Of a DNA stretch of 64,000 nucleotides, positions 1 to 64,000 are shown piece after piece. Made by a program: the position numbers and the translations under genes. The DNA is from Ostreococcus lucimarinus (Eukaryota). The notes beneath the pieces are model-generated. The model was given only the letters and a program-made list of their open reading frames with translations. It did not search any database and was not told the origin of the DNA. Every line of letters begins with the position of its first letter. Within the stretch, counting starts at the first letter, position 1. The stretch lies in assembly GCA_000092065.1 (NCBI GenBank), contig CP000581.1. One strand, written 5' to 3'.

Positions 1-156
1 TCGCGGCGCGATCGACCGGGCTCGACGCGAGACTGACGACGCGCGCGCGTGCGATCGGTGATTACGAAGGTTTTACTCTGGTCCGTGGTTCTCGTGCCCG
101 GGCGAACGTCGGGGGCGTGGAACGACGCGGCGAGAGCGTACTACACGCGCGAGACG

Positions 157-338
157 GTGCGTCAACGTTCGACGCGTTTGGCGCGCGATTTGACTTGACT
201 CGATTCGACGACGCGCGGTTGACTTTGAGGCGACTTTTGAGCGTTACGAGGCGATGGAGCGATGGAGACGGAAGCGCGCGCGATGGAACGCGATGGATCG
301 ACACTGACGGGCGCGAACGCGGGATTTTGAACGCACAG
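157..338 (+). other. Putative spliceosomal intron in the 5' leader upstream of the mitochondrial-carrier gene
   Basis: GTGCGT at 157-162 preceded by G; ACTGAC at 303-308; CAG at 336-338, 30 nt after the branch motif. This is the same donor, branch and acceptor grammar as the 13 homology-verified introns. There is no ATG in 1-156, so the upstream exon is probably non-coding. Confidence 0.4.
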
Positions 339-732
339 GTGAACTTGTCGAGCGCGTACGGAGCGAGCGTGCGCGTGCCCATTCCGGCGATAGACTTGAG
401 GAGTCTAGCGCTCGCGTGGAGACAAGAGAGTTCTTGGCAACAGAAAGCGTTGTCGGTTGTATCTACTGCGCTATTACCCAGTAAAGCGCAGCAGACGAAA
501 CAATCGCTACAGGCACGTCTTAGACATCTAGACGAGCAGCTTTTGATCGGCGGAACGGCCGAGTCGGGGGCGAGCGAAGCGGCTGCCGCGAACGCAAAGG
601 TTTTTTCTCTCTCCTTTTAGAGAGTGTATTCTTTGTGTATCGCTATATTGCTTTCGCTAGTCATTGACTCTAGTTTCTACAAGACAAGAACTCTTTCGTT
701 CGTTCACGCGAACGACGAGAAATAAAACAACC

Positions 733-1998
733 ATGGGGAAGAAGGAAGTGTCCGCGACGACGCTGCTCGGTAGACGTGGACGGTTGACGAGACCTCGGCG
801 ACATGGAGAGGAATATGTCGAGGTTTCTATGGCAACCGCAGCGCAATCAAGCGCATTAAAGGACATCGGACGATTTGTCCCAGTGAAGGATATCATCGCC
901 GGTGGTTTGGCTCGAGCGGCGAGCCAAAGTACGATTCATCCTTTGGACACCGTCAAGGTGCGCATGCAAGCCACGCTCAAGGGCGTCGCCGGCGCCGCGG
1001 CGCCGACGCCTCCGAGCGTTGGTAAGTACGGAGTCGGCCTGAGTGCGGTCTCCAACGGCGCGGTCAGCCTCGGGAAGAGGTCGTTGGCGTCAGCGGCCAA
1101 GGCTGGGGCTACCAAGTTTACTTCTGAAGTAGGCATGATGTACAAGGGATGTTTCGGCGCCGCTACGGGTGCGGGCATCGCCATCGGCGCATACTTTGCA
1201 TTTTACGGCACGGCGAAGAAGCTGCTCCAAGAGAAATCCGACATGCCAGTGTCGCAGATTGCGTTTGTGGCGGGTGGTATCGGTGCCCTTGGATCTTCCA
1301 TCGTCAAGGTACCCGCCGCTGTGTGCATTCGCTCGGTACAAGCCGGTGTGTACCCGAACGTCATCGCCGCCGGCCGCAGAATCACCGCGGCCGCCGGTCC
1401 CCGGGGTTTGTTCACCGGTTACATTCCAACGCTCCTTGAAGACGTGCCCGACATGGCCGTCAAGTTTGCAGCGTATGAGACTCTTCGAACGATGCATCGC
1501 TCGTTCATGAAGAAGAGCAAGGATGAAAGTAGCACGGGTGCGGACATCGTGATGGGTCTCATCGCGGGTTCCGTCGCCGCTGCCGCGACTACTCCTTTGG
1601 ATGTGGTGAAAACCCGGATGATGTGCAATGCCTCATCTCGACCCAGCTTCGGTGGCGCCATCATGGGCGTTTGGAAGGACTCGCCTCCGGGCGTCGGTCG
1701 CGTCCGAACGTTCTTCACCGGCGTTCGCCCGCGAGCAGTCTCCAACGGTATTAACTCCGCCATCTTCTTCTGCTTCTACGAAGCTCTCCGCTCCGGTTTG
1801 GTCAAGGCCGAAACCGAACGCGAACAACAGCGTCTGCAGGAGATCAACGCGTCGAATGCGGCGATGAAGAATTCCCGCCGCGCTTACAGCGGCGTTTCTG
1901 TTGACGCCGTTCATTACTCCACGCCGTCTCATGTGGGACGCGTTACGGAGGCGAGCATGACGCTCGCGCTCGCCAAGAAAAATAGAAAGAATGCCTAA
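733..1998 (+). CDS. Mitochondrial carrier family protein (solute carrier, three repeats)
   Basis: The ORF 664 start is a TTG. The first true ATG is at 733 in an aaccATGG context. Px[DE]xx[KR]xR-type signatures are present (PLDTVKVRMQ, PLDVVKTRMM), with glycine-rich transmembrane helices and a three-fold repeat layout. Confidence 0.8.
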   Translation: MGKKEVSATTLLGRRGRLTRPRRHGEEYVEVSMATAAQSSALKDIGRFVPVKDIIAGGLARAASQSTIHPLDTVKVRMQATLKGVAGAAAPTPPSVGKYGVGLSAVSNGAVSLGKRSLASAAKAGATKFTSEVGMMYKGCFGAATGAGIAIGAYFAFYGTAKKLLQEKSDMPVSQIAFVAGGIGALGSSIVKVPAAVCIRSVQAGVYPNVIAAGRRITAAAGPRGLFTGYIPTLLEDVPDMAVKFAAYETLRTMHRSFMKKSKDESSTGADIVMGLIAGSVAAAATTPLDVVKTRMMCNASSRPSFGGAIMGVWKDSPPGVGRVRTFFTGVRPRAVSNGINSAIFFCFYEALRSGLVKAETEREQQRLQEINASNAAMKNSRRAYSGVSVDAVHYSTPSHVGRVTEASMTLALAKKNRKNA

Positions 1999-2037
1999 GT
2001 ACGGTTGGCATGCTTTCTCGACCAGTTTTGTCTTGTG

Positions 2038-2043
2038 AATAAA
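2038..2043 (+). promoter_or_regulatory. AATAAA-like poly(A) signal about 40 nt after the carrier stop codon
   Basis: gtgaataaaaattg lies in the AT-richer 3' flank of the 733-1998 CDS. Confidence 0.3.
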
Positions 2044-2206
2044 AATTGAAGAGCTCTTCATGAAATGTTTTTCGTTTGATCCTTCTGCTCGACGCGCGGC
2101 GAGCCACTCGTTGTTATAAAGTTCTCGTTTCGATAATTGACAAACTAAGATGGACTACTATCGGGCGCGTCACTCATGGGATATGAACGCGACGTTCATT
2201 GCGTTT

Positions 2207-2923
2207 TCACTTGATCGGCGCATCTTGCGTCGAGTTGGCGAGCGACAAAGCCTCGGCGTGCTGGCGCGCCATGGAGGCTCGCGTGGCGTCGACGTAGTTT
2301 AAGATTTTCAATCTTGGGCCAGGAGGAATCCGCACTTCTTGCAACGCGCTGTCGTTCAGCAACAACAGCGTGTCATCCGTCAACAGCCCTTTCCGAAAGT
2401 TCTTTTCATACTTTTCCAACCCGAGCGTCGCGAGCATGTTATTCGCGTGCGCGTAGTAGTGATCCTGCGCCGCGTCCTTCCCGCTAAACATTTGTCCAAC
2501 CTTCATGAACGCCCCATTCAACAGCGCAAATAACGCACCGGTGCGCACCGCATCCGTCGCCACGCCAGCCGCGTCCTTCGGCGCTTCCCCGCCCATCGCC
2601 CCCGTGGACGACCCCGTCGCCGCGCCGACGAGGCTCAACGCGCTCCCCGCGCCGAACATCGCCATCATGGAGCCTTGAATATCCTCCACGCCGCCGCGGT
2701 ACTTTTTAATCGCCAGCGTCAATCCACCCTGCACCGCGGAGAACACCGCCAAGTTCAACGCGAGCACCTTGGGCGGTCCACTAAACGATCCTTGCGCCGC
2801 CATCGGGGGTTTATTCGGCATCGTCGCCGCCTGCGCCTCGAGCGACTTGTTCATCATCCCCAAGCCGTAGCCCAGCACCGAGCCTTGCAGCGCACCGCCC
2901 GCGGCCGTGATCCCGACCTCGAC
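2207..2923 (-). CDS. HP30-like PRAT (Tim17/Tim22/OEP16 family) protein with C-terminal SAM domain, exon 2
   Basis: Gly-rich four-helix Tim17-like core (GYGLGMM...GAGSALSLVGAATG) followed by a SAM domain (LATLGLEKYEKNFRKGLLTDDTLLLLNDSALQEV). The ORF-track start MRTRAQ at 2941 is intronic: ACTGAC at 2960-2955 and gcgcgcag acceptor at 2926-2924 on the minus strand. The exon begins VEVGITAAGG. Confidence 0.75.
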   Translation of the reverse strand, partial: VEVGITAAGGALQGSVLGYGLGMMNKSLEAQAATMPNKPPMAAQGSFSGPPKVLALNLAVFSAVQGGLTLAIKKYRGGVEDIQGSMMAMFGAGSALSLVGAATGSSTGAMGGEAPKDAAGVATDAVRTGALFALLNGAFMKVGQMFSGKDAAQDHYYAHANNMLATLGLEKYEKNFRKGLLTDDTLLLLNDSALQEVRIPPGPRLKILNYVDATRASMARQHAEALSLANSTQDAPIK

Positions 2924-3090
2924 CTGCGCGCGAGTTCGCATCGTCGCATCTTTCGTCAGTTTACGCCCGCATCGCGTCGCGTCGTCGCCTCATCGCGTCA
3001 TCGCGCGTCGCTTTCTCGACGGCGGCGATCCAATCATCGTTCGACAATCATCATCGCGCGCCGTCGACGCGCGCGTCGCGTCGCGCGCAC

Positions 3091-3165
3091 CGGGTCGGAC
3101 TGCGCCTTGAGCCACGCGTCGAAGCTCTCTTTCTTCGCCGCGAGCGTCTTGCCGAGGTCGCTCAT
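3091..3165 (-). CDS. HP30-like PRAT/SAM protein, exon 1 (MSDLGKTLAAKKESFDAWLKAQSDP)
   Basis: ATG at 3165-3163, 25 codons, ending CCG|GTGCGC (donor at 3090). FDAWLKAQSDP-VEVGITAA resembles the Arabidopsis HP30 N-terminus as recalled from memory (FKTWLSKQSIPVEAAVV), which needs an alignment to confirm. The intron 2924-3090 is 167 bp. This exon is absent from the ORF track. Confidence 0.6.
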
Positions 3166-3313
3166 CGCGCGCGTCGTCGGACCCGCGCGCGCGCGAGTGT
3201 GCGGCGATCGTCCCGAGCCGCCGGCGCCGTCCAGAGGGCCGCGCCGCGACGCGGCGGTTTCGTCGTTAATGTTACACCCCGCGCGCGAGGAAACGCGGCG
3301 CGGGCGCGAAAAG

Positions 3314-3835
3314 CTACTCGCGCGTCGAAATGGCTTTTTTACGTCGCTTCTTCGCGCGGCGACCGTCGTCGTCGTCGCGCGTCGCGCCCCGGACGCGCGG
3401 CGCGGCGTCCGCCTCGGCTTCGGCTTTGGCTTCGGCGCGCGCCGCGCGCTCGCGTTTCAATCGTTTACGCTCGGCTTTGCTCATGTGCCGCTTCTCGGGC
3501 GCGAGCGCGTCGGTCGGGTGCGCTCGAGCGCGCGACGCGCGTTCGACCGCTTTTTGCGCGACGAGCGCGGCGCGACCGCTCGAGGACGCGTCGGCGTTCG
3601 CCGTCGCGCGCGGCGTCGACTCGGGCGCGCGCGAGAGCGCGCGCGCGTCGGGCCGCTTCGTCGCCCCGAGCAGGGATTCCGCGGTCATCGTCGCGCGGAG
3701 ATGTTCGAGGAGTTCTTTCTCTCGCGCGTCGACCGCTCTGGGCGCGCGCAGGCGCTCGGCCTCGGCTTCCTGACGCTCGAGCGCGGCGCGGTTGGCGGCC
3801 GCGACGGCGATTCCGGAATACTTGGCCGTGCTCAT
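3314..3835 (-). CDS. Hypothetical small basic, Lys/Arg/Ala/Glu-rich protein
   Basis: True ATG at 3835. 173-aa ORF with KAERKRLKRERAARAEAKAEAEA-type charged low complexity and no recognisable domain. It could be spurious in this GC-rich context. Confidence 0.25.
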   Translation of the reverse strand: MSTAKYSGIAVAAANRAALERQEAEAERLRAPRAVDAREKELLEHLRATMTAESLLGATKRPDARALSRAPESTPRATANADASSSGRAALVAQKAVERASRARAHPTDALAPEKRHMSKAERKRLKRERAARAEAKAEAEADAAPRVRGATRDDDDGRRAKKRRKKAISTRE

Positions 3836-4022
3836 GGCGCGCGCGCGACGACGCGCGCGCTTGGTGGACGCGCCTGGTGGACCGGACGCGCGCGCGGCGG
3901 AGTGGCGCGCGGCGGCGTGGAGTGCGCGAGTCGAGCGCGGCGCGAGGGCGAGTCGTCGTCGTCGCCGCTCGGCGATGGATTTACAAAGGCGCGCGATGCG
4001 CGCGACGGTGCGCTATGAGGGT

Positions 4023-6839
4023 CTAAAAGTTCCAATAGTAATTCTTTCCGGAGGATTGCCTGTTGACGCGAGGCTTTGAACGGCGGGAATTCGGGGACAT
4101 CCACGGCGCGTCTTGGCCGAATTGGAAATCGTTCGGCGTCGGCGCGGACCAGGTGTTTGATCTCGTGAAGGAGCGTTCGTAGCTCGCGTGTCGCTCTCGT
4201 TGGGCGCGAATGCGTTCAGTTTCGTCGTACACGCGACGAAGTGCCTGGTCGCTCAACTGCGCGTTGGTTTCGCCGATGAGCTTGAAGAGACGGTCGGCGT
4301 CGTCGTGAAGTTCAGACGCCGGAGCCCACGACGGCATGTTCCGATTCGCCTTGTCTGGGTGATACTTCAGCGCCAACGCGCGATACGCCTTCTTAATATC
4401 CGTTTGCGTCGCCTTGTCTTTCAGCTCATCCAAACCGAGGATTCGATACATGTCAACCTGCGAGTTCGCCTGCGTGGTTTTGGTCGTTTCGAGCCTTCGA
4501 AGGCGATCCGTCGCCATCGCCAGAGCGTTTTTGCGCTCCTGAGCCGTGGCGAATAAGTCATATTGCGCGTTTCCGGCGATTTCGACGTACGAACGCAAGT
4601 CTCGGATCGCATCGTCCCAGCATCGAATGCTCTCGTGCAACGTCGCGCGTCTGCTCAGCGCCTTGATGTTCCAAGGATTTAACGCCAACGCTCTGCCGCA
4701 ATCGGCCAAGGCGTTGAGAAACTCGTTCAAACCTTGATACGCGGCGGCACGATTACCGAGCACGATTGAACAATACGCGGCGGCAACTGGCACCTTACCC
4801 GCGTCGAACGCGAGAGTGTAAGATGCGACGGCTTCGGCGTATTTCTCCGCGTTGAACATCTTATTGCCGTCCTCTTTACCTTTGAGCATCGTTCGCGCCA
4901 TTTCGATTGCTTCCTCGTCGACGTCGCATTCCGACACGCTTTTGACGTACTCACACGCGGCATGTGGATCCCCTTTACCCAGTAGAGCTGAAAATGTGAA
5001 CTCGGGCACCCAACCTTCCTTGGATAGGCCGAGCGTTTCGATTTCCGAGATGAAAGCGCTCGCCTCGTGGTACGCGCCGCACGCGATTAGCAGTGCCGCC
5101 TTGGCTTCGACGAACGGCTTCCCAAACTCACTCGATGAAAGCAGCGGATAACTCGACAACGCCGCGACGCTCTTGACGACTGATTCGTACGTCTCATCGA
5201 GCTTTCGCGCGCGACTGTCGCTGTAAAGCCTAGGAAGACCAGGCACACACGCTCGAAGTTTGAGCGAAGCGCCGAGCACCTTCGACAAATGTTCGGAAGC
5301 GGCTTTCGCTTCAATCTTCGCATTCTCGACATCAGCGTCCTCAGACGTCGAAAGCACCTCCAGAAAATCCATCGCGGTACCAAAGCTACCTAATTTCATG
5401 TGACACGCGGCCACGCGAAGTTGAGCACGAGTGTACGACGCATCCGCGCGAACGGCTCGCTCGCAATCGGTGAGCGCTTTGAGTATAAGAACGCGATACT
5501 CATCGTACGGCGTAGACTCGTTCGGAATCATCATCCTCGCCGCCGCTCTGTTGGTCAGTAATACTGCCGCGTCGCGACCGACAAAGGTGTCGATTTGCAC
5601 CCCCAGAGGGCTCTCGTCGCCCTTACCGGCGTTGGTTCGAGGCGCAGAGGCGAACACCATAATCGCTCTGCTATACATCTCGTCCGCTTCAACGTACTTC
5701 TCCTCGCGGTACAGCGCGTTACCTAATTGCCTGAGCCTTTCAGTCTCTTCGGAATCGCGTGAGTGAAGCGACATCTGCGATGCGGCTTGCTCGATATCCC
5801 CGACACTCACGCTCGGGCTCTCCGTCGCCGCGGCGATCGGCGGGCGTCTGTCCCGTCCGGCGCGTTGCGCGTACTTGAAACTTCGGCTGTGCTTGGCGAG
5901 CGCGGGAGAGTCATCCGCGCCCATCTTAAAATCGCCGCTCGACTTTTCCGCAGATCGCGTCGCTCGCACCGTCGGGGTCGTTTTCGTCGGCGGTGGTGCG
6001 GTGAACGTAAACTGCCTCGGCGTCGGCGCCTCAAAAATTGGCGATTGCGGTGACGTACCGAACACGCTCGCGTCACTCTTCGTCGACGCCGGCGTCTCCA
6101 CGCGTTCTACCGCGGCCTCCACGCGTAACGCACTCGCTCTACTTCTAAACGACGCGCTCTTCTTTGTTCCACTCGTCGAAGCGGCGCCCATGGTGAACGT
6201 CCTCGGCGGCGTAAACCGCGCGCCTTCGCTCGCCTCTGAATCATTCGGTGAATCCACCACCATAGGTTCCGGCGACGTCATCGGATCCGGTGACCGCGCC
6301 GGTTCCGACGCCGTATCCTTTTCAAACTCCGCGTCCAACGATCTCGCCGCTCGCGGCGCCCCCGAGTCCTCTCGCGTCAAATTTTGCTGGCTCGCGCTCC
6401 GCGCGCGCCCCGGACTCTTCTCCGGCATCGCCCGCAGCTCGAACGTCTTCACCGGGCTCTCCCGCCCCGACGACGTCGCCTCTCGTTCCAACTTCTCCGC
6501 GAACGCCCCCCAAGTCGCGCGTTCATCGCCCCCTCCGCGCTCGCTCCTCGCCGCGCTCGCCCTCGGCGTCCTCGCCGCGCCGTTCGCGCGCGCGCGAAAA
6601 CTCCGTCCCCTCTCCACCCGCGCCCGACCCGCGTCGCCCGCGCCGAGATTAAACCGCGTGAACCCATCCTCGACGTCTTTCACCGCGTCTCGCCCGCTCG
6701 TCGCCGCGCCGTCGCGCTCGGGCGCCGCGTTTTCGTCCGTCGTCGTCCCGCGGCTGGCGCTGCTTCCCCTCTCGCGTTCGTCCGTCCCTCGCGCGCGCGC
6801 GTCGACGTCTCGCGCGGGCGCGTCGCGCGGCGCGGACAT
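4023..6839 (-). CDS. TPR-repeat co-chaperone with C-terminal J domain (DNAJC7/TPR2-like) and long S/T/P-rich disordered N-terminus
   Basis: Multiple TPR units (LGNALYREEKYVEADEMYSRAI..., GNKMFNAEKYAEAVASYTLA..., NIKALSRRATLHESIRCWDDAIRDL) followed by a J domain (DMYRILGLDELKDKATQTDIKKAYRALALKYHPDKA) with an intact HPD motif. The ORF 6971 start is TTG; the first real ATG is at 6839. An unrecognised 5' intron is possible. Confidence 0.75.
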   Translation of the reverse strand: MSAPRDAPARDVDARARGTDERERGSSASRGTTTDENAAPERDGAATSGRDAVKDVEDGFTRFNLGAGDAGRARVERGRSFRARANGAARTPRASAARSERGGGDERATWGAFAEKLEREATSSGRESPVKTFELRAMPEKSPGRARSASQQNLTREDSGAPRAARSLDAEFEKDTASEPARSPDPMTSPEPMVVDSPNDSEASEGARFTPPRTFTMGAASTSGTKKSASFRSRASALRVEAAVERVETPASTKSDASVFGTSPQSPIFEAPTPRQFTFTAPPPTKTTPTVRATRSAEKSSGDFKMGADDSPALAKHSRSFKYAQRAGRDRRPPIAAATESPSVSVGDIEQAASQMSLHSRDSEETERLRQLGNALYREEKYVEADEMYSRAIMVFASAPRTNAGKGDESPLGVQIDTFVGRDAAVLLTNRAAARMMIPNESTPYDEYRVLILKALTDCERAVRADASYTRAQLRVAACHMKLGSFGTAMDFLEVLSTSEDADVENAKIEAKAASEHLSKVLGASLKLRACVPGLPRLYSDSRARKLDETYESVVKSVAALSSYPLLSSSEFGKPFVEAKAALLIACGAYHEASAFISEIETLGLSKEGWVPEFTFSALLGKGDPHAACEYVKSVSECDVDEEAIEMARTMLKGKEDGNKMFNAEKYAEAVASYTLAFDAGKVPVAAAYCSIVLGNRAAAYQGLNEFLNALADCGRALALNPWNIKALSRRATLHESIRCWDDAIRDLRSYVEIAGNAQYDLFATAQERKNALAMATDRLRRLETTKTTQANSQVDMYRILGLDELKDKATQTDIKKAYRALALKYHPDKANRNMPSWAPASELHDDADRLFKLIGETNAQLSDQALRRVYDETERIRAQRERHASYERSFTRSNTWSAPTPNDFQFGQDAPWMSPNSRRSKPRVNRQSSGKNYYWNF

Positions 6840-7197
6840 GGCGCGACGCCGCACCGTCGACGCGCGTCGCGCGCGCGCTCGGCGCGCGTCGCGGTGTTGT
6901 GCGGACCCGCGGGCGCGCAGCGGCGCCGTAACGGCGCGAGCGCGCTGCGCCGCCGCGATAACCGCATTCAATAGTAGCGCCCGCGCCCGCGCGTCTTCGA
7001 GAGCGCGCGACGACGAGGTCGTTCATTCATTCGTTGATTATCACAGTGATCGCGCGATGTGGTGCTACATAGGTCGTGAAGCGAACGAGCGCGGATTCCG
7101 CCGCGGCTTCGTTCGCACAACCGTCTCGAATCATGAACGCTCTTCGCGTCATGTTCGATTCGGTGGATACAATCGACAGATTCGATCGGCGCGGTGA

Positions 7198-8145
7198 TCA
7201 AAGATCCATAATCACGAGGCGACCGAGGGAGTCCTTCGCGAATCCCATGCCCGAGGGCATGAGATGCTTTTTTGTGCCGTCGAGACCGAGAAACGGTTTC
7301 GTCGCCGACGGCGGCAACAGCGCAAAAAACGGCGTCGATTTCAGCTGCTCCTGACGGCGCGCGTGATCGATCTCGAGAGCCTGGCGCTTGTTCGACTTTG
7401 GTCGCTTCTCGAAGATTCGCATCTTTTCGCAGAAGCGCGCAAGAGGGTCGTAACAGTCCATCTGGTCGCCACCGAACTCGCCCCCCTTGGCCAAAAATCG
7501 ATTCACCGGCGCACCCGGCTGAACCCCCGTGGCGCACTCCGCCGCTCTCGCGAGTTCGACGCTTGAGAATTTATACCGTCGATTCAAATCACTGATTTCC
7601 TTTCTAACCTCACCCGGCGTGAGCCAGGTCTCGCCGTCGATCTCCACGTCCGAGACGTCTGGCAGCTTCCCGCGCGAGTTCGCCTTCGCGTTCGCCGCGC
7701 CGCACGAATCTCTCGCCGGAATCACCGCGCTGTTCGGCAGCCCTCCGACGTGTCGATTCATCGTCGACGCCAACGGCGATCGCGCCGAAATCCCACTCGA
7801 GCCCGCGCCCGCGTCTCGCGCCCGCAGCGTCGCCCCGACGCTCTGACTCTTCATCTTCTTCTCGCGCCAGAAAAAGTAATCCGCCGCCGCGTACGTCCCG
7901 TTTTCCATCGCGCGCCACTTATTCTTGTAATGCCCCGCCATAAACTTCCCGAACGAGTTCGAATTCACGCCCAGGAGCGCCTGAAAAGACGTCACCGAGA
8001 CGTCGAATTCCGCCAAAAACTTTCGAATCTTCGTTCGCAGCGTCGTCGGATTCGTCGCTCTCACGCCGCGCGTCTCGTCGTCGTACGCGTCCAAGAGATC
8101 GTCGTACCCCGGCGGGCGCGCGACGGCGTTTCGGTTTCGCGGCAT
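7198..8145 (-). CDS. Hypothetical protein (no recognised domain)
   Basis: Amino-acid composition is non-repetitive and protein-like (YDDLLDAYDDETRGV..., FQALLGVNSNSFGKFMAGHYKNKWRAMENGTYAAADYFFWRE). The ORF 8211 start is TTG; the first ATG is at 8145. Confidence 0.5.
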   Translation of the reverse strand: MPRNRNAVARPPGYDDLLDAYDDETRGVRATNPTTLRTKIRKFLAEFDVSVTSFQALLGVNSNSFGKFMAGHYKNKWRAMENGTYAAADYFFWREKKMKSQSVGATLRARDAGAGSSGISARSPLASTMNRHVGGLPNSAVIPARDSCGAANAKANSRGKLPDVSDVEIDGETWLTPGEVRKEISDLNRRYKFSSVELARAAECATGVQPGAPVNRFLAKGGEFGGDQMDCYDPLARFCEKMRIFEKRPKSNKRQALEIDHARRQEQLKSTPFFALLPPSATKPFLGLDGTKKHLMPSGMGFAKDSLGRLVIMDL

Positions 8146-8361
8146 CGCACGTTCGCGCGAGTCGACGCGGAGTGTCGACGCGGGCGCGCGCCGTCGTCGT
8201 CGCGCGTTCAAATTTTGAAAACGGATTTAGGGTTTATGTCTAGCGCCGTCGGTCGCGCGCGTCGCGGCGCGTTAGGTCTCCCGCGGCGTTGAATGCGTCG
8301 CGACGCGCGCGCGACGCCGCGCATCGCGAGGCGGCGCCGCACACCTCGACGCCGCGCGACG

Positions 8362-8646
8362 ATGAAGTACGTCGTCGTCAGCGGTGGCGTCGTCAGCGGC
8401 CTGGGCAAGGGCGTCACCGCGTCCTCCATCGGCGTCCTGCTCAAGGCGTCCGGGCTGCGCGTCACGAGCGTGAAGATCGACCCGTACATCAACATCGACG
8501 CGGGGACGATGTCGCCGTTCGAACACGGCGAGACGTACGTGCTCGACGACGGCGGCGAGAGCGATCTCGATCTCGGGAACTACGAGCGGTTCGTGGACGT
8601 GTCGCTGACGAGAGATCACAACATCACGACCGGGAAGGTGTACCAG
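8362..8646 (+). CDS. CTPS: CTP synthase, exon 1
   Basis: [28 protein letters not shown]...NITTGKVYQ is the canonical CTP synthase N-terminus. 95 codons, then G|GTGCGC donor at 8647. Confidence 0.9.
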
Positions 8647-8803
8647 GTGCGCGAGACGACGGGCGAGGCGAGAGGGACGATTTGTTTTTTCGTCGTTGTT
8701 TGAAAATGAACAACAGCTCCGAGGCGCGAACGCGAACGCGAACGCGAACGAATGGTCGGCGCGAGACTGACGGTGCGGTGACGCGGGTTCGATGTGAACG
8801 CAG

Positions 8804-10282
8804 AGCGTGATATCGAAGGAGCGCGAGGGGAAGTATCTCGGGAAGACGGTGCAGGTGGTGCCGCACATCACGGATGAGATTCAAGACTGGATCGAGCGCG
8901 TGGCGCACGTGCCGGTGGACGGGACGGATAACGTGCCGGACGTGTGCGTGATCGAGCTGGGGGGGACCGTGGGTGATATTGAATCGATGCCGTTCATCGA
9001 GGCGCTTCGACAGTTTCAGTTTCGAGTGGGGACGGAGAACTTTTGCTTGATTCACGTGTCGCTCGTGCCCGTCGTCGGCGCCGTCGGAGAGCAAAAGACC
9101 AAGCCGACGCAGCACTCGATCCAGGCGTTGCGTTCGGCGGGGTTGTCGCCACACATGCTCGCGTGTCGCTCAAAGCACCCGCTCGAGCAAAGCGTCATGG
9201 ACAAACTCGCGCTGTTCTGCCACGTGAACCCGAAGTGTATCATCAACTTGTGCGACGTGAGTAATATTTGGCACGTGCCGCTGGTGATGCTCGAGCAGGA
9301 CGCGCTGAGGAATATCATGTCCCAACTGCAGCTTCCGTACGCTGATCCGGACATGCAGCAATGGGAGTACCGCGCGAAAAAGTGGGACGCCGTCACGACG
9401 CCCGTCACCATCGCACTCGTCGGAAAGTACACTGGTTTGGGCGACTCGTACTTGTCCGTCACCAAGGCTTTGCTGCACAGCTCCATTGCGTGCGATCGTA
9501 AACTCGACTTGTTGTGGGTCGAAGCGAGCGATTTGGAGGAGGAAACGAAGAGCGAGGATGTGTCCAAGTACGAAGCGGCTTGGGAGAGCGTCAAGAAGGC
9601 GCAAGGCATCTTGGTTCCGGGTGGTTTCGGCGGTCGCGGTACCGAAGGGAAAATGATCGCCGCCAAGTACGCGCGCGAGAACAAGGTTCCGTACCTCGGT
9701 ATCTGCCTCGGGATGCAGTGTATGGTGATTGAGTACGCGCGCAACGTTCTCGGTCTGTCGGACGCGCACTCAACGGAGATGGAACCGGAAACGAAGAACC
9801 CGGCCGTCATCTTTATGCCCGAAGGGAGCAAGACGCACATGGGCGGCACGATGCGTCTCGGCAGTCGAAGAACCATCTTCCAAACGCAGGATTGCATCTC
9901 CTCTCGCTTGTACGGATCGGTGCCGCACGTTGACGAGCGTCACCGTCATAGGTACGAAGTGAATCCGGAAATGGTGCCTCAGCTCGAGGCGGCTGGATGC
10001 AAGTTTGTCGGCAAGGACGACACGCAGTTGCGCATGGAGATTTGCGAAGTCGACGGCCATCCGTTCATGGTTGGCTGCCAGTATCACCCCGAGTACAAGT
10101 CTCGTCCTGGACGACCCTCTCCGCTTTTCATGGGGCTCATCCTCGCCGCGAGCTCTCAACTCGGTGAGTACAACTCGGACGAGGCGATCGCCGTTCGCAA
10201 GAGCGCAGCCTATAGCGAACACAACTCCGTGCTCACCAGTCCACTCAAGGTGCTCCGACAGAACGTCTCCCCATCCAAGTAG
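8804..10282 (+). CDS. CTPS: CTP synthase, exon 2 (synthetase and glutamine amidotransferase domains)
   Basis: The acceptor cag at 8801-8803 is followed by SVISKEREGKYLGKTVQVVPHITDEIQ, which continues the CTP synthase alignment in frame. A GATase domain (GICLGMQ, ...HPEY) follows. The 157-bp intron contains ACTGAC 32 nt before the acceptor. Confidence 0.9.
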   Translation, partial: SVISKEREGKYLGKTVQVVPHITDEIQDWIERVAHVPVDGTDNVPDVCVIELGGTVGDIESMPFIEALRQFQFRVGTENFCLIHVSLVPVVGAVGEQKTKPTQHSIQALRSAGLSPHMLACRSKHPLEQSVMDKLALFCHVNPKCIINLCDVSNIWHVPLVMLEQDALRNIMSQLQLPYADPDMQQWEYRAKKWDAVTTPVTIALVGKYTGLGDSYLSVTKALLHSSIACDRKLDLLWVEASDLEEETKSEDVSKYEAAWESVKKAQGILVPGGFGGRGTEGKMIAAKYARENKVPYLGICLGMQCMVIEYARNVLGLSDAHSTEMEPETKNPAVIFMPEGSKTHMGGTMRLGSRRTIFQTQDCISSRLYGSVPHVDERHRHRYEVNPEMVPQLEAAGCKFVGKDDTQLRMEICEVDGHPFMVGCQYHPEYKSRPGRPSPLFMGLILAASSQLGEYNSDEAIAVRKSAAYSEHNSVLTSPLKVLRQNVSPSK

Positions 10283-10521
10283 ACATCGACATCGTACACT
10301 AATCGCCTCTGAAGTAAGTACTAGGAACTTATACGTTGTAGTTGGCTCATCGTTACACAAATCTATGAACGACTTTCCCTTGAAAGTTTCTCCGCGCCGC
10401 GCGTTCGCCTCTCAGCGCGCGGCGTCCACGCCCGCACACCCAGACCGCGCGCGCGAACGCACCGCTCTCGGTCGTCGACGGCGACGATCGGTGCGCGAGC
10501 GTCCTCAGACGTCTCGCGCGC

Positions 10522-13086
10522 ATGTCGCGCGACGACGCGCGTCGACGGCGCCACCGCGCGTCGTCGCGCGTCGTCTCGACAACGGTCTACTCAAAGGCCG
10601 CGGCATGTTTCATCGTCGCGCTCTTCGCCGTCATCGCGCGCGCGCAGCGACTGCCGACGTACGTGCAGCCGCCGTACTTGCAAAGCATATCGCCGGACAC
10701 GGGGCACGTCGTGGGAGGAACGACGGTGACGATATACGGGGGGGGATTCCAGAATCACGCGGGACTGGCGGCGCGGTTCGCGTATTACGACTCAAACACC
10801 GGGACGGCGGAGGTTGACGTGGTTCGGGCGACGTACGTCGATTACGGCACCATACGAGTGGTGACACCGCCGAGAAAATTTGCGGCGAGCGTGCACGTGA
10901 CGGTGACGAATAACGGGATTGGATACAGCACGACGCCGTTGAATACGGATGACGCGGGGACGTACGCGTTGTTTGAGTACAAATCCAACGCGCCCGCGGG
11001 AAGTTGGACGGTGAAAAACGCCACAGGGCACGCGTTCGGCGGGGCGGTGGTGGAGATTACGAATCCGTCGCACACGACGAGCACGAGATCGACGGATAAT
11101 AATTTTCTCCCCGGGGTGCACCTGCGATGTAGGTTTGGAAATCCATCAGACGCGTCGGCGACGACAAATTTGACGATCGGCACGGCGACGAAGACGGCGG
11201 AACATCCATGGTTCGGGCGTGGTGGTAATATCGGGTACACAGTGACGTCGAACCGCTTGAATGGTGGTTCCGCGATGGAAGGTCCGTCGTTTATTTTACG
11301 ACGAGGAACGACGTACACGTTTACGGTGAGTTCGACTGGACATCCATTTTATTTATCTTCTGTAGAGCCATCCATGTGGGAAAAAAGCAACACGCCAACG
11401 GCCACGCTCACGACGGCGACAGATAGCGGTTCGGTGACCTTCGCGCCGGATTCTAACACGCCAGATTATGTGTTTTATCACAGCACTAGCGGAGCGTTCA
11501 TGGGCGGTATGATCACCGTCGTAGATTCAGGCGCGGCAGATTTCGAGACTGGTGCTGCCAACGCGAATACGGTACGCGCGGAATGGGTTTCATACAACAA
11601 AATCCGCTGTATCGCCCCAACGTCGGTGAGCGCGCTGGACGACAACGCGGATCATGGCGGAAATCAAGTGACAATCTTTGTCTCAAACGACGGCGTATCG
11701 TACCACAGCGGGCAGGGCGGCGCCGACTCGGCAACACCCACTGATGCAGGTACTGGGTCCACGTTCACCTACTTCGGCAACACGGCGTTTACAGACGTTC
11801 CTCTGTATTTTCTTGGGTCTGGCGCTTCGTACAGCGGAGGTGTCGCTCTTGAGTTAACGTCGTCCAAGCACGCCGTGAGCACAATTTACGCTCAAGACGG
11901 CACGAAGGACGGCACTGCGGCGACGGCGTATGCAAGCGCGAAAACATCGCATGCGACGGAAGCGTCACTCGTAGTAGGTTCTGGTAACGCGGACGACCTC
12001 GTGGTAGAGGGAACTTTTACAGGAAACGGAATCGCGTGGTTCGAAATCGTCATCGACGACGCAACAAGTGGCGCTGAAACATTTAGATGGCGACTGCACG
12101 CGGGCGTCGGTTCGAACGTAGCCTGGGTCGAAACCGCCCGAGCAATTCCTGTCGGTGTTTTCGGGGGCACCATATCCCCATCGGGGTTATTGAGTGACGG
12201 AATAAGCATTCGTTTCACGTCTTCCGGAGGCCATCATTTGCTCGGCGACCGCTGGATCGTAAGAGTATACGGTGGCAATCCCAACGTTATTTCCGCACGA
12301 ACAACGCACGAAGAAACGACGTACGCGGCGAGAGGGCCATTCTTTGGAAACACGGAAATCACCATCATCGGTGAATCCTTCTTTCCATCGAATGGTATGT
12401 GGTGCAAGCTATACGATAGCGACACCACCGTCACGCATACCGTGCCGGCGTATTTCGACAACATGAAACGAGTGCGATGCATAACGGAAAAGCATGAGCC
12501 TCGCTCGGGTGGTGAAGTTCCAGGGACTTTTCGACCTTGCTTCTACAAGAATATTCAACTGAGTTTGGATGATAAGTCGACGTTCAGCGTGGTGAAGTCA
12601 GACGTGAAGTTTCTCTACTGCGACATTTACGTTTCAAAATCTGGTTCAGACGCGTACGGTGATGGTACGCCAAACGCGCCGTACCTCACGCTGCAGCGCT
12701 CGATTGAAGCTGCTCTCGGCGAAGCACGGTCGTATGACATTCGTTATAACCTAGACGACCCCGACACGGGCATTCGGCTTCCTTCAGAACATCGCAACGT
12801 CAAGTTTGGCACGGCTTCAAAGATTCCCGTCAATAAAGGCTTTGGTTACTTTGTCAACCGCGACAAGGTGCGCGTCAAGACTGGAACGTACGCTGGAGCG
12901 GGGAACGTAGGATTACACCCTCTCGGTAAGATGCTCGAGGCGGAGGCGAAAGATGGAGCCGTCACTATCGATTGTGGGGCTGAGGGGTACACGGGAATGC
13001 TCGTCAACGGCGATCGTCATGGTACAGAAGAAGTCACGAATTCCGGGAGCGTGTCGTTCTTTGGAATCACTCACGTTAATTGTTAA
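10522..13086 (+). CDS. Large secreted or membrane-anchored protein with IPT/TIG-like Ig-fold repeats
   Basis: True ATG at 10522. A hydrophobic signal-anchor follows (AAACFIVALFAVIARAQ). Repeated P..I.P..G...GGT.VTI.G.GF motifs are present (PYLQSISPDTGHVVGGTTVTIYGGGF). The protein is Thr/Gly/Ser-rich, typical of an extracellular protein. Confidence 0.6.
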   Translation: MSRDDARRRRHRASSRVVSTTVYSKAAACFIVALFAVIARAQRLPTYVQPPYLQSISPDTGHVVGGTTVTIYGGGFQNHAGLAARFAYYDSNTGTAEVDVVRATYVDYGTIRVVTPPRKFAASVHVTVTNNGIGYSTTPLNTDDAGTYALFEYKSNAPAGSWTVKNATGHAFGGAVVEITNPSHTTSTRSTDNNFLPGVHLRCRFGNPSDASATTNLTIGTATKTAEHPWFGRGGNIGYTVTSNRLNGGSAMEGPSFILRRGTTYTFTVSSTGHPFYLSSVEPSMWEKSNTPTATLTTATDSGSVTFAPDSNTPDYVFYHSTSGAFMGGMITVVDSGAADFETGAANANTVRAEWVSYNKIRCIAPTSVSALDDNADHGGNQVTIFVSNDGVSYHSGQGGADSATPTDAGTGSTFTYFGNTAFTDVPLYFLGSGASYSGGVALELTSSKHAVSTIYAQDGTKDGTAATAYASAKTSHATEASLVVGSGNADDLVVEGTFTGNGIAWFEIVIDDATSGAETFRWRLHAGVGSNVAWVETARAIPVGVFGGTISPSGLLSDGISIRFTSSGGHHLLGDRWIVRVYGGNPNVISARTTHEETTYAARGPFFGNTEITIIGESFFPSNGMWCKLYDSDTTVTHTVPAYFDNMKRVRCITEKHEPRSGGEVPGTFRPCFYKNIQLSLDDKSTFSVVKSDVKFLYCDIYVSKSGSDAYGDGTPNAPYLTLQRSIEAALGEARSYDIRYNLDDPDTGIRLPSEHRNVKFGTASKIPVNKGFGYFVNRDKVRVKTGTYAGAGNVGLHPLGKMLEAEAKDGAVTIDCGAEGYTGMLVNGDRHGTEEVTNSGSVSFFGITHVNC

Positions 13087-13152
13087 GCACATTGATTAGC
13101 TTTAGAATACAACAATGCGTCGTGCGAATGTATTAGTTGCACGTGCCTCCTC

Positions 13153-14457
13153 TCATGTTTCACCATTTTTTTCCTCGGGGGCCGTCTCGCCGGACGCGAC
13201 GAGAAGCGTCAAGTCCGTCCACGATCCGCGTCGGTCTGACTTGCTCAAGCCACCCTTCTTCGGCGAAGACACACCAGCGTGTACTAAATCAGTAAGACTT
13301 CCTTTTCTCGCGTTCTTAAGGTCACCGAACGAGGCAACCTTGACCATATCACTCAGCAAACCCGTACGGCTCGGCACGCGATCCAGCGCAAAATCTCGCT
13401 GAAGGTGCTCAGCTTTGCCCATACCCACGGCTGCGAGCGCGTTGGCACCATCCATGCGCACCATACCAGTCATATTGACGCCACTAGCGATGCGTTTGAT
13501 CGCGGCGTGCGCGGTCTTGATGGCCACCGCTTCCGCCTGCCTGTGATCGTCTTCGGTACCGGGTTCGCTCTCCTCGACTTCTTGAGCGCGTTCGTGGGAT
13601 TCGTATTCGTGTCCACCATCCAAATCCTCGAGTGCGCGTTTTCGATCGTCGCAGAGCACTTCTTCGCGCTCGAAATCCACGGACGATCGTCCGTCGACGC
13701 TCAAGCGAGCCGTGACGTTGAGAGAGCGGCGCGACTTTACGTTGAGTCCACGAAGCGCGCGCTCGGCGGCGGCGGCGGCGGCGGCGAGCTCTGAACTCTT
13801 CTCCGCGATCGTCTTCGCGAAACGATTCGGACTGATGCTTCGATGCCCGTAAATGTAACACCCAGGGGGCACTTCGCTCATCGAGCGCTTGCTCGGTAGT
13901 AGCTCGCTCGCGCCGTCAAAGTTGGCGACGATTACGGTGCCGTCGTCGTCGCGAGTGTACTTCAACTCGTACTCTCCGCTCACGTCTCGAGCCGCGAACA
14001 CGCGCACGCTCTTGGAGTCAAACACGACGAACGCAAACCTTCCGCGAAGTTTCGGCAGCGCCTTGGTGCCGAACGTCTTATACAAGTGACACACCAGCTC
14101 AGCTTCGTAGCACCGTCCGCCGACGAGCTGCCTCGCCGCCTCGAGCGCCGACGGCGCGGTATCCCCTCGTCGTCCCTCGTCCGAGAACAACCGCCACGCC
14201 AAGTAATCAACATTCGTCAGGTGTCCCACGAACGACACGATGAGCTCGTTATCCGTGAACGCCTGTATCCCCGGCCCGACGCTTATCGCCACGCCGCCCC
14301 CGTCCAGCGCGCTGCTCGACTTTTTAAACTCCAGCGCGTTCAGCGCGTCCTCCAGCGCGTCCTCACCGCCCTCGCGCGCCGCCGATCCCGTCTCCCGATT
14401 CACCCGCAGCGTTTTCGGCGGCACGACGCACAGAAACTTCCCCACGCGGTCTCGCAT
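13153..14457 (-). CDS. DUF3700 / Wali7 / AILP1-family protein (asparagine-synthetase-like class II amidotransferase fold) with long C-terminal extension
   Basis: True ATG at 14457. GRFAFVVFDSKSVRVFAARDVSGEYELKYTRDDDGTVIVANFDG and VPPGCYIYG match the plant Wali7/TSJT1-type domain. The C-terminal roughly 200 aa is low complexity with unclear status. Confidence 0.6.
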   Translation of the reverse strand: MRDRVGKFLCVVPPKTLRVNRETGSAAREGGEDALEDALNALEFKKSSSALDGGGVAISVGPGIQAFTDNELIVSFVGHLTNVDYLAWRLFSDEGRRGDTAPSALEAARQLVGGRCYEAELVCHLYKTFGTKALPKLRGRFAFVVFDSKSVRVFAARDVSGEYELKYTRDDDGTVIVANFDGASELLPSKRSMSEVPPGCYIYGHRSISPNRFAKTIAEKSSELAAAAAAAERALRGLNVKSRRSLNVTARLSVDGRSSVDFEREEVLCDDRKRALEDLDGGHEYESHERAQEVEESEPGTEDDHRQAEAVAIKTAHAAIKRIASGVNMTGMVRMDGANALAAVGMGKAEHLQRDFALDRVPSRTGLLSDMVKVASFGDLKNARKGSLTDLVHAGVSSPKKGGLSKSDRRGSWTDLTLLVASGETAPEEKNGET

Positions 14458-14670
14458 CGTCCCGTCGCGCGACGACGTGCCCCGCGCGCGCTTCGCCGCG
14501 AGCGATCCCGCGCGCGCCTCGGTCCCGTCGCGCCGGCGTCCGCGTCGCCGTCGTCACCGCCGTCGTCGCCGTCGCTCGCGCGCGCGTCGTCGCTCGCTCG
14601 CGCGTCGCTCGCGCGCGCGTCTCGCGTCGTTATCGTCGTCGCGCGCGTCGCCACGTCAGCGCGCGCGCCC

Positions 14671-14781
14671 GCGATCGCGCGCGATCGATCGCGATCGATC
14701 GATCGATCGATCGCGCGCGATCGCGGCGCCGCGATCGATCGACGACGCGCGATCGATCGCGATCGATCGCGCGCGATCGCC
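14671..14781. repeat. Palindromic (CGATCG)/(GCGATCGC) microsatellite array in the intergenic region between divergent genes
   Basis: gcgatcgcgcgcgatcgatcgcgatcgatcgatcgatcgatcgcgcgcgatcgcgg...gatcgatcgcgatcgatcgcgcgcgatcgcc. It sits between the DUF3700 gene start (14457, minus) and the Nup98-like start (14964, plus). Confidence 0.8.
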
Positions 14782-14963
14782 GACGTCGCCGTCTCGTCTC
14801 TCGTATACAAACACTCCAGATCGCCGTCGCGCGTCGACGCGAGGCGCGTCGACGCGCGTGATAAATTAAGTAAATCACACGCGCGCGGCGCCGACGCGTG
14901 CGATTTTCGCCGCGCGCGAGAAATCGCGACGCGCGCGTCGGCACGTCGCGACGCGCGGTCGCG

Positions 14964-17900
14964 ATGGCGTTCGGTGGATTCGGTGGGTTCGGCGCGGCGC
15001 AGCAGCCGCCGTCGCCGTTCGGCGCGGCGCAGCAGCCGCACAGCGGCGCGTTCGGCGCGACGGGGGCTCGACCGGCGACGACGGGCGCGTTCGGCGGTGG
15101 ATTCGGGGGGCAGGGCGCGGCGAGCGGGGGGTTCGGGAGCGCGATCGGCGGCGCTGGGAGCGGCGCGCCGGGCGCGGCGCGGGCGGTGGCGGACGCGTGC
15201 AAGTTTTGGAACCGCGGGAGCTGTAAATTCGGGGCGCGGTGTAACAATAAGCACTGCTGTTCAAAGTGCGGATCGACGGCGCATCGCGCGGTGAGCTGCT
15301 CGATGACGCCGGGGGTGAGCGGATATCGAGCGACGCGGGTGATGGATAAGGAGCTGTTGACGCCGGGGACGTCGTACGCGATGGTGCACTCGATCAGCGC
15401 GATGCCGGAGAATTTGGGGAAGAGCGCGGAGGAGATTCGGGCGGCGGCGTACGCGAGCGCGGATCAGCCGGCGACGAGCGCGGGTGGGTTCGGGGCGCCG
15501 GCGGCGACGAGTCCGTTCGGGGGGACGACGGGGGGAGGAAGCGCGTTCGGGGGGGCGAGCGGGGGAGCGTTCGGAGCGAGCGCGACGCCGGCGAGTCCGT
15601 TTGGGGCGCCGAGCGGGGGTGCCTTCGGAGCGTCGACGTCGACGCCGGGCGGTTTCGGGGCGTCAGCCGCGCCGAGCGCTTTCGGCGCACCGTCGGGAGG
15701 CGGAGCGTTCGGATCATCGCCCACGGGTGGGTTCGGGGCGCCCGCGGCGGCGCCGAGCCCGTTTGGCGGCGCCGCGACGCCGTCCGCTTTCGGAGCGCCC
15801 GCGAGTTCGGCGCCGAGCGGCGGTTTGTTCGGGTCCACGACAGGCGGTTTCGGCGCTTCTCCGGCGTCTTCCGCGTTCGGGGCGCCGTCGACCACGAGCG
15901 CGTTCGGGGCGAGCGCGCCGACGCCGGGTGCTTTCGGCGCCACGCCGTCGGCGAGTCCGTTTGGGGCGGCGCCTTCGACGCCGGGCGCGTTTGGGGCGCC
16001 GGCTTCGACGCCCGCTTTCGGCGCATCGGGCGCGTTTGGCGCCGCACCGACGCCGAGTGCGTTCGGAGCGCCGTCGTCTACGCCCGCGTTCGGTGCAGCG
16101 CCCGCGTCTAGCCCTTTCGGCGCCGCGCCCGCGGCGGCGAGTCCGTTCGGCGCGGCGCCGTCGACGCCGGCATTCGGTGCGGCGCCGACACCGGGCGCGT
16201 TCGGCGCGGCGCCATCATCCGGTGGCGGACTGTTCGGCGCGGCGCCTTCGACGGGTGGTGGTTTGTTCGGTGCGTCTGCGCCTTCCACTCCAGGCGCGTT
16301 CGGCGCGAGCACGCCCGCGCCCGGAGGATTTGGCGCTCCAAAGCCCGCGGGCGGGCTGTTCGGCGCTGCGCCGTCGACGCCAGCGACTGGGGGGCTGTTT
16401 GGTGCTAGTACAGGTGCAACCACTCCTGGCTTCGCCGGTTCAACGCCAGGGTTCGGCGCAGCACCGTCCACGGGTGGTTTGTTTGGCGCCTCGGCTCCGG
16501 CAACCGGAGGCGGCGGTTTGTTTGGCGCCGCGCCGTCTGCGGCGGCGACGCCTGCGTTCGGTGGATTTGGCGCGTCTGCGGCGACACCCGCGTTTGGTGC
16601 ATCTTCTGCGGCGTCCGGTGGTTTGTTCGGTGCATCCGCGCCGACTTCTGCGCCAAGCGGTGGACTGTTTGGCGCCGCGCCGACGTCTTCGCCCGGCGGC
16701 GGTTTGTTCGGCGCTTCGGCACCGGCGACCGGCGGTGCCTTCGGTGGCGGACTTTTCGGTGCCGCGAAGCCCGCGAGCGGTGGACTTTTCGGCGCCGCCC
16801 CGACGACCGGAGCTGCTCCTGGTGGCGGACTGTTTGGTGCGTCGGCTCCGACGTCGGCGCCGAGCGGCGGTTTGTTTGGCGCGGCTCCGACGGCGGGTGG
16901 TGGATTGTTTGGCGCTTCCGCACCCGCCGCTGGAGGTAGCATTTTCGGCGCAGGGGGGCTTGGAGCCTCGCAGCCGGCGATGGGTGCGCTCGTACCTTTC
17001 GGCGCTCAGCCTGCCGTTGCGTCCACTCCGTACGGGTCACCACTTCAGCCTCCGCAGCTCGCGCTGGCGACGACGGACCAAGCCCAAGCGAAGAGATCTT
17101 TGCTCGGTAAGATGCAAAGCCCAGCCGCTGGTGCCGCGGCGACGGCATTCCCAGTGCGTTCGCTGACGCCACGCTCTCCTTGGCTCACGAGCCGCGGTGG
17201 GTTAAGCCGCGAACCGAAGCCGCGTGGCGGCGCGTCTTTGCCGTCTCCTGGAGGCGCGGCACAAGCCATCGGAACACCCACTTCGGCTGCTCGCCCTGGG
17301 AGCGCGGTGTCCGTGGCCACGCCATCGAGTGGTGGGTGGTTGTTCAAGCCACGCGAGAATCCTCGCGCGCTCTTCATTCGCCCAGAGGGTGTTTCTGCTT
17401 CGCCAGCGCCGTCAGTCGCGCTCGCGGTTTCGCCGACGCGCGCAGATCAAAGCCCGGAACGTCGTCAAGTCCATTTCGCAGAGGACAAAGAAAACACTCC
17501 GGGTAAAGGCGCACCGGTTAGTCACAATATCATCATGCCGAAGCTCACTTCTGAAGGCTACAGCATGAACCCGACGCTTGAACAAATGGAAAGAATGTTT
17601 GAGCGCAGCGGCGACGACGCCCTCGCGGCGGTGGACAACTTTTCTGTGTCGAACGAAGCTTTCGGTCGCGTAAAGTGGCTCGAGCCCGTCGATGTTCGTG
17701 GCTTGGATCTCGATAAAATCGTGTCTTTCGAGCAGGCGTGCTTGTGCCTGTACCCCGAAGATCAAGGTATCGAGCCGCCGGAAGAGGGTGAAGGTTTGAA
17801 GAAGCGCGCCGAGGTAACGCTGTACGGAATCTTGCCGAAGAAGTCTGGCACCGCCGCCAAGGAAAAGTATCGCGAGAAGATTGTGAAACAAACCGAAAAA

Positions 17901-17966
17901 GCGGGCGCCGAACTCGTAGAATACAACCCAGATACAGGGATTTGGAAATTCATCCTGCAACTTTGA
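14964..17966 (+). CDS. NUP98: GLFG-repeat nucleoporin, Nup98-like, with N-terminal CCCH zinc finger and C-terminal Nup98 autoproteolytic-type domain
   Basis: ATG at 14964. C-x7-C-x5-C-x3-H finger (CKFWNRGSCKFGARCNNKH). More than 40 FG or GLFG repeats (GGLFGAAP...). The C-terminus (GLKKRAEVTLYGILPKK...EYNPDTGIWKF) aligns to the Nup98 autoproteolytic domain (GLNRKAEVTLDGVWP...EYRPETGSWVFKVSHF) but ends ILQL* without the HF|S cleavage motif. Confidence 0.8.
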   Translation: MAFGGFGGFGAAQQPPSPFGAAQQPHSGAFGATGARPATTGAFGGGFGGQGAASGGFGSAIGGAGSGAPGAARAVADACKFWNRGSCKFGARCNNKHCCSKCGSTAHRAVSCSMTPGVSGYRATRVMDKELLTPGTSYAMVHSISAMPENLGKSAEEIRAAAYASADQPATSAGGFGAPAATSPFGGTTGGGSAFGGASGGAFGASATPASPFGAPSGGAFGASTSTPGGFGASAAPSAFGAPSGGGAFGSSPTGGFGAPAAAPSPFGGAATPSAFGAPASSAPSGGLFGSTTGGFGASPASSAFGAPSTTSAFGASAPTPGAFGATPSASPFGAAPSTPGAFGAPASTPAFGASGAFGAAPTPSAFGAPSSTPAFGAAPASSPFGAAPAAASPFGAAPSTPAFGAAPTPGAFGAAPSSGGGLFGAAPSTGGGLFGASAPSTPGAFGASTPAPGGFGAPKPAGGLFGAAPSTPATGGLFGASTGATTPGFAGSTPGFGAAPSTGGLFGASAPATGGGGLFGAAPSAAATPAFGGFGASAATPAFGASSAASGGLFGASAPTSAPSGGLFGAAPTSSPGGGLFGASAPATGGAFGGGLFGAAKPASGGLFGAAPTTGAAPGGGLFGASAPTSAPSGGLFGAAPTAGGGLFGASAPAAGGSIFGAGGLGASQPAMGALVPFGAQPAVASTPYGSPLQPPQLALATTDQAQAKRSLLGKMQSPAAGAAATAFPVRSLTPRSPWLTSRGGLSREPKPRGGASLPSPGGAAQAIGTPTSAARPGSAVSVATPSSGGWLFKPRENPRALFIRPEGVSASPAPSVALAVSPTRADQSPERRQVHFAEDKENTPGKGAPVSHNIIMPKLTSEGYSMNPTLEQMERMFERSGDDALAAVDNFSVSNEAFGRVKWLEPVDVRGLDLDKIVSFEQACLCLYPEDQGIEPPEEGEGLKKRAEVTLYGILPKKSGTAAKEKYREKIVKQTEKAGAELVEYNPDTGIWKFILQL

Positions 17967-18078
17967 TGAACGGGATGAACGATTTGACACGTCGCGAAAA
18001 ACGGACCGCGCGAAGGAAAGATCCTTCCTAAGCCACCACGGTGAGCGACAAATAAGCACAACATCATTTAGTAGGTTT

Positions 18079-18083
18079 TGTAA
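18079..18083 (+). promoter_or_regulatory. TGTAA green-algal-type poly(A) signal downstream of the Nup98-like gene
   Basis: ggttttgTAATAAgag lies in the AT-richer 3' flank, about 110 nt after the stop. Confidence 0.35.
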
Positions 18084-18117
18084 TAAGAGACGAATGATCT
18101 CACTACATATGAATGAA

Positions 18118-19077
18118 CTAACGATCGGCAGCTGGTAAGTACACGCCACCCTTTCCGACGACCCAACGCGCGCCGCATTCGGACAGTTTCGCGAACGCTT
18201 GGGCAAACTCGAAGAAGAACGCGTCTTGGTCGCGAGCGTAGCGCATAAAATGCGGTGCGAATCCGGGATCGGTATGTAAGACGCGATCAGTGCTCAACCA
18301 TAAAAGATTTTTGTCATCCGATCCACCCTCGGTGAAGTACGAGTTGTCGAATTTCAGCCAGCAAGAGGTCCACGACGCCCCACCCGGCATGCCGAAATCG
18401 CCGTCTCCATCACCCTTTGGACTAAACGGACACCCGCCCGTGTACTTCGTCGCATTCTTCACCCCGTACCCGTACTCCGTCGTCCCACTTCTTTCCTTAA
18501 ACGCCCTCCCGATCGTGTGCGCCCCGCTCAGCGCCACGATTTCTCTGTCGTCGAATCCGAGTCGCCCGAATACTCTTCTCAAATGTTCCCCGGGCGTCTT
18601 CGACCCATCGCCGAACGGCGCCTCCGCGTCCGGTAGATTCCCCTCCCTCGCCGGTTCGTCGGAATCCTTCCGTCCGTACTTCATCGGAATCCGTGGTCCG
18701 CCCGCGCTTTCGATCGCGCACGCGCCGCACAGCTGAATCGCGTCCGCGTGGCTCAGCGCCGGAAACCGCTCGACGATCTCTCGCGCGTAACCCAACGCCT
18801 TCTTCAGGCCCGCGTTCGCGCCGTGCGCCAACTCGGCGTCGAACCTGATCGACCCGTTCGCGCCGCCGCACCTCGGCCACGCGTCCGCCGCCGTCGCGTC
18901 GAACGTTCCCGCGTCGTGCCACGCCAATCGCACCATGATTGGATGGCACTTTCGCGCGTCGAGCATCGCGAACGCGGCCTCGCGCGCGCCCTCGAGCGCG
19001 CGGCAGTACTCCCGCGCGTCGTCGTCGATGAAGTGCTCGCGCACGGCGCCGACGCGTCGCGCGGGGGCGGTGGACAT
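18118..19077 (-). CDS. APX: Class I plant-type heme peroxidase (ascorbate peroxidase / cytochrome c peroxidase family)
   Basis: IMVRLAWHDAGTFD distal-His motif and ...LSGAHTIGRA proximal-His motif. Start placed at the internal ATG 19077 (MSTAPARR...), which gives an APX-like length. The ORF's longer read-through to 19866 overlaps the SDR gene on the other strand and is unlikely to be coding. Confidence 0.8.
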   Translation of the reverse strand: MSTAPARRVGAVREHFIDDDAREYCRALEGAREAAFAMLDARKCHPIMVRLAWHDAGTFDATAADAWPRCGGANGSIRFDAELAHGANAGLKKALGYAREIVERFPALSHADAIQLCGACAIESAGGPRIPMKYGRKDSDEPAREGNLPDAEAPFGDGSKTPGEHLRRVFGRLGFDDREIVALSGAHTIGRAFKERSGTTEYGYGVKNATKYTGGCPFSPKGDGDGDFGMPGGASWTSCWLKFDNSYFTEGGSDDKNLLWLSTDRVLHTDPGFAPHFMRYARDQDAFFFEFAQAFAKLSECGARWVVGKGGVYLPAADR

Positions 19078-19129
19078 CGCCTCGCGCGTCGACGGGCGGC
19101 GAAAAGTGTCGTCACTTCGCGCCGACGTC

Positions 19130-19981
19130 ATGACGGCGCTCGTCACGGGCGCGACGGATGGGATCGGCCTGCACACCGCGCGAAGGCTCGCGGCGAGCGG
19201 GCGCGACGTGCTCGTGCACGGACGAGACCGCGAGCGCGTGCGAAGCGCCGTCGAGGCCGTGCGGAAACACGCGCGCTCGGAAAAACAAGTCATCGAAGGC
19301 TTGACGCGAGACCTCTCGTCGTTGGAAGACGTGCGCGCGCTCGCGCGCGACGTCGTGGACGGACGCGGGGACGTGTCGATGCTGTTCAATAACGCGGGGG
19401 TGTACTCGACGAAGGAGACGCGGTGCGCGAACGGGCACGAGATGACGTTCGCGGTGAACGTGCTGGCGCCGTTCGCGCTGTGCGGGTTACTGTTACCGAC
19501 GCTCGCGGCGAACGCGCGGCGAACGGGGACGAAGTCGAGCGTGTTGAACGTGGCGTCGATTTCGGCGGCGCCGGCGATTGATTTTGACAACTTGCGGTGC
19601 GAAAAGATGTTTTCGCCCCACGGGTCGTACGCGCAGAGCAAGGCGTGCATGAAGGCGTTCTCGTACGAGCTGTACGATAGATTAGCGAGAGGAGCGCTAT
19701 CCGGGGCGAGCGTGGAAGATTTAAACGTGTTCTCGTGCGATCCAGGGACCGTGAACACGAAAATGCTGTTGGCGGGATGGGGTCGGTGCGGTATCGAAAC
19801 GTACGAAGCGAACGATGAATTTACAATCATGGTGGACGACATCGAAAGGAACGGCGCGAAACACAACGGGGCGTACTTTGTTAACGCCGCACCGCAACCT
19901 CGTCGAAGCGAGGCCGGTGATGTAGACCAGGCGAAACTCTGGCGACTCCTCGAACAAGAAACGGGCGTCGTCTACGCCTAA
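19130..19981 (+). CDS. Short-chain dehydrogenase/reductase (SDR, retinol-dehydrogenase-like)
   Basis: Start MTALVTGATDGIGLHTARRLAASGRDV carries the TGxxxGxG NAD(P)-binding motif. It also has NNAG and a catalytic YxxxK (YAQSKACMKAF). It is divergent from the peroxidase gene with only about 52 bp between the start codons. Confidence 0.8.
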   Translation: MTALVTGATDGIGLHTARRLAASGRDVLVHGRDRERVRSAVEAVRKHARSEKQVIEGLTRDLSSLEDVRALARDVVDGRGDVSMLFNNAGVYSTKETRCANGHEMTFAVNVLAPFALCGLLLPTLAANARRTGTKSSVLNVASISAAPAIDFDNLRCEKMFSPHGSYAQSKACMKAFSYELYDRLARGALSGASVEDLNVFSCDPGTVNTKMLLAGWGRCGIETYEANDEFTIMVDDIERNGAKHNGAYFVNAAPQPRRSEAGDVDQAKLWRLLEQETGVVYA

Positions 19982-20025
19982 GATGAACTGTTGATGAACT
20001 GTATTTCTACTACTATCGCTATCTA

Positions 20026-21747
20026 TCATCTACGAACGACGACATAATGGCGCGAACGCCGGCGCGCGCGACGTTTTAGCGCTAATCGAATACGAACGAC
20101 ACAGAACAAGAGCGTCGAGCTGATGAGAAACGCGTGCCAATACGTGTACCATCCACTTTCGTCGTCGGGCGTCGTCGCAAAGTCTTTTTCGACTGCTCGC
20201 AACGGTTCGTCCTCCCGTGCGTCCTCGAAAGAGTGGAGTTCGTCTTCAACCTTGTCGTCCCGGACAGTCGACGCTCCATCATTCATAGGCTTGTTTAAAT
20301 CATTCTGAGTTTCCGTCTCCTCCTTCACCGCTTCTTTCTCAGGCGGACAACAACGAGACTCGCATCGCACCGTACACGTGTCGCAAGATCGCGGACAACT
20401 TTGCAGCATAAACGACGGGTTCTTCTCGCATTCACCGTCGTGCGCCCATCCGCAACACATATCATTCGTGTCTCGACATTCTTCTTCGTCGTCGTCACCG
20501 CCGCCGCCGCGAAATGTGTCGTCGGTGTTCTTTCGCTCGCTGCACGACAACACGCCGCGAGCGTCCTTTGAACAAGAGTAATGTATCTTGCGAGTATCGA
20601 TCGGATTCGCGATACCGCATCGCTCTATCGCGTACTGGCGCGTCGCGTTGTACAAACCCCACGCGCACACTAATGCGACCTCGTCACGCCGACGTTGAGG
20701 GCCTTTGCTTCGCAATTCGGCGAGCGTTGGCGGCCGTTGAAACAACTCTGGGGTCGGACATCCGAGTACAGATCTGTGAAACCATTGCTTATCGAACGCG
20801 TAATCTTGGACGTTGAACGTCAAGCCGTAGTGCAAAACGACGGGAAATCTAGAATCACTCGGTGGATCGTACCCAGGATACAGCATGAAGTCGTCATGCA
20901 CTTGAAACGTGATGCCCACCTCCGCCGCGGCGAAGACGTACCCGTACATTTCGGATATCCACGGCGGACCGTATTTGCCGTTCGCGTTGTATATGTCTCC
21001 GGTGTTAGCCCAAGAGTCCGGGTCCTGACGCACTTCCTCGGTCCAATACAGCCATCTCGGCGCGAGTTTGCGCATATCCTCCCTGTGCATCACCGTGAAA
21101 CCGCCCACTTGCTGCGCCTTTTCCACGTTCCGCACGCGCGCCTTCACTCCCATGTGACTCTCCGGTTGGGTCCCGATCAAGTACCCATACTTCGCGCTCA
21201 CCGGCGCCCCTCTTCGCACACCGAGTAAATCCACCGTCATCGGCGCTCGAAAGATCATATCCGCGTCTAACACGATTATAAAGTCCGCCGTCACCTCGGC
21301 GTTCGTCAACCAGTGATGAATACTAAACGGCTTGTTATACGCCGTGTACGAATCCTTCGTCACCGGATGCGTGGCGTAATTAGGATGCACGTGCGTGTCC
21401 GGAACCACTCGCAAACTCGGCGAGTTCTCGTCGTCGCACGCCATGAGTCGAGTGAATTTACCCCTCTGTCCGACGCGTCGCCAACTGTCGTACAACCCGT
21501 ACGACTGCCAATCAAAGTACCCGTTACACTCCGTGCTGAACACCGTGTGCATGCTCGCGCCGTCGCGCGCGTCCGCGACGCCGCGATCGTCGCCCGCGTC
21601 GCCTCCGAGCGCGTCGGCTTCGCTCGAGATCGCCGCGACGCTCGCGAGCGTCGCGCACATCGCGCGCGCGAATCCATTCGTCCCGACGCCGCGCCGCGCC
21701 GCGCGCCGTCGACCGGCGCGTCGCGCGCGCGCTTCGTCGCGCGCCAT
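20026..21747 (-). CDS. Nucleotide-sugar-dependent glycosyltransferase (HPAT/SGT1-like, GT95/GT96-type) with a ShK-like Cys-rich module and C-terminal TM segment
   Basis: True ATG at 21747. DxD-type motif IIVLDADMIF. Conserved block WLYWTEEVRQD...GDIYNANGKYGPPWISEMYGY. ShK-like pattern CRDTNDMCCGWAHDGECEKNPSFMLQSCPRSCDTC. The family assignment is tentative. Confidence 0.55.
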   Translation of the reverse strand: MARDEARARRAGRRRAARRGVGTNGFARAMCATLASVAAISSEADALGGDAGDDRGVADARDGASMHTVFSTECNGYFDWQSYGLYDSWRRVGQRGKFTRLMACDDENSPSLRVVPDTHVHPNYATHPVTKDSYTAYNKPFSIHHWLTNAEVTADFIIVLDADMIFRAPMTVDLLGVRRGAPVSAKYGYLIGTQPESHMGVKARVRNVEKAQQVGGFTVMHREDMRKLAPRWLYWTEEVRQDPDSWANTGDIYNANGKYGPPWISEMYGYVFAAAEVGITFQVHDDFMLYPGYDPPSDSRFPVVLHYGLTFNVQDYAFDKQWFHRSVLGCPTPELFQRPPTLAELRSKGPQRRRDEVALVCAWGLYNATRQYAIERCGIANPIDTRKIHYSCSKDARGVLSCSERKNTDDTFRGGGGDDDEEECRDTNDMCCGWAHDGECEKNPSFMLQSCPRSCDTCTVRCESRCCPPEKEAVKEETETQNDLNKPMNDGASTVRDDKVEDELHSFEDAREDEPLRAVEKDFATTPDDESGWYTYWHAFLISSTLLFCVVRIRLALKRRARRRSRHYVVVRR

Positions 21748-21848
21748 CCCTCACGAGTTCGCGCGTCTCCAATCCATGCGTCGCCGCGCGTTAAAGTGAG
21801 AAAACTGTTGTTACAACGTCGTTCGACGATTCGTTCCGACGCATGCGT

Positions 21849-21890
21849 CATTCATTCATTCGTTCGTTCGTTCGTTCGTTCGTTCGTTCC
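21849..21890. repeat. (CATT)n(CGTT)n microsatellite
   Basis: cattcattcattcgttcgttcgttcgttcgttcgttcgttcc immediately 3' of the 21908-22333 minus-strand ORF. Confidence 0.8.
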
Positions 21891-21907
21891 GTCGCGCCTC
21901 ACGAGCG

Positions 21908-22333
21908 CTACGTCGGCCCGATCCGCCAAAACGCCCGCGCCTTCGCCTCCGCGCTCGCCGTCGCGCCTCGCGCGTCGTCCATCGACGCGCGTCTCGACGC
22001 CGCGTCCTCGTCGCCGCTCGCCCTCGGCTCGCGCGTCTCGTCGACGCTCGCGCGTCGTCGCCTCGCCTCCGCCGCCGCCGCCGCGAACACGTTCCCGGCG
22101 CAGTCCCCGTAGGGGTCCTCGCCGAGAAACGTGACGTCTTCGTCCGTCCACGACATCATCCATCGATCGGCGAACGTCGACGGCGCGCGCGACGCGTCGT
22201 CGGCGGCGTCGGCGGTCGATCCGCGCGGTGCTGACGCGGCGCGTCGGCGCGATGCGTCGGCGTCGTCGCGTCGCGTCGTCGTCGACGCGGGCCCGCGCGC
22301 GGAGTAGAGCTTGCTCGCGAGGTCGCGAAACAT
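21908..22333 (-). CDS. Hypothetical protein (weak)
   Basis: The ORF 22438 start is TTG; the first ATG is at 22333 (MFRDLASKLYS...DPYGDCAGNVF...). Low complexity in places and no domain. Confidence 0.2.
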   Translation of the reverse strand: MFRDLASKLYSARGPASTTTRRDDADASRRRAASAPRGSTADAADDASRAPSTFADRWMMSWTDEDVTFLGEDPYGDCAGNVFAAAAAEARRRRASVDETREPRASGDEDAASRRASMDDARGATASAEAKARAFWRIGPT

Positions 22334-22563
22334 CGAGGTTCGGTCGGCGCGCGCGTCGGACGTCGTCGTCGGCGCGCGCGTCGCGGTGTCGCGTCGGCGG
22401 TCGGGGTCGGTGCCGAGGCGTTCTTTTTGTATGCGCAAACAGTCAGACGACGCGTTTCCCGAGGCGCATCATCGCGCGCAGAGTCCCCCGCCGGCGCGAA
22501 TCGTCGCGACGCGGATTCGGCGCGTCGCGCGCGGCGCATCGCGACGCGCGCGTCGCGGTCGAG

Positions 22564-23376
22564 ATGTCGCGCGCGACGTCGCTCGCGCGCGCGATCGCGC
22601 CGCGGGCGCGCGCGCGCGACGCGACGCGACGGCGAACGGGCCGGGTCGCGGGACGCGACCGGCGTCGCGTGCGTCGCGCGGTCGTCGCGCGCGCGACGGG
22701 GGAGGACGCGACGCGTCGACGCGCGATCGACGCGAGCGATGCGAACGCGGTGGCGCGCGCGGCGGCGGCGCTGCGACGCGGCGGCGTGATCGCGGTGCCG
22801 ACGGATACGATTTATGGATTCGCGGCGAGCGCGGCGAACGGCGACGCGGTGCGGCGGTTGTACGAGATCAAGGGGCGACGCGCGGGCGTGCCGCTGGCGA
22901 TCGCGGTGGGAGACGTGCGCGACGTGGGGACGTACGGTGACGATGGACACCTGAGAGAGGGCGCGCTGGCGCGGTTGCTGCCGGGACCGACGACGGTTTT
23001 GTTGCGGCGACGGCGCGGCGACGCGGGACGCGCGACGCCCGAGTTGAATCCGGGGGTGGATTTGATCGGGATTCGCGTGCCGGCGCACGATTTCGTGCGC
23101 GAGGTGTGTCGCGCGCACGGCGGAGCGATCGCGCTGACGAGCGCGAATAGATCTGGGGAGACGAGCGCGACGGCGGCGGAGGAGTTCGCCGAGCTCTGGG
23201 ACGCGTGCGACGAAGTCTTCGACGGGGGGGCGATTCCGGCGAAGCGTTTAGGAAGCACGATCGTGGATTTGAGTTCGCGCGCGAATGATTTTGCCATCGT
23301 TCGCGCGGGCGAGCGCTGCGACGAGCTCGTTCGCGTGCTCGAGGGCGAGTTCGCGATGACGCGGCGAGACGCGTGA
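22564..23376 (+). CDS. YRDC: YrdC/Sua5-family threonylcarbamoyl-AMP synthase with Arg-rich, presequence-like N-terminus
   Basis: YrdC signatures GGVIAVPTDTIYGFAASAANGDAVRRLYEIKGR and IGIRVPAHDFVREV...ALTSANRSGE. Start taken at ATG 22564. The ORF-track 5' read-through is Arg-rich and not in an ATG context. Confidence 0.8.
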   Translation: MSRATSLARAIAPRARARDATRRRTGRVAGRDRRRVRRAVVARATGEDATRRRAIDASDANAVARAAAALRRGGVIAVPTDTIYGFAASAANGDAVRRLYEIKGRRAGVPLAIAVGDVRDVGTYGDDGHLREGALARLLPGPTTVLLRRRRGDAGRATPELNPGVDLIGIRVPAHDFVREVCRAHGGAIALTSANRSGETSATAAEEFAELWDACDEVFDGGAIPAKRLGSTIVDLSSRANDFAIVRAGERCDELVRVLEGEFAMTRRDA

Positions 23377-23546
23377 CGCTCGGCGGCGCTCGGCGGCGCG
23401 TCGCGCGCGTTCGCGTTCGACGTTCGATTCGCGACGACGCCGTCGTCATCGCGCGCTTTTCGTGTGATTACGCGCGACGCGTGGCTAGCTAGAAATAAAC
23501 GATCGTCCGATCGTCCGATCGTCCGACCGCGCGACGCGCGCGTTCG

Positions 23547-23996
23547 TCACAAATCCTTCCCTCGCACCTTCCCGTCCTCGGCGTCCTTGAACGCCCCCCA
23601 CGTCCGTCGAAACAACCACGCGTAATCCCTCGGCCTGCACGCGTTCAGGTCCGCGCGCACGTCCTCGGGGTTCGTGTACGCCACCGCGAGCGGCACGCAC
23701 GCCGCGAGATACGCGACGCCGAACGTGGGAAACAGCGCGAACGCCACCGGATGCCCGCGCGCGACCTCGGCGTGCGCGAGCGCGCATCCGCCGGCGAACG
23801 CGAGCGTCGCGCACGCGAACGCGGCGATGATCGAACGCGCGAGGTCACCGGTGGCGACGCGCGCGCGCGCGCGGTCGCCGCGCGCGACGTCGAGCACGCC
23901 TCGAGGCATGCGAGCGCGAGAGTGACGCGACGCGGACGACGACGACGGACGACGGGTCTTCGAAGGGTCTTCGAAAGCGAGCGGTGTGGCGTTCAT
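23547..23996 (-). CDS. Hypothetical small membrane protein (2-3 predicted TM helices)
   Basis: True ATG at 23996. Hydrophobic segments IIAAFACATLAFAGGCALA and FALFPTFGVAYLAACVPLAVAY. No homology recognised. Confidence 0.3.
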   Translation of the reverse strand: MNATPLAFEDPSKTRRPSSSSASRHSRARMPRGVLDVARGDRARARVATGDLARSIIAAFACATLAFAGGCALAHAEVARGHPVAFALFPTFGVAYLAACVPLAVAYTNPEDVRADLNACRPRDYAWLFRRTWGAFKDAEDGKVRGKDL

Positions 23997-24034
23997 GGTT
24001 CGTGCGATGCGTCGAGTCGGGTCGGGTCGGGTCG

Positions 24035-25183
24035 TCAGCGATCGGAGGAAGACGCGTCGTCGGCGTCGACGGCGGCGCCGCGCTGGTGGAGGAGCATGCG
24101 GCGAAGGACGACTCTGCGGAGCTGGGATTCGCTGACTTCGACGTCGGCGTCCGAGGCGTCGTCGACGTCGGCGTCGACGCGAGGCGAGCCGGCGCGAGGG
24201 CGCTTGCGCGCGTCGTCGGTTCGGGGATGCGGCGACGCGCTCTTGGCGTCGGCGCTCGGCGAACGCGAACGCCGGGGACGATCGTCGAAGCGCTCGGGCG
24301 GAACGACGAAGGTCGGCGGCCTCGAGGCGAGCGCGGCCAATAAATTCGCCTGCGTGGTCATGATGTCCGTGATCATGGACTTTAAGCGCTGCACGTCTCG
24401 CGCTTCCTCGTCTCGCATCGATTCGAGCGCTCGAACGCGGCGCTCGACGGAGACGAACGCGTCTCGCGACATCGGCGTTTCCAAATCGGCGTCGCGCGAG
24501 ACCGGCGCCATCTCCGGCGATATCCGATGCGCTCGCGCGACGTTCTGCGACGACAGGCGAAGCGCACTCGGCGCGCTCGCGTCGAGCGTCGGCGTCGACC
24601 CGCTCGCCACGCGTCCATCGCGTCGTCGATTATCGAAGCCCGCCAGCGGCTGCGATCTCGGCTGCGATTCGCGCGGCGTCCCGCGCGCGTCCATCGCGCC
24701 GCTCTCGACGATCCCCAATCCCTGCCCCCACCCCCCGACGCCGTAAATCCCCTCCTGCGACGATCCACCGACGGCGAGGTACGCGGGCGCGCGCTCCGGG
24801 TGCGCCTTCCCGTTCGTCCCGTCCGCGCCGCCGATCGCGCCTCCGCGCCGCGTCTCGACGCGCGCGTCCCCGTCCCCATCCTCCGCGCCGCCTCGCGCCC
24901 GATGTTCTCGCGCGCGCGCGTCCATCGTCGCCTCGCGCCTCGCGCATCGCGCGCGTCCGTCGTCCGCGAGCGCGTTCGCGCTCGGAAACGGCGGTAAGCG
25001 CGTCGTCGACGCCGCGCGTCGTCGCGATGCGTCGCCCGCGCCGTCGCTCGCGCGCGCGTCCGATCGCGCGTGCGCGTCGCGCGCGCGCGCGGCGTCGGTC
25101 CACCCGTCGCGGGCGAACGCGTACGCGGTTTCGTACGCGCGCGGTCGCGTCGCGCGCCTCGGCGGCCACGCGCGGTCGTCCAT
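24035..25183 (-). CDS. Hypothetical disordered protein with C-terminal coiled-coil-like segment
   Basis: True ATG at 25183. Mostly Ala/Arg/Asp/Gly low complexity. The C-terminal part (VERRVRALESMRDEEARDVQRLKSMITDIMTTQANLLAAL) looks structured. It could be an artefact. Confidence 0.25.
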   Translation of the reverse strand: MDDRAWPPRRATRPRAYETAYAFARDGWTDAARARDAHARSDARASDGAGDASRRRAASTTRLPPFPSANALADDGRARCARREATMDARAREHRARGGAEDGDGDARVETRRGGAIGGADGTNGKAHPERAPAYLAVGGSSQEGIYGVGGWGQGLGIVESGAMDARGTPRESQPRSQPLAGFDNRRRDGRVASGSTPTLDASAPSALRLSSQNVARAHRISPEMAPVSRDADLETPMSRDAFVSVERRVRALESMRDEEARDVQRLKSMITDIMTTQANLLAALASRPPTFVVPPERFDDRPRRSRSPSADAKSASPHPRTDDARKRPRAGSPRVDADVDDASDADVEVSESQLRRVVLRRMLLHQRGAAVDADDASSSDR

Positions 25184-25326
25184 CGTCGCGTCGGCGAGTG
25201 CCGGCGACGCGCGCGGTCGATCGGTCGCGATTCCGCGCCGGTTCGTCTTCCCGAGGCGCGCGCGCGGCGCACCGCGACGCGCGCGCGAGATCGACGGCGA
25301 CGAGGACGACGACGACGACGGGACGA

Positions 25327-25917
25327 ATGCGAACGCGCGCGCGCGCGCGAAGCGTCGGCGTCGCCGTCGCGGCGAGCGTCGCGCTGCTCGCGGGAAGGGC
25401 GCGCGGCGACGCGCGCGCGAGGCTGGAGGGGACGCGCGACGACGCGGTCGCTATGCGCGTCGCGGCGTTCGCGCCGTGCGAGGAAACGAACGCGCGAACG
25501 CGCGTAGAGATGTGTTTTGAACACGACATCGCGAGTGGGGACGCGGCGTGCGCGATCGGCGAAGGGACGATTCGACGCGCGCGCGACGGGACGGAGGTCG
25601 GGGATTCGTGCGGCGCGATGGAGATCGCGGACGGACGCGTCGTCGTTCGATTGCGAACGGGCGAGCGTTCCTGCGCGGTGCGCGAGGGCGATGCGTTCAG
25701 AATCGAGGCGTATTACGAGTGCGCGAGCGATGGACGACTGTTCCCGTATTCGACGCTCTTGCTCGGCGAAGTCGTGGCGTTGGCGGATTCGGCGATTTAC
25801 TTGGCCGAAGCCGCGCACGAGCTCGAACAAGCCGTCGAGACCCAAGATGAAGAACGGGAACACGAAGAAGACGACCGCGCGACGTCTTTCACAATCTACT
25901 GGCCAGCATCTTTTTAA
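25327..25917 (+). CDS. Hypothetical secreted Cys-containing protein (predicted signal peptide)
   Basis: Internal ATG at 25327 gives MRTRARARSVGVAVAASVALLAGRARG, which is signal-peptide-like. 8 Cys in the mature part and an acidic tail. Confidence 0.35.
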   Translation: MRTRARARSVGVAVAASVALLAGRARGDARARLEGTRDDAVAMRVAAFAPCEETNARTRVEMCFEHDIASGDAACAIGEGTIRRARDGTEVGDSCGAMEIADGRVVVRLRTGERSCAVREGDAFRIEAYYECASDGRLFPYSTLLLGEVVALADSAIYLAEAAHELEQAVETQDEEREHEEDDRATSFTIYWPASF

Positions 25918-25939
25918 ATGGCGGGATGGTTTTTACAAT

Positions 25940-28900
25940 TCATCGACCCTTAAAGTCGCTATCTGATTCGCCGCTATCGCTCGGGTCGTCCTCGTCGAAG
26001 TCGTCGTCTGAGATTTTGTAATCGTCAGCGTCCTCTTCTTTTTTCTTTTTATCTACCACGTCCATGCCATCGGCGTCATCTTCATCATCCATGTCGTCGT
26101 CGTCGTCGCCGTCGTCGACACGATCGTCGTCGTCGTCGAAATCCGTCGCGGGGCGCGACGCGGGGAATCGGTCCATCGGATCAGTCGACGCGTCGATGAC
26201 TATGCCGAGATTTTCGATCATTTCAGCGCTGGTCAGGTACTTTTCCAACGGGAATAGGCATTTTTCGTAGTACTTTCTCATGGCAAACGACGCGCTCGTT
26301 TGCGTACTCAAATCACGGCCGAGCGTACGCGCAACCACTTTCCAAAACTTGCAGCGCGTGACTTGTTCGTATCCTCCGAGGTGCATGGCTTCTATGAACA
26401 CGCGGTGCAGATTCATCTGCGCGCCGCAAAATATCGGGGCTTGAGGAATAACACCACCCGCGAAGGCTTCTGCGCGGAACTTGTCGAAATCCCTGCGGTG
26501 GTCGCCCGAAGGCCATCCCAGTCGTCGCGCGATGGCTTTGCACTGTGCGATGAGAGTCATGTCTTCGGGAGACAGTTCCCTTTCGTGATCCACGGGAGCG
26601 GGGCCTTCGTGCACGGGATCGTGGTACTTTTCGGGTGCCGCGATTATTTCCCAAGGCGAGACCCACATGTAGTCTTCGGGATCACTATCGAACACGACCA
26701 TGACGGTTTCCCAACGATCAGGGCTCGAACGGACTTTCCGCACGCGACCAAGGTAATAGACGCAGCCATCGACAGACACGATCCCGCGCGCTTCGTTTTC
26801 CGCATCGACGCCCTCAAAGTGCATAATGATGCGACTTCCGCCGTCCCAAGGTTTCTCATCGACTTCCTGGTACTTCGACCATGGTAAAACGTACTCGGCA
26901 ATGTCTCCTCCGGCGTAAAGAGGCGCTATGATGAGTCTTCGTTCATCCTTTGCTTCCTTTGCGTCGGCTTGCTCTGCGTCGGCACTTTGTCTCCGCGTGC
27001 TCGGGAACTGACTTAACTCAGGATCATCGAGAAGTAGACACATCAACCAAGCGCAAGGCGGCGTATCGCCATCACTTGCAGCGTTGCGCCGCGGAGCTTC
27101 GCTTCCTCGATACGCCGTTCCGAGCACCACACACCGCTCGACCGGTCGCAGCGTATTCACATCAATCCAGTTTCGTGGACGCGACTTCTTGTCAACGTAT
27201 CGGTTATACGTCTTCACCAAACCTCTTTTGATGACAGCGACGACTTCGCCGGTATTAATTGCACCAACGCCGTGGGAAACGCCGGTGCACATTTGAAACG
27301 CGCCTTGCGACATTCGTTGAGGATCTTGAACGAGAAATCTCAGAAACTGATTCACCAAGTTTGCCGCGCGGCGGACTGTTAGAGGAGGTAACGGATCCAG
27401 TAACTCTGGCGCGGCTAAAATATCGTTTATTCCCGGAATAGGTTCCGATACTTCAGGAGCAGCGGTTGTCCCTTCAAGCTCCGCCTCTGTTCTCGGTCCG
27501 AAAACGTAATACCGCAGCTGCGCCAACCAAGTGGGTTTAGCATCTGGCCAGGCGACGTCATCCATCAAACCCGCTTGCGCGCAGACAATTTCTATCCCGG
27601 GCAAAACCTTCAAAAGTCTTACGAGAGATTGCTCAGATGCATTCAGCGCGCTTTCAAAATGTGTGCACGTTCTAATGAAACGATCTATCCAACGCATATC
27701 TCCAGTCCGCCAAAACGGTGCGGAGTGGAGAATAAACTTGACGGCGTTGAAAAGTCGAGACGTCAACTTCGCATCGTCGACAGAACCCAGAGCGACGTCA
27801 TCAAGATTCGCATAACCGTCCATCGCCAAAGTTTCGGACAATATTTCAACCTTTTTCCTTCTATCATCGTCGCTCAGTTCTGGCGCATCGGCGTCTCCGT
27901 CGACGGCGTGCGACATGAGTCGATGGAGTTTTGTGATGTATCGCTCGTTGTCATACTTTGGGTTGCACCAATAGCTCAACGCGTCATACTCTACAGTTCC
28001 TGGGGTGTACACGCCCCATCTTGAAGCACACTCTACTAGACCGGAAACGTTGCGCCGGCAATCTGGTGTATTCGCAGCGTCCTCTGAAAACGGCGCATCT
28101 TCGACTGGTGGACCAGCCATTGGTTGTTTGGGATACTCTACGCCGTCGATGACTTGCGACGATGCGGCGTCTTCGTCGCCATCGTACCATCCCAGTGGAG
28201 CAGTTTCGACAAACAGACGCCCCGCGTTGTTCGTACCGCCGAGGGCAAAGTATCTCCTACCCTGCTCGTCCACAGCGACAGGCTTACCTCGCGAGATGAC
28301 TGCGCGCTCGACGGCTTCAGACTTCCACTTCATCAGCTGCTCACGGCGATAGTCGGCAAGAGTGGGTGGTTTCACCAGTTCTTCGCTCGCGTCCGTTTCA
28401 TCGACTTCCATAGACACCGATTCGTCAGCATCATCTACGACCTCGGGATTCTCATCCTTTACGTTGATCTCTTTGCTGGTTTCCTTCTTTTTCTCCTCCG
28501 TCGGTTTTGGAACCTCGGTCGCGAGCGTGGGCGGGTTGCTGTGAAAATCGCCTGTTCTCCGCCGCGCGCGCACGTCATCGTAAATCTCCGTGAAGTATTC
28601 CCGGATGGTTTCACTCTCTAAGGCGATAGAACTAAGTGCAACCGCCAAAGCTATTCTGTGGACGGGCGAAAAACTCTCTAAAACTTCGCCCTTGTCCAAC
28701 TTTGCCACTGCCTCCAGCGCGGGCTTTCGCATTCGCGCGTTGACGCCCATTTGAAACTCAACAATCAAGTTATTCGCTCTATCTTGCCAATCCAACTCCC
28801 CGATGTCGTTCAACCCAAGAACGGGAGCGTCCCACCAACGCGCGCGCGTAGGCGCTGATCTAATCGTTTCTTGATCGATCGAATCTATGCGGCCCTCTGT

Positions 28901-30148
28901 GACGCGCAAACAAGACACCATGAAATCGCGCAATAGCGTCGCCTCTGCAGCTCCAAGATCACTACCGAAGAATGCTTTCGCGAAACGCTCAAGCGTCGAG
29001 CGTGGGCAGTACATGACGCTTGCAAACACTTGTGCGAAATCCCAAAGCGTGAGCAGCTCTGCCTGCAGATGTGGGCCGATGTGCGAATACTCGGGAAGAA
29101 TCGGCGACGCGGGCGGCGGAGGCTCTAGTCTCGGCACTCGAGGCTTGCTTTCCGATTCCTTCTCGGCCTTCTTCTCAGCCCTCAACTTTTCGCGCCTGGC
29201 GCGATCACGCTCTAGTCGCGATGCCTTCGTCGCGGAACCCAGCTGGTGTTTCTCTGTCGTCCACGTTTGCAAAGCTGTCAAAAATTGCGGCGCCGGGACG
29301 TCGGCTTCTTCGCTCGCCGTCGGCGGTCGCAGCGCTTTACATCTCACCAAAGTCTCGATTTGAGACACGATGAAGAATCCATCACCAACGATGTCCGCGT
29401 GCGTGTACTTGTACGCGCTGGTATCCTTCGATTCGCGTATCTCCTCTTCCGTGCACCCGTTCAACGCGGCTTCCTTTTGCGCCTCCGCCGTGGTATCGCC
29501 CAACATCTTCGCCGCCTTCGTCGGCGTTTTCACCGCCACCGGTACATCATGCGCCACGACGGGCACACCAAGAATGATATCTAAGCCTTCCTCCAGCGAC
29601 AATTCCCAGTTCTTCACCAATGCTCGAACGATCGCGTTGGTGAAGTTTGCGCGACGCGTCGTAACTGTCACGTACTTTTCAAACCTCGGAGCCGGGTTCA
29701 ACAGCTTGTACCACGCCCGCGGCGTCACGAGCCACAACTCGGGCTCGTCTCCACCGTACTTAATCGTCCAATCGTGCACCTCCATGAGCTTTAACGCGTG
29801 CGGAGGTTTGTCCTGCGGCGTCAACGGCGCCGCCAAGACCTCGCTCGGCAACCCGTGCTCGCCGCCCTCCAACTTCCTCGCTCTTCCCAGCACGAGCACC
29901 CGGTTCGGTCTCGACCCGTGCACGCTCACCGCTTTACCCTCCGCGAACTTATCCCTGAATTCGTACTCATCCAGCACGCGCATCGGCAGCGTCTGTCCCT
30001 CGACCTCGGACGGCGCCGTCGCGTCCCTCGCCGCCGCCGCCGCCTCCGCCGCCGCGCCGTCGCCCTCGTCGCCCTCGCGCGTCGCTCCGCGCGTCGTATC
30101 GCGCGCGACGGCGTCCTCGTCGTCGACGTCCGCGCCCGCCGTCGCCAT
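25940..30148 (-). CDS. Chromatin protein with DDT domain, WHIM-like motifs and C-terminal ARID DNA-binding domain
   Basis: DDT-like block ELLTLWDFAQVFASVMYCPRSTLERFAKAFFG. WSD/WHIM-like RRYFALGGTNNAGRLFVE. ARID at the C-terminus (PIFCGAQMNLHRVFIEAMHLGGYEQVTRCKFWKVVARTLG...FAMRKYYEKCLFPLEKYL). Start taken at ATG 30148 (MATAGADVDDED...); the ORF's Arg-rich 5' read-through to 31063 is rejected. Confidence 0.75.
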   Translation of the reverse strand: MATAGADVDDEDAVARDTTRGATREGDEGDGAAAEAAAAARDATAPSEVEGQTLPMRVLDEYEFRDKFAEGKAVSVHGSRPNRVLVLGRARKLEGGEHGLPSEVLAAPLTPQDKPPHALKLMEVHDWTIKYGGDEPELWLVTPRAWYKLLNPAPRFEKYVTVTTRRANFTNAIVRALVKNWELSLEEGLDIILGVPVVAHDVPVAVKTPTKAAKMLGDTTAEAQKEAALNGCTEEEIRESKDTSAYKYTHADIVGDGFFIVSQIETLVRCKALRPPTASEEADVPAPQFLTALQTWTTEKHQLGSATKASRLERDRARREKLRAEKKAEKESESKPRVPRLEPPPPASPILPEYSHIGPHLQAELLTLWDFAQVFASVMYCPRSTLERFAKAFFGSDLGAAEATLLRDFMVSCLRVTEGRIDSIDQETIRSAPTRARWWDAPVLGLNDIGELDWQDRANNLIVEFQMGVNARMRKPALEAVAKLDKGEVLESFSPVHRIALAVALSSIALESETIREYFTEIYDDVRARRRTGDFHSNPPTLATEVPKPTEEKKKETSKEINVKDENPEVVDDADESVSMEVDETDASEELVKPPTLADYRREQLMKWKSEAVERAVISRGKPVAVDEQGRRYFALGGTNNAGRLFVETAPLGWYDGDEDAASSQVIDGVEYPKQPMAGPPVEDAPFSEDAANTPDCRRNVSGLVECASRWGVYTPGTVEYDALSYWCNPKYDNERYITKLHRLMSHAVDGDADAPELSDDDRRKKVEILSETLAMDGYANLDDVALGSVDDAKLTSRLFNAVKFILHSAPFWRTGDMRWIDRFIRTCTHFESALNASEQSLVRLLKVLPGIEIVCAQAGLMDDVAWPDAKPTWLAQLRYYVFGPRTEAELEGTTAAPEVSEPIPGINDILAAPELLDPLPPLTVRRAANLVNQFLRFLVQDPQRMSQGAFQMCTGVSHGVGAINTGEVVAVIKRGLVKTYNRYVDKKSRPRNWIDVNTLRPVERCVVLGTAYRGSEAPRRNAASDGDTPPCAWLMCLLLDDPELSQFPSTRRQSADAEQADAKEAKDERRLIIAPLYAGGDIAEYVLPWSKYQEVDEKPWDGGSRIIMHFEGVDAENEARGIVSVDGCVYYLGRVRKVRSSPDRWETVMVVFDSDPEDYMWVSPWEIIAAPEKYHDPVHEGPAPVDHERELSPEDMTLIAQCKAIARRLGWPSGDHRRDFDKFRAEAFAGGVIPQAPIFCGAQMNLHRVFIEAMHLGGYEQVTRCKFWKVVARTLGRDLSTQTSASFAMRKYYEKCLFPLEKYLTSAEMIENLGIVIDASTDPMDRFPASRPATDFDDDDDRVDDGDDDDDMDDEDDADGMDVVDKKKKEEDADDYKISDDDFDEDDPSDSGESDSDFKGR

Positions 30149-30370
30149 CGCGCGCGCGCGTCGCGCGCCGTCACCCGCCCGTCGTCGGTCGGTGCGGTGC
30201 GTTGAAGATCCGCGACCGCCGCCGCGCCGCCGCGCGCGCGCGATTCGCGTCGCGTCGCGCGCGTCGCGTCCGCGCCGGCGATTCGCGTCGCGCGTCGCGC
30301 CGCGTCGCGCCGCGTCGCCGTGCGCGCGCGGGTGTGCGCGCGCGTCGTCACATCTCGACTCGTCCCGTCG

Positions 30371-31783
30371 ATGACGCCGCGACGCCGCGTCGCGCGCGCG
30401 CTCGCGGACGCGCTCGCGGACGCGCGCGCGCGCGCGTCGCCCGCGCTCGAGCGCGCGGACGCCGCGCCGTCGCCGCGCGCGCGCGCGTCGCCGCGCGCGA
30501 CGACGACCGGTCGACGCTTCGCGACGGCGGCGCGAGACGACGGCGACGACGACGACCGGGCGCGGGCGACGACGGCGCGGACGACGGGAACGCCGTCGTA
30601 CGCGTTCGCGTCGGCGATGTCGCGCGCGACGTCGCTCGAGGACGCGGTGCGAGCGTGCGCGCGAGACGTCGCGCGAGGGCTCGGTCGAGGTCGGGACGCG
30701 ACGTGGGCGCAGTTGTTCGTCTGCGGTGACTACGACGAGGACGCGGTCGCGCGCGCGGGCAAGCTGACGCGTGAATTGCTCGGTGGAACGTCGGTGTCGC
30801 TCGTGGGAGCGGTGGTGCGAGGAGGGGTGGGCGCGGAGGGGATGACGGAGTCGGGCGTGGCGTTGACGGCGGCGGCGATGCCGGGGACGACGACGGCGAC
30901 GTTTCGAGCGACGAAATCGGCGCTTCCGGCGATCGACGACGGGAGCGCGTGCTCGTGGGTTGATTTGGCGAAGAGTTGCGAGAACGAGGGCGAGACCGTG
31001 GGGGTGACGGTGTTCGCGGATGCGTCGTTCGAGCACGTGGGCGAGCTGCTGACGCGCTTGCACGTGGCGATGCCGAACAGCGTCGCGCTAGGAGGGGTCG
31101 TGGACGAGGGGAGTCTCATGTTTTTGAACGATGACGTCGTGCGACGAGGAGCTGTCGCTTTGCTCATTCGTGGTGAGTTCGAATTGGACACGCACGTCGC
31201 GCACGGCGCGCGACCGGTGGGACCCGTGATGTCGTTGACTCACGCGCACGACAACGCGGTGTTGGAGCTCGACGATTCGCCCGCACATCCGCTGCTGTTG
31301 GAAACCCTCGAGCAGTTGCCAGAGAACTCTAAATCGCTGCCCGTCATGCTCGGACTCGGGGTGAGTGGCTCTAAAGGTCCGTTCGTGTGCCGCGATATTT
31401 TATCCGTGGGCGAAACCGGGGGCGTGGAAGTCGCGTCGATGGCTTTGCAAGAGGGCGACGTCGTACAATTACACGTGCGCGACGGGAACTGGGCGAAAGA
31501 GCACGCGAATCGCGTGATTGAAAAGTGTGCCGATAGTGCGAAAAAAGTGAGTAGTGAGGAGTTGGGGTCAGAGAACTCGACAGGTGCCATGATATTCGCG
31601 TGTGGCAACGGCAACCGAATGCACGCCAGCAATTTTCGCGAACGCGTTCCGGGGACGCCCCTCGGCGGCGCGTTCTTGCGCAGCGAAATCGCGCCCCTTG
31701 CAAAAGGTCGTGCGAGTAACGTGCTGTCACACACGAGCACGATAGGAATTTACCGTAAACGTAAGAAATCGGTGTCGATGTAA
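30371..31783 (+). CDS. FIST-domain protein (FIST_N and FIST_C-like sensory modules)
   Basis: The ORF 30320 start is GTG; the first ATG is at 30371. Motifs LFVCGDYDEDAV...LVGAVVRGGVG and C-terminal MIFACGNGNRMHASNF...GGAFLRSEIAP resemble the FIST_C signature (...yGEI.P). The assignment is tentative. Confidence 0.5.
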   Translation: MTPRRRVARALADALADARARASPALERADAAPSPRARASPRATTTGRRFATAARDDGDDDDRARATTARTTGTPSYAFASAMSRATSLEDAVRACARDVARGLGRGRDATWAQLFVCGDYDEDAVARAGKLTRELLGGTSVSLVGAVVRGGVGAEGMTESGVALTAAAMPGTTTATFRATKSALPAIDDGSACSWVDLAKSCENEGETVGVTVFADASFEHVGELLTRLHVAMPNSVALGGVVDEGSLMFLNDDVVRRGAVALLIRGEFELDTHVAHGARPVGPVMSLTHAHDNAVLELDDSPAHPLLLETLEQLPENSKSLPVMLGLGVSGSKGPFVCRDILSVGETGGVEVASMALQEGDVVQLHVRDGNWAKEHANRVIEKCADSAKKVSSEELGSENSTGAMIFACGNGNRMHASNFRERVPGTPLGGAFLRSEIAPLAKGRASNVLSHTSTIGIYRKRKKSVSM

Positions 31784-31806
31784 CGCGCGCTCTATGTATA
31801 TTAAAT

Positions 31807-31954
31807 TCAATCTCGATCAGAAACTTGCGCGTCGACGTCGATAGTATCTCCCGCTGAGCCACCCCCGTAGCTTTTACGACCACCACCCTGCTGACCACCC
31901 TGCTGAGCGCCGCCCATGCCGCCCATGTCGCCCATGCCGCCCATACCGCCCATA

Positions 31955-31986
<32 letters not shown>

Positions 31987-32631
31987 TCGAGCGTTCATCT
32001 GTTCCTGCGCACGTCGCTGCATGTTTTGGACTTGATCCGTAATCAACGACGGCATGAACATGTTCACCAAAAATGTCGCCGTGAGACCAAAGTACAACAA
32101 GTTCCAAAAGATCCCGCTCGTGAAGAGCCAGATCCAAAACATGAAATTCGCGAACTGACCGACCGGGGTGTTTCGCACCTTGGCGTATTGATCCATCGCC
32201 TTCGGCACGTTCGTCTTAAACCACTTCGTGACGCCCATCTTATCATCTGCACTCTTCACCTTTCGGCGCGCGTCCTCGAGCATGGACTTCGCCTTGTTCC
32301 CGGTACCGTACTTTGCGTTCACTCGATTCGCCTTCTCTCGAACGCTCGACCAAATCGAGTTCAAGCTCATCCGTTCCTTGATCGCATCGATCGATTCCTT
32401 AAAGAACCGTCGCGCGTTCGTAAACGCCATCGAATCCGCCGTCTTCTCTTTCGCAGATTTCGTCTCACGCGTCGATCCGGAATCCTTCGCGTCGTCCGCC
32501 GTCGCCCGCGTCGACCCCGCGCCGTTCGCCTTCATCGCCGCGTACTTCACCTCTAAATCCGCCCGCTCGAAGCAATCGGACACGTCCACGCCCGCGTCCA
32601 CGAGCGCGCGTTTCATCTCCGCCGCGCGCAT
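31807..32631 (-). CDS. Hypothetical membrane protein with two TM helices and C-terminal (GGM)n repeat
   Basis: Internal ATG at 32631 (alternative ATG at 32829). TM segments FANFMFWIWLFTSGIFWNLLYFGLTATFLVNMFM. Tail GGMGGMGGMGGMGGMGGMGDMGGMGGAQQGGQQGGG. The ORF's 5' part overlaps the CS-domain gene on the other strand and is rejected. Confidence 0.45.
31910..31986. repeat. Tandem 9-mer (gccgcccat)n in coding sequence, encoding the (GGM)n tail
   Basis: cgcccatgccgcccatgtcgcccatgccgcccataccgcccataccgcccatgccgcccatgccgcccatgccgcc is about 8.5 near-perfect copies. Confidence 0.85.
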
Positions 32632-32956
32632 GCGCGGCGCGCCGCTCTCGTCGTTCACCGTCGCGCGAATCCTTCGCGACGCATCGCCTTCGCGACGTCT
32701 CGATCGCGTCACCGACGCGCGTTCGACCGCCGCGCGCGCGCGCGCGACGACGCGCGCGCGCGCGCGTCGATCCACGCGCGCCGTCGCGCGCGACGACGCC
32801 GTCGCGCGCGTCGCGAGCGCCGTCGACATCGCGCGTTCGAGCGTCGATGAATGATGACGAATCTCTCTCGCGCGCGTCTCGACGGCATCGCTCGACGCGC
32901 GCTCGACCGCGCGCCGCGACGCCTCGCTCGAACCGCGCGAACGCCTCGCGCGCGCG

Positions 32957-34015
32957 ATGTCGGACGACGAACCGCTCGACGCGGACGCGCGCACGGCGTG
33001 GCTTCGCTCGAAGGGCGTCGTCATCGAAACGCGCGAGGACCGCGAAGCCGCGCGCGCGGCGGCGCGGCGCGGCGACGGCGCGGCGATCGAGCGCGACGGG
33101 CCGACGCGGAGTTTTACGTACGTGAAGATCCCGTGCGACGACGACGAGGCGCTCGAGGAGCGGACGCTGACGATCGGGGAGGGGCAACCCGGGGACGCGC
33201 TGCCGGCGGCGCTGCGGACGGCGTTCGCGGGCGGCGGCGAGGTGGACGCGGAGAAAGCGAAAGCGGAGGCGGTGCGAGCGCTCGGTGCGCGAGGGATGGG
33301 GATATCGAGCGAGGCGATCGCGCGGGAGACCGCGGGTGGGTCGACGGAGACGTTCGCGTTGGTGCGGCCGAGCGAGGCGAACGGGTGGCGCGGCGTGTAC
33401 CTGTACCTGGACGAGGTCGGAATGTTGAAGGGATTGCCGATCAATCGAAGAGCGGGACGATTGGCGCAGGAGTGCGGATTCGATGGGGTGAACTTCCACG
33501 GCGATATGTTCATCGGTCGCGTGCAAACGAAGCCCGAGCCCATGCGAAGCGTTGATTTTCCTTTGAGCGATTTGGACTCGAGCGCGCAGTGGATGCGCAT
33601 GGCGACGATGGAAAACGTTGAATATAGCAAAGGATTGAAAGAGTTAGAGGCGGCGATGGGTAAAAACGGTGGATTGGAGAAGATTAACATGACTGGCGAC
33701 GCGTCCGACGTGGCGTCGACCGGAAACGGCATGCCGAGCGGTAAGGGAGTAAACTACCGCTGGTCGCAAACCGAAGACGAAGTCGAAGTCTCCGTCGACG
33801 TCGCCCCGGGCACGGTTTCTAAATCCGTCCGCGTCCTATTCAAACCCTCTCAATTCATCGTCAAAGTTAACGACGAGGTGGTGTGCGACTTGAGCGGTCT
33901 TCACGCCCCGATTCGTCCCGACGAGTGCACGTGGACGATGGGCGTCGACGAGGTCTGCGTCTCGCTCGCCAAGCGCGACGACGAGCGTTCCTGGCGCGCC
34001 CTCGTCGGCGCGTGA
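32957..34015 (+). CDS. CS (p23/HSP20-like) domain co-chaperone-like protein (possibly PIH1/NudC-type)
   Basis: ATG at 32957. C-terminal CS-domain pattern YRWSQTEDEVEVSVDVAPGTVSKSVRVLFKPSQFIVKVNDEVV...LHAPIRPDECTWTM..DEVCVSLAKRDDERSWRAL. The N-terminal region is conserved-looking but unassigned. Confidence 0.55.
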   Translation: MSDDEPLDADARTAWLRSKGVVIETREDREAARAAARRGDGAAIERDGPTRSFTYVKIPCDDDEALEERTLTIGEGQPGDALPAALRTAFAGGGEVDAEKAKAEAVRALGARGMGISSEAIARETAGGSTETFALVRPSEANGWRGVYLYLDEVGMLKGLPINRRAGRLAQECGFDGVNFHGDMFIGRVQTKPEPMRSVDFPLSDLDSSAQWMRMATMENVEYSKGLKELEAAMGKNGGLEKINMTGDASDVASTGNGMPSGKGVNYRWSQTEDEVEVSVDVAPGTVSKSVRVLFKPSQFIVKVNDEVVCDLSGLHAPIRPDECTWTMGVDEVCVSLAKRDDERSWRALVGA

Positions 34016-34070
34016 TCGTCGATCCCGCCGCGCGCGCGCGCTGAATCATTTTTTAACATCATTCGCTCCG

Positions 34071-34103
<33 letters not shown>

Positions 34104-34110
34104 TCTCGTC
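34071..34110. repeat. (GTCCTC)n hexamer repeat in CDC48 5' flank
   Basis: cgtcctcgtcctcgtcctcgtcctcgtcctcgttctcgtc lies about 115 nt upstream of the CDC48 ATG. Confidence 0.8.
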
Positions 34111-34223
34111 TTTTCCCGTCTCGCGCTCGCCTCGCCGTCGCGACAGTTGCCCGCGCCCGCGTCGTTCAGATCTGATGATTTCTCCATCGGCGTCACTCAC
34201 GCGCGCGCGTTCGCCCTCGCACC

Positions 34224-34782
<559 letters not shown>

Positions 34783-34823
34783 TGACGAACGAACGTTGGG
34801 TGCGATTTTCGCGCGAAAACTAG

Positions 34824-36911
<2,088 letters not shown>

Positions 36912-37115
36912 GGGTAGCTCAATTTTTGCGACGAACACAAACAAACACTCCGAACTTTAGTGATACATTCAATTTTTAATGAACGCAAGAAGATGACGAC
37001 GACTCCCACTCCCACTCCAATTATGTTTACATTTTCAAAAGCTAGGTCTACACCGCATCGGCGCTCGCGAGACAACGCTCGCGCGTCCGCGTCGGAAATC
37101 TTCTTTCCGAACCGC

Positions 37116-37965
37116 TTACTCCTTGGATTCAAGAGAACTCGCACCCGAGATAATCTCGATCAACTCGGTCGTAATCGCGGCTTGACGCGTACGGTTGTAA
37201 AGCAAAGTGAGCTTTTGAAGCATGTCACTCGCATTCTTACTCGAGTTCTCCATCGATTGCATGCGCGAGCCCAACTCAGACGTGTTGTTCTCCAACATGG
37301 CGTTGTACAACAACGCGCCCATCTTGAACTCGGAGAGATCGAGGAGGAACTCCGATCGGTCGGGTCCTTCGATTTCATAAGAATCAAACTCATTCACACC
37401 CTCTTCCGCCGCCTTCTCGAGCTCTTCGCTGGACAAGACAGTCGCAACCGTAGGCTTGAAGGAAATCGCAGAGGCGAAGCGGTTGAACACCAGCTGTGTC
37501 TTCGGCGCGTTTTGCGCCATAATCTCGTCAGCGATCGCGGAAGCGGTTCCAAAAGTTAACGGCTGCTTCGTCGTGTCCACAACGACGTTGTTGATTCGAT
37601 CCGGGTAAAGCCTGTTGAGCTGCGCTCGCGCCTTGTCGCCGACGACGTTGATTCTCGCCCCCGGACTCATCGCGTTCAAAACGGTCGAGTACTTAACCAC
37701 GGCGGTGTTAATACCACCACACAAACCCTTATCGGACGAGATCGGCACGACGAGCGTGCTGTCCGTTTCAGTCCCCGGGGTATCCCCGAGCAAACGCACG
37801 AACGGATTCACGAGCGCGCGCGACTTCTCGCACTTCGTTTGCGCCCCCTTGAGGCGAGACGCGGCGACCATCTTCATCGCCTTCGTAATCTTTTGAATAT
37901 TCCCGACCGATCGCATTCGAATCGCCACCGCTTGCAAAGAGACGGTCCTCACGTTCGCCGGCACC
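37116..37965 (-). CDS. ATPC: Mitochondrial F1-ATP synthase gamma subunit, exon 2
   Basis: RMRSVGNIQKITKAMKMVAASRLKGAQ...LTLLYNRTRQAAITTELIEIISGA is the canonical gamma subunit. The ORF-track M at 37964 is a GTG. Minus-strand ACTGAC at 38001-37996 and cgtag acceptor at 37968-37966 show that an intron ends here. Confidence 0.8.
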
Positions 37966-38176
37966 CTACGTTCGTTTCGCGCATCCGCGCACCACCGTCA
38001 GTCGTCGTCCTTCGCGCCGACCTCCAGGTCCCAGACCCCGATCGCGCCGACTTCAAAGGTCCGTCCCTCGTCGCGTCCCGATCGCGTTTTCGCGCGTCCG
38101 CGCCCATCATCGCGCGCGCACATATATCCCCCGCCATCTCGCGTTCGCTCGCGCGCATCGCGTCGCTCGCGCGCAC

Positions 38177-38313
38177 CCTTCGCTCGCGTTGACCATCGTC
38201 CCCGCGCGCGGCGCCGTCGTCGATTTCGGCGTCATCATCGTCCCTCGCGCGCCCTCGCGCATGGCGCATCGCACCGCGAGCGCGGCGTTTCGACGCATCG
38301 CATTCGTGGACAT
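38177..38313 (-). CDS. ATPC: Mitochondrial F1-ATP synthase gamma subunit, exon 1 (presequence); start could instead be the internal ATG at 38196
   Basis: ATG codons at 38313 and 38196 are in frame. The exon ends ...AGC GAA GG|GTGCGC (donor at 38176). Joining to exon 2 gives ...MVNASEG-VPANVRTVSLQAVAIRMRSVGNIQKI, an Arg-rich presequence followed by the mature N-terminus. Intron 37966-38176 is 211 bp. Confidence 0.5.
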
Positions 38314-38711
38314 CGTGCGCGCGATCGTTCGCGCGCGGCGTGCGGTCGTGCGCGCGACTGTGCGGCGTCGCGCGCGCGCGCGAACGATCGCGACGCGCTG
38401 GGTTTACGTCGCGCGCGGTTCGTCGCGCGGTACACGGGGCTCGAGGTGCGCCGAATACGGGGCGCGACACATCACGACGCGCGCGCGTCCGGTTCGCGCG
38501 CGACGCGGCCTCGCGCGCGCGCGACGCGCGACGCGCGACGCGCGATCGTCGGTTCGCGCGCGCCGGCCTCGCGCGGCGCGCGCGCGCTCGAGGACGTCGG
38601 ACGCGGGGCGCGCGCGCGGTGCGGGGCGCGGATTGACTGATTGGACGCGATCGAACGCGGTCGCGCGAGCGACGCGCGCGCGAACGAACGCGAGGGCGCG
38701 CGCGCGAGACC

Positions 38712-41579
38712 ATGGTGCACGCGAACGCGCGAGGGGCGATGCACGAGGCGGTCGTGCGCGCGGTGCACGGGTTCAAGGGAGGGATGGCGGCGGCGGCGGC
38801 GGCGGGGCGAGACGCGGCGGCGCGCGCGGCGAAGGGGCTCGCGCGCGATGAGGACGTGATGAGCGTGAAAGAGGTCGTGGCTTACTTGAATATGGTGATG
38901 TTTCCGAGGCAGAGCGAGGAGGATGTGTTTTGCGCGCGTCCGGGGTTTGTGATGATGTACGATTTGACGCCGTTGAAGCGCGCGGCGCCGACGACGAAGA
39001 AGCCGCCGGCGAGCAAGTTTGAGGGAGATAATGGTCGCGTGAAAGTTGATCGAGGGCCTTCGGCATCCGCGAGTGGGGCGTCGACGGACGGTGGGGATCG
39101 GAGTGCGGCGCCGGCGCCGTCTGGGGCGGTGACGGCGCCGCGCGCCACGGCGACGAGCGGCGCCACGATTTCGCCGCACATGGAAAAGCTCGAGTTGGCG
39201 CTTCAGGAGACGATGGATAGCGCTTTGCTCGCAGAAGAAGCGCAGTCAAAACTAGAAGCACTGTTGGCGAAAGAACAGAAGTTACAGAGCGAGTTGGCCG
39301 CGACAAAGGTTCCACAGGTAAAGCTCGACTTTTCTGACATGCCGAGCTTCGAACTGGACGCTGAGGCGAGGGAATACAAGGGAGATCCCGACGACAGACG
39401 AGAAATTTTAGCGCATAGGAAGCGAATTGAGAAGGAAAGCGACCGTTTGGCGGTCGCCAAAGAAAAATGGATCGCGGGTAGAAGGAAGGAGGCGAAGCAG
39501 GCGGCGAAAGTACAAGCGAATGCGACGAGGAACGTGAAGCTGAGTGCTCTCAGAGGAGAAATCGCGCAGGCGAAAAAGGCAGTGCAGCAAACATTTTCCG
39601 TGGCGACTTCTCACGCGAAAAAGTTAGAGCGCCTTCGTTCGAGAGCAACTGCAGCACAGCAGCATGAAGCCGAGCTGGCGAGCAGAAAGAGAGAAGCTGA
39701 AGCCTACCGTGCGCAGCAGCAGCAGGAACGAGCGGCGAAAAAGTCAAAGATTCAGCTCGAACGCGAAGCTCAGAAGTTACAAGACGCCGAACGCAAACTC
39801 AAAGAGGCGGAGCAGCGAGCCAAAGTGAGAGCAGAGGCGGCTCGCTACCCTATGGATGATAACGAGCTCGTCGCATACGACGCGGCGCAAGCGAAAGAAC
39901 AAAATCGCGACCCTTGGCCCGCCGTCGCGAACGGGACGGCGTGGAAGCCATCCGCGGTAGATGTCTCGCAGATGCAAATTTGCGAATTCTTTAGCACATT
40001 TGGACGTATTCTAAAACCGAGCGTGGACGAATTCGGGGTAGAGTACCTGAACACTATTCTGGATGATTCCGACTTGACAAAACTTTCGAAGTTGTACGTA
40101 TCCTTGCTTCGAGTGGCCGTGACGACGACGACGTACGGAATCGAGGCCCTCGTGAAGACGTGGTCGGACGCTTTGGAGTTTAGTGGTACTTTCCCTGAAA
40201 TCATGAAGCAATTTGCCAAGGAAAAGAGCCGGGTTGGACAGATCGATGCCGTTACGCTGAGTACGATTAACGCGCTCACAGAGAAGCGAATAGGCATGTT
40301 CACGCCTGAGGAGCACACGCGCGTGCTCGATTGGTTGTGTGGTGAATGTTTTGAGGCGCCGGAAGTCAACAAAGAAGTCAATCGACGCGTAAAGGCGCTT
40401 GAAGATTTGTCGAAGGAAAAAGAGAGTGATAAGGCGATCGAAAATGCATTCGAGAAAGAGTACAAGAAACTTGCGCCACAATTACGCGATGCGAACGCGC
40501 TCGTCAAAAATGCATCCGACGAGCTCATCCAAAAAGTTCAGGCTCACGAAGCTTTGATAACTCTACCGCAGTCTGACGTCGAAGTGCCAACCGAGTTGCA
40601 ATCTGATGTTCGCGCATTCCTTGAGGCGCGATCGCTTCTCAAAGAGACGGAGGCGAAAAAGAATGAAATAGCGGCCCAGGCTGCTAAACGTCGTCGACAG
40701 TTTCAAGAAGAACGCATTCGATCGAATTGTTTGGGTCAAGACCGCAACGGCACGAAGTATTACTGGAATCTATCGTATAGCTCGGGCGCATTGCTTGCTA
40801 TCCATGTCGATGGTACCTGGTCAAAACTTACTACAGAGCAGCAGCTACGTGAATGGAGCAAATCCTTGAACACAAAAGGTATTCGTGAGCATCGACTACA
40901 CAAGAACGTAGCTGAGATTCGCGCCGAACTCGTCGCCGCGTTTAGGCAGGCTGAATTGGAAGCCATGAACGCCTTCCCAAAGTCGAGTCAGCGAACGAAA
41001 GTTGAGAGATGGAACGAAATCGCTGCGCGAGAGACACTTTCGATGGAAGGTGCGAAGAGGATCATCCAACTGTTAATGGCTGATGTGGTAAATTGCGAGG
41101 TATCCGCGCCCGACGGCACCATGTCTGGATGGAGAATCTGGGGCAGAGAGTTGGAGAAAACCACAGAGCTTACTGAGATGATACGATACTTGATGCAAAT
41201 CGAGGAGGCAATGGTCGAAATGTGCGATCTCCCTAGAGACGTTACCGCGAAGGATGCGAACGGTTCGGCGATCAACGCATCGAACGAGCGTCTCATGGCG
41301 AGCCACGAGTGGTGGGAGCTTATCATTCCGTCGGATGAGAAGAAGGCGGGAAAACGGCTGTGGCGCACAAATCAAGAGCGCGCCATCTGGCAAGAGGCCA
41401 TGTCCACATCTGACACGTATGCACGCATTGCTTACGGCGCCGCAATGCTGGAATCGTATTCTAGACCACTTTTTGAATTTCTCGAGAACATCAAGAAGAG
41501 AGCGAAACGCGAATCCAGTCGATTCGCCGATTACACATCATACGACGATGGCTATGATTCTTACGGACAACGCACGTAA
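38712..41579 (+). CDS. DDT-domain / WHIM-motif chromatin protein (BAZ/RLT/DDP-like accessory subunit of ISWI-type remodellers)
   Basis: ATG at 38712. DDT-like block VSQMQICEFFSTFGRILKPSVDEFGVEYLNTILDDSDLTKLSKLYVSLLR. Long coiled-coil region. WHIM2-type motif RIRSNCLGQDRNGTKYYWNLSYSSGALLAIHVDGTW. Confidence 0.65.
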   Translation: MVHANARGAMHEAVVRAVHGFKGGMAAAAAAGRDAAARAAKGLARDEDVMSVKEVVAYLNMVMFPRQSEEDVFCARPGFVMMYDLTPLKRAAPTTKKPPASKFEGDNGRVKVDRGPSASASGASTDGGDRSAAPAPSGAVTAPRATATSGATISPHMEKLELALQETMDSALLAEEAQSKLEALLAKEQKLQSELAATKVPQVKLDFSDMPSFELDAEAREYKGDPDDRREILAHRKRIEKESDRLAVAKEKWIAGRRKEAKQAAKVQANATRNVKLSALRGEIAQAKKAVQQTFSVATSHAKKLERLRSRATAAQQHEAELASRKREAEAYRAQQQQERAAKKSKIQLEREAQKLQDAERKLKEAEQRAKVRAEAARYPMDDNELVAYDAAQAKEQNRDPWPAVANGTAWKPSAVDVSQMQICEFFSTFGRILKPSVDEFGVEYLNTILDDSDLTKLSKLYVSLLRVAVTTTTYGIEALVKTWSDALEFSGTFPEIMKQFAKEKSRVGQIDAVTLSTINALTEKRIGMFTPEEHTRVLDWLCGECFEAPEVNKEVNRRVKALEDLSKEKESDKAIENAFEKEYKKLAPQLRDANALVKNASDELIQKVQAHEALITLPQSDVEVPTELQSDVRAFLEARSLLKETEAKKNEIAAQAAKRRRQFQEERIRSNCLGQDRNGTKYYWNLSYSSGALLAIHVDGTWSKLTTEQQLREWSKSLNTKGIREHRLHKNVAEIRAELVAAFRQAELEAMNAFPKSSQRTKVERWNEIAARETLSMEGAKRIIQLLMADVVNCEVSAPDGTMSGWRIWGRELEKTTELTEMIRYLMQIEEAMVEMCDLPRDVTAKDANGSAINASNERLMASHEWWELIIPSDEKKAGKRLWRTNQERAIWQEAMSTSDTYARIAYGAAMLESYSRPLFEFLENIKKRAKRESSRFADYTSYDDGYDSYGQRT

Positions 41580-41656
41580 TGATGGTATTATATTAGAAAT
41601 AGAATGGGAATAGAACGAACTGTAAAGATACGGCGAGAAATTCAGTTACAACAGTT

Positions 41657-43591
41657 CTAAGCCACTGTGAGATGCGACTTGAACTCCGACATCGTGAGCG
41701 CGGCCGCGTTGAGCGCCTCGACGCGCTTGCGCGTCTGCTGGCGCATCGCAGCTATTTCAGGATCCTCAGCGAGTAGGTTCCGCATGATACCAGGCTGATA
41801 CAACTTGCCGATCAAGTGCTGTCTCAATCCTCGACTGATAGAGTTCACCAAGAAGTGCATCACAGCCTTGGGCACCATGTCCGCGAGGATGCCACGAGAG
41901 ATGCTAAAGTAGCTCTCGAGCAACGTCCGCGTCACCATAACTTGTAAAAACTCTTCCGGAGTCTCGCATTGGTGCGCGTTGAGCTTTTTCGGCGGAGATT
42001 GAAGCTTGACCGTACCGTTTTCGATGCTATAATGTCGCTTTGATGGGCTCAACATGCCACTAATCCACTGTCCGGTCTTTTCCATCGTCGTAGGTTTCGC
42101 GCCGACGTTTTCCTTGTCGGCGCCCTTCTTCTTGTTCTTGTCCTTTCCGGGAACGTCTGGCGCCTCTTCGTCTTCCTCTTCTTCGCCGGCGCGTCTCTTC
42201 AAAGCCTTTTGCGCGAGAATCAACGCATCTGGTCCACCGATAAAATCTGGGTGAGATGTGTTGATGTGCGCCAACTGGCACTCCACGAGATTTACGATCA
42301 TGTCCAGCGCAGGTCGCAAGCCTTGTCTCAAATACTCCTTGCACGATTGCTCCAACGCTTGTCCGAGACGCGGGTACACGCTGGTCACATCCTTCGTCAA
42401 GTTTGCCAATGCCATGCTGCACAGTTCGTCGTGAACCAATGACGCACACTGCTTGCATGGTTCCAACATCTTCTCGATGCACTGTCTCGCGAGTTGTTCA
42501 AACGGTTCCTCCGGGACGAGGAGTACGGCCTTCGTGCCGGCAGTGTTCTGAATCTTGGTACGAATGTGCTCATCCGTCATGGATGCCGTAGGGTTGAGTT
42601 CAAGTAAACCCTTTACGAAAATCTCTTGCAAAACGTAGTGAATGCGCGCACCACCCTCTAACACGTCGATGCTCAGCTTTGCGCTACGCCCCTCGACGGC
42701 GGCTTGTAAGCCGGCGGCGTACTTTTCGAGTTTCGCAAGCACGAGAGCTGCGCGTTCCGATTCACTTTCGGGCGCGTCTGGTCCAAGCAGTTCTAACTCC
42801 TTTTCAGCCTCCGATCTTTCGCGCATGATGCGAACTTGTAAATCCGGCAACAAAGCGGCGATGTGGTCGGCCAGCAAGCTGCTTACGTTTTTACTCAACG
42901 AATGAACGCCACAGTTTTTGATGACCTCCTTGTATTCGGGCTTTGACGCGAAGAACTCGGCCTCCAGCTTTCGAGCGTGGTGAATCGTGCGACGCTCCGC
43001 GATGTCTGCCTGACATCGGTTCACGACACCGACGTATCCCAAACGCAAAGGTACGACTTCGCCTTTCAAATACTTGACGGCGTTCGTGCCTCGGTCCATG
43101 ATGTCGAGCTTGGTGATGACGCCGAGCGTTCGCTTACCCTCCGGATCCACTTGCTTCGACAGCGTCAACGCATCACTGTTCGCGAGATCCGAGTTCGCGG
43201 GCGTCACCGCCAAAATCAAGCACGTTTCCTTCTTGATGTAGCTCAAAATCATGTTGCGAATCTGCGTCTCAATGTCCTCCGGCTGGTCGCCCACGGCGAC
43301 GCGCGTAATTCCAGGAAGATCGACCAACGTCATCGTCAGCACGTTCGGCGAGCAAATCTTCAGCCGGATTTGCTTGTTACTCACGCCTTTGTTGTTTCCC
43401 GTCGTTCTGTCAGTCTCAGCCTGAATCTCCTCTCGAATTTCCTCAAAATCCGTGTACGTTCGCCCGGGCTGGTGCAAAAACTCGCCCCATTCCTCTGGTT
43501 CGCCGCGAACCGCCGGCGTGTGCACGAGCTGCAGCAAAAGCGGTCGTCGCGTGCAAATATCCGGTCCACGCGGCAAGAAATCTCGTCCAAC
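41657..43591 (-). CDS. DRP1: Dynamin-related GTPase (Dnm1/DRP1-like), exon 2
   Basis: Begins V GRDFLPRGPDICTRRPLLLQL, continues through G2-G4 motifs (LTMTLVDLPGITRV, TKLD), the middle domain and a GED (IAAMRQQTRKRVEALNAAAL). The acceptor cag (plus ctg at 43592-43594) follows a 128-bp intron. Confidence 0.85.
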   Translation of the reverse strand, partial: VGRDFLPRGPDICTRRPLLLQLVHTPAVRGEPEEWGEFLHQPGRTYTDFEEIREEIQAETDRTTGNNKGVSNKQIRLKICSPNVLTMTLVDLPGITRVAVGDQPEDIETQIRNMILSYIKKETCLILAVTPANSDLANSDALTLSKQVDPEGKRTLGVITKLDIMDRGTNAVKYLKGEVVPLRLGYVGVVNRCQADIAERRTIHHARKLEAEFFASKPEYKEVIKNCGVHSLSKNVSSLLADHIAALLPDLQVRIMRERSEAEKELELLGPDAPESESERAALVLAKLEKYAAGLQAAVEGRSAKLSIDVLEGGARIHYVLQEIFVKGLLELNPTASMTDEHIRTKIQNTAGTKAVLLVPEEPFEQLARQCIEKMLEPCKQCASLVHDELCSMALANLTKDVTSVYPRLGQALEQSCKEYLRQGLRPALDMIVNLVECQLAHINTSHPDFIGGPDALILAQKALKRRAGEEEEDEEAPDVPGKDKNKKKGADKENVGAKPTTMEKTGQWISGMLSPSKRHYSIENGTVKLQSPPKKLNAHQCETPEEFLQVMVTRTLLESYFSISRGILADMVPKAVMHFLVNSISRGLRQHLIGKLYQPGIMRNLLAEDPEIAAMRQQTRKRVEALNAAALTMSEFKSHLTVA

Positions 43592-43719
43592 CTGCGCGCG
43601 TATCATCGTCATCACCATCGTCAGTCATCCTTTTCCGCGGCGCGTCCGTTCGTATCTTCCCCCCGCGCGCGCGTTCGCATCTTCCGTCACCCTCGCCCCG
43701 CGTCGCGCGTCGCACGCAC

Positions 43720-43920
43720 CAGCGCCTCCAACACGCTCGATTTCCCACTCGACTGCGAGCCGACGACGGCGATGCAGGGCAAATCGACCAGTTTCGAGCC
43801 GCGAACGCCCGCGCTCGCGAAGATGTCTTGTAAACGGTTGACGAGCGGGACGAGACCGGCGCCGAGCGTGTGCTCGCGCGCGCCGCTCGAGCGCATCGAC
43901 GCGCGCGCGTTGAGCGACAT
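43720..43920 (-). CDS. DRP1: Dynamin-related GTPase, exon 1 (P-loop)
   Basis: [67 protein letters not shown], then |GTGCGT donor. The junction restores the dynamin sequence ...[16 protein letters not shown]. The intron has ACTGAC 28 nt before its acceptor. Confidence 0.85.
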
Positions 43921-44139
43921 AATGCGTTCGTTCGTGCGTGACTCGCGTTCGCGACGACTGGGGTCGATCGCGGTCGACGAGCGTCGCGATGTCGCGAAGG
44001 ATTGGGACAGGTGTCGAACTAGGGGTAAGAACTGAACGCGACACGTGGCGCGTTCGCGAAGCGCGACGCTTCGGACGCGCGCGCGCGAATCGAGGGATGC
44101 CGCTGGGATGAATACAATGCGGGTATAATGAATGATGAA

Positions 44140-45780
44140 TCACGTCAGGACGATGGCGAGACGCTGCCCGTCGATCGGGGCGAACGCGGCGAGAGGTTCG
44201 AAGTCGGGCTCGAGGGAGACGCGCGAGGCGTCCGGAGCGACGAGGAAGATCTCGGCTTGGGAGACGTCGAACTTGAACAGCTTGGCGCAGAATAGCTTGA
44301 GCTTTGCGATCGCCGTGGTCTTGGGGAGCTTTTTAGTCATCGTTTGGCCGGTGGATTCGAGGCAAAGGACGAGGTCGACGGAGGCGCTCGCGAGCGTGCC
44401 CGAGCCGGGCGCGCGCGCGGCGTGTGTGACCAAATCACCATGCTTCGCCACAAGCGCGTCGACTCGAGGATTCTCCTCAGTCACGCGTACCCGGGCGCTG
44501 TCGCCCTCGATTGATACTTCCTTGAGCTGTTGAAGCACGCGACGCAAATATCGAATCTCGGAGTCTTTGCGCTCGGCGGTGGAAACCGTGGACCCGTTCA
44601 GCGCGACGAGCTTGTCCACGCGGGCGATTATTTCGTGCCGCGATGACGACGCGCTCGCGAACGGGTTGCCGCTCAGTCGCACGTCCTCGAGCTTGGGGAA
44701 CGCATTCAGCGCGTCGACGGATGACCACGCGCTCAGCGCGTTGTCGCCGAGGAGCAACGTCTTGAGCGCCGAAAACGCGCGCGACGGTCGGATTTCCGCC
44801 AGCGCATTCTGCGACGCGTGCAGTTTCTCAAGCCAAGGTAACTGTCGTCCAAGCTCTTCGATCTCACTCCAGTCGCTCAGGGCGTTCCCATCGACGCTCA
44901 GCTTTCGCAACTTTGGAAAGACGTTCGCGCCGTCGTCGATGTCCATCGCGAACGAAGAAATATTATTTCCGTTCAAGTGCAGTTCCTCGATTTCGGGCAT
45001 CAACGAGCTCAACGCTCGCACATCCCGCCACTTTACCATCGAATCATTCAACACGAGCACTTTCAACTTCTCGAAACGCGCGCACATCGACGACGCCTTC
45101 GTCCAGTCGCCGAGCCGAATCCCGCTCAAATCCAACGCCTCCAACGTCGGGAACTCTTCCCCTATCCTCGCGACGTCCTCCACGGACGTCAACAGACTCC
45201 CCGCTAAACCTAACACTCGCAGCGCCCCCGCGCACGCGCTCGCCTCGCCTCTCGCCCCCATCGTCTCCACTCTCGCGTGATCGACGTACGCGCGCGTCAT
45301 CGATTTCAACCGTCTCGCCGTCGCCGCCGCGTCCATCGTCGCCTCTTCCTCCGTCTCGCACAGCTCCACGCGCATCACTCGCCCCCTCGCCGTCCGTATG
45401 CACATATCGTCCCCTCCACCGTTCCCATCGCCGCCGCGTTCGCCGTCATCCGCGCTCGCGTCGTCTCGCGCGTACCGTCCTCGAAGCGCCTCCGCGAACG
45501 TCCTTCCTCGCGCGATCTTGTGCGCGCGCACCATCGACGCGCGCCGCGCGCCCCTTCCGTCGTCCGCACCGCCCGCGCCCGCGTCCTCGTCGCGCGCCTC
45601 GCACGAAAAGTACCGCACGCCGTCGACGACGCCGTCGTGCCGCCCGCGGTCGTCGTCGTCAAACTCGACGCCGATCCACGTCCCCGCGCGTTCGCCCACC
45701 GCGCCGACGTACCGCACGACGCCGCGCGCGCCGTCCTCGCCGAGTTCCACGCGCGCGCCCACGCGCGGGATCGACGCCAT
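44140..45780 (-). CDS. TBCE: Tubulin-folding cofactor E (CAP-Gly, LRR, ubiquitin-like domain)
   Basis: Internal ATG at 45780 (MASIPRVGARVELGEDGARGVVRYVGAVGERAGTWIGVEFDDDDRGRHDGVVDGVRYF is a CAP-Gly domain). LRR block LDLSGIRLGDW...LHLNGNNISSF...LSVDGNALSDW. C-terminal UBL. The ORF's Arg-rich extension to 46605 is rejected. Confidence 0.75.
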   Translation of the reverse strand: MASIPRVGARVELGEDGARGVVRYVGAVGERAGTWIGVEFDDDDRGRHDGVVDGVRYFSCEARDEDAGAGGADDGRGARRASMVRAHKIARGRTFAEALRGRYARDDASADDGERGGDGNGGGDDMCIRTARGRVMRVELCETEEEATMDAAATARRLKSMTRAYVDHARVETMGARGEASACAGALRVLGLAGSLLTSVEDVARIGEEFPTLEALDLSGIRLGDWTKASSMCARFEKLKVLVLNDSMVKWRDVRALSSLMPEIEELHLNGNNISSFAMDIDDGANVFPKLRKLSVDGNALSDWSEIEELGRQLPWLEKLHASQNALAEIRPSRAFSALKTLLLGDNALSAWSSVDALNAFPKLEDVRLSGNPFASASSSRHEIIARVDKLVALNGSTVSTAERKDSEIRYLRRVLQQLKEVSIEGDSARVRVTEENPRVDALVAKHGDLVTHAARAPGSGTLASASVDLVLCLESTGQTMTKKLPKTTAIAKLKLFCAKLFKFDVSQAEIFLVAPDASRVSLEPDFEPLAAFAPIDGQRLAIVLT

Positions 45781-46254
45781 GCGGGCGTCGCGCTGTGCCG
45801 TCGCGTTGACCGACGCGACGCGTCGATGCGATCGATCGATCGATTCAATCACAAAACGAGCGACGCCGCGCCGTCGCGCGCGCGCGACGCGTCGACGCGT
45901 CGACGCGTCGGTCGGCGCGATCACGCCGCGCGCGACGCGAGCGCGTCGACGCGCGCGGCCGCGTCGCGGAGCGCGTCGTCGAGCGCGCGCGCGGCGTCGA
46001 GCGCGCACTCGCACTCGAACGCGCGCGGCGAATCGTCGCGCGCGGAATCCTCGCGCGCGAGCTCCACGCGCAGGACGCCCGCGACGTCGTCGCGCGCGTC
46101 GACCGCGTCGCCGTCGTCGCGCGCGCGGCGCGCGAGGACGTGCTCGACGCGCGTCGTCGCGCGCGCGAGCGCGGGCGTCGCGGACATTCGCGCGTCGCGC
46201 ACTGACGACGCGACGCGACAGCGCGACGCGACGCGGCGACGCCGAGCGCGCGCG

Positions 46255-47382
46255 ATGCGGGTCGTGGTGTTCGGCTCGGGGTCGTTCGGCACCGCGATGG
46301 CGAGCGTCGTGGCGAGGAACGCGCGCGAGGTGGTCATCGTGACGCGACGCGAGGACGTCGCGCGCGGGATAAACGACGCGCGCGCGAATCCGAGCCATCT
46401 GAGCGCGTTCGAGCTCGCGGCGAACGTCACGGCGACGACGGACGCGGACGAGGCGCTGCGAGGGGCGGACGCGATCGTGCACGCGATACCGATGCAGGGG
46501 ACGGAGGAATTCTTGATTGGCGTGCGGGACGCGGTGCGGGCGAGCGGCGCGCTCTTCGTGAACACGAGCAAGGGACTGCGCTCGGACACGCTTGAACTCA
46601 TGCACGAGGTGCTGGAGCGAGTGCTAGGGAGGGAACATCCGTGCGCGTTCTTCGGAGGACCGACGTTCGCGACGCAGTTGATGGACGGGACGCCGAGCGG
46701 CGGCGTCATGGCGGCGAAGGATTTGGCGCTCGCGAAACGCGCGGCGGCGTTGTTTTCGGGACCGAAGATGCGGGTGTATCCGAGCACGGACGTCGTGGGC
46801 GTGGAGATAGGCGGTGCGTTGAAGAATGTGATCGCGATCTTAGCGGGAGGGCTGGAGGGGATGGGGTTGGGGGTGAACGCGCAGACGTTGTTGGTGACGC
46901 GCGGATGCCGAGAGATGACGCGCCTGGGCGTCGCGATGGGGGCGAAGGAACACACGATGGCGGGGCTTTCGGGGATCGGTGACTTGATGCTGACGTGCTT
47001 GGGCGATGCGTCGCGCAATAAAGCCGTGGGAATCGCGTTCGGGCGAGGGAAGAAGATTCAAGATATTCTCAACGAACGCGCGCAGTCGCTTCAAGGCGTC
47101 GCCGAGGGCGTCGCCACGGCGCCCGCGGCGGAGCGCCTGGCTGAAAAGCTCGGTGTTTCGGCGCCCATGATGTCCACGTGCGCGCAGTGTCTACGCGGCG
47201 AACTCGACGCGAAGGGTGCGTTGGAGCAGTGCATGTCGCTGCCCATCAAGGAGGATGCACCGCTCGAGGAGAGAAAAAGCCTGTCGGAAAAGGCACGGCC
47301 GTTCGCGTCGCACGTCGTCGCCGCGCTCGCGGGCGCGCTGACGGCGACGGTTATGGGCGCAGGCAGGCGGCGCCGATCGTGA
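46255..47382 (+). CDS. GPD1: NAD-dependent glycerol-3-phosphate dehydrogenase (GpsA/GPD1 family)
   Basis: MRVVVFGSGSFGTAMASVV (GxGxxG Rossmann motif), GALKNVIAILAGG and LGDLMLTCLG signatures. An in-frame upstream ATG at 45826 would add a 143-aa Ser/Ala/Arg-rich transit-peptide-like extension; that is unresolved. Confidence 0.8.
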   Translation: MRVVVFGSGSFGTAMASVVARNAREVVIVTRREDVARGINDARANPSHLSAFELAANVTATTDADEALRGADAIVHAIPMQGTEEFLIGVRDAVRASGALFVNTSKGLRSDTLELMHEVLERVLGREHPCAFFGGPTFATQLMDGTPSGGVMAAKDLALAKRAAALFSGPKMRVYPSTDVVGVEIGGALKNVIAILAGGLEGMGLGVNAQTLLVTRGCREMTRLGVAMGAKEHTMAGLSGIGDLMLTCLGDASRNKAVGIAFGRGKKIQDILNERAQSLQGVAEGVATAPAAERLAEKLGVSAPMMSTCAQCLRGELDAKGALEQCMSLPIKEDAPLEERKSLSEKARPFASHVVAALAGALTATVMGAGRRRRS

Positions 47383-47437
47383 GTTACGAATTGCGAGTTG
47401 TGTATCAAGTATCATTGCTATCCCCTATCAACTAATT

Positions 47438-48487
47438 TCATTTGTCCTCGAGCGTTTTCATCGAAAAGATCTTCGTGAGCACCTCGTGAGCGTCGTCGAC
47501 GACGCGCAACGTAGTCTCCGTGCCGAGACCGCCGTCGCTCGCAAAATCTAAGAGATATTCGCACACGCGTGCGACATCGGCTCGATTCTCTGGAACCATG
47601 GTCTTGAGCGTACGAAGGTGACTCGACACGCGAGACATTGACTCGGTCATCGCGCGGGTATCTTTTTGATAATTCTTCAGCTCGGCGATGACAGCCTCGT
47701 CATCTGCATCTTTGATCGCGTCTGCGGCGGCGTACGTGTTCAACTTCATCACACGCACGGAGCATGCGACCGAAAGGCGCAATATAAGCGCTCTCAAGGC
47801 CATGCAACGGAAGCTAAAGTCGGCATTCCGTCCCATTTCAGTCGCGTAGCACGTCGAGCAAACCTTTTCGACAAACAAGGCGAAATCGACGTCGCCGCGA
47901 TAGTTCATCTTCTTCTTTTCCTGATCGCTTGTTCGCGCCGCCGCCTCAACGAAACTTATCACGCTCTCGGCGTACGTCTTCATCATGCGCAGCTTTGTCG
48001 CGGGATCATTCTTCTCCTTTCTCGCCGCCCACAAACCGTCCGCAAACTTTTTCAACGCCTTCGCATCTGCGTGCGGATTTCCATTGCCACCCATCCCACT
48101 TTCGATCCCACCCCCAACGCGTTCGCACGCGACCATGTTTTCGTTCTGGTCGCTACTTTTCGTCGCGCTCGGCGTCGGTGCGCCATCTCGCGTCACCGCG
48201 TCGTCCCGTTCCGACGTCTCCGGCGTCGTCTTCTTCGCCACTCGCCCTCGTCCCCACGACCCGTACGAGCTCGCGCTCGGCGTGCTCGCGCCGTGCGCTC
48301 CCGGCGGCGTGGATTGATTCTCTCGCTCGTCGTCGTCGTCGTTGCCGACGTCATCGCCGCAGCACAGCTCGCCCTCTTCCATCGGGCGTCGTCGCTTTTG
48401 AATTTTGAATCCACGAGATTTTAAATCCATCGCGCGCGCGTCCGCGTCGAGCGGCGTCGCGAGCTCGACGAGCGCTGCGGACGACAT
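47438..48487 (-). CDS. Hypothetical protein (conserved-looking C-terminal half, no domain recognised)
   Basis: Internal ATG at about 48487 (MSSAALVELATPLDADARAMDLKSRGFKIQKRRRP...). The C-terminal region is compositionally normal (KALKKFADGLWAARKEKNDPATKLRMMKTYAESVISFVEAA...). Confidence 0.4.
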   Translation of the reverse strand: MSSAALVELATPLDADARAMDLKSRGFKIQKRRRPMEEGELCCGDDVGNDDDDERENQSTPPGAHGASTPSASSYGSWGRGRVAKKTTPETSERDDAVTRDGAPTPSATKSSDQNENMVACERVGGGIESGMGGNGNPHADAKALKKFADGLWAARKEKNDPATKLRMMKTYAESVISFVEAAARTSDQEKKKMNYRGDVDFALFVEKVCSTCYATEMGRNADFSFRCMALRALILRLSVACSVRVMKLNTYAAADAIKDADDEAVIAELKNYQKDTRAMTESMSRVSSHLRTLKTMVPENRADVARVCEYLLDFASDGGLGTETTLRVVDDAHEVLTKIFSMKTLEDK

Positions 48488-48617
48488 GTTATTTCGTACG
48501 CGCGATCTGTTCGCGGTCGCGGCGCGCGCGTGCGTCGGGCGCGCGCGGGTGTGGCGAGGCCCGTGGCGTCGAGCGCGACTGTAACTGTCTGCGGCGCTAA
48601 ACTCAAATACGCTATAG

Positions 48618-49430
48618 TCAAATCCCGCCGCTAAGCGCGCGCATGGAGCCGTGGAGCTCATCGATGAACGCCAGCCACGATCGACACTTGTCGACGTCGG
48701 TTTCATCGCGCAGAGCGCCGCGAGCCTGCGCGAGTTTTTCTTCCAGGGCGCGAAGCGTCCTGAGCGACGACTCCTCGATTTCGTCGTCCACGCGCGATTG
48801 CCTACCGACGCGACTCTTTCCGTCGCGCGCGGCCGCCGTACCCGGAGGTGGTTTTGGCGCCGAAACCGTCGCCCCCATCGCGCGCGTCGCGCTCTCGCCC
48901 TTTCGAACGAACATTTCGTGGCGAACGCAAAACGATTCGCCCGCCCGGTTCCGCACGAGCGGCGCCGAGCACGACGACACCGGGCACACATCGTTCGTCA
49001 GCGTCCAACCCATGAGCATTTTCTCCGCGACGCGTCCCGACACGTCCACGACGCCGTCGCGCAGGACCAAGCCGTCGATCCCGCCGTCGATGCGCGTCGC
49101 GTCCTCGCGCGCCGACGGCGACCTCGCGTCGTCCGCGTCGCCGTCCTCCTCCTCCGACGTCCCGACCTCGCGCGCGCGCGCGCCGTCGCGATCACGCGCG
49201 TCCTCGTCCTCGTCGCTCTCCGCCTCCCACGCGTCCACCGCGCCGCTCCGCGCGCCGTGCTCGACGTCGTCGAGTCGCACCGACGCGTCGCCACCGGCGC
49301 AGTAAAACGTCGCGTCCGTCGCGCGCTCGCGCATCAGCGGCGTCCCGCACCGGGCCACCGGGCAGCGCTCTGCCGTGAGCGTCCATCCGCGCAGCAGTCG
49401 CGCGGCGATGCGCGCGGAGGCGTCGCTCAT
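48618..49430 (-). CDS. Zinc-ribbon protein with two Auto_anti-p27 (SSSCA1-like) repeats
   Basis: True ATG at 49430. Two copies of the p27 signature are present (LLRGWTLTAERCPVARCGTPLMRER..FYC and MLMGWTLTNDVCPVSSCSAPLVRNRAGESFCVRHE). Confidence 0.5.
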   Translation of the reverse strand: MSDASARIAARLLRGWTLTAERCPVARCGTPLMRERATDATFYCAGGDASVRLDDVEHGARSGAVDAWEAESDEDEDARDRDGARAREVGTSEEEDGDADDARSPSAREDATRIDGGIDGLVLRDGVVDVSGRVAEKMLMGWTLTNDVCPVSSCSAPLVRNRAGESFCVRHEMFVRKGESATRAMGATVSAPKPPPGTAAARDGKSRVGRQSRVDDEIEESSLRTLRALEEKLAQARGALRDETDVDKCRSWLAFIDELHGSMRALSGGI

Positions 49431-49471
49431 CCGCGACTCGAACTGCCGTCGCCGTCACTCGCGCGCGCGAG

Positions 49472-49546
49472 ATGCGACCGTCGTTGTGGCTCGTCGCGCT
49501 CGGCGCGAGCGCGCTCGGCGCGCCGCGAAGGGAGTACGATCACCAG
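49472..49546 (+). CDS. Phospholipase-D-family (HKD) protein, exon 1 (signal peptide)
   Basis: ATG at 49472 encodes MRPSLWLVALGASALGAPRREYDHQ, a classic signal peptide. Then CAG|GTGCGC donor. This exon is in a different frame from the ORF-track 49375 ORF. Confidence 0.6.
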
Positions 49547-49662
49547 GTGCGCGAGCGACGCGCACGACGCGCTCGAGCGACGCGCGCGCGCGCGCGCGCG
49601 GCGCGGATTCAAAAGTGAGCACCTCTCGGTGTCTCTCGGAACTGACGACGACGCGCGCGCAG

Positions 49663-50910
49663 AACGACACGTACGCGCCGCGGTTCCGCGAGTTCGTCGC
49701 GGCGGCGGACGCGCGCGTCGGATTGACGCCGTTCTTTTCGCCGGACACGAGCGCGGACGCGAGCGCGTCGCTCGTGCGCGAGGCGAGGGAAAGCGTGGAC
49801 GTCTTCGCGCCCGCGGTGGAATCGTGGAGCGGGTGCGGCGCGACGAAATCGGGGTGCGCGGGATGCGCGCCGGACCGCGTTCGCGCGAACGAAGCGTTCG
49901 TGTTGTTTCGAGAGCTGCTGAACGCGGCGCATCGAGGCGTGCGGGTGCGGTTGTTGACGAATCGGTTCGATAGCGTTCGAGAGTGTGCGGGCGCGGTTTC
50001 CGTGCTGAGCTACTTCGCGGAGAATTTCGACGTGCGCACGTACACCAGTACGACGTTCATGCACGCGAAGGCGATGATCGTCGATAATAACGTCACCGCG
50101 ATAAGCTCGGTAAACTGGTCGAAGTCGAGTTACTTGGAAAACAGAGAAGCCGGCGTCGTCGCGAGAAGTAAGAGCGTCGCGGAATTCGCGGGCGAGGTGT
50201 TTGAATACGACTGGAGCGTAGCCGAAGTTTGGCGAATGCCGGCAAACGATGGAATCAGCGAGGATGAGATTCAACGAATGAAATCGAGCGAGTGGCTCGA
50301 GCCTTTTCCGATACCATCGAGAAACATCTCCGCGCCGCATTACTCGCCGAAGAAACTGCGTGAGACGTGGTGTAAGGGCGCCGCGGTCAAGGTGAGTGTG
50401 AGCCCAGACGCAGGCGCGGCGACCATGCTCGAGGCGATGAACGCAAGTGCGACGCTGGACATTTACACATACCAAATTACGGACGATTTCTTCGCGTCAA
50501 GGCTATTGAAACTGGCTGATGCCGGCGTAATCGTGCGAATCGTGTTGTCGCGCGCCATCTTTTCCGACGTCGATAGAAAGCTATCCGCAAGTCTCGTCGA
50601 CAAGATGCGCGAGAATGAAAAAATCGTATTTCGCTCATCGCCGCGATATTATCGTTACGCACATTTGAAGATTATGATCGTGGATCGTGGACGCGAGGGT
50701 GAACGCGTCGTCTTGGCGACGGGAAATTTGTCGCCAAGCGATTTGCCGCTCCCAGTCCGTCCATTTCTCCCGTTGCACAAGGGCGGTGCATCCATCAACC
50801 GTGACTTCGAGATCGTGATGCACGACGCAAATATTGTGGAACAGTTTCAAAACTTATTCGACGGAGATATGGCGTACACCTCGCCGTATCGCCGACCGTC
50901 GAAGTTCTGA
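49663..50910 (+). CDS. Phospholipase-D-family protein, exon 2 (two HKD motifs)
   Basis: Acceptor gcgcgcag at 49660-49662, 16 nt after ACTGACG at 49641. Two HxKxxxxD motifs (FMHAKAMIVDNNVTAISSVNWSKSS and YAHLKIMIVDRGREGERVVLATGNLSPSD). The 116-bp intron removes the apparent overlap with the p27-like gene. Confidence 0.7.
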   Translation, partial: NDTYAPRFREFVAAADARVGLTPFFSPDTSADASASLVREARESVDVFAPAVESWSGCGATKSGCAGCAPDRVRANEAFVLFRELLNAAHRGVRVRLLTNRFDSVRECAGAVSVLSYFAENFDVRTYTSTTFMHAKAMIVDNNVTAISSVNWSKSSYLENREAGVVARSKSVAEFAGEVFEYDWSVAEVWRMPANDGISEDEIQRMKSSEWLEPFPIPSRNISAPHYSPKKLRETWCKGAAVKVSVSPDAGAATMLEAMNASATLDIYTYQITDDFFASRLLKLADAGVIVRIVLSRAIFSDVDRKLSASLVDKMRENEKIVFRSSPRYYRYAHLKIMIVDRGREGERVVLATGNLSPSDLPLPVRPFLPLHKGGASINRDFEIVMHDANIVEQFQNLFDGDMAYTSPYRRPSKF

Positions 50911-51019
50911 GGAGAAAGTTTTAGTACGGTTTTAGTACGCCTAAACACGTAGTAACAATCAATGCTGCGGTTGTAGCTATGCGCAGCGACTATAGAAATG
51001 GTAAAATACAGCAACGACA

Positions 51020-51655
51020 TTATGACGACTTGACCGCACGCTTCTCCCTCTCCTCCATCTTATGCATCACTTTGCGCGTAGCAATCAACCCGATAATCAA
51101 CCCACACCCGACGACGAGCAACCCTCGGCTCCCTCTGCTAACCTTGCCTTCGACAATTCCAGCCCCCAAAGCGCTCTTCACGGACGACACCGTGTTCGAC
51201 TTTGCCGCTCTCCTCGCCGCGAGTAACTCTTCCAGCGTCTGATGCGCCTCAGCGTCGAACGCCCGTCCCGACGCACGCCGCTGCGTCCCGCTCGCCGCCG
51301 CGTTGATTTCATTCCACTCCCTCGCCGGTGCTACCCCGGACGACTTCATCGCGCTTCGCTCACGCCACGCTCGCGCGGCATCTAACCTCGCGCGCATCCC
51401 GGGGCCGTAGACTTCGTCTTGAGGATCCGCCTCGGCGCCGCGACGTTTCAAAAGTGCTTCATAGGCAGCCTTGAGGGCGTGAAACTCTTCCTCCGTCGTG
51501 GTGCCGTCGCTCGTGTCGGGATGAAGCACGCGCGCGCGCGCGCGAAACGCCTTTTTTATTTCATCCACGGCTGCGCCTTTGGCGACGCCGAGGACGACGT
51601 GGGGGTCGTCCGCCTTCGGCATAGCGCTCCGGGCAGTGACGCGCGGGAGCGACAT
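51020..51655 (-). CDS. Tail-anchored J-domain protein
   Basis: True ATG at 51655. J domain DPHVVLGVAKGAAVDEIKKAFRARARVLHPDTSDG (HPD present). C-terminal TM (LLVVGCGLIIGLIATRKVM). Confidence 0.7.
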   Translation of the reverse strand: MSLPRVTARSAMPKADDPHVVLGVAKGAAVDEIKKAFRARARVLHPDTSDGTTTEEEFHALKAAYEALLKRRGAEADPQDEVYGPGMRARLDAARAWRERSAMKSSGVAPAREWNEINAAASGTQRRASGRAFDAEAHQTLEELLAARRAAKSNTVSSVKSALGAGIVEGKVSRGSRGLLVVGCGLIIGLIATRKVMHKMEEREKRAVKSS

Positions 51656-51794
51656 CGGGCATCTTCCGAATCATTCGCGTCGATCCTGACGACGTTGAAG
51701 AGGACGAGTTGCTAACGAGTATAATCCAAAGTGTCTAATCCTAATCCTAGTCGCGCGCGCTGAGTCGCGCGCGATGTCGCCTTAAACGAACTCT

Positions 51795-52730
51795 CTACAG
51801 AGCGCTCATACCGAAACGCTCGCGCAAATATTCGGCGACGACGAACGTCACCACTGTTTGCGGTCCGAGTCGCATGTAATTCGCGCTGAAGCCCCTAAAT
51901 AATCCAAACGGGCCGTACCGAGCGAGAACGTCGACGAGCGTGCCTCTGACCGTCGGCGCGTTCGCGCCGCCGCTTGCCGCAGCGTTCGCGACGTACAGCC
52001 GCGTCTTCAGCATATCCACTGGATTCGTCGTCGCCGTCGTCACCACCCCCGTCAACATCGCCACCGCGAAGTGCAATCGCCACTTCGCGCCGTCGGCGTC
52101 GACGAGCCCGAGGTCGACGACGCGACGTTTCACCTCCCCGTACGTCGCCACCTGCGTCGCCGTGAGCACCGCGGACCTCATCATCGCCAACCCGCTCCCG
52201 CGCCAAAGCCCACCCACGCCGCCCTCGCGCACGACCGCTCGCAAGTGTCCCACCAACGTCGTCGACGCCCCCGCCTCGGTCTGCATGCGCGTCTTGAGCA
52301 ATTCCGTTGGATTCAGCGCCGCCGCCGCGAACGCTCCGCTCGCCGCCCCCGCGAGCAGTCTCGTCGCCACCCTCGGCGCGCCCTCGCGCTCGCGCTCCAC
52401 CGCGGGCGCCACCACTCGCAGCATCGGATCGTACAGCCCCAATCGGCACCCCCCGTACAGCGCCGCGCGCGTCAGCGCCGGCGAAATCCCTCGCCAAAAC
52501 GTCCCCAGTCCCTCCCTTCGCCCGACGTCGAGCGCCGTCCCCACGAGCGCGCCCGCGCGCCTTCGCGCGCTCGTCTGCATGCGCACCTTGATCACGTCCA
52601 GCGGGTTCGTCACCGTCGTCGCGCACATCACCGCGACGCCGCTGACGGCGACGTTCGCGGCGACGCCCGGCTCGACGCCATCGCGAGGCCGCATTGTGAC
52701 GCGTCGCGTCGCGCCGCCGCGCGCCGCCAT
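51795..52730 (-). CDS. Mitochondrial carrier family protein (UCP/dicarboxylate-carrier-like)
   Basis: Internal ATG at 52730 (alternative ATG at 52694). Carrier signatures PLDVIKVRMQ, PTELLKTRMQ and PVDMLKTRLY in three repeats. The ORF's 5' read-through overlaps the GCNA-like gene and is rejected. Confidence 0.75.
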   Translation of the reverse strand: MAARGGATRRVTMRPRDGVEPGVAANVAVSGVAVMCATTVTNPLDVIKVRMQTSARRRAGALVGTALDVGRREGLGTFWRGISPALTRAALYGGCRLGLYDPMLRVVAPAVEREREGAPRVATRLLAGAASGAFAAAALNPTELLKTRMQTEAGASTTLVGHLRAVVREGGVGGLWRGSGLAMMRSAVLTATQVATYGEVKRRVVDLGLVDADGAKWRLHFAVAMLTGVVTTATTNPVDMLKTRLYVANAAASGGANAPTVRGTLVDVLARYGPFGLFRGFSANYMRLGPQTVVTFVVAEYLRERFGMSAL

Positions 52731-55353
52731 GTCGGACCTGTTCGCCAGGCTCAGCGCGCAGAAACCGCGCGAGCGCGCGCGTCGCGCGTCCGGCGCGCTC
52801 TCGCGATCGACGCGCGAAGCGGCGCGCGACGGCGGCGACGCGACGGTTGATGTCGAAGCGACGCCGTCGGCGTCGACGCGAAAGCGCGCGCTCGGACCGT
52901 CGGTGTCCATCGTCGGCGACGCGCCGTCGGACGAGGTGGTGTCGAAAGCGGTGCCGGTGCCGCGAACGGCGTCGACGGGGCGACCGCCGCTGCGAGCGGT
53001 GGGCGTGAACGGACGGACGAGCGCGGGGACGACGCGCGAGGGGAACAAACGCGGCGACGCGAGGAGCGAGAGCGAGAGCGACGGGGAGACGAGCGGTGAT
53101 TTGATGTTCGACGCGGAGAGAAGCCGAACGTCGTCGATGTCCGCGGGATCGACGCGCGAGGAGGAGGATCGAGCGACGGAACCGCTGCCGAGGAAGACGA
53201 ACGCGAGGCGGACGACGCGAACGCCGGTGACGACGGCGCGGTTCGACGAACAGTTGAAGCTCGCGGAGGCGACGAAACGGTGCCTGAGGGAGACGATGGT
53301 TTCTATTCGTGCGAATGGTCTCGATCCAGCGCGCGTGTTCGCGTCGTTGGCGAAACAGACGCCGGGAGGTGGTGGTTCGTTCGAGGCGTTGGCGCGCGCC
53401 ATCGACGCGCTGTCGCCGACAAAGCCGACGAAGGGGAAGCGCTTGAGCTTTTCTACGGCGGAGACGCAGACGCCGGTGACAGTGATGCGAGACGCGGCCT
53501 GTGATGTGAGCGAAGATGCCAGTTTTGATTCGGCGGGCGAAAGTTTCGAGGCGACGGCGGAAGAAGAGGAAGTTGTCGAAGAGGAAGGGACTTTTCCGAC
53601 GTGCGATTGCGGCGCGGCGGACTGTACTTTGGTGAAAATGCACGCGCGCGGCGGGCCTTTCGCGCTCTTAGATCACACTCGAACGGTTTCGTCGATCGAG
53701 TCCGAATCCATCGCGGAGACGGATGACGAAAACGACGCCGACGACGAATCGGTGGCTGGAACGGAGGTCGACGACTTGGACGATTTAGACGACGCCATGG
53801 ACGCGCTCGATTTGAACACTCGAAAGGATGACCTCGACGAAGATCAGACGGCTTTGACTGAGTCAGAAGTCGTTGAAGATGAAACGATCGAACCCATCGT
53901 GAAGTTCGGGACGCATATACGATTCGACGATTCGATCGTCGTCGATTCACCTCAAGTTGCCGGTGGTCGCGACGAAGTTGAAGCTTTGAAAGGTGAGCCG
54001 GAGTTGCCTACCGCGAAGATCGAAAATCACGTTCGATTCGAAGATTCAACTGCTTCAGATTCACCTGCCGTCGCTAGCGTTCGTCGTCCACGAGCGCGCG
54101 AGAGACGGCGCAAGGTTATTCTTGACAGCGACGCCGAGGACGAGAGCGAGTCGGACGAAGTCACGCTCAACGACGACGACAATGATGACGATGAAGCATC
54201 GGAAGAAGATCAGGACGCACCCGTGGTGAATACGCGACCACGCCGCATCGCAGCGCGGAAGCCACTCGTGCCTCGCAACGCTTTCGTGGACGATGATTTA
54301 TCCGGAAGTGAAGATTTTGATGACATCGATGACGAACTTCACTCTAGCGACGATGATTTCATCGACGACGACGACGACTCGTACGCGGATGATGATGCGG
54401 TGGAATACGACAGTGACGAAGAAAACGTGACACCAGTGCCGCGAAAGCCATCAAGTAAGATTGACGTGGCTAAGGAAATGAACGATAAGCTCGTCATCGA
54501 CGAGTACAGCCCGTCGAATCTGCACACGCCGACGCCACCAAAGGAGCTCTCGCCGACGTCTGCAGTGAAAGCGTTCAGACCACCACCTTCGCACAGTAAG
54601 GCTCTTCAGTCTGCGATTAAGAGCGTGACCAAGAATGGTGTTCAAAAGTTGAACTTTAATCGAGACAAGGACGCCATCACCGCTGCGCTATTCGCAGAGT
54701 TCAACGAAAAGGTGTTCGATGCCGAGCTTCCGTCGGACTTTGAAGTGACGTGGAACAAGAAGCTGCTGACCACGGCGGGCCTGACACATTACAAACGTTC
54801 AACGAAATCTGGTGAGACAACGTACAGCGCGCGCATCGAACTATCCAACAAGGTGCTGGACACAGTTGAAAAACTCGAATCCACGTTGCTCCACGAGATG
54901 TGTCACGCCTCCGCTTGGCTCGTCGACAAGACCGCGAAACCACCTCACGGGCCGGTGTTTAAGAAGTGGGCTAGTCAAGCGATGAAAGTTTATCCCGAGA
55001 CGAACGTCAGTACGTGCCACGCGTACACGATCCATCAGCCGTACAAATGGCGTTGCACCAGAGACTGGTGTCAACAAGAGTACGGCCGTCACAGCAAGTC
55101 AATCGATATCACGAAAAAGGCGTGTGGTGCGTGCGGGGGGAAGTTGGAGTACCTTGGCAAGTTCAAGAAGAATGGGGACGAAGTAGCCGCTCGAGCACCG
55201 ACGGCTTTTTCGTTGTTCGTGAAGGAGCACTTCAAATCCACCAAGAACGCTCTCGGCGCTTCGACTCCGCACAAAGACGTCATGAAACATTTATCACAGC
55301 GATGGAAAAATGAAACGGGCAAAGACGAAGTGATTGAACTCACCGACGAATGA
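52729..55353 (+). CDS. GCNA: GCNA/ACRC-like protein: long acidic disordered region, SprT-like zinc metalloprotease domain, zinc finger and C-terminal HMG box
   Basis: SprT motif STLLHEMCHASAWL (HExxH). C4-type finger ...CQQEYGRHSKSIDITKKACGACGG. HMG-box-like tail PTAFSLFVKEHFKSTKNALGASTPHKDVMKHLSQRWKNET. About 700 aa of Asp/Glu/Ser-rich disorder precedes the domain. ATG at 52729. Confidence 0.7.
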   Translation: MSDLFARLSAQKPRERARRASGALSRSTREAARDGGDATVDVEATPSASTRKRALGPSVSIVGDAPSDEVVSKAVPVPRTASTGRPPLRAVGVNGRTSAGTTREGNKRGDARSESESDGETSGDLMFDAERSRTSSMSAGSTREEEDRATEPLPRKTNARRTTRTPVTTARFDEQLKLAEATKRCLRETMVSIRANGLDPARVFASLAKQTPGGGGSFEALARAIDALSPTKPTKGKRLSFSTAETQTPVTVMRDAACDVSEDASFDSAGESFEATAEEEEVVEEEGTFPTCDCGAADCTLVKMHARGGPFALLDHTRTVSSIESESIAETDDENDADDESVAGTEVDDLDDLDDAMDALDLNTRKDDLDEDQTALTESEVVEDETIEPIVKFGTHIRFDDSIVVDSPQVAGGRDEVEALKGEPELPTAKIENHVRFEDSTASDSPAVASVRRPRARERRRKVILDSDAEDESESDEVTLNDDDNDDDEASEEDQDAPVVNTRPRRIAARKPLVPRNAFVDDDLSGSEDFDDIDDELHSSDDDFIDDDDDSYADDDAVEYDSDEENVTPVPRKPSSKIDVAKEMNDKLVIDEYSPSNLHTPTPPKELSPTSAVKAFRPPPSHSKALQSAIKSVTKNGVQKLNFNRDKDAITAALFAEFNEKVFDAELPSDFEVTWNKKLLTTAGLTHYKRSTKSGETTYSARIELSNKVLDTVEKLESTLLHEMCHASAWLVDKTAKPPHGPVFKKWASQAMKVYPETNVSTCHAYTIHQPYKWRCTRDWCQQEYGRHSKSIDITKKACGACGGKLEYLGKFKKNGDEVAARAPTAFSLFVKEHFKSTKNALGASTPHKDVMKHLSQRWKNETGKDEVIELTDE

Positions 55354-55597
55354 TGACATGATGACTCAGAAATTCGCTCGCGAGCACAGAGCGCGCGACA
55401 GGTGTCCGTTCGTTGTAGAACACGAGCGTAGAGGGTCGGCGCGGAATGATAGCGTGAATAGCATTCGATAAACATTGAAACAAAGATTGATAATCAAGCA
55501 TCCAGGTCCTCGTAACACGTAAGGTACCACATCGGAGCATCGGATGCAACATGAATGAATGGCGTCTAGTGGAGCGCTCTAATAAAAGAATCTATGA

Positions 55598-56191
55598 TCA
55601 CATCGCCGGAACTTGGAAGTCTGACGCGTTCGGCGGCACGGCGCGACGAGTGACGGTTTGGATAACTTGACGAAGCATTTGGTTCTCTCTTTCCAGAGTC
55701 GTCACGCGGTTTTCCAACTCGTGCAATCGGTTCGCCTTTTGCGCCTCCGTTTGTTCCAAAGACGCGAGATACGCCTTTTTCCGTTCTCGCGCTTGCTGCG
55801 CCGACACGCGGTTTCGCAACAAACGCTTGAGCCGTTTTCTCTCCTTCTCATCCGTGATCGTGTTCAATCGTTCCTCGTCCGCCTTCACGCTCAGCGCCGT
55901 GTTCCCGTGCGGAATGTGCATCGAGTTTCGTCCGACGTACCCCATCCCGAACCCACCCTGATTCGCCGCCGCCCGTCCCCCTCGCGCCGTCGGCTTGCTC
56001 ACCGCCCCGCTCGGCGGCGTCCCGCTCCCTCGCGCCCCCGCCCCCGCGCGCTTCGCCCGTCCGCTCCCGCCGCTCCCCGCCGTCATTCCGGTCGACGTGC
56101 TCGCGCTCGACGTCTGATTCACCGCCTGAAACGTCTGAAACGTCGACGTGAACGCGCTCCGCTCCGTGCTTCGCGCGCCCACCAGTGGCAT
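55598..56191 (-). CDS. HY5: bZIP transcription factor, HY5-like
   Basis: True ATG at 56191. Basic region and leucine zipper [63 protein letters not shown], close to the HY5/HYH basic-region consensus. Confidence 0.7.
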
Positions 56192-56392
56192 TTACGTGCG
56201 CGTCCCGCGCGCGTCGTCGCGTCGTCGTCGCGTCCGCCGTCGCGCGTCCGTCTTTGCGCGCGTCGAGGCGAGCGCGCGTTCGCGTCTTTGCGCGCGTCGA
56301 GGCGCGCGTGCGGGCGCGCGTCGGTCGGCGCCGCGCGTCGTCGTGTGCGCGCGTCGCGCCGAGGGCGTGACGTCATCGCGCGTCGACGTCGC

Positions 56393-56412
56393 GAGATCGA
56401 GATCGAGATCGC
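56393..56412. repeat. (GAGATC)n short tandem repeat upstream of the HY5-like gene
   Basis: gagatcgagatcgagatcgc at 56393-56412. Confidence 0.7.
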
Positions 56413-56594
56413 GACCGGGATGGGAGACGGGACACCTCCGGGGTCCGCGAAACAGTGTTTAGATTACAGGCTATGAAGGACGCGACGCGCGCGAACGAGC
56501 GAGGACGCGCCGGAGACGCGATGGTCGGCGGGTCCTCGCGCGCGCGCGCGCGAGGACGTCGAGGGCGGGAACTAGAGTGGGACGCGCGAGACGC

Positions 56595-57029
56595 CTAGTA
56601 GGCGGCGACGCCGTAGATTGGGCCTCGAATGCGTCGAGCGAGCTGCAAATCCTTGGGCATGATGGTCACGCGCTTGGCGTGAATCGCGCAAAGGTTGCAG
56701 TCCTCGAAAAGATGCACCAAAAAGTCCTCCGTGGCCTCCTGTAACGCTAACAAACTCTCCGCCGTGTAACGCAACGGTTCGGGCGAGAGCTCGTTTGAAA
56801 TCTCTCGAACCTGCGAGTCGAGGGGAAAGCGAGGTTCGTCAGTGTCTGAGAGCGCGTCGGTCGAGCGCGGCGAGACGACGTTCGAATCGTTTACACCGTC
56901 TCGCGCGATGAAACGCACCAATCGCGCGAACGGCATCTTCCGAATCAACAAATCCGTCGTCTTCTGAAACCTCCTAATCTCCTTTAGCGCCAACGTCCCC
57001 GGGCGATAACGCCGCTTCTTCTTGTCTAA
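56595..57029 (-). CDS. CENH3: Centromeric histone H3 variant (CENH3/CENP-A-like), exon 2 (histone fold)
   Basis: [33 protein letters not shown]...[31 protein letters not shown] is an H3 fold, with a roughly 35-aa expanded loop 1 typical of CENH3. Minus-strand ACTGAC at 57073-57068, then gcgcagag acceptor at 57032-57030. The ORF-track MGKDELRF... start is a GTG inside the intron. Confidence 0.7.
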
Positions 57030-57475
57030 CTCTGCGCGCGAGGGAAAACGCGCATCACGCACCGCAGTCAGTCTTACGAACACTTCGCGCGCGCGCGCGC
57101 GCCGTCGGGACGCGCCGCGCGCGGCGACGAGGCGAACGAGCGCCGTCGCGGACCCTTCGGACTCCAACAGCCATTGAAATTTCAAAAATCTCAATTCATC
57201 CTTTCCCACGCGTGCGCCTTCTCAACGCCCCCACGCGCGCGCGCGTCGACCCCGAACGTCACATACCTTGTCGCTCCGCGCCATCCGCGCCCGATAATCG
57301 CCGCTGCGGCGCCTGCGTCGCGCAAAGTCACATAAATCGTCAGCGCGTTTCAAGTTTGAAAATCGCATTCGCCACCGCGCCTCGCCGCGCCCCTCTCCGC
57401 GCGTCCGCGTCGCCGCGCACCGCCGCGGAGGTTTCAAGCGTCACCCGCGCGCCTTCGCTCGCGTCGCTCGCGCAC

Positions 57476-57508
57476 CTTGAACCGTTTCCCGTGGAGTCGT
57501 CGCGCCAT
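57476..57508 (-). CDS. CENH3: CENH3-like histone, exon 1 (MARRLHGKRFK; an upstream ATG at 57619 would extend the tail)
   Basis: ATG at 57508 encodes an H3-like N-terminus (MARRLHGKRFK) ending AAG|GTGCGCGAG (donor at 57475). A phase-0 junction to exon 2 gives ...[16 protein letters not shown]. The implied intron, 57030-57475 (446 bp), is the longest in the window. Confidence 0.45.
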
Positions 57509-57627
57509 ATCGGCGCGAGTCGTCGAGTGCGGCGCCGCAGACGCGCGCGCGCGACGCCTCGATCGCGCCGCACGCCCCGCACGCGCGCGAGAATCGGTGA
57601 ACGGGACGAAGGAAGACATCGCGCGCC

Positions 57628-57681
57628 ATGGCGAACGCCACGGATCCGCTGGCGAAGACCGTGCGCGGGATGGACCCGCAG
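57628..57681 (+). CDS. PRP38: PRP38 pre-mRNA splicing factor, exon 1
   Basis: MANATDPLAKTVRGMDPQ matches the PRP38 N-terminus as recalled from memory (MANRTDPLAKNIHGTNPQ). Ends CAG|GTGCGT. Confidence 0.8.
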
Positions 57682-57808
57682 GTGCGTCGCGCGCGGCGGC
57701 GCGGATTCGCTCGAAACGACGCGCGAAACGCGCGAAACGCGCGTTCGCGAGGCGACCAGAGACGCGAGACTGACGATGCGATTCGCGCGCTCGTTTTCGT
57801 CGACGCAG

Positions 57809-58855
57809 AATATCATGGAGCGCATCACGCGCGATAAGGTGTACGCGATGACGTACTGGAAGGAGAAGTGTTTCGCGGTGAGCGCCGAGGCGCTCGTGGA
57901 CTTGGCGGTGGATTTACGCGCGGTGGGGGGAATATACGGCGGGAACAATCGAGCGACGGAGTTTCTGTGTCTCACGCTGAAGCTGTTGCAGATTCAGCCC
58001 GAAAAAGAGATCATATTGGAGTTCATAAAGAACGAAGACCACAAGTACGTGCGGTTGCTCGGGGCGTTTTATCTGCGCTTGGTCGGAAAGCCGACGGATG
58101 TATACCAGTATCTCGAGCCTTTATTGAACGATTACAGGAAGGTTCGGTATCGCAGCCGAGATGGCAAGTACGTGCTGACGCACGTGGACGAGTTTGTGAA
58201 CAACTTGTTGACGAAAGATATGTTTTGCGACGTCGCGTTGCCGCGGGTGCCGCATCGACAGGCGCTCGAAGCCGCGGGATCGCTCGAACCGCGCGTGAGC
58301 GCGTTAGAAACCGACGTGAAAGATTTAGAAGAGCAGTTGGAGAATGCGGTGGAGGAGGCGATCGGGCGCGAGATGCGGATGGACGTCGACGGGGACGACG
58401 ACGAGTTGGACACGACGGCGACACGAGACGCCGCCGGTAAGCGCCCACGTGAGGAGGATGAAGAGGGCGAGCTAGCGAACGCCTCCACGCCAGCGGCCAA
58501 AGTGAACCGGCGGCAACCAGTCGATCTTCACGATGAAGGAAACGCGCGCCATCGTTCGAGGTCGCCGCAGCGTCGCGGCGGCGGTGGCGACTACGGCGAG
58601 CGTCGCGGCGGCGGCGTGAGAGGGTTGTCGCGAGATCGCGGCGGAAATCGCGGTGATCGCGGCGAACATGCGCGCCCAGGCGATCATCGCGCTGATTACT
58701 TTCGCGAGTCTGAAAAAAAGGAAAAGAAAGAGAAGAAAGAGAAGAAGGAAAAGAAGGAAAAGAAGGAAAAGAAACCCGCCGCCGAGGTCGACCCAGAAAT
58801 CGCGGAGGCGAACGCCATTCGCGCCAAGCTCGGGTTAAAGCCCGTGCGAGGTTGA
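57809..58855 (+). CDS. PRP38: PRP38 pre-mRNA splicing factor, exon 2 (PRP38 domain and charged K/E/R-rich tail)
   Basis: Acceptor acgcag at 57806-57808, then NIMERITRDKVYAMTYWKEKCFAVSAEALVDLAVDLRAVGGIYGGNNRATEFLCLTLKLLQIQPEKEI..., the PRP38 domain. The 127-bp intron has ACTGAC 34 nt before the acceptor. The C-terminus has (EKK)n. Confidence 0.8.
   Translation, partial: NIMERITRDKVYAMTYWKEKCFAVSAEALVDLAVDLRAVGGIYGGNNRATEFLCLTLKLLQIQPEKEIILEFIKNEDHKYVRLLGAFYLRLVGKPTDVYQYLEPLLNDYRKVRYRSRDGKYVLTHVDEFVNNLLTKDMFCDVALPRVPHRQALEAAGSLEPRVSALETDVKDLEEQLENAVEEAIGREMRMDVDGDDDELDTTATRDAAGKRPREEDEEGELANASTPAAKVNRRQPVDLHDEGNARHRSRSPQRRGGGGDYGERRGGGVRGLSRDRGGNRGDRGEHARPGDHRADYFRESEKKEKKEKKEKKEKKEKKEKKPAAEVDPEIAEANAIRAKLGLKPVRG
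58718..58772. repeat. In-frame (GAAAAG/AAGGAA)n repeat encoding the (KEKKEK)n tail of PRP38
   Basis: gaaaaaaaggaaaagaaagagaagaaagagaagaaggaaaagaaggaaaagaaggaaaagaaa. Confidence 0.8.
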
Positions 58856-58903
58856 AAAACGTGCCAGCGTAGAGCAATAGCCGAGCAGACGTAGCGCGCG
58901 AGT

Positions 58904-58916
58904 TGTAATGATGTAA
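58904..58916 (+). promoter_or_regulatory. Two TGTAA poly(A)-signal-like motifs downstream of PRP38
   Basis: gagtTGTAATGATGTAAatc lies 50-60 nt after the PRP38 stop, in the convergent 3' region shared with calmodulin. Confidence 0.35.
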
Positions 58917-59083
58917 ATCAGACCGATTCATTTTTATTTAAAAGCGTCAAAATTGTCCCGCGACGTCGGGCTTGCGCTCGCTTCGTCCGGTCTCCGCCTT
59001 CGCGAAGACGCCGGCGAAATGAGCAATATAGTGGTAGAGTGCGATGAAAATAGTATAATTCAAGTTTCGTTACGTTGTCCGTC

Positions 59084-59599
<516 letters not shown>

Positions 59600-60089
59600 T
59601 CACTGCGTGTCGCGTCCGTGCGCGTCCGTCCGCGGTGTCGCGGCGCGGTGTGTCGCGCGCGCGTCGTCGCGATCGAGCGATCGCGCCCCGGCCGTCGAAT
59701 TCCGCGCGGGCGCGCGCGTCGACCGACCGACCGACCGACCGCGCCCCGCGATCGAGGTCGACGTCTCGTAGTCGACGCGTCGCGAACGCCATCGCGCGGG
59801 TCAACGCGTCGTGGTCAACGCGTCGAGTCGTGACTCGCGAAATCGACCCATCGATAAAACCACGAAACCCCGTCCCGCGCGCGCGCTCGAACGCGCGATG
59901 ACGTCGCGCGCGCGCGCGCGCGTCGACGCGCGCACACGCGCGCGCGCTCGTCGATCGGTCGACGTCACCGCGCTCGAACGCACGCGCGCGAAGCCTCGCG
60001 ACCGCTCGCGACCGACGCGCGCGGACGAGGCGCGAGACGGCGCGAGGGAACGCCGCGAGGCACGCGCGCGACGCGTGAAAAGGGATAGG

Positions 60090-60725
60090 ATGACGACGAC
60101 GGCGGCGATGCCGACGGCGGCGACGGCGATGAAGGCGCGCGCGTGCGGCTCGCGACGGGCGATCGCGGGTAAGGGCGTCGTCGCGACGACGCGGATCGCG
60201 ACGCCGGCGCGCCGTGGGGGGGTGGCGACGTACGCGGGCAAGGGTAAAGCGGGCGGACGACGCGGAGGGCCGGCGTCGCAGATGCAGCAGCAGGTGGAGC
60301 AGTTCATGCCGCCGATCGATCCGGATAACGAACAATTCGTGATCCACGTGCGCTCGAAGCGAGGGATTAAGGCTTGGTACCCTTTGAACGTGGTCACGGG
60401 CGGGAGCGCGGCGAACACGTTGGTGAAGGGGTTGGACAACGACATGTCCAAGGAGATGGCGCAGAAGTCGCTCTCGCAAAACATCGGCAAGGCCATCTAT
60501 AAGGATATGGCGGCGATCGATAAGGTTGCGCGATCGATGCCGATGTTGAAGCAAGCGAAGGAGATCGAATACGGTTTCAGCGTGCTCGACAAGGAGAACC
60601 CGCGGTCGATGTTCAGCCCGGCGAACGACAAGGTCTGGCTCATCCCGAGCGAAGAGGAGTGCGAGACGCCGGCTGACAAGTTCCAAGAAATGGGCGACAA
60701 CATGAAGAAGATGTTCGGTCAATAG
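60090..60725 (+). CDS. Hypothetical protein with transit-peptide-like N-terminus (possibly plastid-targeted)
   Basis: Internal ATG at 60090. Ala/Thr/Arg/Gly-rich N-terminus (MTTTAAMPTAATAMKARACGSRRAIAGKG...), then a globular-looking domain (FVIHVRSKRGIKAWYPLNVVTGGSAANTLVKGLDNDMSKEMAQKSL...). No confident family assignment. Confidence 0.45.
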   Translation: MTTTAAMPTAATAMKARACGSRRAIAGKGVVATTRIATPARRGGVATYAGKGKAGGRRGGPASQMQQQVEQFMPPIDPDNEQFVIHVRSKRGIKAWYPLNVVTGGSAANTLVKGLDNDMSKEMAQKSLSQNIGKAIYKDMAAIDKVARSMPMLKQAKEIEYGFSVLDKENPRSMFSPANDKVWLIPSEEECETPADKFQEMGDNMKKMFGQ

Positions 60726-60797
60726 ATGCCTCAAATTTGTTCATTCATACACACACAATCAATATCATATCATACGTTACGACACATTTCGTCGCGC

Positions 60798-62462
60798 TCA
60801 CGCGGCGCCCGCGTTGAACTCAAAACGAGGTCCGGGGACGAGCGTAATCTCGCCGAACGGTTCGCTTGCGTCTTGATACGCGGTGAGGTAGTCGGCAGCG
60901 ACGAGAACGAGGGTTTGGTAGAATAATCGCGCAGCTTTTGCCCGAGACAAGTGGTTGCGAACGCACAGATCCGTCACGCTCACGCTCTCCATTTCCGTAT
61001 CCGGTTTCTCAGCGGTGAAGACGGCGCGCGAGAGGAACTGCAACAGATTCAGGGACGCTTTGCCGATTTCGCGTGGCGTCGCGTGCGCGAACGTACCTTG
61101 GTCGTCCGTTTCGAGAAGTGAGGGCTGTTGAGACGGCGTCGTGGTCGTCGTTCGGCGGCGGTGCGATCCAGCTCGTGGTTGTTCGCCGAAATCGATTTCG
61201 CTTCCGAGGATGTGGTCGTAGTTATCCGGAATGGCGAGATCTTCATCGGGGTCTTCGGGAATGAACATGTCAGCAAGTTTCGAACCACTGTCCAAACCCA
61301 AACCAGAGCTGCGCCCTGACTTGTGAAAAGTGGAGGGAGTGATTTTTTCGCGGTTGAAAAATCCAGTCGTAAATCCAGAGCCGGGCGTGGACTTTTTTGC
61401 AGAAAGCACGGCGCGCATCTTTTCTGTCGACCGCACGTTTCCGTGTTCGTCATACATCACATCATGATAGTGATCACGTTCTTCATCACTTTCATACATG
61501 ACTGGTTCTTCACCGATGAATTGCTCAAACGCGAATCGCGCGTTCGGGTTGACGACGAAGAGTTCGAGCGCCGATCGCGCGCAGATCGAAGGATTCACCT
61601 TGAACGCTTCAGAGTGGAAGAAGAAGTCACGCTCTGCTTCTTTGCCTTCGATGACCGCCTCAGCAGTGTCCTCGTCTGGGCGTTGCTGAACGATGTCCCG
61701 CGTGCTGGAGAGCCACGCACGAAAGACATCCGACCCAAGATGAGTCTGGTTATCAAACACGAACACGCGAGTGCGAGCCATCGCGGCCGTACGACGTTTC
61801 TTCGCCTTGGGTTCAGGAAGCGCCATCATTCGCTCAGCTTCGGCTTCGCGCTCGCGCATGCGCTTCAACTGAGTTCCGATGGGTTCTTGTTCAAGTGGTT
61901 CCTCATCCTCCACGGCGAGCGGGAGCGCTTCTTCGAGCGTATCGTCGGCGCGCGCAATTTGATAGTCCATGTATTCTTCATCTTCTTCCTGTATGCTGAT
62001 CCGTCGACCATCGTCGCCGCGCATCGCAAACTCGTACTCGTATTGCTCGTCCATGCGCGCTTGATCTTCGTCCACGGGCATTTGTAACTCGAGAAGGTTG
62101 ATTCTGTCGTCGTCTCGCACGGTGAAGCGATCGCCCGCCGCGCCGCCCGCCACGTCGAACGCGTCCTCCAATTGCTCGCTCGCGACCATGTGAAACGCCT
62201 GCGAGTCGTACGCCTGCGACACATGCATGTGCTCAAATTCAGGTCGCGCCAATATATCACCATCGTACGCCATCGTCATGGTCGCGCGCGCGTCTCTTCC
62301 TCCCTCTGGTTTCTCGGGAAGAAGATTACGATCCTGGCGTTGCGCCCGCGACAACGCATTCAATCGCGACAACGTCTTCATGCAATCTTCATACAAGAAT
62401 CGCACCTTGCGCGCATACACCGCAACAACCCCTCGCATGAGCAACGCGGCCAATCGCAGCGC
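60798..62462 (-). CDS. RAD21: Cohesin kleisin RAD21/SCC1 (Rec8 family), exon 3
   Basis: Begins ALRLAALLMRGVVAVYARKVRFLYEDC, the Rad21 N-terminal domain. The C-terminal winged helix ARLFYQTLVLVAADYLTAYQDASEPFGEITLVPGPRF matches the Rad21/Rec8 C-terminal domain. Acceptor tag (plus cta at 62463-62465). Confidence 0.8.
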   Translation of the reverse strand, partial: ALRLAALLMRGVVAVYARKVRFLYEDCMKTLSRLNALSRAQRQDRNLLPEKPEGGRDARATMTMAYDGDILARPEFEHMHVSQAYDSQAFHMVASEQLEDAFDVAGGAAGDRFTVRDDDRINLLELQMPVDEDQARMDEQYEYEFAMRGDDGRRISIQEEDEEYMDYQIARADDTLEEALPLAVEDEEPLEQEPIGTQLKRMREREAEAERMMALPEPKAKKRRTAAMARTRVFVFDNQTHLGSDVFRAWLSSTRDIVQQRPDEDTAEAVIEGKEAERDFFFHSEAFKVNPSICARSALELFVVNPNARFAFEQFIGEEPVMYESDEERDHYHDVMYDEHGNVRSTEKMRAVLSAKKSTPGSGFTTGFFNREKITPSTFHKSGRSSGLGLDSGSKLADMFIPEDPDEDLAIPDNYDHILGSEIDFGEQPRAGSHRRRTTTTTPSQQPSLLETDDQGTFAHATPREIGKASLNLLQFLSRAVFTAEKPDTEMESVSVTDLCVRNHLSRAKAARLFYQTLVLVAADYLTAYQDASEPFGEITLVPGPRFEFNAGAA

Positions 62463-62557
62463 CTACGAACCGAACGTCTCGCCGCGCGCGCGCCGCGCGC
62501 GGGGGAACCGCCGTCGGTCAGTCTCGGACGCGAGAAACCGCGCTTCACTAAACCTAC

Positions 62558-62665
62558 CAACGGCGTCGGCGGATTGATGATCGTCTCGCACGAATCGCGA
62601 ATAGAGATCGTGTTCGTCTTATTCCTCGTCATTCTGTCCGCCTTCTCCGGCTGATTCGCCAAAAT
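62558..62665 (-). CDS. RAD21: Cohesin RAD21/SCC1, exon 2
   Basis: ILANQPEKADRMTRNKTNTISIRDSCETIINPPTPL aligns to the Rad21 N-terminus as recalled (IAAHLERKLRKNQVADTDIGVSVDSILFPEAPIAL). Flanked by acceptor cgcgcag and donor TTG|GTAGGT. Intron 2 is 95 bp with ACTGAC 54 nt before its acceptor. Confidence 0.7.
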
Positions 62666-62728
62666 CTGCGCGCGCGCCACCGCGTCGTCGTCAGTCTGCG
62701 CGCTCGCGCGCGCGCCGACGTTTAAACT

Positions 62729-62782
62729 TTGGACGCACCCAAATCTGCCCCATCGCGCCTTTCGCGCACAGGAGCTCGCTGG
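62729..62782 (-). CDS. RAD21: Cohesin RAD21/SCC1, exon 1
   Basis: ATG at 62782 encodes MFYSSELLCAKGAMGQIW, matching the Rad21 start as recalled (MFYSQFILAKKGPLGTIW). Then |GTGCGT donor. Intron 1 is only 63 bp but contains ACTGAC 24 nt before the acceptor. Confidence 0.7.
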
Positions 62783-62974
62783 AGTAGAACATTATGCGCT
62801 ACGCGTTCGATCTCGCGTCGTCTCGCGTCGTCGCGCGCGTCGCGCGATCGACCGTCGTCGTTTGAAGTTTCGCCGCCTCGACCGTCTCGGAGGCGCTGAT
62901 CTGTGAGACAGCGCACAACACGGATTTCGAGCGTCGCGCGCGGCGCGCGAGCGCCGCCGCACAGCGCGACGACG

Positions 62975-63056
62975 ATGGCGAGCGCCATGGATGCGTTCCA
63001 GGGAATGCAAAGGAAACTTCAAGAGGAATCTCGCACGTACGAGAGTCTGGCGCAAG
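62975..63056 (+). CDS. PFD6: Prefoldin subunit 6 (beta-type), exon 1
   Basis: MASAMDAFQGMQRKLQEESRTYESLAQ, then phase-1 G|GTGCGT donor at 63057. Confidence 0.65.
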
Positions 63057-63188
63057 GTGCGTCGACGAAGACGCGACGCGCGCGTCGTGATTACGATTTC
63101 GATTGACTTGGGTCAACGAAACGAACGGCGATCGAGCGAGACCGTCGCGAAGACTGACGAGGGAAGACGCGCGCGCGCTGTGTGATAG

Positions 63189-63508
63189 AGATGAACGCGA
63201 ACGTGATCGCGCGTCAGCAAGCGCAGCAACAGCTGAGCGAGAACGAGATGGTGCTCAAGGAGCTGGAGTTGTTGGAGGACGAGGCGAAGGTGTACAAGCT
63301 CGTCGGGCCGGTGTTGATGAAGCAGGACCTCGTCGAGGCGCGAGGGAACGTGGAGAAGCGATTGGATTACATCAGGGCGGAGAATGAACGGTTAGAAAAG
63401 GCGGCGAAGGCGATGCAGAAGAAGCAAACGGAAAAACAAGAGGGAATTATCGCGCTGCAACAGCAGATGATGAAACTCGCCAATCCGAGCGGCGGCGAGA
63501 GCGCGTGA
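63189..63508 (+). CDS. PFD6: Prefoldin subunit 6, exon 2
   Basis: Acceptor tag at 63186-63188. Sequence (E)MNANVIARQQAQQQLSENEMVLKELELLEDEAKVYKLVGPVLMKQDLVEARGNVEKRLDYIRAENERLEK matches PFDN6 as recalled (RQKLEAQLTENNIVKEELALL...FKLLGPVLVKQEL...KRLDYI). The 132-bp intron has ACTGAC 30 nt before the acceptor. Confidence 0.7.
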
Positions 63509-63595
63509 GAAGAGAGATTGTCGTGCGGCATCGTATAAACAATAGAGCTATAGCTAATGATGAAAGAATAGGTAATCAATCATGTCCTAAATGTC

Positions 63596-64000
63596 TCAAC
63601 GCGAGCGGTGCTGAGATCGACCCTTCAGTAGTCGAAGACTCTGGCGCGCCTTGGCGACGCGCTCGCTGTATTCGCGCTTGCGAACAGTTTCTTCGTGCGT
63701 AGTCCGAATGAACTCTATGCGCTTGCGCTCGAGCAGCATGCGTTGCTGCTCTGCAGAGTTCGACACTTCGCGTAAAGTTTTCTCCCGGGCGGTCTGCGCG
63801 GCGAAAATCGGAACCATTTCTTCTTTGTACGCCTCGAACTCGGCGATCGACTTGGAGGCTCGAACGACAAAGTCTTCGTCCTTCACGCTCAACAACTTCA
63901 TGGGAAACGGATCCGGCGCGAGATCGAACTGCTCGAGAAATGTGTGCCTCGGGCGAATGCGTTGATCCAACGAAAGGGAAAAGTACGCGGGATACTTGAC
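63596..64000 (-). CDS. 3' part of an unidentified protein-coding gene whose 5' end lies beyond the window
   Basis: ORF ending at 63596. Its apparent start at 63970 is a TTG, so the reading frame probably continues upstream or via an intron. Charged coiled-coil-like sequence (QTAREKTLREVSNSAEQQRMLLERKRIEFIRTTHEETVRKREYSERVAKARQSL). Confidence 0.3.
   Translation of the reverse strand, partial: VKYPAYFSLSLDQRIRPRHTFLEQFDLAPDPFPMKLLSVKDEDFVVRASKSIAEFEAYKEEMVPIFAAQTAREKTLREVSNSAEQQRMLLERKRIEFIRTTHEETVRKREYSERVAKARQSLRLLKGRSQHRSR

Follow-up and report, generated by a model that had tools for sequence, protein, structure and literature searches.

A four-exon gene for a probable centromeric histone H3 in Ostreococcus lucimarinus, with a short second exon and an in-frame intron that reads as a loop-1 insertion

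The window analysed here (the whole stretch of 64,000 nucleotides, from chromosome 1 of Ostreococcus lucimarinus CCE9901) contains on its minus strand, at 56595–57209, a 204-residue, GTG-initiated open reading frame which bears an H3 histone fold. An earlier note on this DNA, which had recognised the fold correctly, took the gene to encode a centromeric histone H3 with a loop-1 insertion of roughly 35 residues, a divergent alpha-N, a very short tail and an exceptionally long intron. The locus raises two questions: whether the product is a centromeric histone, and whether these unusual features belong to it. We consider it very likely (probability approximately 0.92) that minus-strand positions 56595–57508 are the single-copy gene for CenH3, the centromeric histone H3, with four exons and a 135-residue product. 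The gene, its product and the CenH3 assignment are already known, from public databases (XP_001415904.1; UniProt A4RRH7; JGI 29021) and at least two papers; a 2015 survey (PMC4357034) lists JGI 29021 as the O. lucimarinus CenH3, with 135 residues, a 408-nt coding sequence and introns within it.

The features of the locus are collected in Table 1. All three introns are of the ordinary GT...CTGAC...CAG type, and in a protein-level comparison the splice product of the four exons matches XP_001415904.1 with 100% identity over 100% of its length. At the level of sequence we count this exon–intron structure and its match to the annotated protein as demonstrated; support for the splice junctions is comparative, together with public annotations that were made computationally. 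On the spliced product, Pfam PF00125 covers residues 12–126 (E=2.5e-40), and H3 chains from the PDB match with E values of about 1e-40.

The earlier note had read exon 1 correctly, including its ATG, its peptide and its donor AAG/GTGCGCGAG, where intron 1 begins at 57475. It was also right that an intron ends near 57030, with ACTGAC and CGCGCAG signals just upstream of 57031, but the acceptor is CAG/ and exon 3 begins at 57031, not 57029. Exon 2 was missed, although a further exon had been named, correctly, as one alternative; it is needed, since XP_001415904.1 is reproduced exactly only when it is included. What had been described as a 446-bp intron, the longest in the window, is intron 1 (163 nt), this 46-nt exon and intron 2 (235 nt). 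The loop insertion, the short tail and the long intron all vanish once intron 3 is spliced out and exon 2 is included.

Table 1. Positions of the CenH3 gene features and adjoining elements in the window
Feature	Position	Strand	Details
CenH3 exon 1	57476..57508	-	33 nt; ATG 57508; MARRLHGKRFK; phase-0 donor AAG/GTGCGC
CenH3 intron 1	57313..57475	-	163 nt; GTGCGC...CGCTGAC...ACGCAG
A/T-rich dyad island, intron 1	57347..57364	-	GATTTTCAAACTTGAAAC; about 45 nt upstream of acceptor
CenH3 exon 2	57267..57312	-	46 nt; APQRRLSGADGAERQ + first base of Glu27
CenH3 intron 2	57032..57266	-	235 nt; GTATGT...ACTGAC...GCGCAG
A/T-rich palindromic island, intron 2	57173..57190	-	GATTTTTGAAATTTCAAT; perfect palindrome GAAATTTC inside; about 75 nt downstream of donor
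CenH3 exon 3	56919..57031	-	113 nt; alpha-N and alpha-1
CenH3 intron 3	56811..56918	-	108 nt, phase 0, in frame, stop-free; GTGCGT...ACTGAC...TCGCAG
CenH3 exon 4	56595..56810	-	216 nt incl. stop TAG 56595-56597; loop 1, alpha-2, alpha-3, C-terminal extension
Divergent intergenic/promoter region, CenH3–PRP38	57509..57627	.	119 bp between two start codons
PRP38 exon 1	57628..57681	+	MANATDPLAKTVRGMDPQ; donor CAG/GTGCGT; context only

The spliced protein was compared with canonical H3 using the CenH3 sequence criteria of Drinnenberg 2014. Gln68 of H3 (69 with Met counted), in alpha-1, is Ala in Ostreococcus, Cys in Micromonas and Ser in CENP-A. Phe84/85 is Tyr in Mamiellophyceae, and Trp in most other chlorophytes, CENP-A and HTR12; Tyr being a conservative replacement, this residue test is the weakest of the three. 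At Thr107/108, which the Drinnenberg 2014 passage prints as 118, O. lucimarinus CenH3 has Cys, CENP-A Ala and HTR12 Ser. Loop 1 has one residue more than that of H3 (AQDFKT-DLRF), an extension common to nearly all chlorophyte orthologues, and the C-terminus, which is hydrophobic (GPIYGVAAY), runs five residues further than that of H3 (RGERA). The tail, MARRLHGKRFKAPQRRLSGADGAERQELDKKKR, has 33 residues before RYRPGT, not the 21 or so of the earlier note, and can be aligned to H3 no further than MAR. It carries no ARTKQTARKS or ARKS motif, and the K4, K9 and K27 modification sites of H3 are absent; the PMC4357034 table gives L, - and - at positions 4, 9 and 27 for JGI 29021. Against CenH3 identity stand the length of the loop-1 extension, one residue only, and the presence of Tyr rather than the typical Trp at position 84.

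With canonical H3.1/H3.3 the protein shares its fold and 69–70% identity (69% with a gap by BLASTP, 70% over the fold), and it differs from them in the tail, the three diagnostic residues, the length of loop 1 and the C-terminus. The end of alpha-1, loop 1 and alpha-2 are only 49% identical to H3, whereas the remaining fold, including alpha-3 and RIRG, is nearly identical. This holds also for alpha-N, which had been called divergent: five of its 25 positions differ from H3 (80% identity), and all five are BLASTP positives. A similar focus of divergence in loop 1 and alpha-2 (the CATD) is found in human CENP-A, likewise a centromere-marking variant with an H3 fold in which Gln68, Phe84 and Thr107 are replaced. 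CENP-A, for which the comparison sequence matches the PDB exactly, is, however, only 60% identical over the fold, has two extra residues in loop 1, a shortened alpha-N, a divergent alpha-3 and the C-terminus LEEGLG, whereas alpha-N and alpha-3 of the alga are nearly H3-like. Arabidopsis thaliana CENH3/HTR12 (AT1G01370), a secondary comparator for which there is no PDB entry to check the sequence against, has also lost Gln68, Phe84 and Thr107 of H3; its loop 1 is extended too, and its alpha-2 begins with an R(W/Y)TAEAL-type motif. It differs in its length (178 residues), its tail of about 80 residues, two extra loop-1 residues and a fold identity of 63%. Published phylogeny, with support described as 'good', puts JGI 29021 and AT1G01370 in one clade.

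The protein is closer to Chlamydomonas reinhardtii CrCENH3.1 (78% identity over 105 residues, ungapped, with the indel and the C-terminal extension shared) than it is to H3 (69%, gapped). CrCENH3.1 is CHLRE_16g661450 (Cre16.g661450), and its sequence contains both published antibody peptides. Members of the same orthologue family, the Ostreococcus and Chlamydomonas proteins have in common the one-residue extension of loop 1, the motif REISN...EP(F/L)R(W/Y)TAE, Cys at H3 position 107, the RGPIYG(I/V) C-terminal extension and an intron-containing gene outside the histone clusters. Chlamydomonas, however, has two paralogues (CENH3.1 and CENH3.2), a MARTKQ-type tail of about 55 residues and Trp at 84, whereas Ostreococcus has one gene, a 33-residue tail beginning MARRLHGKRFK and Tyr at 84; of the two, Chlamydomonas alone has localisation data. 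Judged from these alignments, we regard the CenH3 hallmarks and the orthology to Chlamydomonas CENH3.1 as demonstrated, and the published sequence criteria, the orthology to studied green-algal CENH3s and the prior literature on this same gene all bear out the CENH3 label of the earlier note.

The four-exon gene might instead encode a non-centromeric replacement variant of H3 (H3.3-like or lineage-specific), with the centromeres marked otherwise; this we consider improbable. Such a variant would fit the closeness of the fold to H3, with alpha-3 and alpha-N almost unchanged, the ranking of H3 above CENP-A in PDB sequence searches, and the naming of many family members in public databases as just 'histone H3' or 'H3 variant'; yet the protein bears all the published sequence characters of CenH3, and a separate H3.3-type gene is present in both Ostreococcus genomes. 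For O. lucimarinus, the supplementary table of PMC4357034 lists two H3.1A genes and one H3.3-like gene besides CenH3, the H3.1A genes being intronless as against the three coding-sequence introns of CenH3; the earlier note would have withdrawn its reading had this been the only H3 of the genome, which it is not. For O. tauri, the literature reports four H3 genes and a single CenH3 on chromosome 1. These other H3 genes of both species are known to us from the literature only, and no other CenH3 candidates have been reported in these small genomes. A slow rate of evolution, unlike that of most CenH3s, would also suit a non-centromeric variant: identity is 82–90% across chlorophyte orthologues and, taken with the 70% fold identity to H3, these values make the protein unusually conserved for its class. 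Slow CenH3 evolution has, however, been reported in lineages with symmetric meiosis, two Ostreococcus species among them. Furthermore, the Chlamydomonas orthologue is reported to be located at centromeres: according to a preprint, CrCENH3.1 and CrCENH3.2 stain as nuclear dots in immunofluorescence and give a centromeric CUT&Tag signal, and no double mutant could be recovered, the two paralogues being jointly essential.

The setting of the gene differs from that of a replication-dependent histone gene, which would be intronless and carry a 3′ stem-loop: three introns are present, and the histone 3′ stem-loop (Rfam RF00032) had no match at E<=1 in 55500–58000. CenH3 lies between PRP38 and a bZIP gene, with no other histone genes adjoining. 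The divergent neighbour, whose start codon is the ATG at 57628, is identified as PRP38 by PF03371 (E=2.4e-61), and the spacing of about 120 bp given in the earlier note agrees with that in Table 1. The same head-to-head CenH3/PRP38 pair occurs in O. tauri, with about 125 bp between starts and with the annotated PRP38 starting at the homologous ATG.

By analogy with CenH3/CENP-A, the protein would replace H3 in the nucleosomes that mark the centromere of each chromosome. The end of alpha-1, loop 1 and alpha-2 would together be the equivalent of the CENP-A targeting domain, which presumably lets a dedicated deposition pathway discriminate CenH3 from H3, whilst the hydrophobic C-terminus GPIYGVAAY is a likely docking site for CENP-C-type kinetochore proteins. 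We infer this centromeric function from the Chlamydomonas and Chlorella orthologues. In Chlorella sorokiniana, CENH3 ChIP-seq is reported in the literature to have supported predicted centromeres, the protein of that species being tied to the O. lucimarinus family only by similarity of the antigen peptide to the N-terminus of a C. vulgaris protein. A literature search found no localisation or ChIP data for any Ostreococcus CenH3, and no report of mapped centromeres for the genus; the KNL2 paper likewise yielded no usable chlorophyte data.

Comparison with other Ostreococcus lineages informs on the exon structure. CenH3 of O. tauri is a direct orthologue (131 of 135 residues identical), encoded by four homologous exons of the same lengths within the same gene order, PRP38–CenH3–bZIP; its four substitutions lie in the tail, and from KKRRYRPGT onwards the two histone folds do not differ up to the C-terminus. 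Splicing the O. tauri exons gives exactly the curated XP_022838268.1 (135 residues, chromosome 1), which presumably corresponds to locus tag ostta01g03890, given the single CenH3 on that chromosome. Codon differences between the two species comprise 50 synonymous and four non-synonymous changes. The exons are 83–88% identical, and introns 1, 2 and 3 are 70%, 56% and 50% identical, set against a shuffled background of about 50%, with introns 2 and 3 at background level. The O. tauri introns measure 172, 224 and 84 nt, as against 163, 235 and 108 nt here, and the third contains stops. In a third Ostreococcus lineage, represented by a genomic contig (L002), the counterpart of intron 1 is 192 nt long. 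Equivalents of exon 2, of the same length and in the same position, are found in O. tauri (APNRRLSGADGAERQ) and L002 (APQRRLSGADGVERR), and the exon 2 peptide also matches the tail of the O. mediterraneus protein, ASNPKRRLSGAD.

The peptide MARRLHGKRFK of exon 1 recurs unaltered in O. tauri, O. mediterraneus and L002, although its codons have undergone synonymous changes. This bears on the possibility, which we regard as very unlikely, that translation starts at an internal ATG at 57284 in exon 2 (MARSDK/...), exon 1 being a 5′UTR or an alternative first exon, and that a join at the AG of 57030–57031 yields a 114-residue protein with a very short tail. The internal start has an H3-like 'MAR', is followed by a strong donor (AAG/GTATGT) with an in-frame join to 57029, and has an ATG at the equivalent position in O. 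tauri. This ATG, however, derives from conserved Asp-Gly codons of the main frame, and O. mediterraneus, with Asp-Gln, lacks it; the in-frame acceptor that would be required differs between O. lucimarinus and O. tauri; and changes in exon 1 between species are synonymous only. Mamiellophyceae orthologues, including complete MMETSP transcript open reading frames, begin from exon 1 with MAR or MSR followed by [RK]L[HQ]G, and other chlorophyte orthologues begin with MAR. An upstream in-frame ATG at 57619 (open reading frame 57434–57619, MSSFVPF...) was rejected, as only 9 nt separate it from the start codon of PRP38 and all orthologues start at MAR/MSR.

The gene model of the earlier note, with two exons (57508–57476 joined to 57029–56595) and an intron of 446 nt, would give a CenH3 of 155 residues with 36 inserted in loop 1 and about 21 in the tail. 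It is effectively refuted, and the least credible of these readings: its join is in frame, the 204-residue reading frame is uninterrupted and prokaryote-style gene callers produce the same read-through from metagenomes (proteins P0017 and P0012), but the insertion is absent from all orthologues, the 108 nt that would encode it carry a full GTGCGT/ACTGAC/CAG signal set, the model needs the weaker AG at 57030–57031 and skips a 46-nt exon kept in three species under purifying selection, and in O. lucimarinus and O. tauri alike the publicly deposited protein is the four-exon product. Two further in-frame splice variants (B and D) were rejected, being contradicted by the orthologues and by the pattern of exon–intron conservation.

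In the four-exon gene the supposed insertion is a 108-nt intron that by chance keeps the frame and contains no stop codon; shuffling its sequence gives a stop-free version in 39% of cases. No residues lie between PFARL and VREISNE in any orthologue. In O. tauri the site is occupied by an 84-nt intron with in-frame stops and 50% identity to that of O. lucimarinus. Intron 3 is precisely absent both from L002, which retains the other two introns and the 46-nt exon between them, and from a Micromonas-like locus (L003); Micromonas genomic loci and MMETSP transcripts give orthologues of 135–139 residues, with no insertion. The comparison of these sequences documents an intron present in O. lucimarinus and O. 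tauri and precisely absent in another Ostreococcus lineage, which would represent a recent loss or gain within the histone fold. The coding sequences of the three Ostreococcus lineages lie at almost the same distance from one another (41, 43 and 52 differences in 318 nt) and favour neither direction. A blastn search of the three introns against the window found no other copies of intron 3 and only short GC-rich low-complexity matches, and the idea that it is a repeated introner-like element was rejected.

Introns 1 and 2 each contain an A/T-rich island (Table 1). That of intron 1 is the one internal island to be conserved when the intron is aligned across three species, with shuffle p values of 0.016 (O. 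lucimarinus), 0.06 (O. tauri) and 0.0015 (L002); for that of intron 2 the values are 0.006 (O. lucimarinus) and 0.005 (L002), and it forms a small local hairpin only, with a fold z-score that is not significant. Dyad A/T islands of the TTTCAA-NN-TTGAAA or GAAATTTC type recur at corresponding places in these two introns in all three Ostreococcus lineages. Intron 2 of the Micromonas-like locus contains an E2F-type TTTGGCGC site. Conceivably, though we put it no higher than tentative, the islands act within the gene as cis-regulatory sites to which a dimeric transcription factor binds, serving for instance the cell-cycle timing of CenH3, with the E2F-type site as the Micromonas equivalent. The heptamer TTTCAAA occurs 17 times in the window as against 6.3 expected, with most copies inside open reading frames; as a general intron or promoter motif it was rejected, the only promoter copy lying near 8214. 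As to an intronic snoRNA or other structured RNA, the CenH3 introns fold no better than shuffles, and Rfam gave no match except a chance miRNA match far below threshold.

The main use of this result is the correction of a gene reading, and it carries little weight as a discovery. In the GC-rich genomes of Mamiellophyceae short introns are often in frame and stop-free, and as a consequence reading at the level of open reading frames, like prokaryotic gene callers, yields false 'insertions'; short exons, such as the 46-nt exon of CenH3, are easily skipped. An error of the same type is seen in the NCBI model of O. tauri RCC1115 (protein P0031). CenH3 itself is an obvious handle for mapping the centromeres of Ostreococcus, through ChIP or CUT&Tag of the tagged protein.

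The gene at this locus, which encodes the centromeric histone H3 (CenH3), has an ordinary structure; it had been described before, and its annotation is correct. All three features that had seemed unusual are artefacts that arise when one intron and one micro-exon are overlooked. Spliced together, the four exons form an open frame of 408 nt (135 codons and a stop); the introns between them are 163, 235 and 108 nt long, each with GT...CTGAC...CAG. The gene lies outside the histone clusters, and an Rfam search returned no histone 3′ stem-loop match for it.

Coordinates of the CenH3 exons, the conserved intron islands and the downstream gene (L001, O. tauri RCC1115 locus; L002, locus of a third Ostreococcus lineage)
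Feature	Sequence	Position	Strand	Basis
CenH3 exons, joined	window	57508-57476 + 57312-57267 + 57031-56919 + 56810-56595	minus	splice signals and open frame
Dyad islands	window	57347-57364 (intron 1), 57173-57190 (intron 2)	minus	three-lineage conservation
Dyad islands	L001	~2705-2735 (intron 1), ~2880-2900 (intron 2)		matching positions
Dyad islands	L002	~1375-1395 (intron 1), ~1560-1580 (intron 2)		matching positions
bZIP transcription factor	window	55598-56191	minus	197 aa, PF00170 E=1e-9, single uninterrupted ORF, downstream of CenH3

The CENH3 label given in the earlier note is supported by sequence criteria, by orthology to CrCENH3.1 of Chlamydomonas and by a prior published assignment. 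According to Drinnenberg et al. (2014, citing Malik and Henikoff, 2003), a CenH3 is diagnosed by an extended loop 1, a divergent N-terminal tail, phylogenetic grouping and the loss of Gln, Phe and Thr from set positions of H3. In our alignment (A1) the 135-residue window protein has Ala at H3 Gln68, Tyr at H3 Phe84 (Trp in most other chlorophytes and in human CENP-A) and Cys at H3 Thr107, its tail is without H3 modification motifs, and loop 1, which had been described as greatly expanded, is only one residue longer than in H3. Arabidopsis HTR12 presumably has Trp at the Phe84 position. The tail, thought to be very short (~21 residues), has 33 residues ahead of RYRPGT (40 in H3, counting Met), and the supposedly divergent alpha-N is identical to H3 at 20 of 25 residues. 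Across the whole fold the protein shares 70% identity with H3, but only 49% in loop 1 plus alpha-2, so that divergence is concentrated at the region of the CENP-A targeting domain; the C-terminus reads GPIYGVAAY, whereas H3 has ERA.

The family is kept across Chlorophyta: members from Micromonas, Dunaliella and Picochlorum are 82-90% identical to the window protein in the fold. The Picochlorum protein P0090 appears to be the one that PMC11092101 put forward as a putative CenH3. P0179 (CHLRE_16g661450, Cre16.g661450), a member of the 90% cluster of P0139, is CrCENH3.1 and holds both published CrCENH3.1 antibody peptides, PARPGRKA and KAQAEAATPTKSKRPSGAAATPTRG. CrCENH3.1 is the decisive link from the window protein to experiment: the two are 78% identical over 105 residues, ungapped, into a common RGPIYG C-terminal extension, whereas H3 aligns at 69% identity with one gap and stops at RIRG. 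The CrCENH3.1 preprint describes nuclear staining in puncta, a CUT&Tag signal enriched at ZeppL centromeres, and a CENH3 double mutant that could not be recovered. For Chlorella sorokiniana, predicted centromeres are supported by CENH3 ChIP-seq; its antigen peptide is similar to the N-terminal end of the C. vulgaris family member P0116, a likeness that would link the C. sorokiniana protein to this family. A non-centromeric H3 variant keeps a few per cent of the probability, because centromere localisation is reported from outside Ostreococcus only and the protein evolves slowly and is unusually close to H3. Against it stand the existence of a distinct H3.3-type gene and the reported presence of the Chlamydomonas orthologue at centromeres. 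In PMC4357034 the O. lucimarinus CenH3 is JGI 29021 (135 aa, 408-nt CDS containing introns), listed together with two H3.1A genes that lack introns and an H3.3-like gene, so this is not, as the earlier note had allowed, the only H3 in the genome; a 2026 preprint gives ostta01g03890 as the single CenH3 among four O. tauri H3 genes.

The two-exon model proposed earlier is effectively refuted. Its 204-aa GTG-initiated ORF (56595-57209) is present, both in the minus-strand reading of 56300-58100 and in the ORF listing; the 35-residue loop-1 insertion is a 108-nt intron (56811-56918) with intron signals at both ends, and not protein. It opens with GTGCGT directly after the PFARL codons, contains ACTGAC and ends in TCGCAG abutting the VREISNEL codons, the same donor, branch-point and acceptor signals by which introns had been called elsewhere, and given its length its removal keeps the frame. 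Its lack of stops is unremarkable, being shared by 39% of shuffles of its own sequence. The presumed 446-nt intron holds a second full signal set and is split by the 46-nt exon, with CGCTGAC...ACGCAG directly upstream of the segment and AAG/GTATGT at its end. With this exon in place the reading phase moves by one and splicing uses the canonical CAG acceptor; the acceptor claimed earlier, an AG two bases further on, is needed only without the exon. Of two other candidate starts, ATG 57284 (MARSDK) is unlikely: it is in frame solely via a weaker acceptor and is missing from O. mediterraneus. ATG 57619, 9 nt from the PRP38 start, has no support from orthologues and was rejected.

Along its full length the product is 100% identical to 'predicted protein [Ostreococcus lucimarinus CCE9901]' (XP_001415904.1, ABO94196.1, UniProt A4RRH7); as this is a computational annotation, independent evidence was sought. 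The O. tauri locus shares the PRP38-histone-bZIP order; its exons (33, 46, 113 and 216 nt) are homologous and have identical signal types, and its spliced product, which is the curated XP_022838268.1, matches the window protein at 131/135 residues. Codon differences are 50 synonymous to 4 non-synonymous and the fold is fully identical, in agreement with purifying selection, a context in which, as Zedek and Bures note, the CenH3 of two Ostreococcus species had been analysed before. Exons are 83-88% identical, the four nucleotide changes in exon 1 leaving MARRLHGKRFK unchanged; introns 2 (56%) and 3 (50%) are at the level of shuffled sequence (~50%), and the O. tauri intron 3 (84 nt against 108) contains in-frame stops. 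Intron 1 (57313-57475 against L001 2593-2764) reaches 70%, clearly above both, which would fit regulatory sequence near the shared PRP38/CenH3 promoter. In L002 (a genomic contig, Logan SRR31805816) introns 1 and 2 and the 46-nt exon are retained and intron 3 is precisely absent, ...TTCGCGCGATTG being joined directly to GTGCGAGAGATC... Orthologues of 135-139 aa, which start MAR/MSR-[RK]L[HQ]G and have no residues between PF[AC]RL and VREISNE, are encoded by Micromonas-type genomic loci and by MMETSP transcript ORFs, and the O. mediterraneus tail MARRLHGKRFKASNPKRRLSGAD... spans exons 1 and 2. Comparison with CENH3 genes of Mamiellophyceae, as proposed earlier, bears out the four-exon model for O. 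lucimarinus and yields no orthologue with the loop-1 insertion; P0017 (204 aa) and P0012 (167 aa), from metagenome catalogues, are intron read-through artefacts of prokaryotic gene callers.

The 130-aa NCBI orthologue model P0031 (O. tauri RCC1115, GCA_002158475.1, L001 3001-3447) starts at an ATG within intron 2 and translates ~30 nt of intron 3 as VRIIVLACAR; it looks mis-annotated, the four-exon alternative giving 135 aa identical to the curated protein. Intron 3, present in O. lucimarinus and O. tauri, is missing at ~1845-1850 of L002 and ~2735-2745 of the Micromonas-like locus L003; nearly equal distances among the coding sequences of the three Ostreococcus lineages favour neither loss nor gain of this intron.

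Beyond splice signals, the three Ostreococcus loci share no conserved blocks in introns 1 and 2 other than short A/T-rich dyads (TTTCAAACTTGAAA in intron 1, TTGAAATTTCAA in intron 2; forms TTTCAA-AC-TTGAAA and GAAATTTC). In several introns the dyad is improbable on its own (p=0.0015-0.06, shuffles). The dyads match no Rfam family, fold no better than shuffles and do not occur in intron 3 or in the Micromonas-like locus, whose intron 2 has an E2F-type TTTGGCGC in their place; they may plausibly be an intragenic regulatory element. A similar sequence, TTCAAATTTTGAAAACGG, directly adjoins a telobox-like TTTAGGGTTT at 8205-8235, within the bidirectional promoter that separates a minus-strand gene (ORF 7198-8211) from one resembling CTP synthase (ATG 8363). 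Just past the CenH3 stop codon, a GC-rich inverted repeat (56480-56594, minus strand; GTCCTCGCGCGCGCGCGCGCGAGGAC and flanks), largely low-complexity (GC)n, folds better than shuffles (z=-2.3, equalled by 1/200) and may be a 3′-end/terminator-like feature or meaningless. The PRP38-CenH3-bZIP order is retained in O. tauri and L002.

With its gene structure, sequence hallmarks and orthology established, the protein would, by analogy with CenH3/CENP-A biology, take the place of H3 in nucleosomes at centromeres. A dedicated loading pathway could tell it from H3 by its divergent loop 1/alpha-2 surface, CENP-C-type proteins are likely to contact its hydrophobic C-terminal extension, and transcription probably starts within the 119-bp region shared head-to-head with PRP38. 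Both the gene and its CenH3 assignment were already known, the assignment in Ostreococcus being already in print.
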